Shown here: positions 1 through 64,000 of the stretch, piece by piece
How positions within the stretch are numbered: position 1 is the stretch's first letter
Layout: every line of letters begins with the position of its first letter
Assembly (NCBI GenBank): GCA_963678315.1
Contig: OY782781.1
Coordinates: 1,440,001-1,504,000, forward strand
Length of the DNA stretch: 64,000 nt
Direction of reading: 5' to 3'
From: Candidatus Cloacimonadales bacterium
GTDB taxonomy: Bacteria > Cloacimonadota > Cloacimonadia > Cloacimonadales > JAFGVF01
Translations under genes and position numbers: made by a program
Notes under the pieces: model-generated
Database searches by the model: none
Seen by the model: the letters and a program-made list of their open reading frames with translations, nothing else
Told to the model about the DNA's origin: nothing

Positions 1-61
1 ACAGATAACACAGATAATCACAGATAAAGAGTATTTAAATAGATTCAGTGTTCCGTGGCTA
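1..61. repeat. Short REP-like tandem motifs (ACAGATAA x3; TTCAGTGTTCCGTGGC), cut by the window edge
   Basis: acagataacacagataatcacagataa at 1-27 followed by gattcagtgttccgtggcta; similar in style to the TTTCGTG repeats at 49.8 and 50.0 kb. Confidence 0.5.
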
Positions 62-88
62 GCAAGATGTTCATTTATATCTACTAAT

Positions 89-1522
89 TTACCAGCCAGC
101 TTTAGATACTTTCCAGTTACCTTGCAAATATATTACGAAGGCTATTAATACTGCTGCTGTATTACTGAAAACCATTGAAACCCATAATGCTTCGTAGGGA
201 TAAGGATTTAAAATATTTCCTAGGTAAACAATCATATCTTCAGCAAAACTAAATATCCCGAGTTCTTTGGTGAGGAAGAATCCAGACAGAAGGTAGGCAA
301 GAGGTAACCTAAAAATCCACAATCTACTAATATTAAATACAAGTGTAGATTTTGTATGACCAGCTCCGTTAAATACGCCCATAAAGACCATTAAAATACC
401 GAATATCCAGGTTGCATAAGCCGAAATCTTGAACATTCTATCGCCAATGTCTTGTACTTCAGCATCTTTAACGAAGAATTCTGTAAGACTGCTTCCGTAG
501 AAATAGACATATAAACACCCAAGAGTCATTATTGACATAACTAAGAAAAGTGCATAGTAGAAGCTTTTAGTAGCTCGATGTGTTTTTTTAGCTCCAAGGT
601 TTTGTCCAACAAGAGTTGCTAGAGCATTAGAGATTCCCATTGCTGGAAGCATAAATACTCCCATCATTCTGTTACCTATTGAATTAGCCGAGATTACAGA
701 GGTACCAAATGAATTAACTAAGCCTTGCATTAGAATAAAGCCAAAGGATGTTGTTGATTGACCGATAGAAGCAGGGACACTAATCTTAAAAATGTTCTTC
801 ATTACCTTCTTTTGAGGAATCATGTCGGACAAACTAGGTATATAGTCTTTATACTTCTTATAGAAGACAATTCCTGCCATTAATGTGGCAATTATTCTAC
901 TAATCAAGGTTGCTATAGCAGCTCCTTTTAAACCTAACTCTGGGAAAAACCAAAGACCGAAAATAAGAAGAGGGTCTAGAATTAAGTTTAGTACTACTGT
1001 AGCCACTTGTATATACATTGGAGTTACTGAGTCACCAAAACCTGTTGTAATACTTTGAAATACCATGAAGAACATCATTGCAATCATACCATACATTATG
1101 TATGTTATATACATTATAGCATCATTATATATTTCTGGGGGAGTATGCAAAAATTTAAGTAAGAAAGGTAGAAGGGTATGAGTAATTATAGTAAATAAAA
1201 TAGTAAAAGCTAACAAGATAGGCATAAACTGGCCAATGGTAAGCTTGATTTTATCGAGACTGTTTTCCCCTTTAAACTTTGCAACTATGGCAGTTCCAGC
1301 AACAGTAAATCCAGAAGCAAAAGCCATAATGAAAAAGCTTATTGGAAAAGCCATTCCAGTAACTGCGACTGCTCCTTTAGCCCCAAGAGCTATTTTTCCC
1401 ACCCAATATGTATCTACTAAATTATAGAGCGTTCCCATAAAATTAGCCAACATTATTGGTAATGATAAGAGTAAAAGATTCTTAAGGATGCTTCCTTCGG
1501 TAAGATTAGTTATTTTTTTCAT
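89..1522 (-). CDS. MATE family efflux transporter
   Basis: LTEGSILKNLLLLSLP...YNLVDTYWVG start, NLILDPLLIFG...GLKGAAIAT motif, LVGQNLGA, about 12 TM segments. Confidence 0.93.
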   Translation of the reverse strand: MKKITNLTEGSILKNLLLLSLPIMLANFMGTLYNLVDTYWVGKIALGAKGAVAVTGMAFPISFFIMAFASGFTVAGTAIVAKFKGENSLDKIKLTIGQFMPILLAFTILFTIITHTLLPFLLKFLHTPPEIYNDAIMYITYIMYGMIAMMFFMVFQSITTGFGDSVTPMYIQVATVVLNLILDPLLIFGLWFFPELGLKGAAIATLISRIIATLMAGIVFYKKYKDYIPSLSDMIPQKKVMKNIFKISVPASIGQSTTSFGFILMQGLVNSFGTSVISANSIGNRMMGVFMLPAMGISNALATLVGQNLGAKKTHRATKSFYYALFLVMSIMTLGCLYVYFYGSSLTEFFVKDAEVQDIGDRMFKISAYATWIFGILMVFMGVFNGAGHTKSTLVFNISRLWIFRLPLAYLLSGFFLTKELGIFSFAEDMIVYLGNILNPYPYEALWVSMVFSNTAAVLIAFVIYLQGNWKVSKAGW

Positions 1523-1752
1523 ATTAATTCCTCACTTGAAACTTGTGAAAGAATCACATTTCTTAAAAGAAGTTTCAGGTTAAGGTAAAATTCTTATTTT
1601 GGTTTATAATGTCAATTGATAGTTACAGAACTTATTAACTAATCTATCTAGAACTAAATTATCAAGGTAGTAGACCGAATAAAATTCTTGACAATCTGTA
1701 TATATTTTAGTAATAATAAACTTTTGGTTATTACATAAACAAGGAGCCAAGT

Positions 1753-3669
1753 ATGAGAAGAATATTATTTTTAGTTTTGTTAATAGTATTGATGTCGACT
1801 TATATATTTGCTACAAATTTTGAGTATAAGTTAAATGTATTAAGTGATGATCTTGCAGTTGAAGATTTGGTATGGGATAGTCATGGTAAAACTTGTGCTG
1901 TGCTGAATATTAGTAAATCATCATTAAATCTATTGAATATTAAAGAAATCAGCTTTTTTCCCACAAATGAAGTTTATAAGAGCAATTTAGAAGAACATGA
2001 CAATCAGAAATACTGGCTATCAACAGAAATAAAGAGAGTTGATTTAATAACTAACAGCAATGAAAGAGTTAGTCTAGATATTAGAAGTAAATTACAATCT
2101 CGAAAAAGTTACAACATGGAAATTGTTCCTAAAGTTGCTAAGACAATCTTGATTGTTAATATAAACATTCCAGGAGCAACAGTAACAATAAACAACAATG
2201 TTATCGAAGTTGTTGGAAATCAAATTGAACTCGATTTATTCCCAGGACAGTATCATTTATTAGTTGAAAAAGAAGATTATTCTACTGTTGAAAAAAGGAT
2301 TATTGTAACAGAAAATGGAGCTGAAACCAACATTGAATTGGAAAGAAATGAAGGAACCCTGATTATTTCTACAAGCCCTGAAAAAGCTAATGTTATGTTA
2401 AATGGTGTTTCCTATAATAAAAACACCGATGCCAATTTATCAGAAGGGAAATATAATGTTGTAATATCATTACCTAATTATGAAACAATTTATGATTCAA
2501 TTGTTTTAGATGGTGGTGATTATATAACCAAGTCTTACGAACTAACAAAGAAATTACGAGATGTAAGTTTTGATGTATCACCTGAGTGTTCAAATTGTAT
2601 ATTTAAAAATGGTAAATATAAAGTATACAGTTGGGTAGGAGATAAAGAACTTGAAGACCTTGATTATGGTGAGTACCATTTAACTATAGATTGTACAGGT
2701 TATAACAAAGTGGACGAAATTGTTTATATTGATGATATGTCTCCTAGTTCTTTTGTTTACAACCTTACTGAAAAAGATAAAATGTTAAGGTTCACATGGC
2801 CAAATCTTCCAGAGAGATATGAAACAAAACTTACAATTAAACATGATGGTAAAATATTACACTATGGAGGCAAACTTGAAGATTTCAAGTGTCCTGAGAA
2901 AGGTAAATATTCTATTTCTGTAAGTATTGTTAGTAAGAATGATAATGCTGATTGGCAGGAAAACTATTGTGTTAAAGTTGAGGGATTTGAAGAACATGTT
3001 GATATTAGAAGCGATTGGAATACTAACTTGCACAAGAGAGATAGATGCTTAGGTTCAGCCAAAAGAATATCTTATATTATGAGTCCACATGGAGGTTGGT
3101 CTAGTATGGGTAATTATGCTGGGCTGACAATTCTAGAAGGTTATTCTTGCAACAAACATGGCTTTAATGTTCATCTTGTTGGAGGCATGCTTGAAGGAAC
3201 AATTTATCAGGCTCTTAACGATGAGTATATTATTGGTATAAATGCTGCATATTTAGGTTTCGGATTCCATTATATAACCCAAGATTATGGCTTCTCTAAT
3301 TCACTTGATTTTATAGCAAATGCAGGAGCTATTGGCTCACCAAGTAAGCTGAAATTCAATATCGATATGGATGGCGATGATGTAATTCTATTAAAAGAAG
3401 AGGTGAATGCTGATACTAGCGTTGAATATGATAACCAAGTTTATCAATATGTGCCTTTTCAAGTTAAATATCGTATGGACACCTTCTTATTTAGCTCAAG
3501 TTTCTATTTACTTGCTACAGCTAATTTAACTATGACTCCTTATGATTTTAACTGGTATTCTAAGAAAGCTTATGATAATCTTACAGAAACTAACTATAAT
3601 AAGCTAGAGATTGTTTCAGATAATACTTATAGAATGTATTACACACTTGGTTTAGGATTTAGATTTTAA
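1753..3669 (+). CDS. PEGA-domain protein with signal peptide and probable C-terminal outer-membrane beta-barrel
   Basis: Signal peptide; repeated PGATVTIN...LFPGQYHLLVEKEDY and STSPEKANVMLNG...LSEGKYNVVISLPNY units; ends YYTLGLGFRF; AAGGAG RBS. Confidence 0.75.
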   Translation: MRRILFLVLLIVLMSTYIFATNFEYKLNVLSDDLAVEDLVWDSHGKTCAVLNISKSSLNLLNIKEISFFPTNEVYKSNLEEHDNQKYWLSTEIKRVDLITNSNERVSLDIRSKLQSRKSYNMEIVPKVAKTILIVNINIPGATVTINNNVIEVVGNQIELDLFPGQYHLLVEKEDYSTVEKRIIVTENGAETNIELERNEGTLIISTSPEKANVMLNGVSYNKNTDANLSEGKYNVVISLPNYETIYDSIVLDGGDYITKSYELTKKLRDVSFDVSPECSNCIFKNGKYKVYSWVGDKELEDLDYGEYHLTIDCTGYNKVDEIVYIDDMSPSSFVYNLTEKDKMLRFTWPNLPERYETKLTIKHDGKILHYGGKLEDFKCPEKGKYSISVSIVSKNDNADWQENYCVKVEGFEEHVDIRSDWNTNLHKRDRCLGSAKRISYIMSPHGGWSSMGNYAGLTILEGYSCNKHGFNVHLVGGMLEGTIYQALNDEYIIGINAAYLGFGFHYITQDYGFSNSLDFIANAGAIGSPSKLKFNIDMDGDDVILLKEEVNADTSVEYDNQVYQYVPFQVKYRMDTFLFSSSFYLLATANLTMTPYDFNWYSKKAYDNLTETNYNKLEIVSDNTYRMYYTLGLGFRF

Positions 3670-3848
3670 TGTTTATTTATCCTAGTAATTTGTATTAATT
3701 AATCTTTATAAACGTGCATTTAAGTAATAGTAAACGATTAATGTGACAGTCTATCCAAAAAAGATGTAACTTAGGAAAATAAATTGCATTATATAATATA
3801 GAATTGTATAAAACTTATAATTCTTAAAGACTGTGGGGAGAATTAAGC

Positions 3849-6683
3849 ATGAAATCGAAAATTGTAATTACAGATATTGGTAGTACGACAACTAAAGCTA
3901 TCCTATTAATGAATAAAGAAGGTAAACTTAAACTTATAGGATCAGTTGGTGCTGGGACTACTGTGGAAAGCCCTTGGGAAGATGTAAAGATAGGTGTATA
4001 CAATTCAATTAAAGGTCTTGAAATTAAGACTAATCAGAGGCTTTTAGCTGAAGCTTCTTCTGCAGAAAACTTGAAGTTCCAGCCAGATGTTGACTATTTA
4101 ACAACAAGTTCAGCTGGTGGAGGCTTGCAGATATTAGTTATGGGTCTAACACTATCTGATTCTGCGAAAAGTGCTGAAAGAGCAGCCTATGGAGCTGGTG
4201 GTGTTATTCTAAATACACTAGCTATAAATGATAAACGCTCTACGTATGAACAATTAACAATTATAAATAAATCACATCCAGATATTATTCTCTTGTCTGG
4301 TGGTACAGACGGAGGAGCTTATACTGGCGTAATTAGAATGTCGGAGATTCTCGCATTGGGTAAACCTTCTCCTAAGTTTTCACAAGATGATCGAATACCA
4401 CTTATTTATGCAGGTAATCAGGATGTAAAAGACTTTATTGCTACCCTATTCTCTTCTAATTTTAATCTTAAAATACTAGATAATATACGTCCAGAGATGG
4501 ATGTTGAAAAACTAGACCAGATAACAGAGACAATTCACGAGTTGTTCTTATCAAGTGTAATGGAACAAGCACCTGGATATTCAGGGTTAAAAGCTAAAAC
4601 AGCAAGTGATATCTTACCTACACCAGTAGCGGTTTTGACTTCATTAGATTTGATTAGAAGTAAAGTCGGTAACTCGATATTGAAAGTAGATATTGGTGGT
4701 GCGACTACTGATATGTTCTCGGTGATTAAGAATCATACTTCTCGGACAGTAAGTGCAAACTATGGCATGAGTTATAGTATTTCAAATGTTTTAGCTAATT
4801 ATGGTTGGGAAGAATTGGATAAGTTAATTCCGAAAAGCTTAGACCAGCGAGTAGTTAGAAACTATATTGGTAATAAAATGCTAAATCCAACTTATGTTCC
4901 AAAGGATGATATAGAAATTTGTATAGAGCAAGCTGTGGCTATTGCTGCTTTAAGGCTCTCGATGGAACAACATTATGAAATGCACTTCAATACTGTCAAA
5001 ATAGGCTTTCTCGAACATGTGAAGTCTGTTTATAGAGACCCTTTCTATGACCAGATGCACCAAGAAAAGATTGAAGAAGAATCTAAATTCCATCATTCAG
5101 ATATTCAGTTAGCAATAGGGGCTGGAGGTGTAATCTCTCATGCTCCCAAAGCTGAACAAGCTATGTATGTTATTGCTCAGGGTTTTAAAGTCGAAGGTAT
5201 TACTAAGATTTGGCGTGACCATGACTTTATATCTCCACATTTAGGGGTGTTTAGCAAGGTTGAGAAGAGTTCAAGTATAGATTTATTAATGAATGATTGC
5301 TATGAAGAATTAGGTACAGTAATAGTTCCAAAAATAACTTCTAAGAAGGATAACTTTGTAGCTATGACCTTAACAATTGATGGGAATATGTATCCTATTA
5401 AAGTGAATCAAAGTAGATACTTTAAACTAAACAAAGAACAAGAAGTTCATGTTAAATTACATTCTAATTGCTTAATAAAGGATAAAGACAGTGATTTTAC
5501 TCTCAAGGTAAATAAATCACTTTTAGTTACTAGCTATCAAGCTGATAAAATAAATTATAAAGATGTTATCAAGGAAATGAACCTTTATAACTTTACTACT
5601 GAAAATATAGAAATCATTAATTATATGAATAGGAATGAGATTGTTATCAAAGAAGGACACTTTAGTGATAAAGTTCAACTTCCGTATGAAGGAAAGATAT
5701 TGGCAAGTAAGGGCTATAGTTTGGGACCAAATGACAACTATGGTGTAAATGAATATTCCTTCCCAAAAATCTATATTATCTCTTTAGCAAAGCTTCTTGG
5801 AAAAGACTTCAATTACGATTATGTAAGGAACAATCTAAATCTCAGACCAGGTGATGTTATTAAGTATGGACAAACATTAATAGGGAATGCTGAATCTCCA
5901 GTTAAAGGAATTGTCAAAGACATTAATTACACTACTGGTACTATACTAGCTAAGGAATTACAGGACTATACAACTAAACCGGTTACTATCAAAATTGCTA
6001 AACAAATTGGAGTTAAGAATAAGCATCTTAAAGGCTATTTAGCAGTCAAGAAAGATGAATTTGTCTTTGAGGGTAAAATATTGAACAGGTTTGTAGCAGG
6101 TAAAACTTTAAAGATAGTTCAAGCACCAATATCTGGAAATATTATAGATATTAATCTAGAAGAGGGTAGCTTGACTATTCAGTATCTGAAAACTCCATAT
6201 TACCATAAGATAGGGCTTGAATGCCAGATAGAAAAAGTTCATGATAATGGTGTAGAATACAGCTATAATGGGATAGAAATTCAAGGTATAATAGGATTCG
6301 GATCTCAGAATAATGGCTTGATAGACTTAGTAGATGAGATAACATTAGATAATGACCTTTCAGATAAAATGATAGCCTTCAATGGCAAAGCTAGCTACAA
6401 TGATTTAAAGACTTTGGAAAATAACAATATTAAAGGTCTCATTGTACCTAGTATAGATAACCTTGATCTAGTGAAATTTATCGGTAAAGATATTGGAGTA
6501 GCTCTTACAGGAGATGAAGATATACCTTATCCAATATTTGTTATGAAAGGATTTGGAGATTATAAATTTACTGACCAAGTAATATCAATATTCAAGAAGT
6601 ACAGAAATCACAATTGCTTATTGATTCCAAACACTCAGATTAGGGCTGGGGTTACAAGACCAAAAATAATTATAAATAAATAA
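3849..6683 (+). CDS. Glutamate mutase L (GlmL/MutL)-like ASKHA ATPase fused to an uncharacterised C-terminal region
   Basis: TDIGSTTTKA and VDIGGATTDMFS phosphate loops, TSSAGGGL, LLSGGTDGG, TVSANYGMSYS; extra ~350 aa ending TQIRAGVTRPKIII. Confidence 0.8.
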   Translation: MKSKIVITDIGSTTTKAILLMNKEGKLKLIGSVGAGTTVESPWEDVKIGVYNSIKGLEIKTNQRLLAEASSAENLKFQPDVDYLTTSSAGGGLQILVMGLTLSDSAKSAERAAYGAGGVILNTLAINDKRSTYEQLTIINKSHPDIILLSGGTDGGAYTGVIRMSEILALGKPSPKFSQDDRIPLIYAGNQDVKDFIATLFSSNFNLKILDNIRPEMDVEKLDQITETIHELFLSSVMEQAPGYSGLKAKTASDILPTPVAVLTSLDLIRSKVGNSILKVDIGGATTDMFSVIKNHTSRTVSANYGMSYSISNVLANYGWEELDKLIPKSLDQRVVRNYIGNKMLNPTYVPKDDIEICIEQAVAIAALRLSMEQHYEMHFNTVKIGFLEHVKSVYRDPFYDQMHQEKIEEESKFHHSDIQLAIGAGGVISHAPKAEQAMYVIAQGFKVEGITKIWRDHDFISPHLGVFSKVEKSSSIDLLMNDCYEELGTVIVPKITSKKDNFVAMTLTIDGNMYPIKVNQSRYFKLNKEQEVHVKLHSNCLIKDKDSDFTLKVNKSLLVTSYQADKINYKDVIKEMNLYNFTTENIEIINYMNRNEIVIKEGHFSDKVQLPYEGKILASKGYSLGPNDNYGVNEYSFPKIYIISLAKLLGKDFNYDYVRNNLNLRPGDVIKYGQTLIGNAESPVKGIVKDINYTTGTILAKELQDYTTKPVTIKIAKQIGVKNKHLKGYLAVKKDEFVFEGKILNRFVAGKTLKIVQAPISGNIIDINLEEGSLTIQYLKTPYYHKIGLECQIEKVHDNGVEYSYNGIEIQGIIGFGSQNNGLIDLVDEITLDNDLSDKMIAFNGKASYNDLKTLENNNIKGLIVPSIDNLDLVKFIGKDIGVALTGDEDIPYPIFVMKGFGDYKFTDQVISIFKKYRNHNCLLIPNTQIRAGVTRPKIIINK

Positions 6684-6702
6684 TAAAGGATAAAGCTAGT
6701 AA

Positions 6703-8799
6703 ATGAAACACTTAAAGATAGTTAATCTTAAGTCTGGAAGTCCAGAAAATAAGAAATTAGAATTAAAAGCCTATTTAGAAAATACATTTAATATAGAAGA
6801 TGAATTATATAAGACTCTCAAAAGTGATGAAAGCTTTTATCTGAGAGCAGATGCATTACGTCATCCCTTAATATTCTACTTTGGTCATACTTGTGCCTTC
6901 TACATGAACAAGTTGATTCTTGCAGGGCTTATTCAAAATAGAATTAATCCTAAAATAGAATCTATGTGTGCAGTTGGGGTTGATGAAATGTCATGGGATG
7001 ACCTCAACGAGGCTAATTATGATTGGCCTCTAGTTGCTGATGTAAGAATATTTAGAAAGCAAGTAAAAGAATTGCTAGATAATCTAATTGATGAAATGCC
7101 TCTAGAAATGCCGATTAATTGGGATTCTCCTTGGTGGGCATTGGTTATGGGTATGGAACATCAAAGAATTCATATTGAAACTTCTTCTGTGCTAATAAGG
7201 CAGCTTCCAATTAATCAAGTAGTTGAAAGCAAATTCTTCCCTACTTGTGACGAGTTTCCTCCAGCGCCTAAGAATGAACTAGTGAATGTTTTAGGAGGTT
7301 CAGTTGCTTTAGGTAAAACTAAAACAAATGCTTATTATGGTTGGGACAATGAATATGGTGTTCATAAAGCAGATGTGAAGAATATGAAGGTTAGCAGATA
7401 CTTAGTCTCAAATCAAGAGTTCTTAGAATTTGTTGAAGCAAAAGGCTATGAAAATCAATCGTATTGGACTGAAGAAGGTTGGGGTTGGGTAACTTATACT
7501 AAAGCTAAATACCCATTGTTCTGGATTGAACAGAATGGAAAGTGGTATCAGCGTAATATGACTAATATCATAGAGATGCCTTGGGCTTGGCCGGTTGAAG
7601 TTAATTATCTAGAAGCAAAAGCTTTTTGTAATTGGAAAACTCAAGTAACTGGAGAAAACTATAGAATGCCTACTGAAGATGAATGGTATCAATTCTATGA
7701 AATTACCGGTTATCCTGATATTCGCAAAGGCGAAAAGATAATAGCTAATATTAACTTAGAAGATTGTGCTTCTTCAGTGCCTGTAAATAAATATCGTTCT
7801 GATTCATTGTTTGATGTGATTGGCAATGTATGGCAGTGGACAGAAGTTCCTATCTATGCATTTAAAGGTTTTGCAGTTCATCCTTGGTACGATGATTTTA
7901 CAACTCCTACATTTGATGGGCAACATAACTTAATCAAAGGTGGTTCTTGGGCTTCAACAGGTAATTTAGCTATTCCAGAATCACGTTATGCTTTCAGAAG
8001 ACACTTCTACCAGCATGCAGGCTTCAGATATCTTAAAACAGATGAACCTGTGCAAACATTTGATAATATTTATGAAGAAGACCCAGTTGTAGTTGCTGAA
8101 TGTGAAAGAGGCTGGGGAGAAGAGAGATTTGGTATTAGAAACATCTCTCTCAAGCTTTCTGAAATAGCTTTTGATGTCGCTATAAACAAAGACAGAGCTA
8201 TGGTAATAGGTTGTGGGACAGGTAGAACAGCATTTGAACTTTCTAAAGAATTTGACCATGTAGAAGGACTAGATAATTCAGCAAGAGCCTTTAAAATGGC
8301 TGTCGAACTTCAACAGAAAGGACATATTCATTATATTACCTATAACGAAGGAGAAAATAGTTACTATAATGAAAAGTATTTGGCTAACTTTGGTTTAGAC
8401 CAGGTTTCTGATAAAGTTAAATTCTTCCAAGCTGATCCTTCTAATTTACTAGATAAGTTCAAAGGATATGATCTGATTATTTCAGAGATGATGCTAAATA
8501 AAACCTATAAACCAGCTAACTTCTTGGAAGAAATATCTAAACGCTTGAATGATGACGGTATTCTTATTCTCGCTAACTATGCTAGATGGCAAGAGAGTGT
8601 ACCAAATCAAGAGAATTGGCTTGGTGGTTATCGTGGAGAGGATGGTGAAATTGTTGAATCAGCAATGACTATTCAACGCATTCTTGAAAAGGATTTCGAC
8701 CTAATCAAAGAACCTAGACAGCTATCTTATATTATTCCAGTTGATAATTATTTATCTGAACTAAGAAATGCTGATATTACTGTTTGGAAGAAGAAATAG
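6703..8799 (+). CDS. ovoA: 5-histidylcysteine sulfoxide synthase (OvoA) with C-terminal methyltransferase-fold domain
   Basis: LRHPLIFYFGHT, VGVDEMSWDDL, iron motif HQRIHIE (HX3HXE), YGWDNEYG, HPWYDDFTTPTFDG, RYAFRRHFYQHAGFR, GCGTGR. Confidence 0.92.
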   Translation: MKHLKIVNLKSGSPENKKLELKAYLENTFNIEDELYKTLKSDESFYLRADALRHPLIFYFGHTCAFYMNKLILAGLIQNRINPKIESMCAVGVDEMSWDDLNEANYDWPLVADVRIFRKQVKELLDNLIDEMPLEMPINWDSPWWALVMGMEHQRIHIETSSVLIRQLPINQVVESKFFPTCDEFPPAPKNELVNVLGGSVALGKTKTNAYYGWDNEYGVHKADVKNMKVSRYLVSNQEFLEFVEAKGYENQSYWTEEGWGWVTYTKAKYPLFWIEQNGKWYQRNMTNIIEMPWAWPVEVNYLEAKAFCNWKTQVTGENYRMPTEDEWYQFYEITGYPDIRKGEKIIANINLEDCASSVPVNKYRSDSLFDVIGNVWQWTEVPIYAFKGFAVHPWYDDFTTPTFDGQHNLIKGGSWASTGNLAIPESRYAFRRHFYQHAGFRYLKTDEPVQTFDNIYEEDPVVVAECERGWGEERFGIRNISLKLSEIAFDVAINKDRAMVIGCGTGRTAFELSKEFDHVEGLDNSARAFKMAVELQQKGHIHYITYNEGENSYYNEKYLANFGLDQVSDKVKFFQADPSNLLDKFKGYDLIISEMMLNKTYKPANFLEEISKRLNDDGILILANYARWQESVPNQENWLGGYRGEDGEIVESAMTIQRILEKDFDLIKEPRQLSYIIPVDNYLSELRNADITVWKKK

Positions 8800-8820
8800 T
8801 CGATTAATAATAATATAATT

Positions 8821-8850
8821 AAGGTGTAAGATTTCTTACACCTTTTTTTT
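8821..8850 (+). terminator. Intrinsic terminator after ovoA
   Basis: aaggtgtaaga-tt-tcttacacctt followed by a T run. Confidence 0.85.
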
Positions 8851-8920
8851 ATTAGACAATATTATATATATTTGTAGAAATTGATTAATTGATTATGTAG
8901 TTAAATTATAAGAGGAATAT

Positions 8921-9787
8921 ATGATATTTGAACGGGTCACAATTAGCCATAAGGGCGAAAAGTTCGATGTTGATATTAAGCGATTTGATAATTCAAGATC
9001 TTTAAAGTTATATATGAGTGATGGGAATATAAGAGTAACTACCTTTCCTGGCTGTACTAAAAAAGTGATAAAGAGCTTTGTTAATCAGCACAAAAAGGAG
9101 ATTATTGATCACTATCTTTTTTTTAAGAACAAAAGAATTGAAGAAGATAAGATTGCAAGAAATCTTTCCTTTGATATCTTCTATTTAGGTAGGAAGCTAA
9201 ATCTAAAGGTCGAACGCCTAGAACTTCAAGAAGTAACAGAAGAACCAGAACCATTATCACCAGAAGAACAAATGAGACTTTATATTGATGCATTAGCTAA
9301 TGATAAAGCATTACCAGAAGACCTTACACCTATTAAAGAATCACAGCCGGAAATCGAAAGAAGCTATAAGCTTGTTGATGATACACTGATTGTTAGCATT
9401 GCTCCTGATGATGATCATAATGTGGTAATCTCTCTGATAAAAGAGTTTTATAAAGTTCAAGCTCAAAAGATTATCACTCAAGATACTTATAAGTTTGTTA
9501 AAGAGATTTTTGTTAAATTTATACCTGAAGTTGCAGTCCGTGATATGGTCAAGCAATGGGGAAACTGCAAGTATAAGGCTAATAGACTTTCATTTAATAG
9601 AAGGCTAATTAGACTTCCAAGAAGATTAATCGCCTTTATTATCCTCCATGAACTTGCTCATTTTGTGCATCCTAATCACGGTAATGATTTCCATACTTTA
9701 CTAAATCAATGGGTAGCTGGTAGAGAGAAAGAGTTTGACGAAGAGATGAAAGAATGGAGCTTTGTATTATTAGATAAAATATTATAG
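8921..9787 (+). CDS. YgjP/DUF45-like zinc metallohydrolase
   Basis: QWGNC, IILHELAHFVHPNHGNDF (HExxH). Confidence 0.85.
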   Translation: MIFERVTISHKGEKFDVDIKRFDNSRSLKLYMSDGNIRVTTFPGCTKKVIKSFVNQHKKEIIDHYLFFKNKRIEEDKIARNLSFDIFYLGRKLNLKVERLELQEVTEEPEPLSPEEQMRLYIDALANDKALPEDLTPIKESQPEIERSYKLVDDTLIVSIAPDDDHNVVISLIKEFYKVQAQKIITQDTYKFVKEIFVKFIPEVAVRDMVKQWGNCKYKANRLSFNRRLIRLPRRLIAFIILHELAHFVHPNHGNDFHTLLNQWVAGREKEFDEEMKEWSFVLLDKIL

Positions 9788-9795
9788 AGGTATCA

Positions 9796-10668
9796 ATGAA
9801 AAATCCTGTAAAAAAGGTCTGTGCTATTCATGATTTAGCTGGACTAGGGCATGTTTCTTTAAATGAAGTTATAAGTATAATGACTAATATGGGGCATCAA
9901 GTTGTTTCATTACCAACAGCTGTTCTTTCTTCGAATACAGCTTATAAGAATTTTCGATTTGTTGATTTAACAGACAATATGCAAAGCTTTATTGACCACT
10001 GGAAAGAAGTAGGTATTGTGTTTGACGCTATCTATAGTGGATTTTTAGGTTCACCTCAGCAAATAGAAATAGTTAAAAAACTCATTATAGATTTTAAGAA
10101 TCCTAGTCAAATTGTGGTTGTCGACCCAGTATTTGGTGATGATGGTGAACTGTATTCTAGCTTTGATTTAACAATGGTTGAAGAGATGCGAAAGCTAGTT
10201 GAATCAGCTGACATTATAACTCCCAATATCACTGAAGCTGCTTTCTTGTTAGAAGAAGACTATCCTGATTTCTTAGATATCAATACTGCTAAAGATTGGT
10301 GCAAAAAACTATCTGACTTTGGTCCTAAAGTAGTAGTTTTAACTAGTGTTCCAGAAGATATAGCTCACAAGAGAACATCAGTAATTGCTTATAACAAAGA
10401 AGAGAAAAGGTTCTGGAAAGTTTCTTGTGATTATATTCCAACAAGTTATCCAGGTACAGGTGATGCTTTTACTAGCGTCTTGTTAGGAAGTCTAATGCAA
10501 GGGGATAGTCTGCCAATAGCATTAGATAGGGCTGTACAATTCATATCTATTGGTATTAGGTCAACTTATGGATTTAAACATGATATCTCTGAAGGTATCC
10601 TCTTGGAAAGAGTTCTACATTATTTAAAAGCTCCTATCCCGATTTCTTCTTTTGAAATATTGGATTAG
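9796..10668 (+). CDS. pdxK: Pyridoxal/pyridoxamine kinase
   Basis: AIHDLAGLG, DAIYSGFLGS, VVDPVFGD, ITPNITEA, PGTGDAF. Confidence 0.88.
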   Translation: MKNPVKKVCAIHDLAGLGHVSLNEVISIMTNMGHQVVSLPTAVLSSNTAYKNFRFVDLTDNMQSFIDHWKEVGIVFDAIYSGFLGSPQQIEIVKKLIIDFKNPSQIVVVDPVFGDDGELYSSFDLTMVEEMRKLVESADIITPNITEAAFLLEEDYPDFLDINTAKDWCKKLSDFGPKVVVLTSVPEDIAHKRTSVIAYNKEEKRFWKVSCDYIPTSYPGTGDAFTSVLLGSLMQGDSLPIALDRAVQFISIGIRSTYGFKHDISEGILLERVLHYLKAPIPISSFEILD

Positions 10669-10677
10669 CCTATTACT

Positions 10678-11493
10678 ATGAAAAAGATTATATTTACAGA
10701 TTTGGATGGTACTTTATTTAATTCAGATAGCCAAATCTCTCTTGAGAACTATGAGACCTTAACAAAGCTTGGTAATCTTGGAATAGTAAGAGTGATTGTA
10801 ACAGGTCGTTCTCTATATTCAGCAAATCAAGTATTAACTAAAGATTTTCCAATAGATTATCTTGTTTTTTCTTCAGGAGCTGGGGTGGTTAAGCATGATA
10901 CTGGGCAAGTTTTATCTAAGAAAGAGATAGATGAAGAAACAGTTGCAGAGATGATTAGTTATCTTAAGAGAATTGATGTTGATTTTATGGTGCATGAACC
11001 AATCCCCAATAATCATGTTTTTGATTACTATAAATCGTCTAAGGGATGCCGTGATGCTAGAAGAAGAGTCCACCTATATAAAGATTTTGCTAAAGCTTTA
11101 AATACAGATTACAGTGGTAGAGCTACCCAACTACTTGCTATTGTGGATGATGATAAACTTCATCTTGTAGACCATTTAACCCAATTATTTCCCAATCTTT
11201 CAATTATTAGGGCAACCTCACCTATTGATAATAAATCAGTATGGATTGAAATTTTTCCAAAAGGTATTGACAAAGGTTATGCATGTCGTAAAGTTATAAA
11301 GAAACTTGGATTTACAGCTGATCAAGCTCTGGTTATTGGAAATGATTTCAATGATTTGGCAATGTTACAAGCATTTGAGGATGCTTATGTAGTAGGAAAT
11401 GCTCATCCAGAATTAAAAGAAAAGTTCAAAGTGGTTAGCTCTAATGACGATAATGGTTTTACTGAAATGATAAATAAATATATCACTTTTTAA
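10678..11493 (+). CDS. Cof-type HAD-IIB hydrolase
   Basis: FTDLDGTL, VTGRS, GIDKG, IGNDFNDLAML. Confidence 0.9.
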   Translation: MKKIIFTDLDGTLFNSDSQISLENYETLTKLGNLGIVRVIVTGRSLYSANQVLTKDFPIDYLVFSSGAGVVKHDTGQVLSKKEIDEETVAEMISYLKRIDVDFMVHEPIPNNHVFDYYKSSKGCRDARRRVHLYKDFAKALNTDYSGRATQLLAIVDDDKLHLVDHLTQLFPNLSIIRATSPIDNKSVWIEIFPKGIDKGYACRKVIKKLGFTADQALVIGNDFNDLAMLQAFEDAYVVGNAHPELKEKFKVVSSNDDNGFTEMINKYITF

Positions 11494-11550
11494 AACCTAT
11501 GGTGTTAGTTATCTCACAGGATAATTAATGTAAATGTACTTACAAAGGAG

Positions 11551-12642
11551 ATGATAATGAATATTCAAGAATTTTACAATAAACTTTCAAATCAAATACC
11601 AACATCTTTAGCGATGTCATGGGATAATGTTGGACTTCTAATAGGAGATGGACAACAAGAACTAAATAAAATCCTTATAACTCTAGATGTTACACCAAAT
11701 GCTGTTGAAAAAGCTATAACTGAAAAATGTAACTTAATAGTATCACATCACCCAATAATCTTTGGCAAAATTAACAAGATCAATAATCCGCTCTTCCTTA
11801 AACTTATTAGACACAATATTGATGTAATTTCGATGCATACCAATCTTGATGTTGTAGCAAAAGGGGTTAACAAGGTTCTAGCAGAGAAAATAGGACTTAA
11901 TAACATTCGTTTTTTATCAAATGAATCTGGAAATAAAGTATATTGGGGAAAGATATTTGTTCCTAAATGGGAATGCGAAGACCTAATAAAAGCTATTACA
12001 GAGGCTGGAGCAGGTGTCTATGAGAATTATTCAAATTGTGTAATTGAAACACAGGTCATTGGTACCTTCAAACCTCAACTTTCTTCAAAACCTTTTAAAG
12101 GAACAATCGGTAAAGTTGAACAAGTAGATGAAATTGAACTTCAATTCAGAGTTGATTTCACTAAAAAGAATGATGTTGTTGCTGCAATTCACAAGGCTCA
12201 TCCTTATGAAACACCTGTTTATCACTTCTATGAGATAGATGATAATAATACTAACTACGGTTTAGGTATGCTTGGAGAACTCAAAGATGAAATGATGTTA
12301 GAGGATTTCGCTAAGCATGTTAAAGAAAAACTAGGTGCTGAATTCGTTAAGCTGTGGACTGCCGGAAAAGATAACACTCCAATTAAAACTGTTTCTGTTT
12401 GTGGAGGTTCAGGTTCATCACTATTGGGTAAAGCTACTAGGTTAAGTGATGTAATGGTCACTGGTGATGTAACTTATCATACTATGCTAGATTCAAGTCT
12501 GCCAATTATTGATGCTGGTCATTTCTTTACAGAGAACCTTATTGTTGCTTGTCTTGCTGATTTATTTACATATTGGGATATAGATAATTGTGTTCTTTAT
12601 CCTTGTGAACATGAAATTAAACATCAAAAGATAATTTTTTAA
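11551..12642 (+). CDS. Nif3-like dinuclear metal centre protein with PII-like insert
   Basis: WDNVGLLIG, SHHPIIF, MHTNLD, AHPYETP, DAGHFFTE. Confidence 0.92.
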   Translation: MIMNIQEFYNKLSNQIPTSLAMSWDNVGLLIGDGQQELNKILITLDVTPNAVEKAITEKCNLIVSHHPIIFGKINKINNPLFLKLIRHNIDVISMHTNLDVVAKGVNKVLAEKIGLNNIRFLSNESGNKVYWGKIFVPKWECEDLIKAITEAGAGVYENYSNCVIETQVIGTFKPQLSSKPFKGTIGKVEQVDEIELQFRVDFTKKNDVVAAIHKAHPYETPVYHFYEIDDNNTNYGLGMLGELKDEMMLEDFAKHVKEKLGAEFVKLWTAGKDNTPIKTVSVCGGSGSSLLGKATRLSDVMVTGDVTYHTMLDSSLPIIDAGHFFTENLIVACLADLFTYWDIDNCVLYPCEHEIKHQKIIF

Positions 12643-12644
12643 TT

Positions 12645-13619
12645 ATGAAACGCAGTGAACATAACCCAATCCTTTCCTACAAAGATATGCCTTACTATCC
12701 TTTCGAGTTCCCATTTGAAGGGATAGATGTATCATCTGCTTTTAATCCTGGTGCTTGTCTCTTCAATGGAGAGTATTATCTCCTTGTAAGAGTACAAGAT
12801 AGAGGTCGTAGAACTCACTTAATTATTGCTCATAGTCTTGATAATGTTGAATGGGGTATAACTTATCCTCCAATTGAATGGATAGGGCTTGATAGCTATG
12901 AAAAGGAGATTTTACATCTCTATGATCCAAGAATCACTAAGATTGAAAATATTTATTATATCATGTTTGCTATGGATACTAAAGAAGGTTGTTTCTTAGG
13001 ATTAGGCAAAACGGAAGATTTTAGAAATTTCTACTTTCTAGGACAAGTATCTCATCAACAGAGTCGTAATGGTGTTCTTTTCCCAGAGAAATTTGGTGAT
13101 TTTTATTATAGATTAGAACGTCCCAATAAACATGTTTTAGATAGCGGAGTAGCAACAGGGACTAGTGTTATTCTATCAAAATCAAAAAATCTATTAGAGT
13201 GGGAGAGAGTTTCAGAAGTCTTTTCTGGCTGTCCTCATTACTGGGATGAACTAGTTGGTTCTGGTCCTCCACCAGTTAAAACTCGCCAAGGATGGCTACA
13301 TATCTATCATGGAGTTGCAACTCATTTCTCAAGTTCTAATATCTATCAAGCAGGTGTTATACTTCTTGATTTGGATAATCCTGATAAGGTGATAAGTCGC
13401 GGTAAACATAACATCCTTGAACCAAGGGAAATATATGAACTAACAGGGCAAGTTCCCAATGTCGTTTTTCCATCAGGCATGATTGTTGAAGAATATGATG
13501 ACCAAGGATTCGCCAAAGAGAATAGTAAAGTTTATATCTATTATGGAGCTGCAGACACACATGTTTGTTTAGCTGAAACTACGATAAAAGAATTAATTAA
13601 CTTATCAAGAATAAAGTAG
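12645..13619 (+). CDS. GH130 family glycosidase / mannoside phosphorylase
   Basis: AFNPGA, YDPRIT, RNGVLFPEK, YHGV, GQVPNVVFPSG, YYGAADT. Confidence 0.88.
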   Translation: MKRSEHNPILSYKDMPYYPFEFPFEGIDVSSAFNPGACLFNGEYYLLVRVQDRGRRTHLIIAHSLDNVEWGITYPPIEWIGLDSYEKEILHLYDPRITKIENIYYIMFAMDTKEGCFLGLGKTEDFRNFYFLGQVSHQQSRNGVLFPEKFGDFYYRLERPNKHVLDSGVATGTSVILSKSKNLLEWERVSEVFSGCPHYWDELVGSGPPPVKTRQGWLHIYHGVATHFSSSNIYQAGVILLDLDNPDKVISRGKHNILEPREIYELTGQVPNVVFPSGMIVEEYDDQGFAKENSKVYIYYGAADTHVCLAETTIKELINLSRIK

Positions 13620-13624
13620 GTTAT

Positions 13625-14803
13625 ATGAAAAAGATATTTAAATTGAAAGGCATAGTACAGAACTATGCATGGGGTAATAAAAGCTATATCCCTAATTTGC
13701 TTGGTATTGATAACACAGACAACAAGCCTTTTGCTGAACTATGGATGGGAGCTCATTCAAAAGCTCCATCAATTATTGCAGAAAGTTCAAAAACACTTAA
13801 TATTGCTATTGAAGATAATCCAATTGAACTACTAGGAAGCAAAGTTGCCAAGAATTTTAATAATAAATTACCTTATCTTTTCAAGGTTTTAAGCTCAGAG
13901 AAACCTCTTTCTATACAGGCTCATCCTAATTTACAACAAGCTCAGGCTGGCTATGCTAAAGAGAATAAGCAAGCTATAGAATTAACAGATTTTTATAGAA
14001 ACTACAAAGATGATAACCATAAACCTGAACTTATCTGTGCTCTAACTGAGTTTCATGCTATGTGTGGATTTAGACAAGCTGATGAAATAATTAATAACTT
14101 CAAGAAGTGCCAAATAGATGAATACTTGGATTCTTTCAAGGATTTTGTAGACAAAAAAGATTCTGAGTCTCTTAAGATTCTTTTTGCTGAAGTTCTAAGC
14201 AGTAAAGGGATTAAGAAAGGTCGCATGCTCATTGCTCTAGAAAATTCAGCTCCAACTTTAGATGATGAACTAACTTCTATGTGGGTGCAGAAGATGATGA
14301 AGCTCTACGAAAATGATATTGGAGCTCTTTCACCCCTCTTTCTAAATACTTTTGTCTTACAGCCAGGACAGGCTATTTATTTGAAAGCAGGAATTCTACA
14401 TGCTTACTTACAAGGAACAGGTATGGAAATAATGGCAAACTCCGATAATGTCCTTCGAGGAGGTCTTACACCTAAAAATATTGATGTTGATGAACTTCTA
14501 TCAATTCTAGATACTCAGATGGCTCGACCAGAGATACAATCTTATCCTGATACAAATGCTATCACAGAATATAATATTCCTATCAATGAGTTTTCATTAA
14601 GAAGAGTAAATCTACATAAGACTACTGCTGTTGCTAATAATGGTCCTTCCATAGCTATTGTAATTGATGGAAATGCTAAAATTACATCTGATAGTAATGT
14701 CGAAAGTGTTGTTAAAGGTGATATTGTCTTTATTTCTGGTGATGTTAACAACTATCAACTTACAGGGAATGGGCTCATCTTTATAGCCTCAACAAATTTG
14801 TAA
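13625..14803 (+). CDS. manA: Mannose-6-phosphate isomerase, class I
   Basis: QNYAWG, AELWMGAH, LSIQAHP, YKDDNHKPE, LHAYLQG, EIMANSDNVLRGGLT. Confidence 0.95.
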   Translation: MKKIFKLKGIVQNYAWGNKSYIPNLLGIDNTDNKPFAELWMGAHSKAPSIIAESSKTLNIAIEDNPIELLGSKVAKNFNNKLPYLFKVLSSEKPLSIQAHPNLQQAQAGYAKENKQAIELTDFYRNYKDDNHKPELICALTEFHAMCGFRQADEIINNFKKCQIDEYLDSFKDFVDKKDSESLKILFAEVLSSKGIKKGRMLIALENSAPTLDDELTSMWVQKMMKLYENDIGALSPLFLNTFVLQPGQAIYLKAGILHAYLQGTGMEIMANSDNVLRGGLTPKNIDVDELLSILDTQMARPEIQSYPDTNAITEYNIPINEFSLRRVNLHKTTAVANNGPSIAIVIDGNAKITSDSNVESVVKGDIVFISGDVNNYQLTGNGLIFIASTNL

Positions 14804-14848
14804 AATTTAAGTTATTATGCTTTTAACCTATATCAAAGATAGGCCACC

Positions 14849-15186
14849 CTTACTGGTCTCCTTGAAAAAAGTCCATTTTTTCAAGGAGGCAAGTAAGTTA
14901 GGAGTTACTGGGAACGCTTTTTGCCTTTAGTCCGGCTACTGCCGGATAGCCGGCTAATACTGGGAACGCTCGGCTACTAGCCGGCTAATACTGGGATCGC
15001 CAGCCTCTGTGCTGGCTTCACTTAGAACATAGTGATAAGTGAATATATAGAGAAGCCTACCATAAAAACCCCTAAGGGGTGGCATATATTAGCATGGAGT
15101 CTTGTACCGCATGCAAATACCAAATAAACATCAAGCCCTGAAAGGGCGACATAAAGAATGAACTGTAGAGACGAACTGCTGCTAGC
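14849..15186. repeat. Mosaic cluster of REP-like palindromes
   Basis: CTCCTTGAAAAAA-n-TTTTTTCAAGGAGG hairpin; three CTGGGA(A/T)CGC...GC(C/T)GGCT units; ACCCCTAAGGGGT...GCCCTGAAAGGGCGACATAAA; GTAGAGACGAAC; each recurs at 24.3-25.0 kb and/or 49.7-50.3 kb. Confidence 0.8.
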
Positions 15187-15189
15187 TTA

Positions 15190-15585
15190 TCACCTCTGTT
15201 CCATCTTCCACAGCTTATATTTTAAGTATGCAATAGGAAAGAAAGGAGTCATAGTTCTAATTCTGAAGGCATAATGCGAAGTGAATAAGTGATCAATATT
15301 CCATAAGTGCAGACTAACTATTTTCAAAACAATTGATAGTATAAGTACTATAACTACATCCCAAAAAATACGATAGTTTTTAAAGACAGGTAGCCAAATA
15401 GCTATTAAACTTGCAAATGAAACAAATAAAAAACCATTTGTATTAAACAAATCTTCATAATTATAATGAACATACATCAAGGCTATAGCTCTGATTAACA
15501 TTAGGATAATTAAGAATTTGTATAAGGAAAAATTAACAGTTAAATCTTCGTTATTAACTTTCTTACTATAAGGTCGATAATCCAT
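15190..15585 (-). CDS. Hypothetical membrane protein
   Basis: 131-aa ORF with 3-4 hydrophobic segments and GAGG RBS. Confidence 0.6.
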   Translation of the reverse strand: MDYRPYSKKVNNEDLTVNFSLYKFLIILMLIRAIALMYVHYNYEDLFNTNGFLFVSFASLIAIWLPVFKNYRIFWDVVIVLILSIVLKIVSLHLWNIDHLFTSHYAFRIRTMTPFFPIAYLKYKLWKMEQR

Positions 15586-15670
15586 AAAATGCCTCTTTCA
15601 AAATTTTATATAATTTACAGAATGTATGAATTTATGTCAAGAAATTGCTTATAAGGAAATGTAGATAGAG

Positions 15671-15702
15671 AAAAAAAAGTGCAGACCTTGATCTGCACTT
15701 TT
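15671..15702 (-). terminator. Intrinsic terminator after ettA
   Basis: aaaagtgcaga-ccttga-tctgcactttt with an A8 run (U tail on minus strand). Confidence 0.85.
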
Positions 15703-15728
15703 CAATTTTATGTAATATTACAAAGTGA

Positions 15729-17408
15729 TTAAACTCTAGTAAGTTTTCTATAAGTAATACGTTTAGGTACTAAAGCTTTTTCACCTAAGCGTTCTAATTT
15801 ATCTTCTTCATATTCAGAGAAGTTACCATCAAACCATTTAACTTTAGAATCACCTTCAAAAGCAAGGATATGGGTACAGATTCTATCTAAGAAGTATCTA
15901 TCATGGCTAATAACAACAGCACAGCCAGCGAAGTTCATTAAAGCATCTTCTAAGGCACGGATAGTGTTGATGTCTAAGTCATTAGTAGGTTCATCTAGAA
16001 GAAGAACATTGCCACCAGTTTGAAGAGTAAGAGCTAAATATGCTCTATTTTTTTCACCACCTGAAAGAACATTCATTGGTTTTTCTTGTTCTTTAGAATT
16101 AAAGTTAAATCTTGAAAGGTATTGTCTAACATTAATTTCTTTGTTGCCAACTTGCATAACATCTCTACCATCACCGATAAGTTCAAGTATAGTTTTATCT
16201 GAATCAACAATACGAGCTTGGTCGACGTAAGATAATTTAACAGTATCACCTAAAGTAAAAGTACCAGTGTCAGCTTGGATTTTTTCTGTAATCATATTGA
16301 AAAGAGTAGTTTTACCTGCACCATTGGCTCCGATTACACCAATAATACCACCAGCTGGAAGGTCGAAAGATAAATCTTCATAAAGAAGTTTTTCATCAAA
16401 AGCTTTTGATACACCTTCAGCCTTAATTACATTAGTACCTAATTTTGGACCTGTAGGGATGTAAAGAGAGTCTGTAGAATTCTCTTTCTGGAAGTCAGCT
16501 GAAGCCATCTTCTCATAATTAGCGATTCTTGCTTTACTCTTAGCATGTTTAGCTTTAGCAGTAGATTTAATCCATTCTAATTCACGTTGAAGAGCTTTCT
16601 GACGTTTAGATTCACCTTTAGCCTCAGTAGCTAAACGCTTTTGTTTTTGGTCTAACCATGAAGAATAGTTACCTTCCCAAGGAATACCTTCACCTCTATC
16701 AAGTTCAAGAATCCAACCTGCAACATTATCAAGGAAGTATCTATCATGAGTGATAGCAATAACTGTTCCTTTGTAGTTGTGAAGATGATGTTCTAACCAA
16801 AGAATTGTCTCAGCATCAAGATGGTTAGTAGGCTCATCAAGAAGTAAGATGTCTGGTTCTTGAAGAAGTAGACGACATAAAGCAACACGACGTTTTTCAC
16901 CACCAGAGATGACAGCAGTTTTTAAGTCACCAGCTGGACAACGAAGAGCATCCATAGCTAGTTCCAATCTAGAATCAAGATCCCAGGCATTGCAAGCATC
17001 AAGTTTATCTTGAACATCACCTTGTTCTTTCATAAGTTTATCCATTTCATCATCAGACATTGGCTCACAAAAAGCTAAATTGATTTCTTCAAACCTTTCT
17101 AAAAGAGCTACTGCTTCAGAAGCACCTTCTTTAACTATATCAAGAACTGTTTTTTCAGGGTCTAACTGAGGGTCTTGTTCAAGATAACCTATTGTGTAGC
17201 CTTTTGACATTGCAACTTCACCAAGAAAATCTTGGTCAATTCCAGCCATGATTTTTAATAGAGTTGATTTACCTGAACCATTTAAACCTACGATACCAAT
17301 CTTAGCCCCGTAATAAAAACCTAAGTAGATATCTTTTAATATTTGCTTATTTCCATCAATGACTTTACCAACCTTACTCATTGAATAAATAACTTTATTT
17401 TCTTCCAT
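15729..17408 (-). CDS. ettA: Energy-dependent translational throttle protein (ABC-F ATPase)
   Basis: Two ABC domains; YGAKIGIVGLNGSGKS, LELAMDALRCP, GEGIPWEGNYSSWL, THILAFEGDS, ends RITYRKLTR. Confidence 0.95.
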   Translation of the reverse strand: MEENKVIYSMSKVGKVIDGNKQILKDIYLGFYYGAKIGIVGLNGSGKSTLLKIMAGIDQDFLGEVAMSKGYTIGYLEQDPQLDPEKTVLDIVKEGASEAVALLERFEEINLAFCEPMSDDEMDKLMKEQGDVQDKLDACNAWDLDSRLELAMDALRCPAGDLKTAVISGGEKRRVALCRLLLQEPDILLLDEPTNHLDAETILWLEHHLHNYKGTVIAITHDRYFLDNVAGWILELDRGEGIPWEGNYSSWLDQKQKRLATEAKGESKRQKALQRELEWIKSTAKAKHAKSKARIANYEKMASADFQKENSTDSLYIPTGPKLGTNVIKAEGVSKAFDEKLLYEDLSFDLPAGGIIGVIGANGAGKTTLFNMITEKIQADTGTFTLGDTVKLSYVDQARIVDSDKTILELIGDGRDVMQVGNKEINVRQYLSRFNFNSKEQEKPMNVLSGGEKNRAYLALTLQTGGNVLLLDEPTNDLDINTIRALEDALMNFAGCAVVISHDRYFLDRICTHILAFEGDSKVKWFDGNFSEYEEDKLERLGEKALVPKRITYRKLTRV

Positions 17409-17480
17409 TTTACTTCCTTTTATTTATGTATAGAGTCAGAAAAATTTAGGAAGATAAGATGTCAAAATATATATATAAAA

Positions 17481-17755
17481 AAAGAGACGTTTCACGAACG
17501 TCTCACATCTTTTTAAAGTTAAGGAAATTTGTTTTTGCTTTATTTTTACAAAAATAAATCGACAATAGCTTAGTTAAAACTTTAGTCGAAGATTGTACTG
17601 TGACAGGCGAAGACTGTTTATAATACTTCGAGTGCTAAAGATTTAGCTAAGATATGTCGAATCTCAAAATGCAAGACATTTTTGTTTATCAACAGGTAAT
17701 TTTCAACATTAAACCTATTGTCAAAAGTAAAGAGACGTTTCACGAACGTCTCACA
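17481..17755 (+). repeat. ~210-bp structured non-coding element (copy A) between two identical 27-bp hairpins
   Basis: aaagagacgtttcacgaacgtctcaca at 17481-17507 and 17729-17755; interior 17516-17728 aligns with the reverse complement of 60921-61136. Confidence 0.85.
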
Positions 17756-17782
17756 ATAAACATAGATTTCTTATTAGGTATA

Positions 17783-19483
17783 TTATACGTATAAATAACG
17801 TTTAATTTTCATAGTTGGGGTCTTCTCAAAAGGCTCCATTTGCTCAACAACTTTAGATAGTCTTGAGAAAGATGACACCCTAGAGTTAACCTCTAGCTTA
17901 ATTTTATTTAAAATGTTATCAACTTCTTCTTTAAGCTTTGATTCTGAATAATTGTGTGATTTGAAGAGGTCATCAATTAGTTCGTAGTTAAGATGTATCT
18001 TGGCTGTAAGTTTATGGTTATTTTCATAGACAATAGATTCATTTACTAGTTCAGATTCATTGATCACAGCTTCAATTTCTTCAGGATAAATGTTTTCACC
18101 ACTAGGACCAAGAATAACATTTTTAAGTCTACCTTTGATGTAAAGATAACCATTTTTCATTAGACCCAAATCTCCTGTTCTAAAGTACTTTTTACCATTA
18201 ATGGTGATAAAAGCTTCTTCTGTTTGCTTGGGAGCTTTATAGTACTTTTTCATAACAGTTTTACCTCTAACAACAATCTCACCTTCATTGGTTTTAGGAT
18301 TCTTGTTGATGATTAGATGTTTTAGCTTGTAGACAATAGGTCCAGTAGAACGATATCTCATTTTAGAAGGATGAGAGCCAGCTAAAAGAGGGGATGTTTC
18401 TGTAAGTCCATAACCAATTGAATATGGGAAAGAAGAATCAAAAAGGAACCTCTCAACATCTGGAGCTAAAGGCGCACCACCAACACCAAAGAATTTAAGA
18501 CAACCACCAAATGATGTCATTAGTTTTTTACCAGCTATCTTGTGGAAGATAACCCTGAAGAAAGGAATCTTATACAAGAAATGTACAAATTTATTGCTGG
18601 TAAAAGTAGGTAATACTTTGTTCCTGAATATCTTTTCTATGATTAGAGGAACAGTCAGCATGATAGTAGGTCTTACTTTAGCTAAAGCTGGGAGTAAGAC
18701 TCTTGGAGTTGGAGCTTTTTTGATGTAGTGTAAAGCACAATTAAACATTAATGGATATAAAAAGCCAAGAGTTGCTTCATAAGTATGGGGGAGAGGTAAT
18801 ATTGAAATTAATCTATCATTCTCATCCATAGGTTGAACTGAATAACAAGCTTCAACATTTTGAACTAAGTTCTCATTTGTAAGCATAACCCCTTTTGACT
18901 TGCCGGTAGTTCCTGACGTATAAATTATAACAACAACGTCTTTTCCTGATATCTTGCTAGACCTGAATAGATTGGTTGGAGAGAAACGACTGGTCCTTTT
19001 AGTAACTAATCTTTTCTGTTCTTGGTAGATAGATTTTAATTTAGCAAAAGTGGACTCAGGTTCTAGTCTCTCAAATGACTCAATGTCAAAGGCTAAATCA
19101 ATTCCATTACCTAGCATAGCTTCAAACTTAGGATAAAGTCTTTCAGAAACGAATATTGCTTTAGATTCAGAGTGGCGTAAAATATGATGAATCTCATTTT
19201 CATGGAATTCAGTAAGGATTGGTACAACAATTGCACCTAATGAGATAATTGCAAGATAGCTGATACACCAGTTAGGTGAGTTTTGACTTAGGATAGCTAC
19301 TTTATCACCATGCTTAATACCATGCATGTCTAATAGCTTGGCTATTCTTTCAATCTCTAGGCCTAACTTCTCATAAGTAATACCTTCTTCATCAACCCAA
19401 GTCAGAGCAATCTGTGCAGGTCGCTTCTTTATTGCATCATGTATGTTCTCAATTAGAGTCTCTTTTAATTTAATCTTTTTCAT
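17783..19483 (-). CDS. Long-chain fatty acid-CoA ligase (AMP-binding)
   Basis: IIYTSGTTGKSKG, GYGLTETSP, FRTGDLG, GRLKNVI, ENIYPEEIE. Confidence 0.92.
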   Translation of the reverse strand: MKKIKLKETLIENIHDAIKKRPAQIALTWVDEEGITYEKLGLEIERIAKLLDMHGIKHGDKVAILSQNSPNWCISYLAIISLGAIVVPILTEFHENEIHHILRHSESKAIFVSERLYPKFEAMLGNGIDLAFDIESFERLEPESTFAKLKSIYQEQKRLVTKRTSRFSPTNLFRSSKISGKDVVVIIYTSGTTGKSKGVMLTNENLVQNVEACYSVQPMDENDRLISILPLPHTYEATLGFLYPLMFNCALHYIKKAPTPRVLLPALAKVRPTIMLTVPLIIEKIFRNKVLPTFTSNKFVHFLYKIPFFRVIFHKIAGKKLMTSFGGCLKFFGVGGAPLAPDVERFLFDSSFPYSIGYGLTETSPLLAGSHPSKMRYRSTGPIVYKLKHLIINKNPKTNEGEIVVRGKTVMKKYYKAPKQTEEAFITINGKKYFRTGDLGLMKNGYLYIKGRLKNVILGPSGENIYPEEIEAVINESELVNESIVYENNHKLTAKIHLNYELIDDLFKSHNYSESKLKEEVDNILNKIKLEVNSRVSSFSRLSKVVEQMEPFEKTPTMKIKRYLYV

Positions 19484-19973
19484 ATATAATACCTTTCATA
19501 CTAAACAGAATAAGTATGGATTTTTGTCAACATTTTGAAATTTTGAGACAAGTTACTTACACTAACTATAAGGATAATTTCATCAAAAAAATAAAAAAAA
19601 CAAATTTTTGCTAAATGATAAAAGCAATAAATGAAACTATTGGAGAATTTCAATAAGCTTTTTTCTAAAGTATCCTATATCTTGATTAAAGAAATGAGTG
19701 TCAATAGAATATTACTTATTAAAGCTATTTGTAAATTTTTGCAAGAAATATAAGATGTTAAATATTAAAAGATTATAAGAATTAATGTCCAATAAATGTT
19801 TTCTATTAAAATAAAATCGAGTCCGGGATATGAATAATTAAGTATAGCTGTGACTGTAAATGTTGTAATGTTAAATATACGTAACTTTTATATTAGCAAT
19901 AAATGTTTGACAAGTTTAGAAAAAAAGTCTTATTTAGCAAAATAAACTATTAAATATGATTAGGAGGTCGTAT

Positions 19974-20336
19974 ATGAAAACTCTAGCAGATTTAAGAAAA
20001 ATCAGAGAGAAAGCACAAAGCGACATGAAACTACGTAACAGTGAAACTCGAGTTAAAGTAATAGTAGGAATGGGAACCTCAGGTATTGCTATGGGTGCTC
20101 GAGAAGTAATGAAGTCATTTTTAGATGAAATCGCACATCGTAATTTAACTGATGTATTAGTTACTCAAACAGGAGAAAAGGGATTATCATCAATGGAACC
20201 AGTAGTTGATGTAATCATTGACGGTGGAAAAACAATTACTTATGGTAATATGAACCCTGAAAAGGTTAAAAGAGTTGTTGCAGAGCATATCGTAAATGGT
20301 AACCCTGTAACTGATTTTGTAATTTCAACAGACTAA
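19974..20336 (+). CDS. HndB-like thioredoxin-fold hydrogenase subunit, cysteine-free
   Basis: VIVGMGTSGIAMGAR, QTGEKGLSSMEP, HIVNG match the HndB pattern; AGGAGG RBS favours start 19974. Confidence 0.85.
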   Translation: MKTLADLRKIREKAQSDMKLRNSETRVKVIVGMGTSGIAMGAREVMKSFLDEIAHRNLTDVLVTQTGEKGLSSMEPVVDVIIDGGKTITYGNMNPEKVKRVVAEHIVNGNPVTDFVISTD

Positions 20337-20350
20337 GGAAAGGATTTTAT

Positions 20351-20806
20351 ATGTATCAGGAAATTTTTAAAAAATATGAACCTACAAAAGATAATTTAAT
20401 CTATATCTTACATGATATTCAAGATAATCATCCTCAACAATATATTACAGAAGAAGCAATTCTTGAAGTATCAAAGTATTTAGGTATACCAATCAATCAT
20501 ATATATGGCGTAATTACATTTTATGGAATGTTCTCTACTAAACCAAGAGGAAGAAATATTATTAGATTATGTGAGTCACCTCCATGTTATTTAAAAGGAT
20601 GTGATAACATATACCGTAAATTGAAAGAAGTATTAAATATTAAGCGTGATGAAACTACCGAAGATGGTATGTTTACTTTAGAATTATGTGCTTGCCTTGG
20701 AGTATGTGGTAATGCCCCTGTGATGATGATTAACAACGATATTTATGGCGATTTAACTGAAGATAAAGTTGTTGAAATAATTAACACTATTAAAGGAGAG
20801 AAGTAA
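20351..20806 (+). CDS. [FeFe]-hydrogenase NuoE-like [2Fe-2S] subunit (HndA/HydC)
   Basis: GVITFY, CESPPC...CLGVC, APVMMIN. Confidence 0.92.
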   Translation: MYQEIFKKYEPTKDNLIYILHDIQDNHPQQYITEEAILEVSKYLGIPINHIYGVITFYGMFSTKPRGRNIIRLCESPPCYLKGCDNIYRKLKEVLNIKRDETTEDGMFTLELCACLGVCGNAPVMMINNDIYGDLTEDKVVEIINTIKGEK

Positions 20807-22365
20807 TGAAATTCTTTAGAAGTCACATACTAATTGGTATTAATGAAACTTCTCTTGAAGCTGGTGCTAAAAAGATTGAAACAGCATTGAAAGCTGAATT
20901 ATCAAAACGTAATCTTCAAGATGAGATTGATGTATTAGAGACAGGTCCATTGGGATTCTTTGCTAAAGGCGTTTGCTTAAAAGTATATCCTGAAAATACA
21001 ATGTATGAGAATATAACTTTAGCAGATATTCCTGAATTAGTTGAAGAACATTTCTTAAAGGGAAGACCAGTTCAAAGATTACTTGCTGCTACTAATAGAG
21101 TTGATGCTTATGACTTTAACTATAAAGCAAGAAATGTGTTAGAAAACTCAGGTATTATTGACCCTGAAGATATAGAAGAATATGTTGGTGCTGGTGGATA
21201 TACAGCATGGGAAAAAGCCCTTCTTGAAATGGAACCTCAAGATATAGTTTCACAAGTGAAAGATTCTGGACTAAGAGGTAGAGGTGGAGCTGGTTTCCCT
21301 ACAGGTTTAAAATGGAGTTTTACTGCCCCATTAGAAGCTGAACAAAAGTATCTTGTAATCAATGCTGATGAAGGTGAACCAGGTACATTCAAAGATAGAT
21401 TGATTATGGAAGGTGACCCTCACAAACTTCTTGAAGGTATGATGATTGCTTGTAGAGCTATCGGTGCTACAAAAGCTTTTATCTATATTAGAGGTGAATA
21501 CAAACTTTGTATAGAAAGATTAAGACATGCAATTGACCAATGTAACACTTACGGGATTCTTGGTAAAAACATTTTTGATTCTGGTTTTGACTTAGAATTT
21601 GATATCAAAGTTGGTGCTGGTGCTTATGTATGTGGTGAAGAAACAGCTCTTATAGAATCACTTGAAGGTAATCGTGGTAATCCTAGATTCAAGCCACCAT
21701 TCCCAGGTGTTAAAGGTGTATGGCAATGCCCTACAGTTGTTAACAATGTTGAAACTATTGCTAATGTTCCTACAATTATTAATAAAGGTTCAGAATATTA
21801 CAAATCACTCGGTGTAAATGGTGCTACAGGTACAAAAGTTTATACTCTGATGGGTGATGTTGCTATGCCAGGATTGACTGAAGTTCCTATGGGAATCTCA
21901 CTTCGCGATATTATTAATAAGTATGGCGGAGGCATGTTAAAAGGCAAGAAATTCAAGGGTGCATTAGTCGGTGGAGCCGCAGGTGTAATTTTATCTGATA
22001 AACTTCTTGACGTAAAAATGGATTATGAGAGTTTGAAAGAGTACTCTGCTGTTTTAGGTTCAGGTGCGATAATGGTTATGAGCGAAGAAGTAGATATGGT
22101 TGAAATGTTGTGGTCAATTTTACGCTTCTTCAGACATGAATCATGTGGAAAATGTTTCCCTTGTCGTCTAGGAACTCAACAGTTATATCAATTGATTTGC
22201 AGAGTTAGAGATGGTGAAGGCACTCAAGAAGACTTAGATACAATGATTTCTTTATCAGAATCAATGGTTAAAACTTCTTTCTGTGCTTTAGGACAATCAC
22301 CGTTTATGCCAATCAAGAGTGCAATAGAAAACTTCACCGAAGATTTTCAAAAAAGAATTAAATAA
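20806..22365 (+). CDS. [FeFe]-hydrogenase NuoF-like FMN/NADH-binding subunit (HndC/HydB), short form
   Basis: GLRGRGGAGFPTG, NADEGEPGTFKDR, GAYVCGEETAL, ESCGKCFPCRLG...CALG; ends without the C-terminal ferredoxin domain. Confidence 0.93.
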   Translation: MKFFRSHILIGINETSLEAGAKKIETALKAELSKRNLQDEIDVLETGPLGFFAKGVCLKVYPENTMYENITLADIPELVEEHFLKGRPVQRLLAATNRVDAYDFNYKARNVLENSGIIDPEDIEEYVGAGGYTAWEKALLEMEPQDIVSQVKDSGLRGRGGAGFPTGLKWSFTAPLEAEQKYLVINADEGEPGTFKDRLIMEGDPHKLLEGMMIACRAIGATKAFIYIRGEYKLCIERLRHAIDQCNTYGILGKNIFDSGFDLEFDIKVGAGAYVCGEETALIESLEGNRGNPRFKPPFPGVKGVWQCPTVVNNVETIANVPTIINKGSEYYKSLGVNGATGTKVYTLMGDVAMPGLTEVPMGISLRDIINKYGGGMLKGKKFKGALVGGAAGVILSDKLLDVKMDYESLKEYSAVLGSGAIMVMSEEVDMVEMLWSILRFFRHESCGKCFPCRLGTQQLYQLICRVRDGEGTQEDLDTMISLSESMVKTSFCALGQSPFMPIKSAIENFTEDFQKRIK

Positions 22366-22385
22366 ATAGATCTGGAGACAAAAAC

Positions 22386-24173
22386 ATGAATATGGTTAAT
22401 TTAACTATTAATAACATTCCGGTGGAAGTTCCGGAAGGTACTACTATTATTCAAGCAGCTAAGAAAGCTGGATTTAAAGTTCCTTCATTATGCTGGCATC
22501 CTGATTTAGCACCTACTGCAGCTTGTGGTATTTGTGTGTGTGATATCGAAGGTTACCCAGTACCAAAACGTGCATGTGCTACACCTGTAACTGAAGGTAT
22601 GAATGTTACAACTAACAGCAAAGAACTTAGACAATTACGTAAAACTATCCTAGAATTAGTTCTTGCTAATCACGATGTTACATGTCCTACTTGTGTTGCT
22701 AACGGTAAATGTGAATTACAACAGTTAGCTTATACAATGGATATTGACATGGACAAAGTTCCTCAATTATTAGAAAAGAAACCTATAGATTATTCAAGTC
22801 CTTCAATTGTTCGTGATACAAACAAATGTATCAATTGCGGACGTTGTATTACTGTTTGTAATGATGTTCAACAAGTTTATGCTTTAACATTTGCAGATCG
22901 TGGATTTGAAGCACACGTTGATACAGCAATGAGCTGGGGTATTGGTAACAGTGCTTGTGTTAATTGCGGTCAATGTACAGTTTACTGTCCTACAGGTGCT
23001 TTAAGAGAAAAAGATGATACTGATAAAGTTTGGGATGCACTATTAGATCCTACAAAACACGTTGTAGTTCAAGAAGCTCCATCAATCCGTGCTTCATTAG
23101 CTGATGAATTCGGTATGGATATGGGTACAGTTACTCCTGGTAAAATGTATGCAGCTTTAAAAGCAATGGGCTTTGATTCAGTTATGGATACAAACTTCAC
23201 TGCTGATTTAACAATCATGGAAGAAGGTACAGAATGTGTTGCTAACTTAAAAGCTCACACTGGCAAACCAGTTATCACTTCATGTTCTCCTGGTTGGGTT
23301 AAATTTGTTGAAACATACTATCCAGACTTAACTCCTTACGTTTCTACTGCTAAATCACCAATGTCAATGTTCGGTGCTATGGCTAAATCTTATTATCCTA
23401 AAACTCATGGTGTAGATCCTAAAGATATCGTTTCTGTTGCTATTATGCCTTGTACAGCTAAGAAATTCGAAGCTCAAAGACCGGAAATGGCTAACGATGG
23501 AATGCAAAACACTGATATCGTTCTCACAACACGTGAATTCATCAGAATGATCCATGAAACAGGTGTTGATTTTAAATCTATGCCTGAAGCTAAACCAGAT
23601 GAAGGTATGAGTTATTACACTGGTGCTGGTACTATCTTTGGTGCTACTGGTGGTGTTATGGAAGCTGCTATTCGTTCAGCTTACTTCTTAGTAACTGGTG
23701 AAGATCTTAAGAATCCTAACATTGAAGCTGTTCGTGGACTTAAAGGCGTGAAAGAAGCTGATATTGAAGTTCCTGGCTTTGGTAATGTTAGAGTTGCTGT
23801 TGCTAATGGTCTTGGTAATGCAAGAAAAGTAATGGATAAAGTTCAACAACAAATTAACGAAACTGGTTCAACTGAATACCACTTCATCGAAATCATGGCT
23901 TGCCCAGGTGGATGTGTTGGTGGTGGTGGACAACCATTCGGTAATGGTACTGCTGAACGTGCTCGTCGTGGTGAAGCTCTTTATAAAGAAGATGCTAACC
24001 TTGAATTCAGATGCTCACATCATAATCCTGAAATCACTAAGATCTATAAAGACTTCTTAGGTACTCCAGGTTCTGAAGTTGCTCATAAGTACCTTCATAC
24101 TCATTACTATGAAAGAAACAAATTTAAAGGTGATGTTGAAAGACAAACTACTGGTTTAGACGGTCATCATTAA
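22386..24173 (+). CDS. hydA: [FeFe]-hydrogenase catalytic subunit, group A (HndD/HydA)
   Basis: H-cluster motifs TSCSPGW, MPCTAKKFE, EIMACPGGCVGGGGQP; N-terminal 2Fe-2S, His-ligated 4Fe-4S (HDVTCPTC) and two 4Fe-4S motifs. Confidence 0.96.
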   Translation: MNMVNLTINNIPVEVPEGTTIIQAAKKAGFKVPSLCWHPDLAPTAACGICVCDIEGYPVPKRACATPVTEGMNVTTNSKELRQLRKTILELVLANHDVTCPTCVANGKCELQQLAYTMDIDMDKVPQLLEKKPIDYSSPSIVRDTNKCINCGRCITVCNDVQQVYALTFADRGFEAHVDTAMSWGIGNSACVNCGQCTVYCPTGALREKDDTDKVWDALLDPTKHVVVQEAPSIRASLADEFGMDMGTVTPGKMYAALKAMGFDSVMDTNFTADLTIMEEGTECVANLKAHTGKPVITSCSPGWVKFVETYYPDLTPYVSTAKSPMSMFGAMAKSYYPKTHGVDPKDIVSVAIMPCTAKKFEAQRPEMANDGMQNTDIVLTTREFIRMIHETGVDFKSMPEAKPDEGMSYYTGAGTIFGATGGVMEAAIRSAYFLVTGEDLKNPNIEAVRGLKGVKEADIEVPGFGNVRVAVANGLGNARKVMDKVQQQINETGSTEYHFIEIMACPGGCVGGGGQPFGNGTAERARRGEALYKEDANLEFRCSHHNPEITKIYKDFLGTPGSEVAHKYLHTHYYERNKFKGDVERQTTGLDGHH

Positions 24174-24195
24174 TCTTTAAATAGATAATATATTG

Positions 24196-24221
24196 AAGGG
24201 GTTGGAAACAACCCCTTTTTT
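24196..24221 (+). terminator. Intrinsic terminator after hydrogenase operon
   Basis: aaggggttg-gaaa-caacccctt followed by a T run. Confidence 0.88.
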
Positions 24222-24331
24222 GTTATTATCCAAAGTAAAGAACCTCTAAAGATTCTTATCTTTTCATAGCTAAATCAATTTCTTAACTCTGTCAGTTAGA
24301 AGGCTTCATTGCTCACCCTAATTTAGACCAA

Positions 24332-24454
24332 CGGCAGTTCATCTCTACAGCTCACTATTTATGTCGCCCTTTCAGGGCTAGATTATTGTTTCATATTTTA
24401 CATGGGGTACAAGACCCCATGCTTTCTATATGCCACCCCTTCGGGGTTTTTATA
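24332..24454. repeat. Composite REP-like unit (GCCCTTTCAGGGC / CATGGGG-CCCCATG / ACCCCTTCGGGGT)
   Basis: Inverted copy of about 15061-15180; also at 49861-49957 and 50063-50150. Confidence 0.8.
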
Positions 24455-24514
24455 GGTAGCATTCGCCTAAATGCTTACCAAACTGATACTGTGTGATTTA
24501 CCCAGCATTACTTT

Positions 24515-24684
24515 TTAACCCATTTGATGCAGTAGGCTTCTCGTGAAGAGTGCAGATTATTTCAGCAAAATAAGTTACAGAATCGAAGTTTGAATAATAT
24601 ATATTCTAGCTGAGATTATGGAACTTATTCTTGCCAAATAATATAGTACTATTCTAGAAGCTCTACTGTATTAGATGGGTTTAA
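24515..24684 (+). mobile_element. 170-bp palindromic MITE/ERIC-like element, copy 1
   Basis: Ends ttaacccatttgatgcagtag / ctactgtattagatgggtttaa; homologous to 41966-42166 and 53152-53321. Confidence 0.75.
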
Positions 24685-24691
24685 TCAATGG

Positions 24692-24723
24692 CCTCCTGCA
24701 TTAAATCGCATTTTTATGCAGGA
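24692..24723. repeat. TCCTGCATTAAA-n-TT(T/A)ATGCAGGA hairpin family
   Basis: Also at 37053-37096 and 61718-61747; related variants at 14849-14897 and 50267-50307. Confidence 0.75.
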
Positions 24724-24828
24724 TCCCCTTTACTTATACCAAGAAAACAAAGCTGATTTTTATTAAAATCTTATCATGATCTTACAAGAATAATATAATA
24801 AAAGCATGTAGTCTGCAAACTGATAAGA

Positions 24829-24987
24829 CCAGCAGCTTGCTGGCTAAAGATAAATAAACTGGGAACGCCAGCAGCTTGCTGGCTAAAGATAAATAAACTG
24901 GGAACGCCAGCTGCTAGCTGGCTAAAGATAAATAAACTGGGAACGCCAGCTGCTAGCTGGCTTCACTTAGAAAGCAGTGATAAGTGA
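24829..24987. repeat. 39-bp tandem repeat (~3.5 units) containing a GCCAGC-n-GCTGGC hairpin
   Basis: ctgggaacgccagc(a/t)gct(t/a)gctggct units start at 24859, 24898 and 24937 with an invariant aaagataaataaa linker; tail ttcacttagaa..agtgataagtga shared with 15017-15042. Confidence 0.9.
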
Positions 24988-25140
24988 GGAATAAACTGCA
25001 TAAAGAAAAAATAAACTCACTCATGAAGGAATATCTATTTTTCAACATTTTCCTTGACTTATTGAATAGCTGGATAAAATAATTGTGAACATTTATATCA
25101 TGAGTTTAATTGATTAAGATTCATGGTGCAAGGAGCATAT

Positions 25141-25338
25141 ATGGCTTTCAATGAAGATGCAAGAGTTAAACTACCTGCCATACTACACCTATGTAGATTA
25201 GGCTATAAATATATATCGCTTAAAGATAAGAGTATTGAATGGGATGATAATTTTAATATAGCTATTTCAATATTCAAATAATAAAAAAAAATAGAAGATG
25301 AGATTATGAAGAACTTCCAAGGGCTAGACTATGAATAA
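25141..25338 (+). pseudogene. Type I RM remnant: HsdR N-terminus in frame with an HsdM-like C-terminus
   Basis: AAGGAG RBS; MAFNEDARVKLPAILHLCRLGYKYISLK...IFK, two TAA, then KKIEDEIMKNFQGLDYE* overlapping the next ATG. Confidence 0.7.
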
Positions 25339-26770
25339 GAAGGAAAACTCAACTACAGAATTTAAAGAAATATTAAATGATAAGTTAGAAAGAGAAGTTG
25401 TAGCTTTTTTAAATTCGCCTAAAGGCGGAGATATTTATATTGGAATCACTGACGATGCTAGTATTATTGGTGTTGAAAATCCAGATAACACTCAGCTCCA
25501 GATTGTAGATAGAATAAAGAATAACATATCTCCAAATTGTCTAGGTTTCTTTGATGTAATACTAGAAGAAATAGAAGATAAACATATAATACATATCATT
25601 GTTACTAGAGGTACAGAAAAACCATACTATCTCAAGAAGTTTGGGATGTCTCCCAAAGGATGTTTTGTCCGACTTGGCAGTTCTGTTCAACCAATGACTA
25701 CTGATATGATTGAGAAATCATATTCTTCACGAGTGCAAAATTCTCTCAGAAATATTAATTCTCCACGCTATAGCAAACATAGCTTTGCTCAACTTAAAAT
25801 CTATTATCAAGAAAATGGCTACTCAATTTCCGACAACTTTTTAGAGAATTTAGACCTTTATACTGAAAATGGGAAACTGAATTATGTTGCCTATCTTTTA
25901 GCAGATACAAATAGTCTATCACTTAAAGTTGCCAAATACTTAGGAACAGATAAACAAGATTTGATTGAAAATGAGGAATATGGTTACTGCTCTTTGATAA
26001 AAGCTACTGAAAGAATACTTGATAAATTAGAAATAGAAAATAAAACCTTCGCTCTTATTACTGGTGCAGCCAAAAGAAAAGAACGAAGAATGATAAACAA
26101 CAGAGCTCTTCGGGAAGCCTTGATAAATGCTATTGTTCACAATGATTATTCAAAAGAAGTTCCTCCTCTAGTAGAAATTTATTCTGATAGATTAACTATC
26201 ACTTCTTATGGTGGCTTGGTTAACGGCTTAAGTTTAGAAGAATTTTATTCAGGAAGGTCTATGCCAAGAAATCGCGAATTGATGAGAGTTTTCAAAGATC
26301 TAGATCTTGTTGAACAACTTGGCTCAGGTATGCATAGAATCCTTGATTTTTATCCAAAGAATATCTATAAAATTACCGACAATTTTTTAGAGATATGCTT
26401 CCCTTATGAAAAAGAATATACCGACTATTTAAAATCTGAAAAAAGACAGGATAATAGTAAAACCCATCAAGTAACCCATCAAGTAAATGCAAAAACCCAG
26501 CAAGTAACCCAGCAAGTAACCCAGCAAGTAAAAAAACTAATTGTTTCCTTTGAAAATGGTCTAAGCAGTAGAGGTTTGCGAAAACTGCTTGCACTTAAAG
26601 ATAGAAATACATTCAGAGATGGATACTTGGATCCTGCTATCAAATTAGGCTTAGTTGAAATGACACAGCCAAACTCTCCCAATAGTCCAACCCAGAAATA
26701 TAGATTAACAGATAAAGGACTGAAGTTACAAGAAGAATTAAGAAAACTAGAAGAGGGTATAAATGAATAA
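25331..26770 (+). CDS. AlbA_2 (Schlafen-like) + HATPase_c_4 + C-terminal HTH protein
   Basis: ENSTTEFKE, VAFLNSPKGGDIYIG, REALINAIVHNDY, PRNRELMR, EQLGSG, TQQV linker repeats, PNSPTQKYRLT. Confidence 0.85.
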   Translation: MNKKENSTTEFKEILNDKLEREVVAFLNSPKGGDIYIGITDDASIIGVENPDNTQLQIVDRIKNNISPNCLGFFDVILEEIEDKHIIHIIVTRGTEKPYYLKKFGMSPKGCFVRLGSSVQPMTTDMIEKSYSSRVQNSLRNINSPRYSKHSFAQLKIYYQENGYSISDNFLENLDLYTENGKLNYVAYLLADTNSLSLKVAKYLGTDKQDLIENEEYGYCSLIKATERILDKLEIENKTFALITGAAKRKERRMINNRALREALINAIVHNDYSKEVPPLVEIYSDRLTITSYGGLVNGLSLEEFYSGRSMPRNRELMRVFKDLDLVEQLGSGMHRILDFYPKNIYKITDNFLEICFPYEKEYTDYLKSEKRQDNSKTHQVTHQVNAKTQQVTQQVTQQVKKLIVSFENGLSSRGLRKLLALKDRNTFRDGYLDPAIKLGLVEMTQPNSPNSPTQKYRLTDKGLKLQEELRKLEEGINE

Positions 26771-27095
26771 AATAAAGCTACATCATGCTTTCTTAGATAA
26801 TATAAAAAGTATCATTACGACTGCCCAAAACAATGCTGTGAGATCTGTTAATACACAGAGAGTATTAATGTATTGGAATATAGGTAAAGCTATTCTGGAA
26901 GAGGAACAAGAAGACAAAGATCGCGCTGATTATGGATCTTTCTTAATTAAAAACTTAGCTAAGGAAGAAAAAGAAGATTATGGAACTAGTTTTTCTGTAA
27001 GAATGTTAGAACTTGCCAGACAGTTTCATAGTACTTTCCCAATTGCGAACACACTGCATTCGCAATTGAGCTGGTCTCACGACAGGTCAAGGTAG
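26763..27095 (+). pseudogene. Truncated DUF1016/YhcG-family protein (N-terminal domain only)
   Basis: AVRSVN...MYWNIGK.I.EEEQ...RADYG, breaks right after SQLSWSH; nuclease domain absent. Confidence 0.8.
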
Positions 27096-27221
27096 AAATT
27101 CAAGAGTTTGAAGGGAGGGAGTGTGAGTAAATATATCTCAAAACAAAACCAAAAACTAGCAAAACAATTAGACTTTTTATTACCGATGGTGATCATTGGT
27201 CAGGTGAGGGGGGAGAAATGA
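27083..27221 (+). pseudogene. Two HsdS-like C-terminal remnants
   Basis: QVKVEIQEFEGRECE* (27083-27130) and QNQKLAKQLDFLLPMVIIGQVRGEK* (ORF 27123-27221) resemble the HsdS ending QNQxLxxLRDxLLPxLMNGQV. Confidence 0.55.
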
Positions 27222-27376
27222 TTAGCAAAACAGATAAATATGAGTTTAGAAAGCCTTTCAATGAAGCCGAATTGAAAAGTGTTTGTAGAGCTATAACAGA
27301 GGATGGTATTAGTGGAAGTGAAATTGGTTACTTGCTTAAAGTAAGAAATAAAAGAGATGCTTCACAAACAGGTTAA
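27218..27376 (+). pseudogene. N-terminal fragment resembling TIGR02391-family proteins
   Basis: MISKTDKYEFRKPFNEAELKSVCRAITEDGISGSEIGYLLK..., ATGA-coupled to the HsdS remnant, stops after 52 aa. Confidence 0.45.
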
Positions 27377-27565
27377 ATATACTTTTTTGGAAAAGTGTGC
27401 CTATTATAGAAAAAGTGTGCCCATAATATTTATAGAGGATGTTTTTTTTAACATGTTCTCTATAGATATTTAGACAGAGCATAGAGTGTATAATACTATT
27501 CTGGAAAGATAATATATGAATTAATTGTTACTGATTCATGATTTGTTTTAAGCCTGAACCGGTAA

Positions 27566-28192
27566 CTTTTTTCCGACAGTATTGAGTTCTACAATCCCGG
27601 AGGACTACCTAAGCCATTCGAGGAATTAAGGGGTAAAGATCTTTCTTTACCACGAAATCCAATTATAGCAAAGCTGTTCCGCATGGTAAAACTTGCAGAA
27701 AATGCAGGATTTGGATTTGATAAGATGGATTATAATTGGAAAGAATACAGCCATACTACACCTACTTATCAGATTGAGTTTGATTCCATTGTAACAAGCT
27801 TTAGTTTGGAAAAAGAATCTGAAAAAGCTTCAGAGAAAACTACGAAGAAAACAGGGGGAATGTCGGAGAAAACAGGGGAAACGTCGGAGAAAATAGGGGA
27901 AATGTCGGAGAAAACAGGGAAAACGTCGGAGAAAACAGGGAAAACTACGGAGAAAACAGGGAAAACTACGGAGAAAACTACGGAGAAAACTACGGAGAAA
28001 ATAGTTCAAGTAATAAAAAATAATTCATCGATCACTATGAAAGAAATTTCAGAGATTCTTGATATTTCTTATCATACTGTAGATTGGAATATTAGAAAAC
28101 TTAGAAAAGAAGGGAGAATAGAACACATTGGTTCTGACAGAAAAGGATATTGGCAAGTTCTATCTGATAATGATGAAAAAACAGATAAGTAA
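27566..28192 (+). pseudogene. 5'-truncated HATPase_c_4/HTH protein (same family as 25331)
   Basis: Frame open upstream of the 27683 ATG: DSIEFYNPGGLP...PRNPIIAKLFRMVKLAENAGFG; EKTG repeats; C-terminal HTH ...IGSDRKGYW. Confidence 0.75.
27831..27999 (+). repeat. Coding tandem repeats (21-bp and 12-bp units)
   Basis: cggagaaaacagggxaaac units then acggagaaaact units, encoding (S/T)EKTG(K/E)(T/M) and TEKT. Confidence 0.9.
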
Positions 28193-28413
28193 CTTATAAT
28201 GATAAAGGATTATTTCACAAGACGTGAAAAGATTGGATTCGGCATATAGCGCTAGTCAATGATATTTTAACTCAAATAATGCATTATTTGGCAATATATA
28301 TGTATTAATTGTTAATGATACATTGATTTGTTACATATATGTTAACTATATTTTTATTGACACATTAACTTTGGCAATTATGTATGACTTAAGTTATATG
28401 CTGGAGGCGGTTA

Positions 28414-28815
28414 ATGAGTTTGGTAAAAAGTATGCTTTCATTGCTGTACGCAAGTATAGCAATAGTATTATATTATGGTTTCGTTATTGGTGTTTTTGAA
28501 TATGTCTATACCTTTGAAGGATACATAAATTATGTACTTATTTGTGCTATTATGTTGTTTATTTTACAAGCAAGTAATTATATCAAGGGTATTGATAAAT
28601 TAATACTCAGTAAAACTCTTATCTGTTGTAATGATTACAAGAAAACCCAATATATATTAAGAACAATGTCAATTTTGATGTGCTTATGTTCAATTATATA
28701 TGTTTGGTGGAGAGATTTTGCTATTGTGTATTCTATTCTTGTTACAGTTGAGCTAGCTTTTCTGTGTGATATAGGAAGAGATTCAATTAAAGAAGATGAT
28801 AGATTTATGAAATAA
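28414..28815 (+). CDS. Hypothetical membrane protein
   Basis: GGAGG RBS, four hydrophobic segments. Confidence 0.65.
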   Translation: MSLVKSMLSLLYASIAIVLYYGFVIGVFEYVYTFEGYINYVLICAIMLFILQASNYIKGIDKLILSKTLICCNDYKKTQYILRTMSILMCLCSIIYVWWRDFAIVYSILVTVELAFLCDIGRDSIKEDDRFMK

Positions 28816-28834
28816 AAGTTAATAGGAGAACTTT

Positions 28835-29419
28835 ATGTCAGCAAAATTTTGTATCAAATGTGGAAATGAGCTTGAAAGCGCTGCTTCTTTCTGCTCAAAT
28901 TGTGGTCAAAGAGTAACTGATGAAAGGCAGAGTAATAACCTAGATCAGCAGGATAGTAGATTTGAAACAAATTCATATACTACTCCTATATATAGTGACC
29001 CAAGTCAAAAAAAATCAGAAGCTTGGAAGAGTTGGCTTGTTTTCATAGGTATCATGATGATTGTTGGAGCTATAATATTCTTAGTTACACCTTCAAAGAG
29101 AAAGCATATTCCTTTGAATAATCCATCAAGTAATATTAGTCTCAATTCTAGTAACTACTCAAAAAAGAAACAAGTTGTGGTAGTTAATAATCCTTATGAT
29201 AATTCAGTACGACAGGTAAAAGACTATATTGCAAGGACAGATCCAAGAGGAGCCAATGCTCAGTATCTAAAATGGTTTCCTGTTAAAGAAATTAGCACAG
29301 GATATTGGGTTAGAGTGCAATTCAGATTATTTGATATTTATGGCAACGCTAATGATAATGATATATACTTCTATATGGATGAAAATGGGGTTGTAACTGG
29401 TTACGAGTTAGCTCAGTAA
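28835..29419 (+). CDS. Zinc-ribbon membrane-anchored protein
   Basis: FCIKCG...FCSNCG, one TM segment, AGGAG RBS. Confidence 0.8.
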   Translation: MSAKFCIKCGNELESAASFCSNCGQRVTDERQSNNLDQQDSRFETNSYTTPIYSDPSQKKSEAWKSWLVFIGIMMIVGAIIFLVTPSKRKHIPLNNPSSNISLNSSNYSKKKQVVVVNNPYDNSVRQVKDYIARTDPRGANAQYLKWFPVKEISTGYWVRVQFRLFDIYGNANDNDIYFYMDENGVVTGYELAQ

Positions 29420-29423
29420 ATTA

Positions 29424-30611
29424 TTAACTTTTATGCCAGTCCATAACCCTAAGAATTGCTATTAAGGCAAGAAGTCCCAATACTGCGTACAGGCTTCCAG
29501 CTGTTCTGAGACTGAATTCTAGTCCTTTGTTATCAACTAAAAAACCAAAGAAAGGTGCTAATGAACTATAAACAAGTCTGACAGTTAAGCTCTTGATGGA
29601 GACAACAGTGGCACGTCTATCAGAATCTACTTCTTTATGTAAATAATAGCCAAGTACAGGTAGATTGACACCTCTAATAAAGAAGCATATTAGAATAAAG
29701 AAGACTCCCAGATAAATGTTAGTAGAGAAGGAAAGTCCCCAATAGCCAATTAATATGAATAGTAGTAATGAAATCATTGATTTCTTTTTGCCAAGCCAAG
29801 AAACATACCTATGTCCAAACCGTGCATATACACCAGAAGCTGTTTGTATAACTGCCCAGACAAGACCAAAATATATAGGGGCTAAATTAATATGTTTGAA
29901 GAAGAATTGACTATACCAGGCTATATTTAGTGTTACAGCTCCCAAAATACAGCTAAAAAGAATTAGCCACTTAACTGTCTTGTTATCTACCAATGAGTAT
30001 TTAACTACCTTCAGTAATGTTCTTATTCGACCTTTATGAGTATCTAGTTTGGCACGTTCTGGTTCTGTCAATAAGAAAGCAACTATTAAACCAATGACTA
30101 GTACGGAAATTCTACCATAGACAGTTAAAACTATAGCATAAGAAGCTAAAAGTCCACCTACTAGACCTGCTGAGGCTTCTGAAAAATTACCATAAGATCT
30201 GTATTTGCCAATAAGCTCTTTAAACTTATTTCCTTTGTTCATGATTTGTAAGGAATCATAAAAAAGAGCTGAATCGCAACCAGATATAAAACTAGCTCCG
30301 ATGCCCATTAATACTTCAGCAATTAGAAAATAGTAAAAGCCAGGAGGTAAGAAAAAGAGATTTCCAATAATGGTTAGGGCTAATCCTGCAATAATAGAAT
30401 TCTTTCTTCCCCATAAATCTGCTAAGTATCCAGAAGGAACTTCAAATAAGACTACAGCAAGAGAATAGCAAGAAGTTAATGTAAAGATCTGCTGACTGTT
30501 TAGATCGTGTTGTTTAAAATATAGGACAGTGACAGGTAACATCAGGACAAACCATTTTAAAGTGTAGATTACATTTAATAATGTAATATTGCGCTTCATT
30601 TTATCGTACAT
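29424..30611 (-). CDS. MFS transporter
   Basis: FEVPSGYLADLWGRK, SGCDSALFYDSL, RRATVVS; about 12 TM segments. Confidence 0.9.
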   Translation of the reverse strand: MYDKMKRNITLLNVIYTLKWFVLMLPVTVLYFKQHDLNSQQIFTLTSCYSLAVVLFEVPSGYLADLWGRKNSIIAGLALTIIGNLFFLPPGFYYFLIAEVLMGIGASFISGCDSALFYDSLQIMNKGNKFKELIGKYRSYGNFSEASAGLVGGLLASYAIVLTVYGRISVLVIGLIVAFLLTEPERAKLDTHKGRIRTLLKVVKYSLVDNKTVKWLILFSCILGAVTLNIAWYSQFFFKHINLAPIYFGLVWAVIQTASGVYARFGHRYVSWLGKKKSMISLLLFILIGYWGLSFSTNIYLGVFFILICFFIRGVNLPVLGYYLHKEVDSDRRATVVSIKSLTVRLVYSSLAPFFGFLVDNKGLEFSLRTAGSLYAVLGLLALIAILRVMDWHKS

Positions 30612-30696
30612 ATTGGCCTTTATAGTCGTTTTAGTTTTTTATGAACAAAAATTAAAAACTAGCAAATCTTTGTCAAATAGTCCTGTAATAAAATAG

Positions 30697-30723
30697 AAAA
30701 GAGCCTTGTTTAACAAGACTCTT
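30697..30723 (-). terminator. Terminator after GH16 gene
   Basis: aagagccttgtt/aacaagactctt inverted repeat with an A run on the left. Confidence 0.65.
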
Positions 30724-30742
30724 CAATGTAAAAATCTAAAGA

Positions 30743-32551
30743 TTAGTCTAAAATAAGCAATTTCTTAGTAGATGTATGATCCTGTGTTTTAATTTTGTAG
30801 AAGTAAACACCGCTAGAAACTGGACTATTATTTAAGTTCTTCCCATCCCATGTTACAGAATGTTGACCTTTTTGCTGATGAGAATTGATAAGTGTTCTTA
30901 CTTTCTGACCTTTAATATTGAATATATCTAATTTAACATCAGATGCTATTGGTAATGAATACCTTATAGTCGTTCCATTCCTTTTAGCTCTATTCCTGAT
31001 GAATGGATTAGGGAAGTTTTGTTCAAGAGTTAAAGGTCTACTTATTATGTTGTTTTGTGTGTTTTCTACAAGCCCACTATCCCAATATATATCATCAATA
31101 GCAAACTCACACTGTTGACCACTTTCTTCAAGTATCACGAACTCATAAGATAACATTCTTAAATCTATATATTCTCCTCTAAGTTCTTCTACTGGGATAA
31201 TTGCTTGTTCCCAATCTCCTGTTCTTTGAAGTCCATAAATAGGTTGGTTAGCAGGTAGAGTAACATAATTTTGGTTACCCCAAGCATCAATAATGCCGAT
31301 TTTAAAAGTAATATGAGCAGGTATCTTTATCATGAATTTTAAATGACCATTGCCAAAATCAAAGAGGTTTACTGGCTGTAAGGACATTATCCCAGCTCCA
31401 AACCAACCAATTCCATTGCTTGACCATGATATGCCATTCTCACCTTCATAAGCATCTATAGAACCTTCAGATAAAGTTCCTTCCCAAACATATATTTCAG
31501 CATCTTGACCGCAAACAAGACTGTTGTTAGTAGGTGTTGTATCAGTGAAAAGTCCAAATATACCAGCTTGGTTAGTTGGCGGACCTACATGTACTTGGCC
31601 CTGACCATTCCATTGGCTAATCTTGATATAATCAATATACATTTCTGCAGGCAAAGGTATTGAAACAGGTGCACCTGTGCCTGGATCTCCTAAGTTATAA
31701 GCGTCTGTTAAAGCTCCTCCAATTGCTAAATTAGCTATTAGATAGAAAGGTTCTTGGAATTCAGCTGATAGGCTATCTATTGCAAATGTTTCTTCATATA
31801 AATCATATTCAACTTCATTATCTATTACTGTAAAGCGTAGACTGCTCTCATCCCAATATGTTCTATAAATTAAGTATCTATCAGTGATTGGGGGATCATA
31901 ACTGTAATAAGGTCTACAGTTTTCATCTTGTGGATCCCAAGAAAGACTAGCAGCTCCAGAAGGGTTATCAGGATTAATAGTTTCTTCTGAGTAGAAGATA
32001 GCATTTGCTGACACCATTTGGTTAACTGTTGAATTATCACTATTGTTGCCGTTATTATGAGAGTCATGCAAGTTTCTGAAAGCTTGATTGTGTCCCATTT
32101 CCATCATATCAATTTCACCACATCTTGGCCATCCAAGATTAGAAGTTCCAAGCATCCAAACTGCTGGCCAACCTCCTAAGTCTAGATCTGGAATTTTAAC
32201 TCTTGTTTCAATTAACCCATATTTGACAGAAAGCTTAGATTTTGTTGTAATCTTTCCAGATGTATAGCTCAATGGGTTACCCCATTGGTCAGTTATTCCA
32301 GCACCACTTTCATTTCTCGCAGTGATTTTAAGTGCGTTATTGCCAGGCTGTCCAAGGATTTCAACAATATCTACATTGTCTTCTTGATAGTATTCAAGTT
32401 CACCATTACCCCAGCCCCAAGATCCATTACCTATATCGTACATCCAGTTATCTAAATTATCAAAGTTCTCTTCCCAGATGATATTTCCAACTTGAGCATA
32501 TATGAGGAATGATAACAACACAAACATTGAAGAAAGTAACAATTTTTTCAT
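30743..32551 (-). CDS. Secreted GH16 beta-glucanase with CBM-like domain and FlgD-Ig/T9SS-type C-terminal domain
   Basis: GWGNGELEYY, YTSGK, WPAVWMLG, catalytic GEIDMME, NLAIGG; LEQNFPNPF...IFNIKGQKVRTL...WDGKN...SSGVYFY. Confidence 0.9.
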   Translation of the reverse strand: MKKLLLSSMFVLLSFLIYAQVGNIIWEENFDNLDNWMYDIGNGSWGWGNGELEYYQEDNVDIVEILGQPGNNALKITARNESGAGITDQWGNPLSYTSGKITTKSKLSVKYGLIETRVKIPDLDLGGWPAVWMLGTSNLGWPRCGEIDMMEMGHNQAFRNLHDSHNNGNNSDNSTVNQMVSANAIFYSEETINPDNPSGAASLSWDPQDENCRPYYSYDPPITDRYLIYRTYWDESSLRFTVIDNEVEYDLYEETFAIDSLSAEFQEPFYLIANLAIGGALTDAYNLGDPGTGAPVSIPLPAEMYIDYIKISQWNGQGQVHVGPPTNQAGIFGLFTDTTPTNNSLVCGQDAEIYVWEGTLSEGSIDAYEGENGISWSSNGIGWFGAGIMSLQPVNLFDFGNGHLKFMIKIPAHITFKIGIIDAWGNQNYVTLPANQPIYGLQRTGDWEQAIIPVEELRGEYIDLRMLSYEFVILEESGQQCEFAIDDIYWDSGLVENTQNNIISRPLTLEQNFPNPFIRNRAKRNGTTIRYSLPIASDVKLDIFNIKGQKVRTLINSHQQKGQHSVTWDGKNLNNSPVSSGVYFYKIKTQDHTSTKKLLILD

Positions 32552-33180
32552 TTTTATCCCTTTGGCTAAAGTAAACTCTACTCAGTGAATTATCACATTA
32601 TCTCCAGTAGAATTATACAGTTTAATTCAATGTAAATAAGAATTGGAGAAGAAACTCTTATTTATTTTGAGCACATTTATATATAATGTTAATCAATAAA
32701 CGCTATATAGCATTGAAACTTATTTTTATAAAACTAGTCAAGATATAATTTACCTTTTTGTCTTCAAAGCAAATACAATTTAAAAAAGTATATTAAGGAT
32801 TATATTCTTTCTATAGAGAAGCTAGTATAGATTTTGTTTCAGTAAATTAAGTTGATTTATTGCAACATTTAATAAATTCTTACTAATCTATCATGAGGTT
32901 TTACATAATTTTATATTATTTTTTGCACTGAAGTAAGGAATCATCAGAATGGCAATTATGTTTTTTAAAGGATTATTGCTTTTACAGGTATAGGAATAAT
33001 AGGGTTTGATGATAAATATCATATATTAGTTAAATTATGTATAAAAATTATTTGACATTTTTATAAACTTAACTTACTTTTGCTATATAGCATATATGAT
33101 TAATGCTTTAGTTATTTTAATTTAAGAGTCTCAGATGACTATTAGTGTATGTATAAAAAAAGGAAACATTAGGAGGAATA

Positions 33181-36100
33181 ATGATCCCAAAAGCTAAGAT
33201 GCTTATTTTTTTCTGTATAATTATGCTAGTAAGCAGTTCACTGCTTGCTCAGAATGCAACGAATGCTAATTTACCAAATTCTATTAATCAGCAAGACAAT
33301 AATTTAAATATTACAAGGCGAATCAATAGAAACGAACCTTCTGCACCAGCAGAGTTACCAACTCAGAATAGTAGTAACGTTTTATCAATCTATAGTGATT
33401 CTTATGATCCAATAACTGGCGTCAATCTAGATGCTAACTGGGGTGAATCAACAGTTCAATCTTTCCCTTTAATAGATGGCAATGAAGTCATGAAAATGGA
33501 ATCATTCAATTACCAAGGAATAGCTCATTCAAATTTAAACGCTAGCCAAATGGAGTATCTTCATATTGATGTATGGACTGAAGATGCTGTTTCTTTCCAG
33601 GTTACTCCTATTAGTCCTGGTTTCGAATCATTATATGAACTTTCTCCAACTTTAGGAGAATGGAATTCTTATGATATTCCGCTTACTGAGTTTCCATGTG
33701 ACTTTTCAAACCTTATTCAGTTTAAATTTGATGGTACAAATGGAACAACAATTTATGTAGATAATCTCTTTTATTGGAAGCCTGCAACTGCTATTCAAGC
33801 AGATGCTACTTTAAGTGATTTGCAGGTCAATGATGTTACAATTGAAGGTTTTTCTCCTTCAATCTACACTTACGATGTTGCCTTACCAGCTGGTTCAAGT
33901 GGCAGACCTCGTGTTACAGCAACAGCAACTAACGAACTAGCTGATTATGTGATAACAAATGCTACTTCTATCCCAGGTACAACTACAGTTGTTGTAACTT
34001 CAGAAGATGGAGAAAATGAACTTACCTACAGTATTAATTTCACTATTGATGTTGCTCCTCTTGTTGCAGCTCCAACTCCGACAGAGAATGCAGAAGATGT
34101 TCTCTCTGTTTATAGTGATGCCTTCACTCCAATTTCAGGTGTTGACTTGAATCCTAACTGGGGACAAACAACTTCAATGACATTCCCTATGATTGAAGAA
34201 GATGAAGTTGTTAAAATGGAAAATCTTAATTATCAAGGTATGCAGTACGATAATATCGATGCGTCACTTATGGAATATCTTCATATTGATGTCTGGACTG
34301 CAGATGCTCCTTCTTTCCAAGTTACACCAATTAGTCCAGGGGCAGAACAGTTATATGAACTTTCTCCAACTCTTGGTCAATGGAACAGCTTTGATATTCC
34401 TCTTAGTGAGTTCCCATGTAACTTAGCTAACTTATACCAATTGAAATATGTTGGAACAGCAGGTGCAACTGTCTTTATAGATAATATTTATTATTGGAAG
34501 AACCCTACTTTAACAGGCACTGATGCTACATTAAGTGATTTGCTTGTGGATGGTACTACTATAGAAGGTTTCTCAGCTGGTATTTATGAATACGATATTG
34601 AACTTCCTGTTGGAAGCATAAGCGTTCCAACTGTTACAGCTGTCACTAATGATGAAAATGCATCTCACGTTGTTAATGCAGCAACCGAATTGCCTGGTAC
34701 AACTACGGTTGTTGTTACTTCAGAAAATGCAGAAGTTCAACAAAGCTATACAATCAATTTTACTGTTGCTAATGCAAACACAACCCCTCTAGTAGCTGCT
34801 CCAAGTCCTACTGAAAATGCTGAAGATGTATTGTCTATCTATAGTGGTAGTTATATTGCAGTTGATGGACTCAATTTGAATCCTTTCTGGGGACAAACAA
34901 CAACTCAATCCTTCCCACTTATTGAAGGTGACGAAGTTCTTAAAATGGAAAATTTCAACTATCAGGGTATTGAATATAGCACTCTTGATGCTAGTTTAAT
35001 GGAATATCTTCATATTGATATTTGGACTCCTGATGCAGAATCTGTGACTATAACTCCTATTAGTCCAGGACTAGAGGCATTGTACGAACTCTCTCCAACA
35101 TTAGGTCAATGGAATAGCTATGACATTCCATTAACAGAATTCCCATGTAACTTTGCTCAATTATTCCAATTTAAATTTGAAGGTACTGATGCAACAACAA
35201 TATTTGTAGATAACCTTTATTATTGGAAAAATCCAACTGTAGAAGGTACAGATGCTTCCTTAAGCAACTTATTAATGAATGCCTCAACTATTGATGGATT
35301 TGCTTCAGGTATTTATGAATATGATATTGAGCTTCCTGTTGGTACTAGCGAGGTTCCTACTGTTACAGCAACAACAAGTGACTTAGATGCTAGTCATGTA
35401 GTTGTTCCAGCTACTGAACTTCCAGGAACAACCACAGTTACAGTTACTTCTGCTAATGGACAAGTTGAACAGGATTATGTGATTAACTTCACTGTCGCTA
35501 GTTCAATCACTACTCCTCTTGTTGCTGCTCCAACACCTACAGAAGAATCATCAAATGTTTTATCAATCTATAGTGGTGCATATACTCCTATAGATGGAGT
35601 TAATCTTGATGCTAACTGGGGTGAATCTACTGTTCAAACTTACCCTCTTATTGAAGGTGATGAAGTAATGAAGATGGAAAACTTTACCTTCCAAGGTATG
35701 ACTCATGATGCTTTAGATGCTAGCCAAATGCAATTTATCCATGTTGATGTTTGGACTCATGATGCACCTTCATTCCAGCTTACACCTATAAGTCCTGGCT
35801 CAGAACAAGTCTATGAACTTTCTCCAACATTAGGAGAATGGAATAGTTTCGATATAGCTCTTACTAATTTCCCTTGTGATTTCTCTAACTTGATACAATT
35901 TAAGTTTGACGGTACTGATGGATCTACTGTATATATAGATAACTTATATTATTGGAAAGCTCCTTATGATCCACAAAATGATGCGACATTAAGTAATCTT
36001 CAAGTCAATGGAACCAGCGTAGATGGCTTTGATTCTGCTACTTTGGAATACTCAGTAGAATTAGCTGAAGGAACAATGACAGTCCCTACAGTAACTGCAA

Positions 36101-36804
36101 CTACAACCATTGCAAATGCTACTTATATTATTACTGATGCTGCACAATTACCAGGAACAACAACAGTTGTCGTTACTTCTGAAAATGAAGCTGTTGAAAA
36201 GACCTATTCTATAGAGTTTACTCTTGCTGGTCCTGTTCCTGCTTCAGAATACTGCCATCAATATACCACACATCTAAATATAGAGGCTGAAACTCCTTCT
36301 GCTATCTATTTAACTATCTCCAATATTGATGAAACATCTATGTATGTTGAGATAGAATCTGCAGATGATGATGCAGTTGATTTGCTTCTTGTAAACAACT
36401 TTAGTGGTGGCGTTTCTTCAGAAGCAGATACTTCTGTTCCTGGAAAGATTAGAAAAACAATCACTTGGATTGAAGCTCCTGAAGACGTAGAAATGCAAAT
36501 TCTATGGAGCAAAGATTCATTTGCTGGTAACTGGATGTTGAATACTTTTACAGTTCCGTTTGCAGCAACTTGCTCTCCAACATTGGATATTCCTCAAGAT
36601 CTTGAAATATCTATCAATGGCAATGATGTTACTATCACTTGGACAGCTGTAGAAGGTGCAGATACTTACAAGGTATATTCAAAATCTGACCCTTATGCAG
36701 AATATGATTTAGATGAAAGTGGAAACCTTGATGGAACAAGCTGGACAACTTCAGCTGTGCCATCTAAGAAATTCTTTAAAGTAGTTGCTGTTAGCAACGA
36801 ATAA
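33181..36804 (+). CDS. Large secreted protein: four repeats of (putative carbohydrate-binding domain + cadherin-like beta-sandwich)
   Basis: Signal peptide; four copies of VLSIYS...NYQG...MEYLHIDVW...DNLYYWK each followed by DATLS.L.V.G...PTVTAT...LPGTTTV; AGGAGG RBS. Confidence 0.85.
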   Translation: MIPKAKMLIFFCIIMLVSSSLLAQNATNANLPNSINQQDNNLNITRRINRNEPSAPAELPTQNSSNVLSIYSDSYDPITGVNLDANWGESTVQSFPLIDGNEVMKMESFNYQGIAHSNLNASQMEYLHIDVWTEDAVSFQVTPISPGFESLYELSPTLGEWNSYDIPLTEFPCDFSNLIQFKFDGTNGTTIYVDNLFYWKPATAIQADATLSDLQVNDVTIEGFSPSIYTYDVALPAGSSGRPRVTATATNELADYVITNATSIPGTTTVVVTSEDGENELTYSINFTIDVAPLVAAPTPTENAEDVLSVYSDAFTPISGVDLNPNWGQTTSMTFPMIEEDEVVKMENLNYQGMQYDNIDASLMEYLHIDVWTADAPSFQVTPISPGAEQLYELSPTLGQWNSFDIPLSEFPCNLANLYQLKYVGTAGATVFIDNIYYWKNPTLTGTDATLSDLLVDGTTIEGFSAGIYEYDIELPVGSISVPTVTAVTNDENASHVVNAATELPGTTTVVVTSENAEVQQSYTINFTVANANTTPLVAAPSPTENAEDVLSIYSGSYIAVDGLNLNPFWGQTTTQSFPLIEGDEVLKMENFNYQGIEYSTLDASLMEYLHIDIWTPDAESVTITPISPGLEALYELSPTLGQWNSYDIPLTEFPCNFAQLFQFKFEGTDATTIFVDNLYYWKNPTVEGTDASLSNLLMNASTIDGFASGIYEYDIELPVGTSEVPTVTATTSDLDASHVVVPATELPGTTTVTVTSANGQVEQDYVINFTVASSITTPLVAAPTPTEESSNVLSIYSGAYTPIDGVNLDANWGESTVQTYPLIEGDEVMKMENFTFQGMTHDALDASQMQFIHVDVWTHDAPSFQLTPISPGSEQVYELSPTLGEWNSFDIALTNFPCDFSNLIQFKFDGTDGSTVYIDNLYYWKAPYDPQNDATLSNLQVNGTSVDGFDSATLEYSVELAEGTMTVPTVTATTTIANATYIITDAAQLPGTTTVVVTSENEAVEKTYSIEFTLAGPVPASEYCHQYTTHLNIEAETPSAIYLTISNIDETSMYVEIESADDDAVDLLLVNNFSGGVSSEADTSVPGKIRKTITWIEAPEDVEMQILWSKDSFAGNWMLNTFTVPFAATCSPTLDIPQDLEISINGNDVTITWTAVEGADTYKVYSKSDPYAEYDLDESGNLDGTSWTTSAVPSKKFFKVVAVSNE

Positions 36805-36842
36805 TATAAATCAATAAAATAACCTTAAAAGGTCACCACAAG

Positions 36843-36876
36843 CAGTGCTCATCATTTTGATGGGCACTGTTTTTTT
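36843..36876 (+). terminator. Intrinsic terminator
   Basis: cagtgctcatca-tt-ttgatgggcactg followed by a T run. Confidence 0.8.
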
Positions 36877-37421
36877 GCCAACAACTCTATCAAGAAATTA
36901 CAAAACAAAACTTCTAGCCTTTTTCTCACATAATAAGAAGTTTTCAAATGTTCTCTACATAATTACCTATCTCCTAGAAAAATCGACCATTAACCCAGTG
37001 TATTATTTGGGTTTAATCAAATGGCTTGTAAGCAAGAAGTATCTCTAAGCAAACTAGCCTCCTGCATTAAATTGGCTTCTTATGCAGGAGGCTAGTAATA
37101 TTAACTTGATTCATTCTTGTTCAAATATAATAATATTCTTTCCAAATAGATTGTATTCGTTCTTGATCTTTGATTTTATGTTAAGTTGAGTCTTTTAGTA
37201 AAATAGGATACAGTGTAGAGTATAATTAAATTATTTTTCACATTACAATATAACATTACAAGTTCTTAATATACAATAGTATAGGATGAGGGGGAGTATG
37301 TGTATTTCTTAAAATATATAGTATAGACTAAAATAATTCTTGACAATTATAGTAATCACTATATATTGTATTTATGTTTGAATGTATTAATCATAAAATA
37401 AAGAAATGATTGGAGGATAGG

Positions 37422-38708
37422 ATGAATACTATGAAAAGTATTAATGTTATTACTTTGTTACTTGTAATATTTGTTAGTGTATCAAATATTTACGCGCAAA
37501 AAGATATGAGAGAAGAAAACTACTTGGTTACTGAAAGAGTAGAGAAATATAAACTTCCAACAACATTTGATATAACAAAAGCCACCCCAAAAAATGGAGC
37601 TATATCAGAAAATATAATGACTTCTACGGAGAGAATCTTAAATAAAGAAAAACCATTCTTAAAGAAAGGTGTTGTTAAACCTATAGGAGAAGATGACTAT
37701 AGCGCATGGCAAATGACTAGTGATGAAGGTGGAAATCCGCAAAGTGCTCCAAATCCATTAACTTATTTTGCTTCTGGTGCAGCTTCAGGTCTTTTAACAC
37801 AAGTAGAAAGATGTTCTCAAATTATGGGAATTGATATTGAAAATGTGAAGGTCGAAACAGAGTTCTATTTTAGATGGAATGATATAATGACAGATGAATG
37901 GTCAGGATATACAGATAAAGTGGTAACTAATATAATTATAGAAAGTGATGAATCAAAAGAAACAATAAATGAGTTAAAAGAGATGGCAATTAATGCTTGG
38001 GCAATAGGGGAAGCTCTTTCAAATAAAACAACAATTGATGCTGCAACAGTAATTAATGGTGATAATTGGGATGGGCAAGAAGCAAGACCTGGTAAAGTTA
38101 AATCTCCTGTTTCAAGAGATAATGGACTAAAAATTACAGATACTACGTCACCACTCAAACTAGAAACAATTAAAGTTAAAGATGATGCTAAAATGAGTAT
38201 GGAAAAACCACCAAAAGTAATGCGCTTCTCTGAAATAGCAATTGCAGAATCAGCAAATGATCCACAAAGACCATATCTACATAGAATTAGAGCTAAATCA
38301 TTAACAGACCACTATGAAACATGGGAGTTGTATACCGATGATAGTAGAGGTTATGAGAAAGGAAATTCTGCTCCAACATCAAGAGATTTATTTACTATTG
38401 GTACTTCTTTTTGTTTAATGAGTCAATTGACTCCTAATCAGATGTATTTCCAAAAGAAGGGTGTGAATATTGAAGATTTCAGAGTTGAACACCAATTTAA
38501 TTATCAACAGGATAATTTCATGACTCCTTCAGTTAATGGACATCTAGATAATGTTATAACCAGAGTAGTGGTTAAAAGTAAAGCTTCTGAAAAAATGATT
38601 CACCAATATGTTAATCAAGCATTACGTTGTTGCTTTGCTGGTGAAGGTATCCAAAATGCAACAGAAATGCAAACATCATTCTATTTGAATGGTAAAATTG
38701 TAAAATAA
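37422..38708 (+). CDS. Secreted tandem OsmC-like domain protein
   Basis: Two related halves: SDEGG..SAPNPLTYF and TDDSRG..SAPTSRDLFTIGTSFCLMSQL...LRCCFAG; signal peptide; GGAGG RBS favours start 37422. Confidence 0.7.
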   Translation: MNTMKSINVITLLLVIFVSVSNIYAQKDMREENYLVTERVEKYKLPTTFDITKATPKNGAISENIMTSTERILNKEKPFLKKGVVKPIGEDDYSAWQMTSDEGGNPQSAPNPLTYFASGAASGLLTQVERCSQIMGIDIENVKVETEFYFRWNDIMTDEWSGYTDKVVTNIIIESDESKETINELKEMAINAWAIGEALSNKTTIDAATVINGDNWDGQEARPGKVKSPVSRDNGLKITDTTSPLKLETIKVKDDAKMSMEKPPKVMRFSEIAIAESANDPQRPYLHRIRAKSLTDHYETWELYTDDSRGYEKGNSAPTSRDLFTIGTSFCLMSQLTPNQMYFQKKGVNIEDFRVEHQFNYQQDNFMTPSVNGHLDNVITRVVVKSKASEKMIHQYVNQALRCCFAGEGIQNATEMQTSFYLNGKIVK

Positions 38709-38740
38709 TAATATGATAAAATCCCAATAATTAATAAACT

Positions 38741-38774
38741 AAAAGAGTCTGACTTAAAGAATCAGACTCTTTTT
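38741..38774. terminator. Bidirectional terminator between convergent genes
   Basis: aaaagagtctga-n-tcagactctttt. Confidence 0.85.
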
Positions 38775-38864
38775 ATGTATATTATCCTTTGCTTGATGAG
38801 TGTATGTTACAAGTATGACTTTATTACTAAAATATTATCTCTACACTGAAGTAAGTAATAATTA

Positions 38865-41800
38865 TTATTTCTCAGCATTTCTAACTAATCTAAAACCAAT
38901 ACTTAGGTTTTTATAACTAGGAGAACCATCATTTCTATTAGCAACTCTACAAAATTTGGCTTTACTAAAGTAACATCCACCTCTAGAAACATGATATTTC
39001 CCTGACTTTGGTCCACTAGGATTATCATTATCTGAAGGATTGTATTTATCAGAATAGAAATCATAGCACCATTCATAAGCATTTCCAGACATGTCATATA
39101 ATCCTAATTCGTTTGGCTTATATTTCATAATGATAGTTGGACAATAGTTAAAACTAGTTTTTCTGGATAACTGATATTTATAAAATGCAACACTATATAT
39201 ATTGTTACTACCTGCATAAATGTATTCTTTACTTTTTTTACCTCCACGGGCAGCATATTCCCATTCTGCTTCAGGCGGAAGTCTATAACCATTCGCTTCT
39301 TTATTGAAAATAACACCATTATCTGTGATTTTGTATACTTGATCATATCCTGCTAGCTGGCTTTTATAATTGCAAAATTTAATAGCATTTAACCAACTAA
39401 CATCACAGACAGCTAACATTGGTGAGCCAGATTTATCCTTAAAGCCATAATAAGCCATGATATTATTGTATTCGTTAACTGTAACTTCATGGCGACAAAT
39501 CATAAATGAATTTACCATAACTCTATGAACAGGCTGCTCATCTGATTCGGAGTCTATATCTTCACTACCCATTAAGAAGAAACCACCCTCTACCTTAACC
39601 ATATTATCATTTCTAATATCATCTTTAAATAGATAAGTGAATTTAGTATTAACACCGGTTGGATATCCATCTAAGGTAAATGTGACATAGAAGTTGGTAT
39701 TTTTTGAGATCTCTATCGGACTAGTATATTTTCTATTTCGAGAGTTATTCCTAAAACTTGATGTGTTATAGTAAATTTCTGCATTATCATATACAGATGA
39801 AAACTCTAATTTTATTGGTTTATCGTATATGCCAGGTTCAATATTTGCCTCAGGTGCTTTATAACTGAATCTGTAAAATTTAGTGCACGTATCATTTGGG
39901 TAGCAATTATCCTTAAAAGCTTTTGCTTTAACTGTTGATGATTTATAGATAGGGAAGGGTTCTGTATATTTTGTAGAATATTTTGTTGGCTCACTTTTGT
40001 TTAATGTATAGTAAATATCAGCATCTTTGTCTTTACTACTTATGCTCACTTTGATTGCTTTATTATGTTGTTCTTTAGATGGTTTTATATTTAAGTTATC
40101 CATTATTTTTATGTCTTTGCTAACATTATTACGAGCTACTCTAAAAGCTAAATTACTATTGTTTATATTACGTAATTGGTATAATGTATTATCTAATAAT
40201 AGATAAGGTTCACTATTATATTTTGAATCACTATCTTCTGATTTGCTATGTATTTCTAGAGAATTAGTAAACAACTCGTGTATTCCAAGAAGACCAGCTT
40301 GGGAAACATTAACAGCTTGCTGAGGATATGAAGTATCTGTAATATATTTTCTTGGGAAATATTCAAAAATAGAGCTTTGGGATTTATTTTCTAAAGCTTC
40401 TAAATATTCATATTCAGCATTGGATGGTAATCTATAACCATTTAAATCACTTTTTTTAATATTCTTAGAAAAATTATCATAAAATAAGACTAAGTTCTCT
40501 TTGGTACTTAGCTGATTAAGATAGTTACATGCTTCATTATAAGAACATAGAGAAGGAAGGAAGTTTTTATAGTAATATTTATCGGGTTTTGAATCATCAA
40601 TGATTAATGATAAATTCTTATAATGTCTCGCAAGATTTGTTTCTTTTACTGGAACTTTATATTTAGATATATAAAAATCATTAATTTTAGCTATGTTTTT
40701 ATCTACTTTCACTAAAACCATCTCATTATCTATTTTGGTCTCATTTATGAAAAATTTGCGTCTTAAGGTTAGAGAATTAGAAGAGTTTTTAGTGAACACT
40801 TTTGCTTTGAGAACACAACTTTTAGAAAGTGTAATTTTATCTTTATAAATTTTAGAATATTTTGTAGGGTTAGAGCCATCAAGAGTATATCATATTTTTG
40901 CTTTGGGGATAAAATGAAGTAGAATGATTTCAATTGTGTCTTTATAATAACCACTTTGTATATTACATTTTGGAGCTGGTATTATTCTTTCATCTTTTTT
41001 TACGACGTTTTTAGCTAATCTAAAGAATATTCGGTCTTTTTTTAACTCTTGATTTATAGAATGTCTATCGACATTGGCTTTTGAATTAAAGGTTATTGTT
41101 TGATCATTATTATTTCTAGCCTTCTTTCTTTTGCATGAATTTTGGATAGTAACTTGTTTTACAACTCTATCTTTTCCATATTTAGAACCTATAGGGTTTA
41201 TTTCCTTTTTTTCATTAAAGTCATCATATCTTTCCAGCAAAATTCCCAGTTACCATTGTAAAGTTCTATCATACCAAGCATATTTTGGAAAGCAGGTCTT
41301 GAAAATGAAAATTCATCAGGGGAAAATGTTTTAAACATACTATTATAATTGTTAGGTGAACCTTGGTATTTGAATTCTAAATTGCTATTAACAGATTTGG
41401 CAGTGTATTCCCATTCTGCTTCTGTAGGCAATCTATATCCATTTGAATTATTATTTATTCTTATTCCATCATCATCTATGATATAGTAAGGTATAAATCC
41501 ATCAATTTCACTTTTTTTATTGCAGAAAAGAGCAATATCTTTCCATGAAATACCAGTCTTGTAGCTATATATTTTTTCGTTAGTTTTATTATCAATTCCC
41601 ATAACATGATTATACTCTTCTATCGTAACTCTTCCTTTGCCTATAAGAAATGCGTCCAGTTCTACTTGGTGAAGTGGCAGACACCACATTCTTTGAGAAC
41701 TTTCATCTCCCATAGTAAATGTACCAGCCGGAACATAAATGAATTCTGAATAATATTTTAATTCTTGTGTAGATTTTACATCTCCACCAGGAAGCTTAAT

Positions 41801-41914
41801 ATGATTCATCATCTCTTCTTTGGCTTGTAAGAAAGCTACATTGCAAATGATTATCAAGATGATTGCATAAACATTCTTACAAAGAAAAACAAATTTACCT
41901 AACTTATAATTCAT
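38865..41914 (-). pseudogene. Disrupted ~1000-aa protein with three FGE-sulfatase domains and Fn3/chitobiase-like spacers
   Basis: ORFs 41198-41914, 40890-41240 and 38865-40799 join into one frame through a 1-nt frameshift near 41235 (WEFCW|ERYDD) and an in-frame TGA at 40890-40892 (KAKI*YTLDGSNPT). Confidence 0.8.
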
Positions 41915-41965
41915 AACTATCTCCTACTTAAGCTTAAATACTGCTCTAATATAAAATTGTAATTT

Positions 41966-42166
41966 TTAACCCATTTGATGCAGTAGGCTTGACGAAAATA
42001 GTGCAGATTCTTTCAGCAAAATATCTTACAGAATCGAAGTTTGAATAATATATATTCTCGCTGAGATTATGGAACTTATTCTTGCCATGAGTCTTCGCTA
42101 AAGCTACGCCCTCACAGGAATAATATAGTACTATTCTAGAAGTTCTACTGTATTAGATGGGTTTAA
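41966..42166 (+). mobile_element. 170-bp palindromic element, copy 2, with a 31-bp nested insertion
   Basis: Closely similar to 24515-24684 except for extra tgagtcttcgctaaagctacgccctcacagg at 42088-42118. Confidence 0.78.
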
Positions 42167-42238
42167 TATTCTTCTTAATTATCCGTTTTTTATTCTTATC
42201 AAATTAATATTCCAGAGAACAAGTTACAAACAAGAGTT

Positions 42239-44020
42239 CTATTTAGGTCCAATTACTAAACAGAATCTGTAATTATCTCTATAAACATTTCTTTTCATTG
42301 CTTCGTAAAATAAATCAGTTGTGGAGGGACTTCTCATAAACCCATTACTATATCTTGGTGAATAAACCATCTTATAATCATATAGAGAAACATACTTAGG
42401 ATTAATGAGGTAGTCTGTTTCATTGATTTTCTCAATATCTTCGGGGTTAATAAATGTTGAAAAACTATCAAAACTATCGTCAGTTAGAAAGACATTGAAC
42501 ATCTCATTCCTGAAAGGAAGTCGATAGCCAATTTTATCAGGGTGATAAATAATTTTATTGTTAGAAAAAGTATAACATTCTTCTAAACCTGATTCTAAAC
42601 TAAGTTTATTGCATAGTTTCATAATCTCTGAAGGTATAATATCATAACATAAATCATCAGGGAAATCATTAGACCATAAATCAGGAGAAATAAAATATGA
42701 GTGTATTACACTATAGTTGCTATCTACTATGCCATCTTTATTAGTATTAGTATTATCATTCATTGAATTATAATATGGAACATATCTGAAATCTTTTACT
42801 ATTTCTGCATCAATAAATGAATATTTTTTCCGAGTTACAAAATCTTTATAGAAATAATTTTTATATTCTGGAATAATTGTTAGAATAGTATTATCACTAA
42901 TCATTAAGGGAAGGGTATAGATATTGGACTTCTTAGTCGGTATAGAAGCATCTAATGTATAATATAGTCTAACATCTTCTTTATCAGTATTGATAGATAT
43001 TATTTGAGATTCTTTATAAATACCAGTTTCAACTGAACAAGTAATTTTTGGTATATCAGTTCTTACTAATCTAAAACCTACATCTTTATAAGCTTTATCA
43101 ATTTGAATCCCTTCTCTATAGGAAGTTGTACATGCTAAACTATCACTATTAAAAGAACCGCCTTTTATAACTACAAGCTTGTTAGCCTCTATCAATGAAT
43201 CATATTTATTATTGGGGTCAGCATAGTCTTCTATGTAATTAAAACATAACTCTGCTACATTACCAGACATATCATATAGACCAATCTCATTAGCTTGCTT
43301 TTGTTTCGAAAGGATAGAATTACTGCTATTTTGTTGAGCGAAATTATTTCCATAAATAGCAACTTTATCAATATCATTTGATCCTGAGAACTTTAAATTG
43401 TAATCTGGCTTACCACTCATAGCAGCTAGAGTCCATTCACTTTCGTCAGGAAGTCTATAACCATTAGCATACTTGTTAACAAAGATATTTCTTAGTAAGT
43501 TTTCAGTAGTTTGATGATCTTGCCTAAATTGAGTAATATTTTCATATCCGAAATTTAAGACACTTATATCAACTTTAATTAACGCACTATAATATGCTTT
43601 AGAAGAAAAGAAATCATCACCTATTTTTGTTGATTGATTATAAACAGGATCTAATCCTTTTTTAATACTTTCGATATTACATTTTTTTAAACAGTCGATT
43701 AAAGAGAGTCCTCTTACAGGTTCAGTTGTTGTTATTGATGCTTCCTTTTGGGAGTTATTTCTCGAAGAGAGATTTTGTTTTAAAAATTCTGTTTTACTTA
43801 TATAAAAAGGGTCAATTTCAACAGTTTCATTAGCTTGATAATTAGCATTTATTTTAGATATTGGGAGTTTTGCTGAATTAATTAGAACAAAATCATCACA
43901 TTGTTTATATTTCTTCTCTCCTTTAATATATGTTAAGTTATAATGATTGAGAAAATAATAGTCAAGGGCTAATAGAATAAATACTATACTTAGAATTATA
44001 CACAAAGTTACTTTTTTCAT
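42239..44020 (-). CDS. FGE-sulfatase (SUMF1-like) domain protein with Fn3/chitobiase-like domain
   Basis: NGYRLPDESEW, ANEIGLYDMSGNVAE, KGGSF, VGFRLVR, YYTLDASIPT; second degenerate domain; ATGA-coupled start at 44020. Confidence 0.85.
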   Translation of the reverse strand: MKKVTLCIILSIVFILLALDYYFLNHYNLTYIKGEKKYKQCDDFVLINSAKLPISKINANYQANETVEIDPFYISKTEFLKQNLSSRNNSQKEASITTTEPVRGLSLIDCLKKCNIESIKKGLDPVYNQSTKIGDDFFSSKAYYSALIKVDISVLNFGYENITQFRQDHQTTENLLRNIFVNKYANGYRLPDESEWTLAAMSGKPDYNLKFSGSNDIDKVAIYGNNFAQQNSSNSILSKQKQANEIGLYDMSGNVAELCFNYIEDYADPNNKYDSLIEANKLVVIKGGSFNSDSLACTTSYREGIQIDKAYKDVGFRLVRTDIPKITCSVETGIYKESQIISINTDKEDVRLYYTLDASIPTKKSNIYTLPLMISDNTILTIIPEYKNYFYKDFVTRKKYSFIDAEIVKDFRYVPYYNSMNDNTNTNKDGIVDSNYSVIHSYFISPDLWSNDFPDDLCYDIIPSEIMKLCNKLSLESGLEECYTFSNNKIIYHPDKIGYRLPFRNEMFNVFLTDDSFDSFSTFINPEDIEKINETDYLINPKYVSLYDYKMVYSPRYSNGFMRSPSTTDLFYEAMKRNVYRDNYRFCLVIGPK

Positions 44021-44778
44021 TTCTCTTCCCAAGTAAATATTAGATCATGATATGGCAGAAAATCAGTTTTTTTCATAATATATAAATCGTTTGTTTGACC
44101 AGTTTTAAGATTTTTATTAAGATCTAGGTAATTGCTATGAAAAACATAGCCTTTAGGTAAAGTGATGGAAATGATACTCTCTTCAAGTGGTTTATTCCAA
44201 GATTTAGTGCTTTCAAGAATATATTTGCCCTTGTTGTTAACAGCTTTGTGGGTATATTCTATGATTAATTCACAGCTTTTACTTAAAGAAAAGTCTAATT
44301 CAATATATATTTCATTAGGGTTTGAATCATTGTTAGTTAAGAGTTTATTCTTGCCCATATGGCTACTTTTAAGTAGTTTAGAATCTTCTTCTTTGGCTAA
44401 ACTTGAATCAATAAGCACAGATTTGTTGTAGTAGGTTCGCTTATTAATTGAAATAAAATCTATCTCAATATCACCATAGTTTTGAGCTATAGGGTAGATG
44501 ATTGTCTCTGGATTGTAGTTTATGTTATTTGGATCAAAACCTCTTGTTAGAGAAACATATCTATCTATTGTAAATATATATTTCCCAGCAACTTTTACTT
44601 CATTATCTTGAGTTATTCTTATATCAACTTGCTCACTCACAAAAGATAAATTTTGTTTTATGTCAGGGGCAATAGGGTTAGTTAAAATAATTGAAACGCT
44701 TGTAATTAGGAATACACATAGCAAAACTCTTTTAATAAAACTGCTAGTTAAATAGAACCAAACTCTTTCTTTTAACAT
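44017..44778 (-). CDS. Secreted hypothetical protein (DUF4424-like)
   Basis: Signal-like N-terminus, SEQVDIRI, YILESTKSWNKPLEESII. Confidence 0.6.
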   Translation of the reverse strand: MLKERVWFYLTSSFIKRVLLCVFLITSVSIILTNPIAPDIKQNLSFVSEQVDIRITQDNEVKVAGKYIFTIDRYVSLTRGFDPNNINYNPETIIYPIAQNYGDIEIDFISINKRTYYNKSVLIDSSLAKEEDSKLLKSSHMGKNKLLTNNDSNPNEIYIELDFSLSKSCELIIEYTHKAVNNKGKYILESTKSWNKPLEESIISITLPKGYVFHSNYLDLNKNLKTGQTNDLYIMKKTDFLPYHDLIFTWEEK

Positions 44779-44968
44779 AATTACTCCTGTTTGTATCTTT
44801 ATGGAATAATCCTATGTTAGTAAAGAATAACTTAGCTGTCAATGAAAAAAAGAATAAACTTATTGTCTAAGTTAAAGAATAAGAAGCATTTGACGTATGT
44901 TAAATAAGTTGTTGATTGTTTTATAATCCTAGCTTAGACTGTTGGTCAGCCTTCAAAGAAGACTTACA

Positions 44969-45805
44969 CTATTCAACAAGTTTTAATTTCTCGCCAAGTA
45001 ACCATTTCTCAATCATCTCAGAATTTAGTGTTTTTCCTAAGATTACTTCCTTTGCTCTAGTCAATGGGTTGTTCGATTCAAAAGTATCAGAAGTAACACT
45101 AAATGGGGGATTATCGTAAGATGAATGAACAAATCTAAAGTATTCTTTACCATCATAAACAATAAAGCCTACATGTCCGACTGGTCCTAAACCGACCACA
45201 TAGATCCCTTTACCTTTTTTCTTTAATTGTTTTTTTAGTTTATTTGTAGTAAAATTCTGGATATAAAGAATATCTTCTGCATTTGCAAAGTTCTTAACTA
45301 TACCTTCAGGATTTTGCCAGGCTATTTTGTAGCGTTCAATTTTAAATCCCATTCCATAAACAGGCATGGTTAGAAAATAACCACAAGCTATTCTGTTTTT
45401 ATCATTTTCATCAGCATTCACTATCGGATATTTCCCTTTTTTAGGAACTTGGCTAATTCCATTAAAATCCCATTCAGTACCGTACCAGGCAGGGAAAACA
45501 TCTTTGACCATATAATTAAAGAGGGAATCTTGACATACTTGAATAATCTCTTTCCTAATGCTGTCATTTTGACCTGCAGTAAAGAGTCTGCTTTGCTCTG
45601 ATCTGAAATCATCAATCTGCTTCATAAGATCTGTGTAGCTAAGCTTATATCTTGGCTTATCATAGTCTGAATAGTCAATACTTAGTAGAGAATCAGTCTC
45701 TTGTAAGTCTGGATTATCTTGTTTATCGCAAGCTATAGTAACGAATACAAGCTTTAATATAAGAACTATAAGAAGGACTCTTTTGCTAAGAATATTCATT
45801 TTCAA
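44969..45805 (-). CDS. Lipoprotein with NlpC/P60-like (papain-fold) motifs
   Basis: Lipobox-like VTIAC; WYGTEWDFNG, IACGYF, GHVGFI, FVHSS. Confidence 0.65.
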   Translation of the reverse strand: MKMNILSKRVLLIVLILKLVFVTIACDKQDNPDLQETDSLLSIDYSDYDKPRYKLSYTDLMKQIDDFRSEQSRLFTAGQNDSIRKEIIQVCQDSLFNYMVKDVFPAWYGTEWDFNGISQVPKKGKYPIVNADENDKNRIACGYFLTMPVYGMGFKIERYKIAWQNPEGIVKNFANAEDILYIQNFTTNKLKKQLKKKGKGIYVVGLGPVGHVGFIVYDGKEYFRFVHSSYDNPPFSVTSDTFESNNPLTRAKEVILGKTLNSEMIEKWLLGEKLKLVE

Positions 45806-45826
45806 GGAGTATTTTTCCTATACATG

Positions 45827-47383
45827 TTAATCTACAATAGCAATAACACGGTAGAACAACTTGGAATTACTTGGATTATAATGAATGAAATATGTGTTAG
45901 AAGTAGTGCTTGAGCTATTTATAACAGAAAAATCTACATCTTCGCTCCATTCTACTCTGTATGATATTTCCTCATTGCTTATATCATTGCCTTGAATATC
46001 TTGAAGAACACTATCCCAGTCTAATCTTATATTAGAGCTGTTTCTTGTAACAATGAGATTACTAGCTTCTAAAGGGTTTGTATATTGAGCAGGAACTGTA
46101 AAAGATAGATTTTGTAGAGAACCATATTCACCTCTACCTGAAGCAAGAAGGCTTCCATCATCAAGTGTTATAGTCCAAGAATTTTCCTGCCCCCATCCAT
46201 CATTCTCAGTATAAGTGTAATCGTAGTCTCCAGGAGCTAAATAAAAAGTAGTTCTTCCTTCTGAACCACCAGAAAGTGTAATTATTGCTCCGTTGAAGTT
46301 AAGATAATTCTGGTCACCATTATTAGTCCATCCATCTCCATAAGAATCAAATAGGTCGAAGTGAACAGCAATATCACCATTATTAACATTTGGACCTAAC
46401 TCAATTACGCTGACTGCATATTGAGCCATTTCGTAATACATTCCACCCCATTGCATGGTATGAGTTGAATAATCCCATGTGTTGTTAATATAAATTTCTT
46501 CAGTTGCTGAATTGTAGCCAATGCCTAGCATTGTATGACCTTCTACATGAATTAAGACAGGCCTGTCATTATCTATTTCTTGCATGAATTGAGCAAAAGT
46601 AAAACCCTCTGTAGCTCCATCATAACCGTTAATCAACTGATTATAGTTGCTATTAACTTGGTAACCACGTGACTCAATAAACTGCTTTAATCCTCTTGTA
46701 CCATCTTTCTTTCTTGGGCTATCATCTTCTCCACCAGTAAAATCATGCAAAGCATAACCTGAATTATTAGTATAGAATGTGGTAGCACCATCTGTATTAT
46801 TCCAGTACTTTTGGTTTGTTCCCATAAAATCACCAGTACAATCTCCTAGTTCATGCTGATTCCAGCCATTAGTCATGTAGGGATCATCTGCTGTTGAGTT
46901 GAAGGTAACCCAATAATCTTCAACATGACCTCTAATAGTTCTACCATCGATTCCTTGATTAGTTGCACTTAATGGACATTCTCCATCGCCACCTTCTCCT
47001 CCAGAACCTGCATTCCAAATACTATTATCTAAGGGCATTACACCATTATTAGTCGGACCTGTGTACATGTTTGGATAACCATTTCTATCATAGTAAGCCA
47101 TCATCATGGCGGCAGCAGTTGCAGAACAACCATAAGACCAGTCATAGGAAGGAACATCACTAATAATAGTGACATTTCTAGTATTGAGAAGTTGCTCCAT
47201 ATCTACAGAATCACTATCTCGGACATATCCTTTGGGTGGTCTTCCTGCAGGTACTTGTACTGCAATAATCTCATTACCGCTTCTATCGTTTTTTCTATCA
47301 ACTATAAATTTATCTAAAGGCTTTAGCCCTAAAGCTAAACCCATAATGTTAACTAAACAAATTATTAATATTATCTTTTTCAT
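45827..47383 (-). CDS. Secreted papain-like cysteine peptidase (C10/C39-like)
   Basis: WSYGCSATAAAMMMAYYD, RPVLIHVEGHTMLGIGY, INNTW; GAGG RBS favours start 47383. Confidence 0.7.
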   Translation of the reverse strand: MKKIILIICLVNIMGLALGLKPLDKFIVDRKNDRSGNEIIAVQVPAGRPPKGYVRDSDSVDMEQLLNTRNVTIISDVPSYDWSYGCSATAAAMMMAYYDRNGYPNMYTGPTNNGVMPLDNSIWNAGSGGEGGDGECPLSATNQGIDGRTIRGHVEDYWVTFNSTADDPYMTNGWNQHELGDCTGDFMGTNQKYWNNTDGATTFYTNNSGYALHDFTGGEDDSPRKKDGTRGLKQFIESRGYQVNSNYNQLINGYDGATEGFTFAQFMQEIDNDRPVLIHVEGHTMLGIGYNSATEEIYINNTWDYSTHTMQWGGMYYEMAQYAVSVIELGPNVNNGDIAVHFDLFDSYGDGWTNNGDQNYLNFNGAIITLSGGSEGRTTFYLAPGDYDYTYTENDGWGQENSWTITLDDGSLLASGRGEYGSLQNLSFTVPAQYTNPLEASNLIVTRNSSNIRLDWDSVLQDIQGNDISNEEISYRVEWSEDVDFSVINSSSTTSNTYFIHYNPSNSKLFYRVIAIVD

Positions 47384-47492
47384 TTTTAACCTCTTTACCA
47401 ATATTAATTCTTTAAAGAGTCATGGCAATAAAAAAGATATTAATATTTCTTGAAGGAGGATTATTAGTTTACTTTCCTCACTCTTCACTTCT

Positions 47493-47616
47493 CCCACGAT
47501 TGAAATCATGGGCTCTTAGAAGATATGTCCTTTCAGGACAAAGCAAGAGAGACGTTTTGCGAAACGTCTCTGTAAGAATATTCAGTGTTGTAGGGGCAGA
47601 TGACATAGCCCCTACA
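47493..47616. repeat. Cluster of REP-like hairpins downstream of the FGE gene
   Basis: cccacgat-tgaa-atcatggg; tgtcctttcaggaca; agagacgtttt-gc-gaaacgtctct; tgtaggggc-n10-gcccctaca (47589-47616). Confidence 0.75.
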
Positions 47617-47644
47617 GAATTTCAATTTGCTTTACGACTATGGT

Positions 47645-48727
47645 TTATGGCTTACGGACAATGCGGAAGCCTATATCGTAGAAGTTGAAAGCAGGATCGT
47701 GGTAGCCACGATTAGCAACACGGCAGCCGGAAGAACCATAGAACCAGCAACCACCACCTAAGATACGGTAATACCCACTAGAAGGGCCTGTCGGATTAGT
47801 TTGAGCTGATGAAGAGTATGAACCATTCCAGTCATTACACCATTCCCATACATTACCTGACATATCATATAAGCCTAGTTGATTAGGTAGCTTTGTTCCA
47901 ACCACTTTAGTTCCATATTGTGGTGTTCCATAAGACCCATTGTTAGTAGAATACCAGGCATAGTTGGTTAATTCAGATTCTATATTTGTCCCTGAATATT
48001 GATTATATCCACTTGCTGGCTCTTGATTACCACCTTTAGCTGCATACATCCACTCCATCTCTGTTGGAAGTCTATAACCATTAGCAGTAAAATCACAAGA
48101 CCAATCCGATGTATCATAACATGGTGTTAAGCCTTCTTGAAGACTTCTAGTATTGCAATACTCAACTGCATTATACCATGTAACATAGTAGACAGGATAA
48201 TCAATTCCGACCCCATAATCATTAGCAGGATTAGAACCGATAACAGCCTCATATTCAGCTTGAGTAACTTCATTCTTAGACATATAGAAATCACTTAAGG
48301 TAACATCAGCTGTACCATTGTTGAAGGTGCCACCTGTTATATATACAAGTGATTCAACTTCTTCTGCTCCGAGAGGATTAGTAGGAACAAGAGGATTATC
48401 ACGAGCAATAAGTTTAATTTTGTATTGATTTCCACTAGTAATTCCATCTTCTGAAGGGGTCCAGTTGATAACCTTATCTATACCAGGAGATACTTCATTT
48501 CCTACATGGCCTGATAATGCTGTTGGATAGATATCGTAGTTTGCACCATTATCTTGAGAAACTAGAACTATCACTTGACACTGCCCATCAGCTTGCAAAT
48601 CGTAGACAATTTCAACATTCCCAGATTGTGGAGTAACTTGAATATTTGAGATAACAGGTGAAGCAGCATATACAAATGATATTGCAAACACTAAAGATAT
48701 TAATAATAGATATTTTTTCATACTCAC
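47645..48727 (-). CDS. FGE-sulfatase (C-type lectin fold) protein; candidate DGR target
   Basis: EVTQAEY, YPVYYVTWYNA, GYRLPTEMEW, PNQLGLYDMSGNVWEWC, GGCW...CRVANR...IGFRIVR. Confidence 0.9.
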   Translation of the reverse strand: MSMKKYLLLISLVFAISFVYAASPVISNIQVTPQSGNVEIVYDLQADGQCQVIVLVSQDNGANYDIYPTALSGHVGNEVSPGIDKVINWTPSEDGITSGNQYKIKLIARDNPLVPTNPLGAEEVESLVYITGGTFNNGTADVTLSDFYMSKNEVTQAEYEAVIGSNPANDYGVGIDYPVYYVTWYNAVEYCNTRSLQEGLTPCYDTSDWSCDFTANGYRLPTEMEWMYAAKGGNQEPASGYNQYSGTNIESELTNYAWYSTNNGSYGTPQYGTKVVGTKLPNQLGLYDMSGNVWEWCNDWNGSYSSSAQTNPTGPSSGYYRILGGGCWFYGSSGCRVANRGYHDPAFNFYDIGFRIVRKP

Positions 48728-48730
48728 GCC

Positions 48731-49456
48731 CTATTTTACCAAGATAGCTTTTTTGACTTGATTTTTTAATGAACTATTCATTCTAATTAAATATATTCCA
48801 GAAGAACAATCTTTACCATTCATATTTTTACCATTCCAAACTACATTATGAAATCCTTCTGCATAAGTTTCATCAGTTAGTATATTAATTAACTGTCCTT
48901 TAATATTGTAAATTTCCAATTTTACATTACTTGATTCAGCTAAGTAAAACTTAATAGATGTACTTGGATTAAAGGGATTAGGATATATACTTTCTAATGA
49001 AGTAAATTGAGGAATAGTAAAATCTTCTACGTCATGATTTTCTTGTACTGTAACTTGTACAGGACCGAAGAATTCATTGCAACTATAGCCAACGCTTTTG
49101 ATCCAGTAATAGTAAGTCTTTTCAGATTCTATTTCAGAATCATGATAAGAATAGTTATTGGTTAAATTAGTGTTATTTGCAAATATGATATCAGAGTTAA
49201 TATTTTCAGCTGCATCTAAGTTCTCTGATTCAGATCTGTAAATGTGATAACCAACTAAGTTTGATTCGCTTTGAGTAGTCCAATTAATAGCAATTGCATC
49301 ATTGCTAACATTTGGAATTGCCATAAATGATGAAAGTGATACTGGTAAAGTTTCATCACTGATTGCAAAAACAGAGGATTCAACAAAACCTGTTAATGAA
49401 AATAGCATACCAGTAGTTAGTAACATAAGTAAAGTAAATATGAAGTTCTTCTTCAT
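48731..49456 (-). CDS. Small secreted protein with FlgD-Ig/T9SS-type C-terminal domain
   Basis: Signal peptide, TLPVSLSSF..WTTQSE..GYHIYR, YPNPFNPST..IYNIKGQ..WNGKN..SSGIY. Confidence 0.85.
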   Translation of the reverse strand: MKKNFIFTLLMLLTTGMLFSLTGFVESSVFAISDETLPVSLSSFMAIPNVSNDAIAINWTTQSESNLVGYHIYRSESENLDAAENINSDIIFANNTNLTNNYSYHDSEIESEKTYYYWIKSVGYSCNEFFGPVQVTVQENHDVEDFTIPQFTSLESIYPNPFNPSTSIKFYLAESSNVKLEIYNIKGQLINILTDETYAEGFHNVVWNGKNMNGKDCSSGIYLIRMNSSLKNQVKKAILVK

Positions 49457-49726
49457 TTTTTTCTCCTTCTTGCATTATATTCAACCTAGATTTATTTTTT
49501 AGGAGTTATGTATAACCAAAGCATAAAAACTATCTAATATTATAACAATATTCTTTTCTGTAAAGAATTTTTTTAATATATGCTAAAAATAAAATGTAAA
49601 GCATTTACAAGTTTGCATAGTGTATCTGATAGATTTTTAAAAATATCTAGGAGTGCATGCTGAAGTTTCGACCTGTCACACTCTTAGCATGCATAAGAAG
49701 AACGTTCGTTCATCTCTAAAGTTTGT

Positions 49727-50307
49727 GTAAGCATGAACTATGTTCAACCTATCGGCGGATGCTTACACTCCATCTTGTCCAGTCCTAAATAATTTGACTG
49801 TTTTTCGTGTTATTCGTGCTTTTCGTGGTAAACTTTTCTGTTTGCAGATAAAGCTTAGCCTTTATGTCGCCCTTTCAGGGCTTTTTTTATTTTTTAACTA
49901 TTACATGGAGGGCAAGCCTCCATGCTTAGTATATGCCACCCCTTCGGGGTTTTTATGGATAGCATCTCCTCACTCCTTGTCCAGTCCTAAATAATTTGAC
50001 TGTTTTTCGTGTTATTCGTGCTTTTCGTGGTAAACTTCTCTGTTTGCAGATAAAGCTTAGCCTTTATGTCGCCCTTTTAGGGCTTTTTTTATTTTTTAAC
50101 TATTACATGGAGGGCAAGCCTCCATGCTTAGTATATGCCACCCCTTCGGGACCAAAATGTCCTTTCAGGACAAAGCAAGGTATTTGCGTAAGCATGAACT
50201 ATGTTCAACCTATCGGTGGATGCTTACACTCCATCTCTCTCCTTACTTCTAACTGCTAACTTAAGTGTCTCATTGAAAAATTGGCTTTTTTTCAAAGAGG
50301 CAAGTAA
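49727..50307. repeat. REP mosaic containing a 175-bp tandem duplication
   Basis: 49774-49948 repeated at 49976-50150; flanked by gtaagcatgaactatgttcaacctatcggYggatgcttacactccatct at 49727-49775 and 50188-50236. Confidence 0.9.
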
Positions 50308-50415
50308 GGATGACCTTAATTACACAAGACAAGAGATAGAGAATAAGATAAAGCTTGACTTATTATGATTACAATCTAGAGGTAATATAAAAACAGATTT
50401 AACGGGAGTTAGCTT

Positions 50416-50988
50416 ATGGCAAAACTTGTAACAAGGAAGAAGATACTCACAGCGGCAGAGAATTTATTTGCTAAGAATGGGTATGATGGAGTTCCAACAA
50501 AGCTGATAGCACAAGAAGCTGGTGTAACGGAAATGACTCTTTTTAATCATTTCCATACCAAAGAGAATCTTTACAGGACAGTAGTGACCGAAAGGTTTAT
50601 GTCTTTTGAAATTGAATCAACCTTTAGTGAATTAACATATAATGATTTGGAAGCAGATTTGAAAGTTATAACAGACCATCAGATAAAGAATTTCTTGGAT
50701 AATAAGCACATTTTAATGATGCGTCTCAAGGAGAGGGAGAGTTTCTTAGAAGATGATAATTTCAAATTAGAGCATGATCCAATGTTTAAGCAGATACTAC
50801 CTTTCTTCAAAGTATATGAAGAGAAGGGCTTAGTAAATAGACCAGGTGAGAATGTAGCTTTATCTTTTATTGCTACTTTAAAAGGCATTCTATATGTTTC
50901 GCTGATTGAGGATAAGACCAGTCAATATATTGAAAGCTTTGTTAGTGATTATATTAACATCTTTTGTTGCGGGGTTTTGGTAAAATAA
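50416..50988 (+). CDS. TetR/AcrR family transcriptional regulator
   Basis: ILTAAENLFAKNGYDG..IAQEAGVTEMTLFNHFHTKENL. Confidence 0.93.
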   Translation: MAKLVTRKKILTAAENLFAKNGYDGVPTKLIAQEAGVTEMTLFNHFHTKENLYRTVVTERFMSFEIESTFSELTYNDLEADLKVITDHQIKNFLDNKHILMMRLKERESFLEDDNFKLEHDPMFKQILPFFKVYEEKGLVNRPGENVALSFIATLKGILYVSLIEDKTSQYIESFVSDYINIFCCGVLVK

Positions 50989-51134
50989 GGGAAAGCACAT
51001 ACAAACATAATGAATCTTGATGGCTTGAAGCAAATGATTCTTTTGTAAGAAAAACTTTGACCATAACAGTGTTAATTTTTGTTGACAGACTTGCACAACT
51101 TGAAGCTTTTTGTTAAGAAAAACTGGAGTTATCT

Positions 51135-52127
51135 ATGTCTATACCATTAGTTCATGTAAGTCGTGGGAAGATTATTGAATCTATTCACAGAGGGGATTTA
51201 GTAGTTGTTGATGGCAAAGGGGATGTAATATATTCCTTAGGTGATGAGGATAAACTTACTTACTTTCGTTCTTCTGCAAAACCAATACAGGCTATAAATA
51301 TAATTCTATCTGGAGCTTATGAAGCTTTTAACCTAAGTGAAAAGGAGTTAGCGGTATGCTGTTCTTCTCATTATGCAGAACCCTTTCACATTGAGGCGGT
51401 TCAGTCTATTTTAGATAAGATTGGACTTAACAAACATAATATTCTTGGGGGAATTGCACCATCACTTAATCCTAAAATCGCTTTAGAACAAGCAAGGGCT
51501 GGTATTGAGATAGATGAAAGATTTAGTGATTGTTCTGGTAAACAGTCAGGCATGCTAGCTGTTTGTCAGAAAAGAGGATACTCAGTGCATAATTATCTTA
51601 ATCCTGATCATCCATGTCAACAAGAGATCCTTAATAATATTGCTAGATTTTGTGAATATGATGCTAATCTAATTTCTATAGGGATTGATGGTTGTTCTGC
51701 ACCAGTTCATGCTCTTCCCATAAAGAATATGGCGATAGGCTTTAGAAATATTGCTAATCCTGAAAACCTAAGTGCAGAAGATAGACAGGCAAGCCAGCTA
51801 ATCTTTTCGGCTATGAATAATCATCCTGAAATGGTGTCAGGAACAGGAGGCTTTTGCACAGAATTAATTAAACACTCTAATGGAAAACTCATTGGAAAAG
51901 TTGGAGCTGAAGGTGTTTATTGTATCGGTGTTAAAGGTATGAATATTGCTATTGCTCTAAAGATAGAATCTGGTTCTATGGCTGTTATTCCTCCTGTAAT
52001 AATGAAAGTTCTTAAAGACTTAAATGTTCTTAATCAAAATGACATAAAGAATTTAAAGAAGTTTGTAGAAATAGATAATGTAAATGATAGAGGAACAGTA
52101 GTAGGGACGATTAAAGTAGCATTTTAG
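51135..52127 (+). CDS. L-asparaginase II (rhizobial type)
   Basis: ESIHRG, RSSAKPIQA, DCSGKQ (canonical NCSGKH), GIDGCSAP, GKVGAEGV. Confidence 0.85.
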   Translation: MSIPLVHVSRGKIIESIHRGDLVVVDGKGDVIYSLGDEDKLTYFRSSAKPIQAINIILSGAYEAFNLSEKELAVCCSSHYAEPFHIEAVQSILDKIGLNKHNILGGIAPSLNPKIALEQARAGIEIDERFSDCSGKQSGMLAVCQKRGYSVHNYLNPDHPCQQEILNNIARFCEYDANLISIGIDGCSAPVHALPIKNMAIGFRNIANPENLSAEDRQASQLIFSAMNNHPEMVSGTGGFCTELIKHSNGKLIGKVGAEGVYCIGVKGMNIAIALKIESGSMAVIPPVIMKVLKDLNVLNQNDIKNLKKFVEIDNVNDRGTVVGTIKVAF

Positions 52128-52149
52128 AGACCTTCGACTGAAGGTCTCT
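52126..52149. terminator. Hairpin between convergent genes
   Basis: agagaccttc-gact-gaaggtctct, perfect 10-bp stem. Confidence 0.7.
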
Positions 52150-52158
52150 CTTGATAAT

Positions 52159-53052
52159 CTATTTTCTAGAAGTCATTACCGTATCGTAAGCTTCGTTAAT
52201 CTTAACCATTTCATTATGGGCGAATTCTAGAAATTCTTCAGGTAAGCCTTTACTTTGAAGTTTATCTGGGTGGAACTTAGCCACCTTCTTTCTATAGCTC
52301 TTTTTGATAGTTGAATCATCCATGTCCGGACTACATTCAAGAATTTCATAAGCCTCACCTAGTTTACCATAAGCTTTTTGAGAGTGGCTATGTGATTCTT
52401 GCTTAGAATTAGAATCGGAGTAAGAGGAACGTCTTTGTTCGGAGTCATTATTAGAGTAAGAATTATAGCTTGATCTTTGATGATAGGACTGTTGATTTCT
52501 AGCTCTTTGAGATTTTACATGTTCTCTATATTCTGCTTCTGCCTCAGTCTCTTCTCCTAAGATTAGAATGCGTATAGCTTCATTGATTATCTCTTCTTCA
52601 TTCTTAGAAACAATACCATCTGCTATTGAAACTTCTCTCATTGAGTTAATTAGTAGCTGACAAACTTCTTTGTTGTACTCAACTATCTCACCAAACTGCC
52701 TTATGTAAGCACAAACTGGGGTTGAATCTTTGATAGCATTGTTGAATATTTTACGAGTTACGTCAGCTGTAGTCCCTTGTAATTTTAGCTTTTGGACAAT
52801 TATATTATTCACAGCATTTATTTCTTCGGTTGTAACAACATTATCAGCTTTAGCAATTTTGGCTAAGACTGTAAAGAAGCATGTATAAAAAGCAATTTGC
52901 TTTGTTTCTTGAGCATTACGTTTAAAATCTTGACCATTGGAAGCTTTTCTATCTCCAAATGTAGATCCTATCGATGCTCCTAACAAAGCACCCAAAGGTC
53001 CACCAAACAATGCACCTAATCCGCCTCCAATAAGTGTTCCAAAGAGTCCCAT
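52159..53052 (-). CDS. djlA: DjlA-like co-chaperone (TerB-like + J domain)
   Basis: GGPLGALLGA, KIAKAD, AYEILEC...KFHPDKLQSKGLPEE...INEAY; GAGG RBS favours start 53052. Confidence 0.85.
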   Translation of the reverse strand: MGLFGTLIGGGLGALFGGPLGALLGASIGSTFGDRKASNGQDFKRNAQETKQIAFYTCFFTVLAKIAKADNVVTTEEINAVNNIIVQKLKLQGTTADVTRKIFNNAIKDSTPVCAYIRQFGEIVEYNKEVCQLLINSMREVSIADGIVSKNEEEIINEAIRILILGEETEAEAEYREHVKSQRARNQQSYHQRSSYNSYSNNDSEQRRSSYSDSNSKQESHSHSQKAYGKLGEAYEILECSPDMDDSTIKKSYRKKVAKFHPDKLQSKGLPEEFLEFAHNEMVKINEAYDTVMTSRK

Positions 53053-53151
53053 ATTTACCTCACATATAAATTTAAATAAAATAAAAAAAACAAGTTCTGC
53101 GTTGTCAATCATTTATTTAGGGATGACTTCATTCTTAAGCCATTTACAATG

Positions 53152-53321
53152 TTAAACCCAGATGATGTATTAGGTTTGACGAAAATAGTGCAGATTCTTT
53201 CCGCAAAATAGCTTACAGAATCGAAGCTTGAATAATATATATTCTAGTTGAGATTATGAAAGTTATTCTTGCCAAATAATATAGTGCTATTTTTCAAGTC
53301 CTAGTGCATTATTTGGGCTAA
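53152..53321 (+). mobile_element. 170-bp palindromic element, copy 3 (diverged)
   Basis: Same core as copies 1 and 2; ends cccagatgatgtattagg / cctagtgcattatttggg. Confidence 0.75.
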
Positions 53322-53345
53322 ATGTTAAGAAATATTAACAAACTC

Positions 53346-53374
53346 TTGACACTAATTTTTATGAAGTCTATAAT
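53346..53374 (+). promoter_or_regulatory. Consensus sigma70 promoter
   Basis: TTGACA-N17-TATAAT exact match. Confidence 0.8.
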
Positions 53375-53513
53375 GACCAAGTGAAGTTATATCTTGGATT
53401 TGGGAATTATGCTAAAGTGTTTATCAAACTTAACGGGTTTAATATTGTGTATTATTTTAACTTGTCCAGTCCAAGAATTGATTAATTAATTGTTTTGGAA
53501 AAATGGAGGAGTT

Positions 53514-54140
53514 ATGGAACTCACAGTTGGAAATGTTATTAAAGAAAGTATTGCAAAAGGTTTAAAGAATTTTGCGCCACTAGCAGTTAATGTTCTATTA
53601 TGGATAGTTACTTTTTGGATTCCTTACATCAATATTGGTACAACAATTGGATTATTTGTAGGAATTATGACAAAAATAGCTAAAGACGAACCACTATCAA
53701 TGACAGAGATTTTTAATGAAAAATATCGTAAAAACTTTGGGGAATACATTATTGTATCATCATTAATGGCTATGGGTATTTATGTTGGAATGCTGTTCAT
53801 GGTAATTCCTGGTATAATTATTGCTATAGCTTGGTCACTTGCTGTTCCATTAGTTATAGATAAAGAAATAAATCCTTCTGAAGCTATATCACTCAGCAAC
53901 AAACTTACTTATGGTCACAAATGGGCTATTTTTGGAAGCCAGTTCTTACTAGGGTTAATAATCTACATAGCAATAGCTATTGTAACAGCAATAGTTTCAA
54001 TGATTTTAGGCTTCTTAGGAGCATTAGTAGGTCTAGCAGGATTTGCTCTTATGGTAAGCATAATGATTGCTGCTCAATCAGTAATATATAATTCACTTAC
54101 AGCTCATATGAATCCTAAAGAGATAGAAACAAATTTATAA
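53514..54140 (+). CDS. Integral membrane protein (DUF975/UPF0259-like)
   Basis: GGAGG RBS, IPGIIIAIAWSLA...EAISLSNKLTYGHKW. Confidence 0.75.
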   Translation: MELTVGNVIKESIAKGLKNFAPLAVNVLLWIVTFWIPYINIGTTIGLFVGIMTKIAKDEPLSMTEIFNEKYRKNFGEYIIVSSLMAMGIYVGMLFMVIPGIIIAIAWSLAVPLVIDKEINPSEAISLSNKLTYGHKWAIFGSQFLLGLIIYIAIAIVTAIVSMILGFLGALVGLAGFALMVSIMIAAQSVIYNSLTAHMNPKEIETNL

Positions 54141-54167
54141 TTAATCTGTTTAGAAGTACAATATAAT

Positions 54168-54198
54168 GAGAGTGTATAAATAAATGCACTCTCTTTTT
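54168..54198 (+). terminator. Intrinsic terminator
   Basis: gagagtgtat-n-atgcactctc followed by a T run. Confidence 0.7.
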
Positions 54199-54255
54199 CT
54201 ATTGACTAGTTTCGTAAATATAATCATCTTAGAAAAAAACCATTAAGGAAAGGCT

Positions 54256-55422
54256 ATGCAATATAGAAAACTAAGAAATACCAAAGAAGAAGTATCTGTT
54301 TTAGGTTTTGGAGCAATGAGACTACCGATAATTGACAAAGATTCAAGTAACATTAATGAAGCACTTGCTACTGAGATGATTAGATTTGCTATTGATAATG
54401 GGGTAAACTATGTTGATACAGCTTGGCCCTATCATGGTTCAGGAATGGGTGCTCCAGGTATGAGTGAACCTTTTATTGGGAAAGTTCTTCAAGATGGTTA
54501 TAGAGAAAAAGTACTTCTAGCTACTAAGCTTCCAACTTGGTTAGTTGATTCACGTGAGAAAATGGATGAACTTCTTGACCAACAACTTAAAAGACTACAA
54601 ACAGACTATATTGACTTCTATTTAGTTCATACCTTAAATAAAAGGTCTTGGCCTAAAGTAAAAGAATTAGGTATAATAGATTTTCTTGAAAAAGCTAAAC
54701 AAGCTGGCAAAATAAAGCATATAGGTTTCTCTTTTCATGATGATTTACCTACTTTCAAAACTATTGTCGATGAATATGATTGGGAGTTTTGTCAGATACA
54801 GTATAACTATTTGGATGTGAAATACCAAGCTGGTTTTGATGGAATGAAATACGCCTATAACAAAGGTCTTGATGTTATTATTATGGAACCATTAAGAGGT
54901 GGCTCTTTGATTAACAATCTAGCTCCAGAGATAGAAGAGTTATATGCTAATGTTAAGGAAAAGAAGTCTCCTGCTGAATGGGCATTAAGATGGCTGTGGA
55001 ATCAGGAAGAAGTAGCTTTGCTTCTTTCTGGCATGTCTACTATGGAACAGGTAAAAGAAAATATTGAAATAGCTGATAGAGGAGAGATAGATTCTTTTAC
55101 TGATGAGGAGAATAAGGTAATGGAAGAGGTGCAAGAAATATTTATGTCCAAGCTCAAAGTAAATTGCACTAAGTGTAGGTATTGTATGCCATGTCCGCAA
55201 GGAGTAAACATTCCTGAGATATTCACGATATATAATAATGGATATCTGTCTGATAATATTAAACAAGCTCAGTTTATGTATAATATGGGTTTCTCGGCTA
55301 ATGAGAAGGCTTCTGCTTGTGTTGCTTGCGGTAAGTGTGAGAGTCATTGTCCGCAGGGAATTGATATTATAAATAAGCTAAAGATAATCAAAGAAGAGTT
55401 TGAACAAGAAGTGCAAAACTAA
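54256..55422 (+). CDS. Aldo/keto reductase with C-terminal 4Fe-4S dicluster
   Basis: SVLGFGAMRLP, NYVDTAWPYH, IGFSFHD, QIQYNY, CTKCRYCMPCP, CVACGKCESHCP. Confidence 0.93.
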   Translation: MQYRKLRNTKEEVSVLGFGAMRLPIIDKDSSNINEALATEMIRFAIDNGVNYVDTAWPYHGSGMGAPGMSEPFIGKVLQDGYREKVLLATKLPTWLVDSREKMDELLDQQLKRLQTDYIDFYLVHTLNKRSWPKVKELGIIDFLEKAKQAGKIKHIGFSFHDDLPTFKTIVDEYDWEFCQIQYNYLDVKYQAGFDGMKYAYNKGLDVIIMEPLRGGSLINNLAPEIEELYANVKEKKSPAEWALRWLWNQEEVALLLSGMSTMEQVKENIEIADRGEIDSFTDEENKVMEEVQEIFMSKLKVNCTKCRYCMPCPQGVNIPEIFTIYNNGYLSDNIKQAQFMYNMGFSANEKASACVACGKCESHCPQGIDIINKLKIIKEEFEQEVQN

Positions 55423-55459
55423 GAATCGCAGGGTATAGTAAGAATTATTAAGGAGAAGC

Positions 55460-57142
55460 ATGAGTTGGATTTTTGGGACGATAAGCAAGAAGCAAGAAGA
55501 TAAACATAAAGTAGAGCATATCATTCAGAGAAGCGATTTGCTTCTTAAAGCAGAAAGTAGAAACAGCATTATCCTGGCAGGTGGTAATTCCAGCACTTGT
55601 AGAATTATAAGAAAATCTAATTTAAAAGTTATTGTAATAGGAATGCCTTTCTTGGATAAAGGTCTGTTACCAGCAATAGATAGTGAATTACTAGATATAG
55701 CTTTAAATCGACAATATAAGAAGCTTACAGGAGCTTATATATTGGTTGTCTGTAATGGTAAGATGCTTGAAATCTATACGGATAATATGAATCTTAGGAA
55801 AGTTTATATTTATGAAGATAATCAGACAATATGCTTCTCTACAAATAAGTTCTGGATTAAAAAATGTTTAGGATTATCCATAGACTTAGAATCGTTAGGT
55901 ATCTATTGGAAGACTGGAATCTGCAATGGTAAAAGTTTTGTAGAAGATGTCTCAACAGTATCGGGTGGCAATTCTATCTCAATTACTAATTCTGTTGTAA
56001 TAAAAAAGGATTCAATTAAAATAAGACCAGATAAATGTAGTCTAGCTCAGCTCGAAAACAAACTTGTAAGACAGTTAAAGAGTCTAGATAACATTAGTTT
56101 AGGTTTGTCTGGAGGGATGGATTCAAGGACTATCCTTGCACTTCTTTTGAAAGAGAAAATAGATTTTACAGCACACACTTTTGGTGAGAAGACTAACTAT
56201 GATGTGCAAATTGCTAAAGAGCTTGGACGGAAGTTTGGCTTTAAAGTAAAGCATTATAGTCCTGATATTCTTAGTGATAAGTCTGACATAATTAATAGGG
56301 TAGAGGACTTCATAGAAGAGACTGAAGGAACTATTCCCTTGGTCTCAATGCCACTGAAAGAATACTTTACTGAATTGAATAAACAGGGAAAGATCATGAT
56401 AGATGGTGGCTTTATTACTAATCTAAGAAGATACTCCTATAATAAATCAATCCTTAAGCTTAGAAGTGAGATTCTTAATAATGATGCTCAAGCTTTGTTT
56501 AATGTTTTTAAGACTAATAAGGCTGATATATTCACTAAAGACTATAATGACTTATTCTACAACAAATCTATTGAGCAACTTCAAAATATACTCAAAGAAA
56601 ATCCATTTACAGATAGTAAATCTATTGGTGATAAGCTTGATTTAATCAAGATGAAACACCTTTATCAATATTTCTATTCTCCAGGGCAAGCATATTACGA
56701 TAACTATCTGCCAAATATAATGCTGGGAGCTCATAATGAAATACTTAGCAATATGATGTCATTCAGTGTAGATGAAAGAAAGAACTCTAGATTGAACTAT
56801 AAAATCATAAATTCTGCATCTAAGGACTTGAATAAAATCCCTTATGTAAGGTATAATAGTCTCATGAAAACCCCTAGAAATATATATGTAGCTTACTTAA
56901 AAGGAAGAATAAACTCTAAACTTGGTAAAGTATATATTAGGAAGGATATACATCAACTTTTTAATAAGCTGAAGCCATGGATTTATGATAATCTGCCACT
57001 TGTCTATAGACAGTTTCCCGATTTATTAGCTCGAGATGAAGTGGAAATAGCAATGTTACAATACTATAAGAATGGGGACTTGAGTCAGGTCAATAGAATT
57101 AACTCTATTGCTCAAATCGTAGGAGTGTTAAAAAAATATTGA
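55460..57142 (+). CDS. Asparagine synthase-related ATP pyrophosphatase protein
   Basis: LGLSGGMDSRTIL, DVQIAKE; degenerate Ntn-like N-terminus MSWIFG. Confidence 0.7.
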   Translation: MSWIFGTISKKQEDKHKVEHIIQRSDLLLKAESRNSIILAGGNSSTCRIIRKSNLKVIVIGMPFLDKGLLPAIDSELLDIALNRQYKKLTGAYILVVCNGKMLEIYTDNMNLRKVYIYEDNQTICFSTNKFWIKKCLGLSIDLESLGIYWKTGICNGKSFVEDVSTVSGGNSISITNSVVIKKDSIKIRPDKCSLAQLENKLVRQLKSLDNISLGLSGGMDSRTILALLLKEKIDFTAHTFGEKTNYDVQIAKELGRKFGFKVKHYSPDILSDKSDIINRVEDFIEETEGTIPLVSMPLKEYFTELNKQGKIMIDGGFITNLRRYSYNKSILKLRSEILNNDAQALFNVFKTNKADIFTKDYNDLFYNKSIEQLQNILKENPFTDSKSIGDKLDLIKMKHLYQYFYSPGQAYYDNYLPNIMLGAHNEILSNMMSFSVDERKNSRLNYKIINSASKDLNKIPYVRYNSLMKTPRNIYVAYLKGRINSKLGKVYIRKDIHQLFNKLKPWIYDNLPLVYRQFPDLLARDEVEIAMLQYYKNGDLSQVNRINSIAQIVGVLKKY

Positions 57143-57225
57143 CATATAATATTTATAATGATAACTTATCCAATGAGTTCACGTTATTTCATTATTCTTA
57201 ACAATGAATACAAAAGGAGTAAGTT

Positions 57226-57612
57226 ATGAAAAAAATTATGTTTTTAATGGTGGTTTTAGTTTTATTGGTTGGATGTTCAGCTATGCAAAAGAAAGTTACC
57301 TTCCCAGCTTCAGATGATATCTTCGTTACTACTGGAGATGGTAATATTCAAAAACCGTATACACCAATTGGTCAGTTATTTTATTGGGATCAAGGATTTA
57401 GAATTCCTGCTCCAATACTTGGTTTAATCCCATTTAAAGATGTTGACGCTGATGTTGCACTCAAGCAAGCAATTTACAAAGAAGTACGTAGAATGGGTGG
57501 TGATGGTATAATTAATATGAGTATTAGTTGGGAACCATCTTCTCCTGGAATCTTAGGATTTATGGCAGATGGTGGTTCAGTAGCAGTATATGGTACCGTT
57601 ATAAAAAGATAG
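57226..57612 (+). CDS. Lipoprotein (YbjQ-like fold possible)
   Basis: Lipobox LVGC, AGGAG RBS, EVRRMGGDGIIN...VYGTVIK. Confidence 0.75.
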   Translation: MKKIMFLMVVLVLLVGCSAMQKKVTFPASDDIFVTTGDGNIQKPYTPIGQLFYWDQGFRIPAPILGLIPFKDVDADVALKQAIYKEVRRMGGDGIINMSISWEPSSPGILGFMADGGSVAVYGTVIKR

Positions 57613-57759
57613 CCAAGAAATATTTCATTCATCGTGATATAATAACTTATCACACATAATAATATGTTTGGAAAATTATCGTGAACTCATTTTTCTTGTA
57701 CTATATGAGTGGTTAAACCATTCATATTATTAGCAATCATCAAGATAAAAGGATTATAT

Positions 57760-58572
57760 ATGTGTAAAAAAAACTATCTAGTAATCTTTCTTATAGTAGT
57801 AACTTTTTTTCTTTATTCTGAAACTAGTCAGCAATGTGAAAATAGATTAAAAAAAGAGATAAGCGTGAATGAAGTTGACAGGGAGATAATGTTTACTACT
57901 AGTGATTCTCGGGAGTTTCAAGAAAATAAGATTGATACATCAATTTTGTTAACTAAACTTAAAGATGGAAATGGTGGCAAAAGTAAATCTATTTTGAAAT
58001 TGGAACCTATAACTGTTAACTTGAACTTTTGCTATTTTGGTTTTTACAAAACAAGTTCTGGAACCTGGGTAGGGAAATCTAATATTGATGTTACAATAAT
58101 AGATCCTTATAATACTTCATTCAATGAAGAGAAAACAATATCTACTGAAATTGTTTTTAAAAAGAAATGGAGATTGAAATCTTCATTACGTAATCAATGG
58201 TCATCAGAGCTTATAGACAAAGTTAATGAAGATGTAGTTAAGTATTTGGAAAACTATTTAAAAAGTTCTCAGAACAACTATAAAACAGTTTCTTCTTATG
58301 GTAAATCAATCATTGTTGATGATAATGATAAAAAATATAAACTAGCAGTCTTAGATGCATTAAATCAAGCATGTATTTTGGCTTGGGGAATGCAGATTGA
58401 GTCGACAACTACAATGATTGATTTAGCAGATATTGAAGAAATAACTAAAAGTACTTCAAAGGGATTGGTGTTAAATTATAAAGTAGTTGAGGATTTAACT
58501 ACTGAAACAGAAGAAGGTGATTTTTATATATTTTTACACTCAATAATTTTGAATCCAGCAAGAAATAAGTAG
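57760..58572 (+). CDS. Secreted hypothetical protein
   Basis: Signal-like N-terminus at ATG 57760; C-terminal LAVLDALNQA region resembles FlgT-N/LPP20-like domains. Confidence 0.6.
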   Translation: MCKKNYLVIFLIVVTFFLYSETSQQCENRLKKEISVNEVDREIMFTTSDSREFQENKIDTSILLTKLKDGNGGKSKSILKLEPITVNLNFCYFGFYKTSSGTWVGKSNIDVTIIDPYNTSFNEEKTISTEIVFKKKWRLKSSLRNQWSSELIDKVNEDVVKYLENYLKSSQNNYKTVSSYGKSIIVDDNDKKYKLAVLDALNQACILAWGMQIESTTTMIDLADIEEITKSTSKGLVLNYKVVEDLTTETEEGDFYIFLHSIILNPARNK

Positions 58573-58577
58573 GAACC

Positions 58578-59060
58578 ATGAAAAATATTATTTGGATATT
58601 TATAGCAATAGTTATATCTTGCAATAATGTTAAACAAACTAGAACAGTTATTAAGGAAGATAGTAATAGTAAACAGATTATAGAAGAAAAATTAATCAAT
58701 AACGAAGTTGTAGAAAACTGTAAAAAAATATGGGAATATGAATATATTGAAGCTATTGGACAGATACCTGTACTAAAAAAATATGATGATGATGTAAGAA
58801 ATATTGCATTAGCTAGAAGAGGTGCTATTTTAGATGCTCAAAGAGAAATCGCAAGAAAAATCACATCTACATCTATTACTGAAACTGTAGTTTTATCTGA
58901 CCTTGAGAGTTCAGATTATGTTCAATCATATTTAAACACAAAGATCCAAAATTTAGAGATAGTAGATGAATTTTACGATGAAGATAAAAGAACTTATCGA
59001 GTTAAAGTTCGTATGCCAAAAGAATCCTTAATAATAATACTAGAACAGTATATTGACTAA
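58578..59060 (+). CDS. LPP20-like lipoprotein
   Basis: Lipobox VISC; LARRGAILDAQREIA. Confidence 0.7.
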   Translation: MKNIIWIFIAIVISCNNVKQTRTVIKEDSNSKQIIEEKLINNEVVENCKKIWEYEYIEAIGQIPVLKKYDDDVRNIALARRGAILDAQREIARKITSTSITETVVLSDLESSDYVQSYLNTKIQNLEIVDEFYDEDKRTYRVKVRMPKESLIIILEQYID

Positions 59061-59140
59061 TATGTTTTGAAGATTTTCAGATTTAAATTGATATACTAAA
59101 TATATAATTATTGATCTAATATAACTAAGTTGAGGACTTT

Positions 59141-59539
59141 ATGCTAGGTCAATTACATCATATCGAGATTTATGTAAAAGATTTAGAAGTAACAGTAGAA
59201 TTTTGGGGTTGGCTCTTAAACAAACTTGGTTATCAAGTATATCAAGAATGGGAACAAGGTATATCTTATATTCTTGGAGATAGTTATATAGTCTTTGTTC
59301 AAGTTGAAGACAAGTATTTGGATATTCCTTATCATAGGTGTAGAGCCGGACTTAATCATCTAGCTTTTCATGGAGGAACTAGGGCTGACATTGATACAAT
59401 TACCAATGAGTTGAGAGCAAGAAAAATCAACATACTTTATGAAGATAGACATCCTTTTGCTGGTGGGGAAGGCTACTATGCTGTCTATTTTGAAGATCCA
59501 GATAGAATGAAAGTTGAAATTGTAGCAAAAGATTTCTAG
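59141..59539 (+). CDS. VOC/glyoxalase family protein
   Basis: LHHIEIYV, GLNHLAFH, YAVYFEDPDRMKVE. Confidence 0.92.
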   Translation: MLGQLHHIEIYVKDLEVTVEFWGWLLNKLGYQVYQEWEQGISYILGDSYIVFVQVEDKYLDIPYHRCRAGLNHLAFHGGTRADIDTITNELRARKINILYEDRHPFAGGEGYYAVYFEDPDRMKVEIVAKDF

Positions 59540-59700
59540 GAATTTATTGACATAATTGTGATTAAGCTAATTTTGCAAGCATGAAAAAAAGAAGATTATG
59601 TTTTTGTTGGTGGCGAGGAAATTAGTTTATCCATGAAAATGACTACACTTTTCTTATAAATAAGTAAAAGAAAAGATATATAAATTTTCTAGGAGGAATA

Positions 59701-60093
59701 ATGGAAAAATTAAATAAAGTTGTTGCAAGCATGGATTTTGATTTCATGTCATCAGGAGTTAATAAGGTAAGTGCTGGAAACTTTTTACAAGAGAGAGATT
59801 CTCTTTTTGTTGATATTAGATGTAGAGAAGAAGTTGAAACTATTTCTCTAAATTTAAAGCATCATTTAGAAGCTGTAAATATTCCTTTCAATGAATTTCC
59901 AGAAAGAATAAATGAACTTCCAAAGGATAGAAGAATAGGTCTCTTTTGTTCAGGTGGAGTTAGAATAGCTATGGCTTATCTATATCTTAGAACAGCAGGT
60001 TATGATAATGTAGTTATGGTTTCAGGTGGTTTAGAAGCTATTGTTCCAGAGTTAAAACCTGGTAAAGTAATGAACGCTATAAAATCTAAGTAA
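59701..60093 (+). CDS. Rhodanese-like domain protein
   Basis: FVDIR, NIPFNE, LFCSGGVR, GG; AGGAGG RBS. Confidence 0.88.
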   Translation: MEKLNKVVASMDFDFMSSGVNKVSAGNFLQERDSLFVDIRCREEVETISLNLKHHLEAVNIPFNEFPERINELPKDRRIGLFCSGGVRIAMAYLYLRTAGYDNVVMVSGGLEAIVPELKPGKVMNAIKSK

Positions 60094-60097
60094 AGCT

Positions 60098-60886
60098 ATG
60101 AATATCGCTATCTTAACTGCAATAGTATTTGTTATTGCAGTAGTCATGACAATGACTGGTCGAGGTGGTGGTAACTTCTATGTGCTAGCTTTAGTTCTTG
60201 CTGGTCAAGCTATGCATCAGGCTGCAACATTGGGCCAATTTATTCTAATGATTACAGCCTTAGCAGGTATGATTATTTTTCATAAGAACAAGTTAGTAGA
60301 TTGGAAGTTAGCTTTAGTAATAGACCCTCCAACAGATATTATGGCCTTTTTTGGGGGATATTTATCGGAATATGTGAGTGGACCTAATCTTAAGATTATA
60401 TTCTCGGTTTTATTGGTAATAGCAGGTTTGTTAATGCTAGTAAAAGTTAATGATAAACCAATTACTAAAGAAAAAAGATTTGGTTATTGGCATAGATCTT
60501 ATAATGGCCACTCTTATGTTGTAAATTTGTGGTTAGCTATCCCAGTTACAGCTCTTGTTGGACTTGCTTCCGGAGCACTAGGCATATCAGGTGGCTCTTT
60601 CAAGGTACCTTTGATGGTTCTCTTCTGTGGTGTACCTATGTCTATTGCTGTTGGAACTTCTTCTGCTATGGTGGCAGCTACAGCTTTGATGGGCTTTATT
60701 GGCCATGCTTCCAAAGGACATTTCGATCCATCTTTAGCTATTCCAGTAGCTATTGCTGCTGTTATAGGTGGAGTAATTGGTGGTAAATTTGCCTTAAAAA
60801 CAAAGCCAAAGAACCTTAAAAAGATATTTGCAGTGACTACTATTTTAGCCGCAGGTTTTATGTTAGTTAATGCATTTAATAGTTAA
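60098..60886 (+). CDS. Sulfite exporter TauE/SafE (TSUP) family protein
   Basis: GRGGG, GISGGSFKVP, AVGTS; about 8 TM segments. Confidence 0.9.
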   Translation: MNIAILTAIVFVIAVVMTMTGRGGGNFYVLALVLAGQAMHQAATLGQFILMITALAGMIIFHKNKLVDWKLALVIDPPTDIMAFFGGYLSEYVSGPNLKIIFSVLLVIAGLLMLVKVNDKPITKEKRFGYWHRSYNGHSYVVNLWLAIPVTALVGLASGALGISGGSFKVPLMVLFCGVPMSIAVGTSSAMVAATALMGFIGHASKGHFDPSLAIPVAIAAVIGGVIGGKFALKTKPKNLKKIFAVTTILAAGFMLVNAFNS

Positions 60887-60893
60887 TAAAAAG

Positions 60894-61180
60894 ATAGAGT
60901 GTTGAATTTCAGCACTCTATAGTCTTTTGATAAATGGCTTATTGTTGAAGATTCCTTGCTGGTAAAGATGATTATTTTGTATTTTGAGATTTGACATATC
61001 TTAGTTAAATCCTTGACTCTTGAAGTATTATAATCAGTCTTTGCCTGACACAGTACTTTTCTGCGGTCAACGATTCAACTAAGCTATTGCCGATTTGTTT
61101 TTGTAAAAACAAAGCAAAAACAAAGAGCCTTGACTTGTCAAGACTCTCTCAAGAGTGTTGATTTCCAGCACTCTATCTTT
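60894..61180 (-). repeat. ~210-bp structured non-coding element (copy B) between two near-identical hairpins
   Basis: agagtgttga-n4-cagcactctat at 60896-60920 and 61152-61176; interior 60921-61136 is the reverse-complement homolog of 17516-17728. Confidence 0.85.
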
Positions 61181-61196
61181 AACAATTTAAGCAAGC

Positions 61197-61616
61197 TTAT
61201 TTAATTTTGATTCCTTTTGCTTTTACAGTAACTTTAGTAGTTCTCATTAAAATTGGAATACCACTTTTTTCTATATGGAATTTAGGGCAGATTACTGCAT
61301 CAACATCTTCATTACTTGCGATTGCATTAAAAATAGCTCTTTCTTTTGCAACATTGAAAGTGATGTTTGGTAACATTCCAAGAACAGGGTTTTCAATTGC
61401 TCCTGAATCATTTGAACCATTTATTGGGAAACCTAAGAATGTTGTAACTTCTGCTGTTCCAGTGATATTCCCAACCACGTCATACTGACTCTGTTGTAAT
61501 GGTGCTAAACTAATGTCGTTAACTCCAATACTTGCTATTGAATTAGAACGTGAACTACATCCTGTTAATACTAGTAGGACTAAGCCCAAAATAATTAATA
61601 AACGTGTTTTCTTCAT
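61197..61616 (-). CDS. Lipoprotein of unknown function
   Basis: MKKTRLL...LTGC lipobox; AAGGAG RBS favours start 61616. Confidence 0.75.
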   Translation of the reverse strand: MKKTRLLIILGLVLLVLTGCSSRSNSIASIGVNDISLAPLQQSQYDVVGNITGTAEVTTFLGFPINGSNDSGAIENPVLGMLPNITFNVAKERAIFNAIASNEDVDAVICPKFHIEKSGIPILMRTTKVTVKAKGIKIK

Positions 61617-62015
61617 GAAAAAACTCCTTTCTAAATAGTATATGTCATACTTTTTTCCTGAAATAATAACAGTCAATAAAAAATAATCACTACTCACTGC
61701 CTTCTTTCCCTTACCCCTCCTGCATTAAATTACCTTTTAATGCAGGATGGACTTAAGTAAGCAGTAAGGAACTAGGATTAGTAAGGTGTTGACATACAGG
61801 ACTTAACGCTTGGGAAACATTAAGATTTTAACTGTCTCTACTTAAGAAGAAATCTATTGTAAGAAAGTATAAACTAGTCTACTAAAGAGAATTCAAAAAT
61901 AAAAAACACTTGCTATATATCTTAATTATTTGAATTTTGAACTAAACCCTTTGAGGTAGACCCAAATAACTAATCGAATTGCTTTATCTCAATTTGATAT
62001 TTTTAAAGGAATAAA

Positions 62016-63464
62016 ATGCTTTTTAACTCAATTGATTTTATGGTTTTTTTACCAATCGTCTTTATGATATATTGGTTCATTTTTAAGAGGAACTTAAAAT
62101 CCCAGAACCTATTTCTTTTAATTGCAAGTTACGTGTTTTATGGTTGGTGGGATTGGAGATTCCTGTTTTTGATAGCTTTTTCATCTGCTGTGGATTTTAT
62201 TGTTGGAATTCGACTGAGTAAAAGTTCAAATTCTATTCATAGACGGCTATTATTAACTACAAGTATTCTTGTAAATCTTGGTTTTCTTATGGTCTTTAAA
62301 TATTATAATTTCTTTGCAGAATCATTGTCTTCAGCATTTACCTTATTTGGAAAAACTCTAAGTTTAAATAGCTTAAATGTTATCTTACCGGTTGGTATAT
62401 CTTTTTATACATTCCAAACATTAAGTTATTCTATAGATGTCTATAAAAGAAAATTAGAAGCTACCAATGATGCAATTGCTTTTTTTGCCTTTGTAAGTTT
62501 TTTTCCACAATTAGTTGCTGGCCCAATCGAAAGAGCAACCAATCTTTTACCTCAGTTTTATAAAGATAGAAAGTTTGACTATCATAAAGCAGTTCTTGGA
62601 CTAAAACAGATATTGTGGGGATTGTTTAAGAAAATTGTGATTGCTGATAACTGTGCAAGATATGCTAATGAAATATTCAATAATTATACAGAAATGCCAG
62701 GAAGTAGTCTTCTGTTGGGGGCTGTGCTATTTTCATTTCAAATTTATGGTGATTTCTCTGGATACTCTGATATTGCAATAGGTACATCTAGCTTATTTGG
62801 ATTTAAGCTAAAAAGAAACTTTGCTTATCCTTATTTTTCCAGGGATATCTCCGAATTTTGGAGAAGATGGCATATTTCACTTTCTACATGGTTTAGGGAT
62901 TATCTTTATATTCCTTTAGGTGGGTCAAGAGTCGGCAAAGCGAAAATGATAAGAAATGTACTTATTGTATTTTTGGTTAGTGGCTTTTGGCATGGAGCAA
63001 ATTGGACCTTTATCGTATGGGGCTTAGTAAATGCTTTGTTGATTATTCCTCAGTTTTTAAGACAAACAAACAGACATAACTTAGTTACAGTAGCTGAAAA
63101 TAAAATACTACCATCATTAAAAGAAACTTTCCACATAATCGCTACTTTTATGATTACTTCTTTAGTATGGGTGTTTTTTAGATCAGAATCTTTAGGACAA
63201 TCATTTGCAATCTTGAAGAGAATCTTTTCTGAATCTCTATTAACTTCTTCTAAGTACTTAACAAACTTGAATGTGCAAATTTTAGCTCTTTTGATTGGGA
63301 CTCTTGTTTTTGTAGAATGGTTAGGACGAACACAAGACTTTGCTCTACAGAAGATTCCATTCTTTAAAAATAGACTTCTAAGATATTCTTTCTACTACTC
63401 AATAATCTTTGCTATTCTTTGGTTTGGTGGACAAGAACAAAACTTTATATATTTTCAGTTTTAG
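62016..63464 (+). CDS. MBOAT family O-acyltransferase (AlgI/DltB-like)
   Basis: LPVGISFYTFQ, FFPQLVAGPIER, DFSGYSDIAIG, FWRRWHISLSTWFRDYLYIPLGG, SGFWHGA. Confidence 0.95.
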   Translation: MLFNSIDFMVFLPIVFMIYWFIFKRNLKSQNLFLLIASYVFYGWWDWRFLFLIAFSSAVDFIVGIRLSKSSNSIHRRLLLTTSILVNLGFLMVFKYYNFFAESLSSAFTLFGKTLSLNSLNVILPVGISFYTFQTLSYSIDVYKRKLEATNDAIAFFAFVSFFPQLVAGPIERATNLLPQFYKDRKFDYHKAVLGLKQILWGLFKKIVIADNCARYANEIFNNYTEMPGSSLLLGAVLFSFQIYGDFSGYSDIAIGTSSLFGFKLKRNFAYPYFSRDISEFWRRWHISLSTWFRDYLYIPLGGSRVGKAKMIRNVLIVFLVSGFWHGANWTFIVWGLVNALLIIPQFLRQTNRHNLVTVAENKILPSLKETFHIIATFMITSLVWVFFRSESLGQSFAILKRIFSESLLTSSKYLTNLNVQILALLIGTLVFVEWLGRTQDFALQKIPFFKNRLLRYSFYYSIIFAILWFGGQEQNFIYFQF

Positions 63465-63472
63465 GATATAAT

Positions 63473-64000
63473 ATGAAACAATTTATAAAAAGATTAATAA
63501 TTTTCTTACTTCTTCCATTTACTATATTCTGTAGTGTTGAAATAATGTTTCAAATGTTACCTAATGATTACAAATTGAAAAGAGATTATATCCAGAAAAA
63601 CAAAGATAAAATTGAGAATTTAATACTCGGTTCATCCCATACTTTCAAAGGCATTGACCCTCAGTATCTTTCTCCTAATAGCTTTAATCTTGCTTATTCA
63701 GGACAGTCCTTAATATTTGATGAAATGTTACTGAAAAAGTACTTTACTAGTTCAAAAAATCTGAAAAGAATTATAATTCCAATTTCCTATATGACCTTTA
63801 GAGAGATGGATAATCAAGGTTTATCTTCACCAAGAAGATATGACTATCTTAGATATCATGGTATTGGAAGGGATAATATTTCTATCTTCGATATTGATAG
63901 CTATTTAATCACTCCCAATAAAGGAATGAAACAAGTTTATTATTTGTTAAAAGTCTTTCTTAGAAAGGGAACTCTTGTAACTAGTGATTCATTGGGATTA
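63473..64000 (+). CDS. SGNH-like partner of the MBOAT, partial (runs off window)
   Basis: MKQFIKRLIIFLL...LILGSSH...NLAYSGQS; frame open to the window end. Confidence 0.7.
   Translation, partial: MKQFIKRLIIFLLLPFTIFCSVEIMFQMLPNDYKLKRDYIQKNKDKIENLILGSSHTFKGIDPQYLSPNSFNLAYSGQSLIFDEMLLKKYFTSSKNLKRIIIPISYMTFREMDNQGLSSPRRYDYLRYHGIGRDNISIFDIDSYLITPNKGMKQVYYLLKVFLRKGTLVTSDSLGL

Follow-up and report, generated by a model that had tools for sequence, protein, structure and literature searches.

Two stretches of roughly 210 nt, one at 17.6 kb and the other at 61 kb of the 64,000-nt piece of a Candidatus Cloacimonadales genome that we analysed (the window), resemble each other, and each lies between two copies of a hairpin that is a different one in either case. 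This raises the question as to whether such stretches are mobile DNA that seeks out hairpins, a dispersed non-coding RNA, or both. A first reading made from the letters of the window alone (the sequence-only reading) had proposed a non-autonomous mobile element or ncRNA that targets terminator or REP hairpins and duplicates them on insertion. As set out below, we consider it very likely that the family is an IS1182-family MITE which inserts at hairpins and copies the whole hairpin to both sides of itself.

A dispersed family of short elements without a transposase gene

The host genome is a single contig of 2.99 Mb with 32.8% G+C, of which the window covers positions 1,440,001–1,504,000, and is 97.9% complete. 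The collection of copies by BLASTN that had been suggested earlier, extended with motif searches across the whole genome, yielded 13 near-full copies and several fragments. The elements are 205–231 nt long and contain no transposase gene. By blastn, the copies at 17.6 kb and 61 kb (copies A and B) are 79.3% identical over 213 nt (E 3.5e-47), in line with the 75–80% estimated by hand. The spans proposed at that time, 17516–17728 and 60921–61136, hold as an alignment but not as borders, the true extents being 17508–17728 and 60921–61151. The earlier statement that the two stretches have no ORF in common also stands: copy A is overlapped solely by chance ORFs of 41–46 aa, none of them shared with copy B. 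A small peptide starting at the ATG in GATATGTCG was considered and rejected on reading the alignment, since this ATG sits in a stem and indels disrupt the frame; in addition, the ATG is replaced in two own-genome copies and in all relatives. The features of the two copies in the window are as follows (R1 is the covariance model described further on).

17481–17507, no strand: target-site duplication copy 1 of copy A, 27 bp AAAGAGACGTTTCACGAACGTCTCACA, identical to 17729–17755; the target is the host hairpin GAGACGTTTCACGAACGTCTC with 3 nt on either side, and the original T-run comes next on the reverse strand
17508–17728, forward strand: MITE copy A, 221 nt; model R1 135.2 bits; RNA fold z -3.99; left end degenerate, with TCTTTTTAAAGTTAAGG instead of the family hairpin GAGAGTCTTGAYAAAGTCAAGG; right end ..TTGTCAAAAGT
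17539–17559, forward strand: hairpin H1, TTTATTTTT-ACA-AAAAATAAA
17559–17660, forward strand: long composite hairpin with basal TCGACA/TGTCGA, a 17-bp stem and an apical stem; conserved internal loops AAUAG and AAGAU
17590–17611, forward strand: nested piece of about 22 nt in the apical loop, part of a mini-palindrome, ACTGTGACAGGCGAAGACTGTT; borders ambiguous, with a repeated AAGA
17729–17755, no strand: target-site duplication copy 2 of copy A; its reverse-strand tail TTTACTTTTG comes from the MITE right end
60896–60920, no strand: target-site duplication of copy B on the 3' side of the element, hairpin ATAGAGTGCTGAAATTCAACACTCT(AT)
60921–61151, reverse strand: MITE copy B, 231 nt; model R1 134.5 bits; RNA fold z -4.41; downstream of H0 lie H1, the long hairpin (which holds the nested 22-nt piece) and the right end ..ATCAAAAGACT
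61149–61122, reverse strand: 5' hairpin H0 of copy B, intact, then GTTTTTGCTT; scored as terminator-like
61152–61176, no strand: target-site duplication of copy B on the 5' side of the element, ATAGAGTGCTGGAAATCAACACTCT; 25-nt match to 60896–60920 with 2 differences

A typical copy reads, from 5' to 3', as hairpin H0 (GAGAGTCTTGAYAAAGTCAAGRCTCT), TTTGTTTTTGC, hairpin H1 (9 bp, A/T), the long composite hairpin and a variable 3' tail of about 60–70 nt that terminates in ..TTTTGTCAAAAGTCTG. Alignment of the copies together with their flanks shows that most of them start with this hairpin of their own and a T-run. Among 10 own-genome copies, the mean identity is 0.80 in the core vs. 0.59 in the 3' tail. 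An additional piece of about 22 nt is nested within the apical loop in copies A and B and in a copy at genome position 840k, and is missing from the other 10 of the 13. It belongs to a nested mini-palindrome that has 40 matches genome-wide at up to 3 mismatches, the three MITE copies included; the genome as a whole contains many such small nested palindromic repeats.

Whole-hairpin duplication and an empty site

As first described, copy A lies between two identical 27-bp hairpins (17481–17507 and 17729–17755) and copy B between near-identical 25-bp hairpins (61176–61152 and 60920–60896 on the reverse strand, with 2 differences). How general such a duplication is had been posed as a question with these observations. 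Of 12 own-genome copies scanned, five have a clear duplication of a whole hairpin (19–28 bp) and three a partial or diverged one; one lies within a direct duplication that is longer (at least 53 bp), and in three the flanking duplication is absent. Only the left arm is present at one of the scanned copies and also at the thirteenth copy (2797k), which was read by eye. The duplicated host hairpin varies from copy to copy, and the flanks differ at every copy. In relatives, 6 of 26 rows show a clear hairpin duplication, which together with the three own-genome copies that have none suggests that many copies are old or rearranged.

A more direct view of insertion is offered by an empty site, for which we aligned contigs of public sequencing runs to positions 15500–19500 of the window, around copy A. 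Contigs of 2303, 8628 and 1713 nt (runs X3, X5 and X7, from two studies), which come from near-identical strains, join position 17479/17480 directly to 17729. They omit 248–249 nt, corresponding to the element (221 nt) plus one 27-bp duplication, and in run X7 the 27 letters fit on either side of the joint. There is thus a single hairpin in the empty allele as against two in the filled one, which corresponds to the single-hairpin empty site that the sequence-only reading had suggested looking for. Copy A is therefore a recent insertion that is polymorphic for presence and absence among near-identical strains. The empty site could in principle reflect precise excision instead of the state before insertion.

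Within the family the left end is most degenerate in copy A, for which alone polymorphism is shown, and the right end of this copy has no terminal CTG. From run X1, guessed to be RNA, a single 50-nt piece maps at 17257–17306, outside the element.

A resident IS1182-family element with related ends and the same habit

The earlier reading had also suggested looking for longer copies that enclose a transposase. No such copy was found, and the 5' fragments found at 856k and 2934k of the genome continue into other repeats. What the genome does contain is a separate element with related ends and the same hairpin duplication. An all-against-all ORF comparison identified a 486-aa ORF in seven identical or near-identical genome copies, and the protein matches NCBIfam NF033551 ("IS1182 family transposase") with 452.6 bits (cut-off 270, E 1.8e-135) and has the Pfam domains DDE_Tnp_1_6 and DUF772. 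The resident IS is 1671 bp long with a perfect 17-bp inverted repeat, CAGACTGCTGACAAAGT, and has no copy inside the window. All seven copies adjoin a hairpin, which is completely duplicated (17–22 bp) at six of them and partially at the seventh. Relatives of the transposase are present in 7 of the 12 genomes of the family, our own counted, with 31 matches in one genome. At the related IS loci that we examined in three other genomes of sister genera, a whole hairpin of 15–31 bp is duplicated in six out of six cases.

The ends of the two elements are alike as well. In our genome, the MITE right end CAGACTTTTGACAAAAG agrees with the IS end CAGACTGCTGACAAAGT at 13 of 17 positions, and the left end GAGAGTCTTGACAAAGTCA agrees with CAGACTGCTGACAAAGTCA at 15 of 19. 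Compared with each other, the two MITE ends are imperfect inverted repeats. More tellingly, in two sister genera the MITE right end tracks the IS end of that same genus (GGGGTTTGTCTACAGCCTG vs. GGGGTTTGTCTACTACCTG, and GGTTTGTCAACAATCTG vs. TTTTTGTCAACAATCTG). A sister-genus IS also has a 13-bp hairpin that overlaps the inner left repeat and is followed by T7, the same device as H0. For the interior of the MITE there is no convincing equivalent in the IS. The best collinear alignment of the left part of the MITE with the IS leader scores 30, vs. 22.3 +/- 3.9 for shuffles, and because 25 of 500 shuffles score equally well, this marginal similarity was not retained as a sign of common origin. 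Antisense complementarity between MITE and IS does not go beyond chance AT-rich words, and model R1 finds no match inside the IS copies and one match in the genome with 31 IS copies.

Target sites behind genes and terminator-like junctions

The distance to a neighbouring ORF is 5–153 nt for all 13 copies, and a gene 3' end is never more than about 50 nt away; six copies are between convergent genes. In tandem gene contexts, five own-genome copies are antisense and two are sense to their neighbours, and in relatives 12 rows are antisense vs. seven sense, as judged by a crude ORF definition (stop to stop, 90 aa or more), with some gaps above 500 nt. A bias towards the sense orientation, which we had considered, is thus not seen, and with antisense being the more frequent orientation there is no obvious source of forward-strand RNA. 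No sigma-70-like promoter was found upstream of the fold in copies A and B, and no gene family consistently adjoins the copies in the window.

The hairpin targeted by copy A is a member of the REP-like family GAGACG-N-CGTCTC, of which the genome has 58 copies vs. about 0.14 expected. In simple scans the hairpin at 17481–17507 is terminator-like on both strands, and the one at 60896–60920 is terminator-like on the forward strand, where its tail AGTCTTTTGA comes from the MITE end. The scans score two kinds of junction as terminator-like: on the right, the duplicated hairpin with the T-rich tail supplied by the MITE right end (TTTACTTTTG, AGTCTTTTGA), and on the left, H0 followed by GTTTTTGCTT. 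With a hairpin and T-run at its left end and a T-run beside the duplicated hairpin at its right end, the element would recreate terminator-like signals on both sides, and in this genome insertion thus seems to rebuild termination on either flank, as judged from these motifs. The T-rich right end was not seen in sister genera.

A covarying fold on the forward strand

The folds of copies A and B have z scores of -3.99 and -4.41, and none of 200 dinucleotide shuffles is equally stable. To go beyond single sequences, we built a covariance model (R1; 148 positions, 28 pairs) from 19 sequences, as the sequence-only reading had recommended, and based the covariation statistics on 38 model matches representing 36 distinct sequences. 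Standard pairs fill 97.3% of 1006 cells, compared with 82.7% in column shuffles; 17 of the 28 pairs have changes on both sides, with up to five pair types per column, and 0 of 500 shuffles reach any of these measures. Sliding the partners by 1–3 columns reduces pairing to 38–51%. Because the sequences were aligned to the model, the structure is favoured, and since many of them are kin the shuffle count should not be read as a probability; more weight rests on the slid controls and on how varied the pair types are.

Both parts of the interior contribute. Across the 36 distinct sequences, four of the eight pairs of H1 have changed on both sides with 99.3% of cells paired, and in the long hairpin (helices 2 and 3) this is the case for 13 of 20 pairs, with 97.1% and 91.5% of cells paired. 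The stems tttAttttt/aaaaaTaaa, ttAGt/gCTaa and cttagtt../ttta.ctaag, all recognised from copies A and B by eye, are thereby real and covary within this set. Two other proposals from the same comparison did not survive. The Acag/ctgT stem around gc(g/a)aaga, taken as covariation of the element, belongs to the nested 22-nt mini-palindrome present in 3 of 13 copies; and the closing stem tttgtttttg/caaaat.caa, which would have given a multi-branch fold, is paired in 50 of 60 cells in our genome but in only 56 of 120 in relatives. The overall fold is one of two hairpins and one long composite hairpin, with no multi-branch closure.

H0, the first of these hairpins, is stable (-8 kcal/mol or better) in about 20 of the 36 sequences; its arms vary from lineage to lineage, and (G)TTTTTG comes after it in nearly all cases. 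Conserved unpaired stretches are GTTTTTG, ATCG, AATAG and AAGAT. Among the paired columns there are 47 G-U cells vs. 5 A-C cells, which indicates that the forward strand of the element is the one that folds and bears out the orientation assigned early on from G-U bias (forward at 17.6 kb, reverse at 61 kb). Covariation of this one-stranded kind speaks for a function of the single strand. For a MITE it is unusual that compensatory change on a single strand has conserved the interior across genera.

Distribution within the Cloacimonadales

In a search of 121 genomes of the order, model R1 has roughly 90 matches. Every one of the 11 further genomes of the family is positive, as are three of the eight in a second family, with 1–12 matches per positive genome; none of the 101 genomes of the remaining eleven families has a match. 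Where blastn gave weak matches in sister genomes, these proved to be homologous cores whose stems differ by paired changes. A scan of a genome collection with the core pattern returned 33 loci, of which nine, labelled Cloacimonadales or Cloacimonadota, match R1 and the other 24 do not; a similar scan of metagenomes returned 43 loci, of which only three match R1, these being contigs that had already been found in a relative. The family was not recognised as a named one when first noticed, and the Rfam searches then suggested give no reason to think otherwise: a scan of the 64-kb window at gathering thresholds has no match, and permissive scans of both copies give sub-threshold noise (best E 0.043, 19.7 bits vs. 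a gathering score of 50).

How the element may move, and alternative explanations

The proposal of a non-autonomous mobile element that targets terminator or REP hairpins and duplicates them is well served by these results, namely the dispersed copies, the duplications, the empty site, the IS partner and the REP-like target. IS-like ends, a duplication that matches the palindrome and changes in length with it, a clean empty site and the same habit in the resident IS together lead us to infer mobilisation in trans, so that the MITE is probably moved by the resident IS1182-type transposase. Two points tell against this: the inverted repeats of the MITE are imperfect, and copy A, although polymorphic, has the degenerate ends described above. 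According to the model that we favour, the DDE transposase of the full-length IS would bind the MITE ends in trans, and the target palindrome, as an extruded hairpin or cruciform, would be recognised by shape and not by sequence. The two 3' ends of the element would then be joined to both strands at the palindrome's opposite feet or close to them, which would make the stagger equal to the palindrome length (15–31 bp), and gap repair would copy the whole hairpin onto both sides. As most targets are rho-independent terminators and REP-like hairpins behind genes, insertions are likely to be nearly harmless. The interior, comprising H1 and the long hairpin, might act as a single-stranded fold of the forward strand, either as RNA or as single-stranded DNA, and might be needed by the element to persist or to be mobilised; such a single-strand role is our best guess for this part.

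Could a different enzyme be responsible? A REPIN- or PATE-like repeat moved by a Y1 HUH transposase (IS200/IS605 or RAYT type) rather than by an IS1182 enzyme might be entertained for a genome with nine above-cut-off Y1_Tnp matches and an abundance of small nested palindromic repeats. However, Y1 transposases are not known to duplicate their target and typically use subterminal hairpins and not inverted repeats, whereas here duplications of 19–28 bp accompany inverted-repeat ends that match an IS1182-family element, and the empty site differs by exactly the element plus one duplication; we regard this explanation as very improbable. Even less credible, to the point of being barely worth entertaining, is that a Cas1/casposase-like integrase duplicates the hairpin as in CRISPR adaptation, or that the copies are non-mobile segmental duplications. 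Duplication of a palindrome of about 25–30 bp on integration does resemble CRISPR repeat duplication, but the 97.9% complete genome has no Cas1 match, the flanks differ at every copy, the empty site is precise, and a DDE IS with the same hairpin-duplicating habit is present.

With an IS1182-family MITE as the preferred reading, two further alternatives concern its interior, the first of which would add to that reading. The interior could be functional non-coding RNA cargo, i.e. a mobile sRNA or a cis-acting RNA gene for which the transposon ends are a mere vehicle, with host-level selection acting on the RNA. We consider this a possibility, albeit a tentative one. It would fit the strong covariation with several pair types per column, the excess of G-U (47) over A-C (5) cells expected from one-strand folding, the conserved unpaired GTTTTTG, ATCG, AATAG and AAGAT stretches, the higher mean identity of the core (0.80) relative to the tail (0.59) in 10 own-genome copies, the occurrence of the core in every other genome of the family (11 of 11) and in 3 of 8 from the second, and the fact that the apical loop takes nested insertions, like variable loops of RNAs. 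On the other hand, a promoter-like site upstream is absent and a terminator-like hairpin with a U-run precedes the fold on the same strand; there is no orientation bias to the sense of neighbouring genes, no matching family in Rfam, and no consistent neighbour gene family among the window copies. The fold might instead act as DNA during transposition, as a single-stranded or extruded structure that is bound by the transposase or a host factor and kept by selection for mobility between lineages of the element, not by the host. The enzymes of the IS1182 family clearly recognise target DNA by its shape here, the left inverted repeat is embedded in an H0 that covaries between lineages, the sister-genus IS has its 13-bp hairpin over the inner left repeat followed by T7, and compensatory changes among copies of the same genome would be expected if only folded copies leave offspring. 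Yet full-length IS copies lack the fold and still transpose (R1 has one match in the genome with 31 IS copies), one-strand G-T tolerance is unexpected for a cruciform, in which both strands need to fold, and three copies with the 22-nt apical insertion have still spread, so that at least the apex is dispensable. We therefore rank this DNA-level role, which we would call rather doubtful, below that of mobile RNA. Put more generally, and as a conjecture that we hold with reserve, the roughly 110 nt made up of H1 and the long hairpin, with its conserved GA-rich internal loops, may be a structured module with a single-strand function that has been selected across at least two Cloacimonadales families while the element hopped between terminators. 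In that case it would be a family of mobile non-coding RNAs that an IS1182-type transposase spreads, or else a structure needed on the transposase substrate. Neither role is described for IS1182-family DDE elements in the literature that we searched.

Relation to known elements and significance

A search of full-text literature, whose coverage leaves out most subscription journals and ISfinder and so leaves absence unproven, turned up neither this element nor any IS1182-type MITE that duplicates hairpins, and no report of an internal fold that covaries in elements of this type. The family provides a clean, natural IS1182-family case of whole stem-loop duplication, in which the empty site shows a stagger set by the shape of the target (15–31 bp) and not by a constant spacing. 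It also illustrates how an element might occupy terminators cheaply, by what look like rebuilt hairpin and T-run signals on both sides, and its conserved interior is a concrete candidate for a mobile RNA or for a structural requirement of transposition. On a practical note, R1 should be useful for the annotation of Cloacimonadales genomes from anaerobic digesters, where the family would otherwise be mistaken for sRNA genes or terminators.

Correia, ERIC, RUP and BOX elements are likewise short, dispersed, intergenic and foldable, and sometimes alter termination or mRNA stability. They generally fold mainly via their terminal repeats and have duplications of 2 bp or otherwise short ones, whereas the family described here has a strand-specific conserved fold in its interior and a duplication that follows from the structure of the target. 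REPINs, which are moved by RAYT transposases, are similar in being hairpin-based extragenic repeats but are not known to generate a target duplication; the present elements have duplications and IS1182-like ends.

Closer relatives are found within the IS1182 family itself, for which palindrome targeting is attributed to a 2015 review by Siguier (as cited in the sections of PMC5678879 and PMC4923244 available to us). According to the same sections, IS1272 and TnSha1/TnSha2 of staphylococci target stem-loops of varied sequence and size in either orientation, many of them terminators, and for IS1272 and TnSha1 the stem-loop is deleted or replaced and a target duplication is absent (PMC5678879, PMC4923244). 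An outcome in which the entire stem-loop is duplicated is drawn there as an alternative, "pathway b" (Fig. 13 of PMC5678879). The elements described here resemble IS1272 and TnSha in the hairpin targets and the same-family DDE transposase, but differ in that the whole stem-loop is duplicated and in that the MITE is without a transposase, which IS1272 and TnSha have. As the staphylococcal work drew the duplication pathway but saw deletion, the present elements could be well suited to study how a DDE enzyme measures a hairpin.

ISCbo5/ISBma2 of Clostridium botulinum group III and C. novyi sits, at all sites but one, in gene-end hairpins that are probably terminators, with a "surrounding hairpin" (PMC3098183, in the part available). 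This is the same habit as that of the seven-copy IS here, although ISCbo5/ISBma2 is an autonomous Firmicutes IS, and the available part of PMC3098183 does not report a non-autonomous derivative or a conserved internal fold. Similar in form is MITEPye1 of Paracoccus yeei, which is small, non-coding and intergenic, with IS1182-family-like terminal repeats and a predicted long stem-loop (PMC11578231). In the accessible portion of that paper MITEPye1 has 4-bp direct repeats, as opposed to the whole-hairpin duplication seen here, and its fold is predicted from single sequences with no report of cross-genus covariation such as we observe (PMC11578231). More generally, terminator-like sequences have been reported within and upstream of IS elements in what is available of a recent preprint (10.1101/2025.07.22.666184), while the IS5/IS1182 event in the available text of bioRxiv 2024.06.02.596822 is an unrelated one. 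Set against these systems, the element is an unnamed IS1182-family MITE, and what it adds is direct evidence of whole-hairpin duplication measured by structure, together with an internal fold that covaries across two families.

REP-like hairpins at insertion sites

The REP-like hairpin family GAGACG-N(6-12)-CGTCTC is represented by 58 copies in the single 2.99-Mb contig of this genome (G000:C1, coordinates genome-wide) vs. about 0.14 expected from composition. Those in the window are:

17484-17504, GAGACG-N(6-12)-CGTCTC hairpin
17732-17752, GAGACG-N(6-12)-CGTCTC hairpin
47549-47570, GAGACG-N(6-12)-CGTCTC hairpin

Reading of the flanks shows such a hairpin to be the landing site of five of the seven copies of the resident IS1182-family element, and copy A of the MITE, the short non-coding element, likewise landed on one. 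On this reading the hairpins are the preferred target of the IS1182-family element. The MITE copy at 365k (locus L073, G000:C1:365500-365860) is enclosed by a direct duplication that measures 53 bp or more. The 5' end of the ORF lying downstream and the hairpin AAATGCTT..AAGCATTT are both part of the duplicated stretch, which may be a target duplication of unusual length.

A mosaic of small repeats

The 22-nt mini-palindrome ACTGTGACAGGCGAAGACTGTT has 40 matches in G000:C1 at up to three mismatches, among them the following sequence matches:

Window 17597-17618, + strand, mini-palindrome
Window about 61054-61033, - strand, mini-palindrome
G000:C1 329388, 492976, 629544, 814464 and 1766196, mini-palindrome, example places

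The majority of these matches are enclosed by a second hairpin module (gcaagcaggg..gcttgc), and modules such as ggagtgtaagcatccaccg often adjoin the mini-palindrome. The intergenic DNA of G000:C1 is a mosaic of small repeats, each nested in loops of others.

In relatives (L025:349-567, L099:1501-1711 and L013:349-508), too, other small elements of 60-70 nt are nested in the apical loop of the MITE's long hairpin, and the apex looks like an insertion hot spot for hairpin-seeking elements. One nested-insertion copy lacking H0, the 5' hairpin of the MITE, seemingly lies at a common flank in three assemblies, L017, L025 and L099, a flank read directly for L017 and L025 only.

Y1 transposases and other mobile elements

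The spread of the REP-like hairpins and mini-palindromes may be due to Y1 (IS200/RAYT-type) transposases, whose domain has nine above-cut-off matches in G000:C1, outside the window. Six of the nine form a cluster that spans 22 kb:

G000:C1 599462-599800, 796211-796453 and 1688425-1688667, Y1 domain matches
G000:C1 1104316-1126242, six Y1 domain matches

ORF clustering of G000:C1 outside the window also gave several repeated ORFs, with family names assigned by reading the ORF sequences, without family searches: a putative IS21-like pair (ORFs of ~498 and 242 aa; seven copies), two DDE transposase-like ORFs read as IS4-like (three and two copies) and reverse-transcriptase-like ORFs resembling those of group II introns (2+2 copies). 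Six ORFs of ~538 aa lie in tandem at 1812704-1822491.

Left end of a related IS

A related IS has 31 matches in the sister-genus genome G004 and was read at loci L047, L054 and L061. A 13-bp hairpin overlaps its left inverted repeat on the inner side and is followed by T7, a TTGACA/TATACT promoter-like pair and the transposase gene. Hairpin and T7 look like a built-in terminator against read-through, and their design is the same as that of H0 of the MITE.

Follow-up and report, generated by a model that had tools for sequence, protein, structure and literature searches.

The principle on which the DGR of Bordetella phage BPP-1 diversifies Mtd, i.e. adenine-specific mutagenic retrohoming into a C-terminal variable region of the C-type-lectin fold, is also the one that applies to the locus analysed here. 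The AAY codons in templates of the BPP-1 type cannot mutate to stops. The BPP-1 system includes the accessory protein Avd, acts on a target in cis and is part of a phage, unlike the case in the genome described below.

Isolates of Treponema denticola that have neither an RT nor a template retain targets of the FGE type, the variable regions of which differ from the templates of sister isolates mostly at adenines (PMC4891356), and the authors interpret these orphan targets as what remained once the DGR had been lost (Nimkulrat et al. 2016). The TvpA family of T. denticola and the protein described here are both secreted (as predicted in the latter case), both have the FGE-sulfatase/C-type-lectin fold and both carry the variable region at the extreme C-terminus. 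An HRDC-containing DGR with several remote targets is common to T. denticola (PMC5758913) and to relatives of our source genome in the same family. The two cases differ in that the template of a sister isolate fits the T. denticola orphans closely, whereas the nearest templates available for our gene, which come from other genera, are off at 17-20 of 80 non-A sites. Most of the T. denticola targets are predicted lipoproteins, whereas the protein described here is predicted from its sequence to have a plain signal peptide without a lipobox Cys; the phylum also differs, being Cloacimonadota in the present case. In the literature retrieved, T. denticola is the one organism for which orphan, relic or remnant DGR targets were found to be treated. 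The phenomenon is known from that species, and the present case extends orphan DGR targets to a new phylum with the general picture unchanged.

The HRDC-type DGRs have been designated 'Architecture C' (Wu et al. 2018, PMC5758913). They are found in two of the same-family genomes (referred to as G009 and G006), where they reach remote targets at distances of over 1 Mb, and none of the parts of such a cassette is present in our source genome. DGR components are described as acting in trans and remote targets have been reported (PMC5758913). DGR RTs are documented in Cloacimonadota (PMC11661182). A survey centred on the RT states that remote targets are missed by it (PMC8144416), and since such surveys start from the RT, orphan targets go uncounted.

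SUMF1/FGE shares the family PF03781 with our protein, and the solved FGE structures match it at about 1e-13, far more weakly than TvpA does. The hypervariable part presumably corresponds to the part that bears the catalytic cysteines in true FGEs, and an enzymatic role of the protein is unlikely.

The target gene and its 3' tail

The window, by which we refer to the whole stretch of 64,000 nucleotides that was analysed, is part of a metagenome-assembled genome of a Candidatus Cloacimonadales bacterium. The features relevant to the present analysis are as follows.

47645..48727, minus strand: target gene, a 360-aa open frame from the ORF listing
47654..47770, minus strand: variable region YRILGGGCWFYGSSGCRVANRGYHDPAFNFYDIGFRIVR, GC-rich and A-poor, delimited by codon composition and template comparison
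47645..47653, minus strand: AAG CCA as the two final codons and TAA as the stop, placed after the conserved terminal sequence of the variable region, GGCTTCCGC...GTCCGT
47589..47616, no strand assigned: inverted repeat rich in GC (stem 9 bp, loop 10 nt), 28 nt past the stop
48731..49456, minus strand: upstream neighbour of 241 aa with a T9SS C-terminal sorting domain (Pfam PF18962 and PF13860)

The ATG at 48721 is the likely start of the target gene, giving a protein of 358 aa. Its N-terminus, MKKYLLLISLVFAISFVYA, reads like a segment of the Sec signal-peptide type, which suggests that the protein is secreted. It is followed by an N-terminal domain of about 100 aa without a Pfam match and by an FGE-sulfatase/C-type-lectin-fold domain (residues 124-356) that reaches the C-terminus and represents the sole Pfam match of the protein (PF03781, E=2.7e-40). 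The best solved relative is the T. denticola variable protein 1 (2y3c), which aligns to the last residue with E=3.2e-37. The variable region is therefore located at the 3' end of an ORF with an FGE/C-type-lectin-fold domain, as recognised by both PF03781 and 2y3c, which is the arrangement of a DGR target. The protein forms a singleton cluster, with its nearest relative 66-67% identical among 5.8 billion clusters.

Homologs of the T9SS neighbour are situated directly upstream of homologous FGE genes at two loci of relatives (L063 and L080), so that synteny is kept. An alignment of 15 orthologs reveals, among residues 318-356, four positions that are invariant (G351, F352, R353 and R356) and a further four that are nearly so (G323, G324, W326 and C333), all of which are scaffold positions; the part upstream of this segment is well conserved. 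The orthologous tails differ from one another at non-synonymous positions.

The composition of the tail sets it apart from the rest of the gene. Among the 38 codons from TAC (47770) to GTC (47657), 35 end in C or T and 18 in C, with two ending in A and one in G, and the stretch has a GC content of 0.50 and an A content of 0.14. The 319 upstream codons include 32 that end in C, with GC 0.37 and A 0.32. In the stretch Arg is encoded exclusively by CGT or CGC (five codons), and upstream of it by three codons, CGT, AGA and AGA. The GC content of the source genome is 32.8%. The compositional break is sharp and limited to the last 40 or so codons. A paralog within the window, at 38865, has last 42 codons with GC 0.31, three of them ending in C, and AGA is used. 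The counts on which the original prediction was based, namely the 35 C/T-ending and 18 C-ending codons, were reproduced on recount, and its statements on the exclusive use of CGT/CGC for Arg in the stretch (five of five, with AGA occurring upstream) and on the AT-rich end of the paralog at 38865, with AGA, hold as well.

The frequency of such a skew was determined by a blind scan of the whole genome, comprising 763,998 windows of 38 codons taken from the 1,706 stop-to-stop frames with a length of 200 codons or more. The combination of at least 18 C-ending and at least 35 C/T-ending codons occurs in a single one of these 763,998 windows, the target tail itself. With the cut-offs lowered to 13 and 32 respectively, four windows pass genome-wide, and the top two of these are the target tail and that of a paralog located at position 371953 of the genome, both 3-4 codons from the stop. 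The codon skew of the target tail is real and not due to chance. Its source is the composition of the template, which a variable region carries with it, templates being equally skewed. The blind scan for codons of the NNY type with C-ending preference singled out, in 3 Mb, exactly the two tails that most clearly resemble a variable region, and a region apparently written by a DGR was recognised from composition alone, with neither template nor RT in the genome.

Three more paralogs in the genome possess variable-region-like tails, which grade from stronger to weaker as listed.

Genome 371365-372081: tail with GC 0.50, 16 of 42 codons C-ending and 74% non-A identity to the G006 template
Genome 370041-370760: tail with GC 0.44, 13 of 42 codons C-ending and 70% non-A identity to the G006 template
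Genome 1785485-1786195: tail with GC 0.43, 8 of 42 codons C-ending and 65% non-A identity to the G006 template

The four genes with tails of this type carry two endings, RKP-stop, common to the target gene and the paralog at 1785485-1786195, and RSL[YD]-stop. The target tail and that at 371365-372081 agree at 61 of 74 non-A sites and 8 of 27 A sites; the corresponding figures for two live variable regions of G009, compared with each other, are 66/74 and 3/27. Owing to the disagreement at non-A sites, a single present-day template cannot serve all the four tails. The genome also encodes three paralogs with the same protein motif and ordinary AT-rich tails.

DGRs and orphan variable regions in related genomes

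When the stretch was searched against 40 relatives, weak matches were obtained in four genomes of the same family, and in G009 and G006 the match directly adjoins a short RT gene. The G009 locus is comprised of an HRDC gene, a gene for an RT of 340 aa, a template encoding GSNRVNRGGSWNNSATNCRVANRNNNNPTNSNNNIGFRLARS and an IS200-like transposase gene. The template follows immediately on the RT gene, the last codons of which it overlaps. The RT contains GLPIGNLTSQ and YMDD, which we take to be motifs typical of DGR RTs. Three variable regions have been identified in G009, one adjacent to the cassette and two remote, at 2.26 and 2.42 Mb, which places them some 1.45 and 1.6 Mb from it. These remote regions are identical to their own template at 77/80 and 73/80 non-A sites and at 13/34 and 16/34 A sites respectively. 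Judged from these sequences, the G009 element has the look of a working DGR of the HRDC type with remote targets.

The template repeats of the HRDC-type DGRs in this family encode RVNRGGSWNN..NCRVANRNNNNP.N.NNNIGFR, with a codon skew like that of the target tail. The Asn-rich template pattern that had been guessed from the target gene is nearly exactly the one encoded by these templates, and the NNY codons of the variable region fall on their AAY positions. The templates of G009, G006 and a third genome, G076, have 15-19 C-ending and 31-34 C/T-ending codons out of 38, against 18 and 35 in the target tail, the C-ending count of which is that of a template. The fraction of A is 0.31-0.36 in the templates, 0.14-0.21 in live variable regions and 0.14 in the target stretch.

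An ungapped comparison of the target tail with these three templates was carried out over 114 nt, comprising 80 non-A and 34 A sites. The tail is identical to the G006 template at 63 of the 80 non-A sites and 9 of the 34 A sites (Fisher p=3e-7); over the three foreign templates the ranges are 60-63/80 and 9-11/34, with p from 4e-5 to 3e-7. The live remote variable regions of G009, compared with the templates of other genomes in the same manner, are identical at 61-65/80 non-A and 11-13/34 A sites (p=9e-5 to 9e-7), and the scores of the target tail match these. The AT-rich tails of the three ordinary paralogs, one of which is the gene at 38865 in the window, served as controls and gave 29-42/80 and 10-15/34, an asymmetry that is not significant. 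The divergence of the target tail from the templates of related genomes is adenine-specific (p<=4e-5; controls not significant). The template 3' end, GGCTTCCGC, is identical in the target variable region. On the strength of this homology the 38-codon tail is assigned as a DGR variable region, and the original prediction of an orphan variable region of the DGR type at the 3' end of a secreted FGE/C-type-lectin gene is borne out by the template homology together with the adenine-specific divergence.

At 17-20 of the 80 non-A sites the target tail differs from every related template, the 5' part included (RIL-G as compared with RVNR-G), and since no cognate template was found in any of the collections searched, divergence at adenines only is not directly demonstrable for this tail. 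The Arg-to-Gly change from RGG to GGG, previously considered as possibly adenine-derived, reads as C to G whichever of the three related templates is used for the comparison and hence does not originate from an adenine.

With the RT of G009 as query, a DGR RT was found to be encoded by 31 of 120 other genomes of the order and, within the family, by 3 of 11, the source genome being without one. The G009 RT is 59% identical to the RT of another family, as against 55% and 38% to RTs of its own family. By these identities the relationships of DGR RTs in the order do not follow taxonomy.

Two complete single-contig genomes of another genus of the family (G001 and G003, genus g2) encode no DGR RT and yet have kept variable regions. 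Compared with the G009 template, these are identical at 70-74 of the 80 non-A and 14-17 of the 34 A sites; another copy in G001 has an indel and gives no ungapped fit. One of the fitting regions of G001 lies in the syntenic ortholog of the target gene (66% identical), and its fit to the G009 template indicates that the orthologous gene is a real DGR target in a sister genus. From such sequence matches, orphan variable regions can be said to recur in the family. The source genome itself presents the same combination, a variable region being present where RT and template are absent, and both RT and template are present in close relatives.

The original prediction had made its case dependent on a template-like copy or a DGR RT in this genome or close relatives, and on orthologous 3' ends that vary other than mainly at synonymous third positions. 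The genome yields neither template nor RT, but three of the 11 relatives in the family do have an RT with a related template, and the orthologous tails vary non-synonymously, so that the prediction is not refuted on the side of the relatives.

Among 80 loci with relatives of the target protein, three (L069, L086 and L130) carry a template-like copy within the locus above the threshold, and that of G009 (L065) is just under it, with 70 matches, 9 non-A mismatches and 21 A mismatches. So few template-like copies indicate that members of this protein family are not, as a rule, located next to a DGR.

Search for a cassette and the origin of the variable region

The source genome consists of one metagenome-assembled contig of 2,988,751 bases without N, with a completeness of 97.9%; plasmids and phages of the same cell would fall outside it. 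A scan with PF00078 gave six matches at four places, and the ORFs at these places have motifs that we read as those of group II intron-type RTs. Neither a DGR RT nor an HRDC accessory gene could be detected in the genome with the G009 RT and HRDC protein as queries, the best tblastn match having E=2.4. An ungapped scan of the genome allowing mismatches at adenines found no copy of a cognate template, and BLAST with the variable region and the three related templates recovered the four gene tails alone and no template. The expectation that the DGR would be found elsewhere in the same genome is not upheld for this contig, with RT, HRDC gene and template all absent from it, and the BLAST proposed for finding a non-coding template copy returned paralog tails only.

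A single match to PF05635, at genome position 995265, was considered as a candidate Avd gene and rejected as a DGR part, there being no RT beside it. The ORFs that flank this match read as restriction-modification genes.

The search was extended to other collections by means of a compatible-template pattern, in which every base is either the base of the variable region or A. Exact patterns of 63 nt and 36 nt had no match in metagenome_contigs and none in viral_contigs. The 63-nt pattern with up to three mismatches, searched in 203 genomes of the order, matched only the variable region itself and was absent from the 202 others. Contigs assembled from three sequencing runs included none that covers the stretch at 99% identity or above; only pieces resembling paralogs or relatives were obtained, and these are uninformative on hypervariability.

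The G009 cassette is flanked on one side by an rRNA operon and on the other by a block with its counterpart at positions 1855367-1860135 of the source genome. At the source-genome counterpart of this place no DGR remnant, deletion scar or empty site was found; the gap of 1.8 kb upstream of the block holds repeats and no DGR remnant.

We suggest the following course of events. A DGR would have written the last 38 or so codons of the gene, its RT copying a template repeat and misreading adenines, and the resulting cDNA replacing the 3' end of the gene. Such writing would randomise the ligand-binding surface and keep the scaffold residues (GG.W, C.VA.R, P and GFR). The GC-rich, A-poor NNY pattern would represent the composition of the template copied into a genome of 33% GC. 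The writing cassette would have been a DGR of the HRDC type, like those of the same family that serve several remote targets. With the cassette gone from the genome, the variable region would be a frozen orphan allele, most probably after cassette loss.

That the tail is an orphan variable region left behind by the loss of its cassette is the reading that we hold to be probable. It is favoured by the lack of any cassette part, template or remnant in the genome, by the lack of a compatible template in the collections searched and by the heterogeneity of the tails. We infer that the cassette was formerly present in the lineage and was then lost, and that the allele is no longer changing.

A possible but appreciably less likely explanation is that the variable region is live and is rewritten in trans by a DGR outside the assembly, be it on a plasmid or phage, on a strain-variable island or in a cassette carried by part of the population. 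Plasmids and phages would be left out of a single-contig genome obtained from a metagenome, and trans action of DGR components has been reported (PMC5758913). The absence of RT, HRDC gene and template from the genome counts against a live DGR, as does the failure of a compatible template to appear in the 202 genomes of the order at up to three mismatches or, as an exact match, in metagenome_contigs or viral_contigs. The stretch displays no erosion toward the AT-rich codon usage of its genome, and so fresh a composition at 33% GC points to recent writing, which fits an active DGR outside the assembly as well as it fits a recent loss. A live DGR is also favoured by the patchy distribution of the RTs (31/120 in the order, 3/11 in the family), by RT similarities that do not follow taxonomy (59% against 55% and 38%) and by the IS200-like transposase gene adjoining the G009 cassette. 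The four tails, however, differ at non-A sites, and one current template cannot serve all of them.

It is improbable that a DGR was never present in the lineage and that the gene or only its 3' end was imported ready-diversified from a relative with a DGR, through recombination or horizontal transfer. The sharp compositional break confined to the last 40 or so codons would suit such an import, but retrohoming itself places such a break precisely where the variable region begins. The two different endings among the four paralogs with such tails (RKP-stop and RSL[YD]-stop) and the lack of a cassette remnant or scar are also in keeping with import, whereas the synteny of the gene and its T9SS neighbour with the G001 ortholog points to vertical descent of the gene, and a donor was not found among the 5.8 billion clusters, where the closest protein is 66-67% identical.

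An origin without any DGR is very improbable. In this case an ordinary FGE paralog would have acquired its GC-rich tail by selection on codons, by biased gene conversion or by positive selection of the residues that bind the ligand. In its favour, the scaffold motif GG.W...C.V..R....P.......GFR is common to FGE-family members that are targets of no DGR, and a template-like copy within the locus is seen in just three of 80 relatives' loci. Against it, the tails of three paralogs that share the motif are AT-rich in the ordinary way, and the target tail is highly identical to the templates at non-A sites, also at synonymous third positions, but no more than expected by chance at A sites. Its skew is that of the non-coding templates, and the skewed window is unique genome-wide.

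Beyond the loss of a cassette from this one lineage, a broader interpretation is advanced with considerable doubt. Several FGE-lectin genes scattered along the chromosome may act as 'standby' targets that keep competent variable-region ends, while a small cassette of the HRDC type, passed horizontally from lineage to lineage, arrives, rewrites every compatible remote target in trans and is lost. If this were so, diversification would be episodic, the orphans would be re-usable landing pads as opposed to dead relics, and a fresh composition would mark a recent visit.

The Cloacimonadales, an uncultured order of anaerobic digesters and sediments, have both a patchy distribution of DGRs and orphan variable regions in complete genomes. 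They could provide a natural series for the rate of cassette gain and loss, the speed at which frozen variable regions decay and the selection acting on frozen alleles of surface lectins.

The inverted repeat downstream of the gene

The 3' end of the variable region, GGCTTCCGC, may be IMH-like and is common to the templates. In BPP-1 a GC-rich hairpin with a short loop follows directly behind the IMH (PMC5758913), whereas the GC-rich stem at the target gene begins 28 nt past the stop and has a loop of 10 nt, unlike the short loop of the classic DGR hairpin. The stem of 9 bp, the loop and the spacing had all been described correctly in the original prediction, as had the dissimilarity to the classic hairpin; its likening of the repeat to a REP is rejected, the sequence at 47589-47616 being present only once in the genome. 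No T-run lies behind the stem. From its sequence and position the hairpin may be a terminator or a target-recognition structure. Two of the G009 variable regions are likewise followed by GC-rich stems, with loops of 11-12 nt, 60-90 nt downstream.

Diversified genes in relatives and possibly in other populations

The same-family relative G009 carries an HRDC-type DGR, and G001 is a complete single-contig relative without a DGR RT. The regions of interest in these two genomes are the following:

L065 about 9300-9400 (G009 804264-804396), variable region adjoining the DGR cassette
L063 7992-10050 (G001), closest ortholog of the target gene, fused to a second FGE domain

The cassette-adjacent variable region of G009 has one base more than the template (CCCGACGTAATAG vs CCCGAC-TAATAG), which brings a TAA in frame, so that the 611-aa ORF stops there. 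The cis target of G009 looks truncated; its two remote targets are intact. In the fusion ortholog of G001, a stop codon has been identified between the second FGE domain and a well-preserved variable region lying 3' of that domain.

Among the 90%-identity clusters of homologs of the target protein, some (P0022, P0054, P0077 and P0090) comprise 41-136 member sequences, yet only one or two contigs are recorded for them. Alleles diversified by DGRs in other populations would be expected to give such a pattern, with many members on few contigs.

Other FGE-sulfatase-domain genes in the window

Besides the target gene, the window encodes four genes with an FGE-sulfatase domain, three of which are situated in a row just downstream of it:

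window 7273-8031, FGE-sulfatase-domain gene
window 38865-40799, FGE-sulfatase-domain gene
window 41198-41914, FGE-sulfatase-domain gene
window 42239-44032, FGE-sulfatase-domain gene

None of these four has a GC-rich, A-poor tail; they may be paralogs that were never targeted or former targets that have fully decayed.

Reverse transcriptases and a four-helix-bundle protein

genome 2505986, 1079753, 983457-984099 and 2875199-2875841 (L009-L014), RT frames
genome 995265-995576 (L015 1465-1884), 139-aa four-helix-bundle protein (PF05635, 105.9 bits)

The RT frames of this genome comprise two intact ones of 339-343 aa and two copies each split in two frames, all of which we take, from their motifs, to be of group II intron type. 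The split form occurs at least six times in G009. On one side of the PF05635 protein is an ORF resembling a methyltransferase and on the other a second large ORF; no RT adjoins the protein.

Repeated elements around the target gene

window 47480-47575, ~90-nt element containing a hairpin of its own (AGAGACGTTTTGCGAAACGTCTCT), between the hairpin of the target gene and the next gene
window 49740-50259, tandem repeat of ~230-260 bp

The shorter element has 42 BLAST matches at 85-90% identity in this genome, and Logan contigs are piled on it to a depth of ~800. The first copy of the longer repeat (window 49740-50000) has 170 such matches at 96-98% identity, and the repeat is also present downstream of the FGE paralog at genome 371365-372081 (L002 2570-3167). 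This longer repeat appears to be a MITE-like element of very high abundance, and every copy contains a short open frame, MTVFRVIRAFRGKL...
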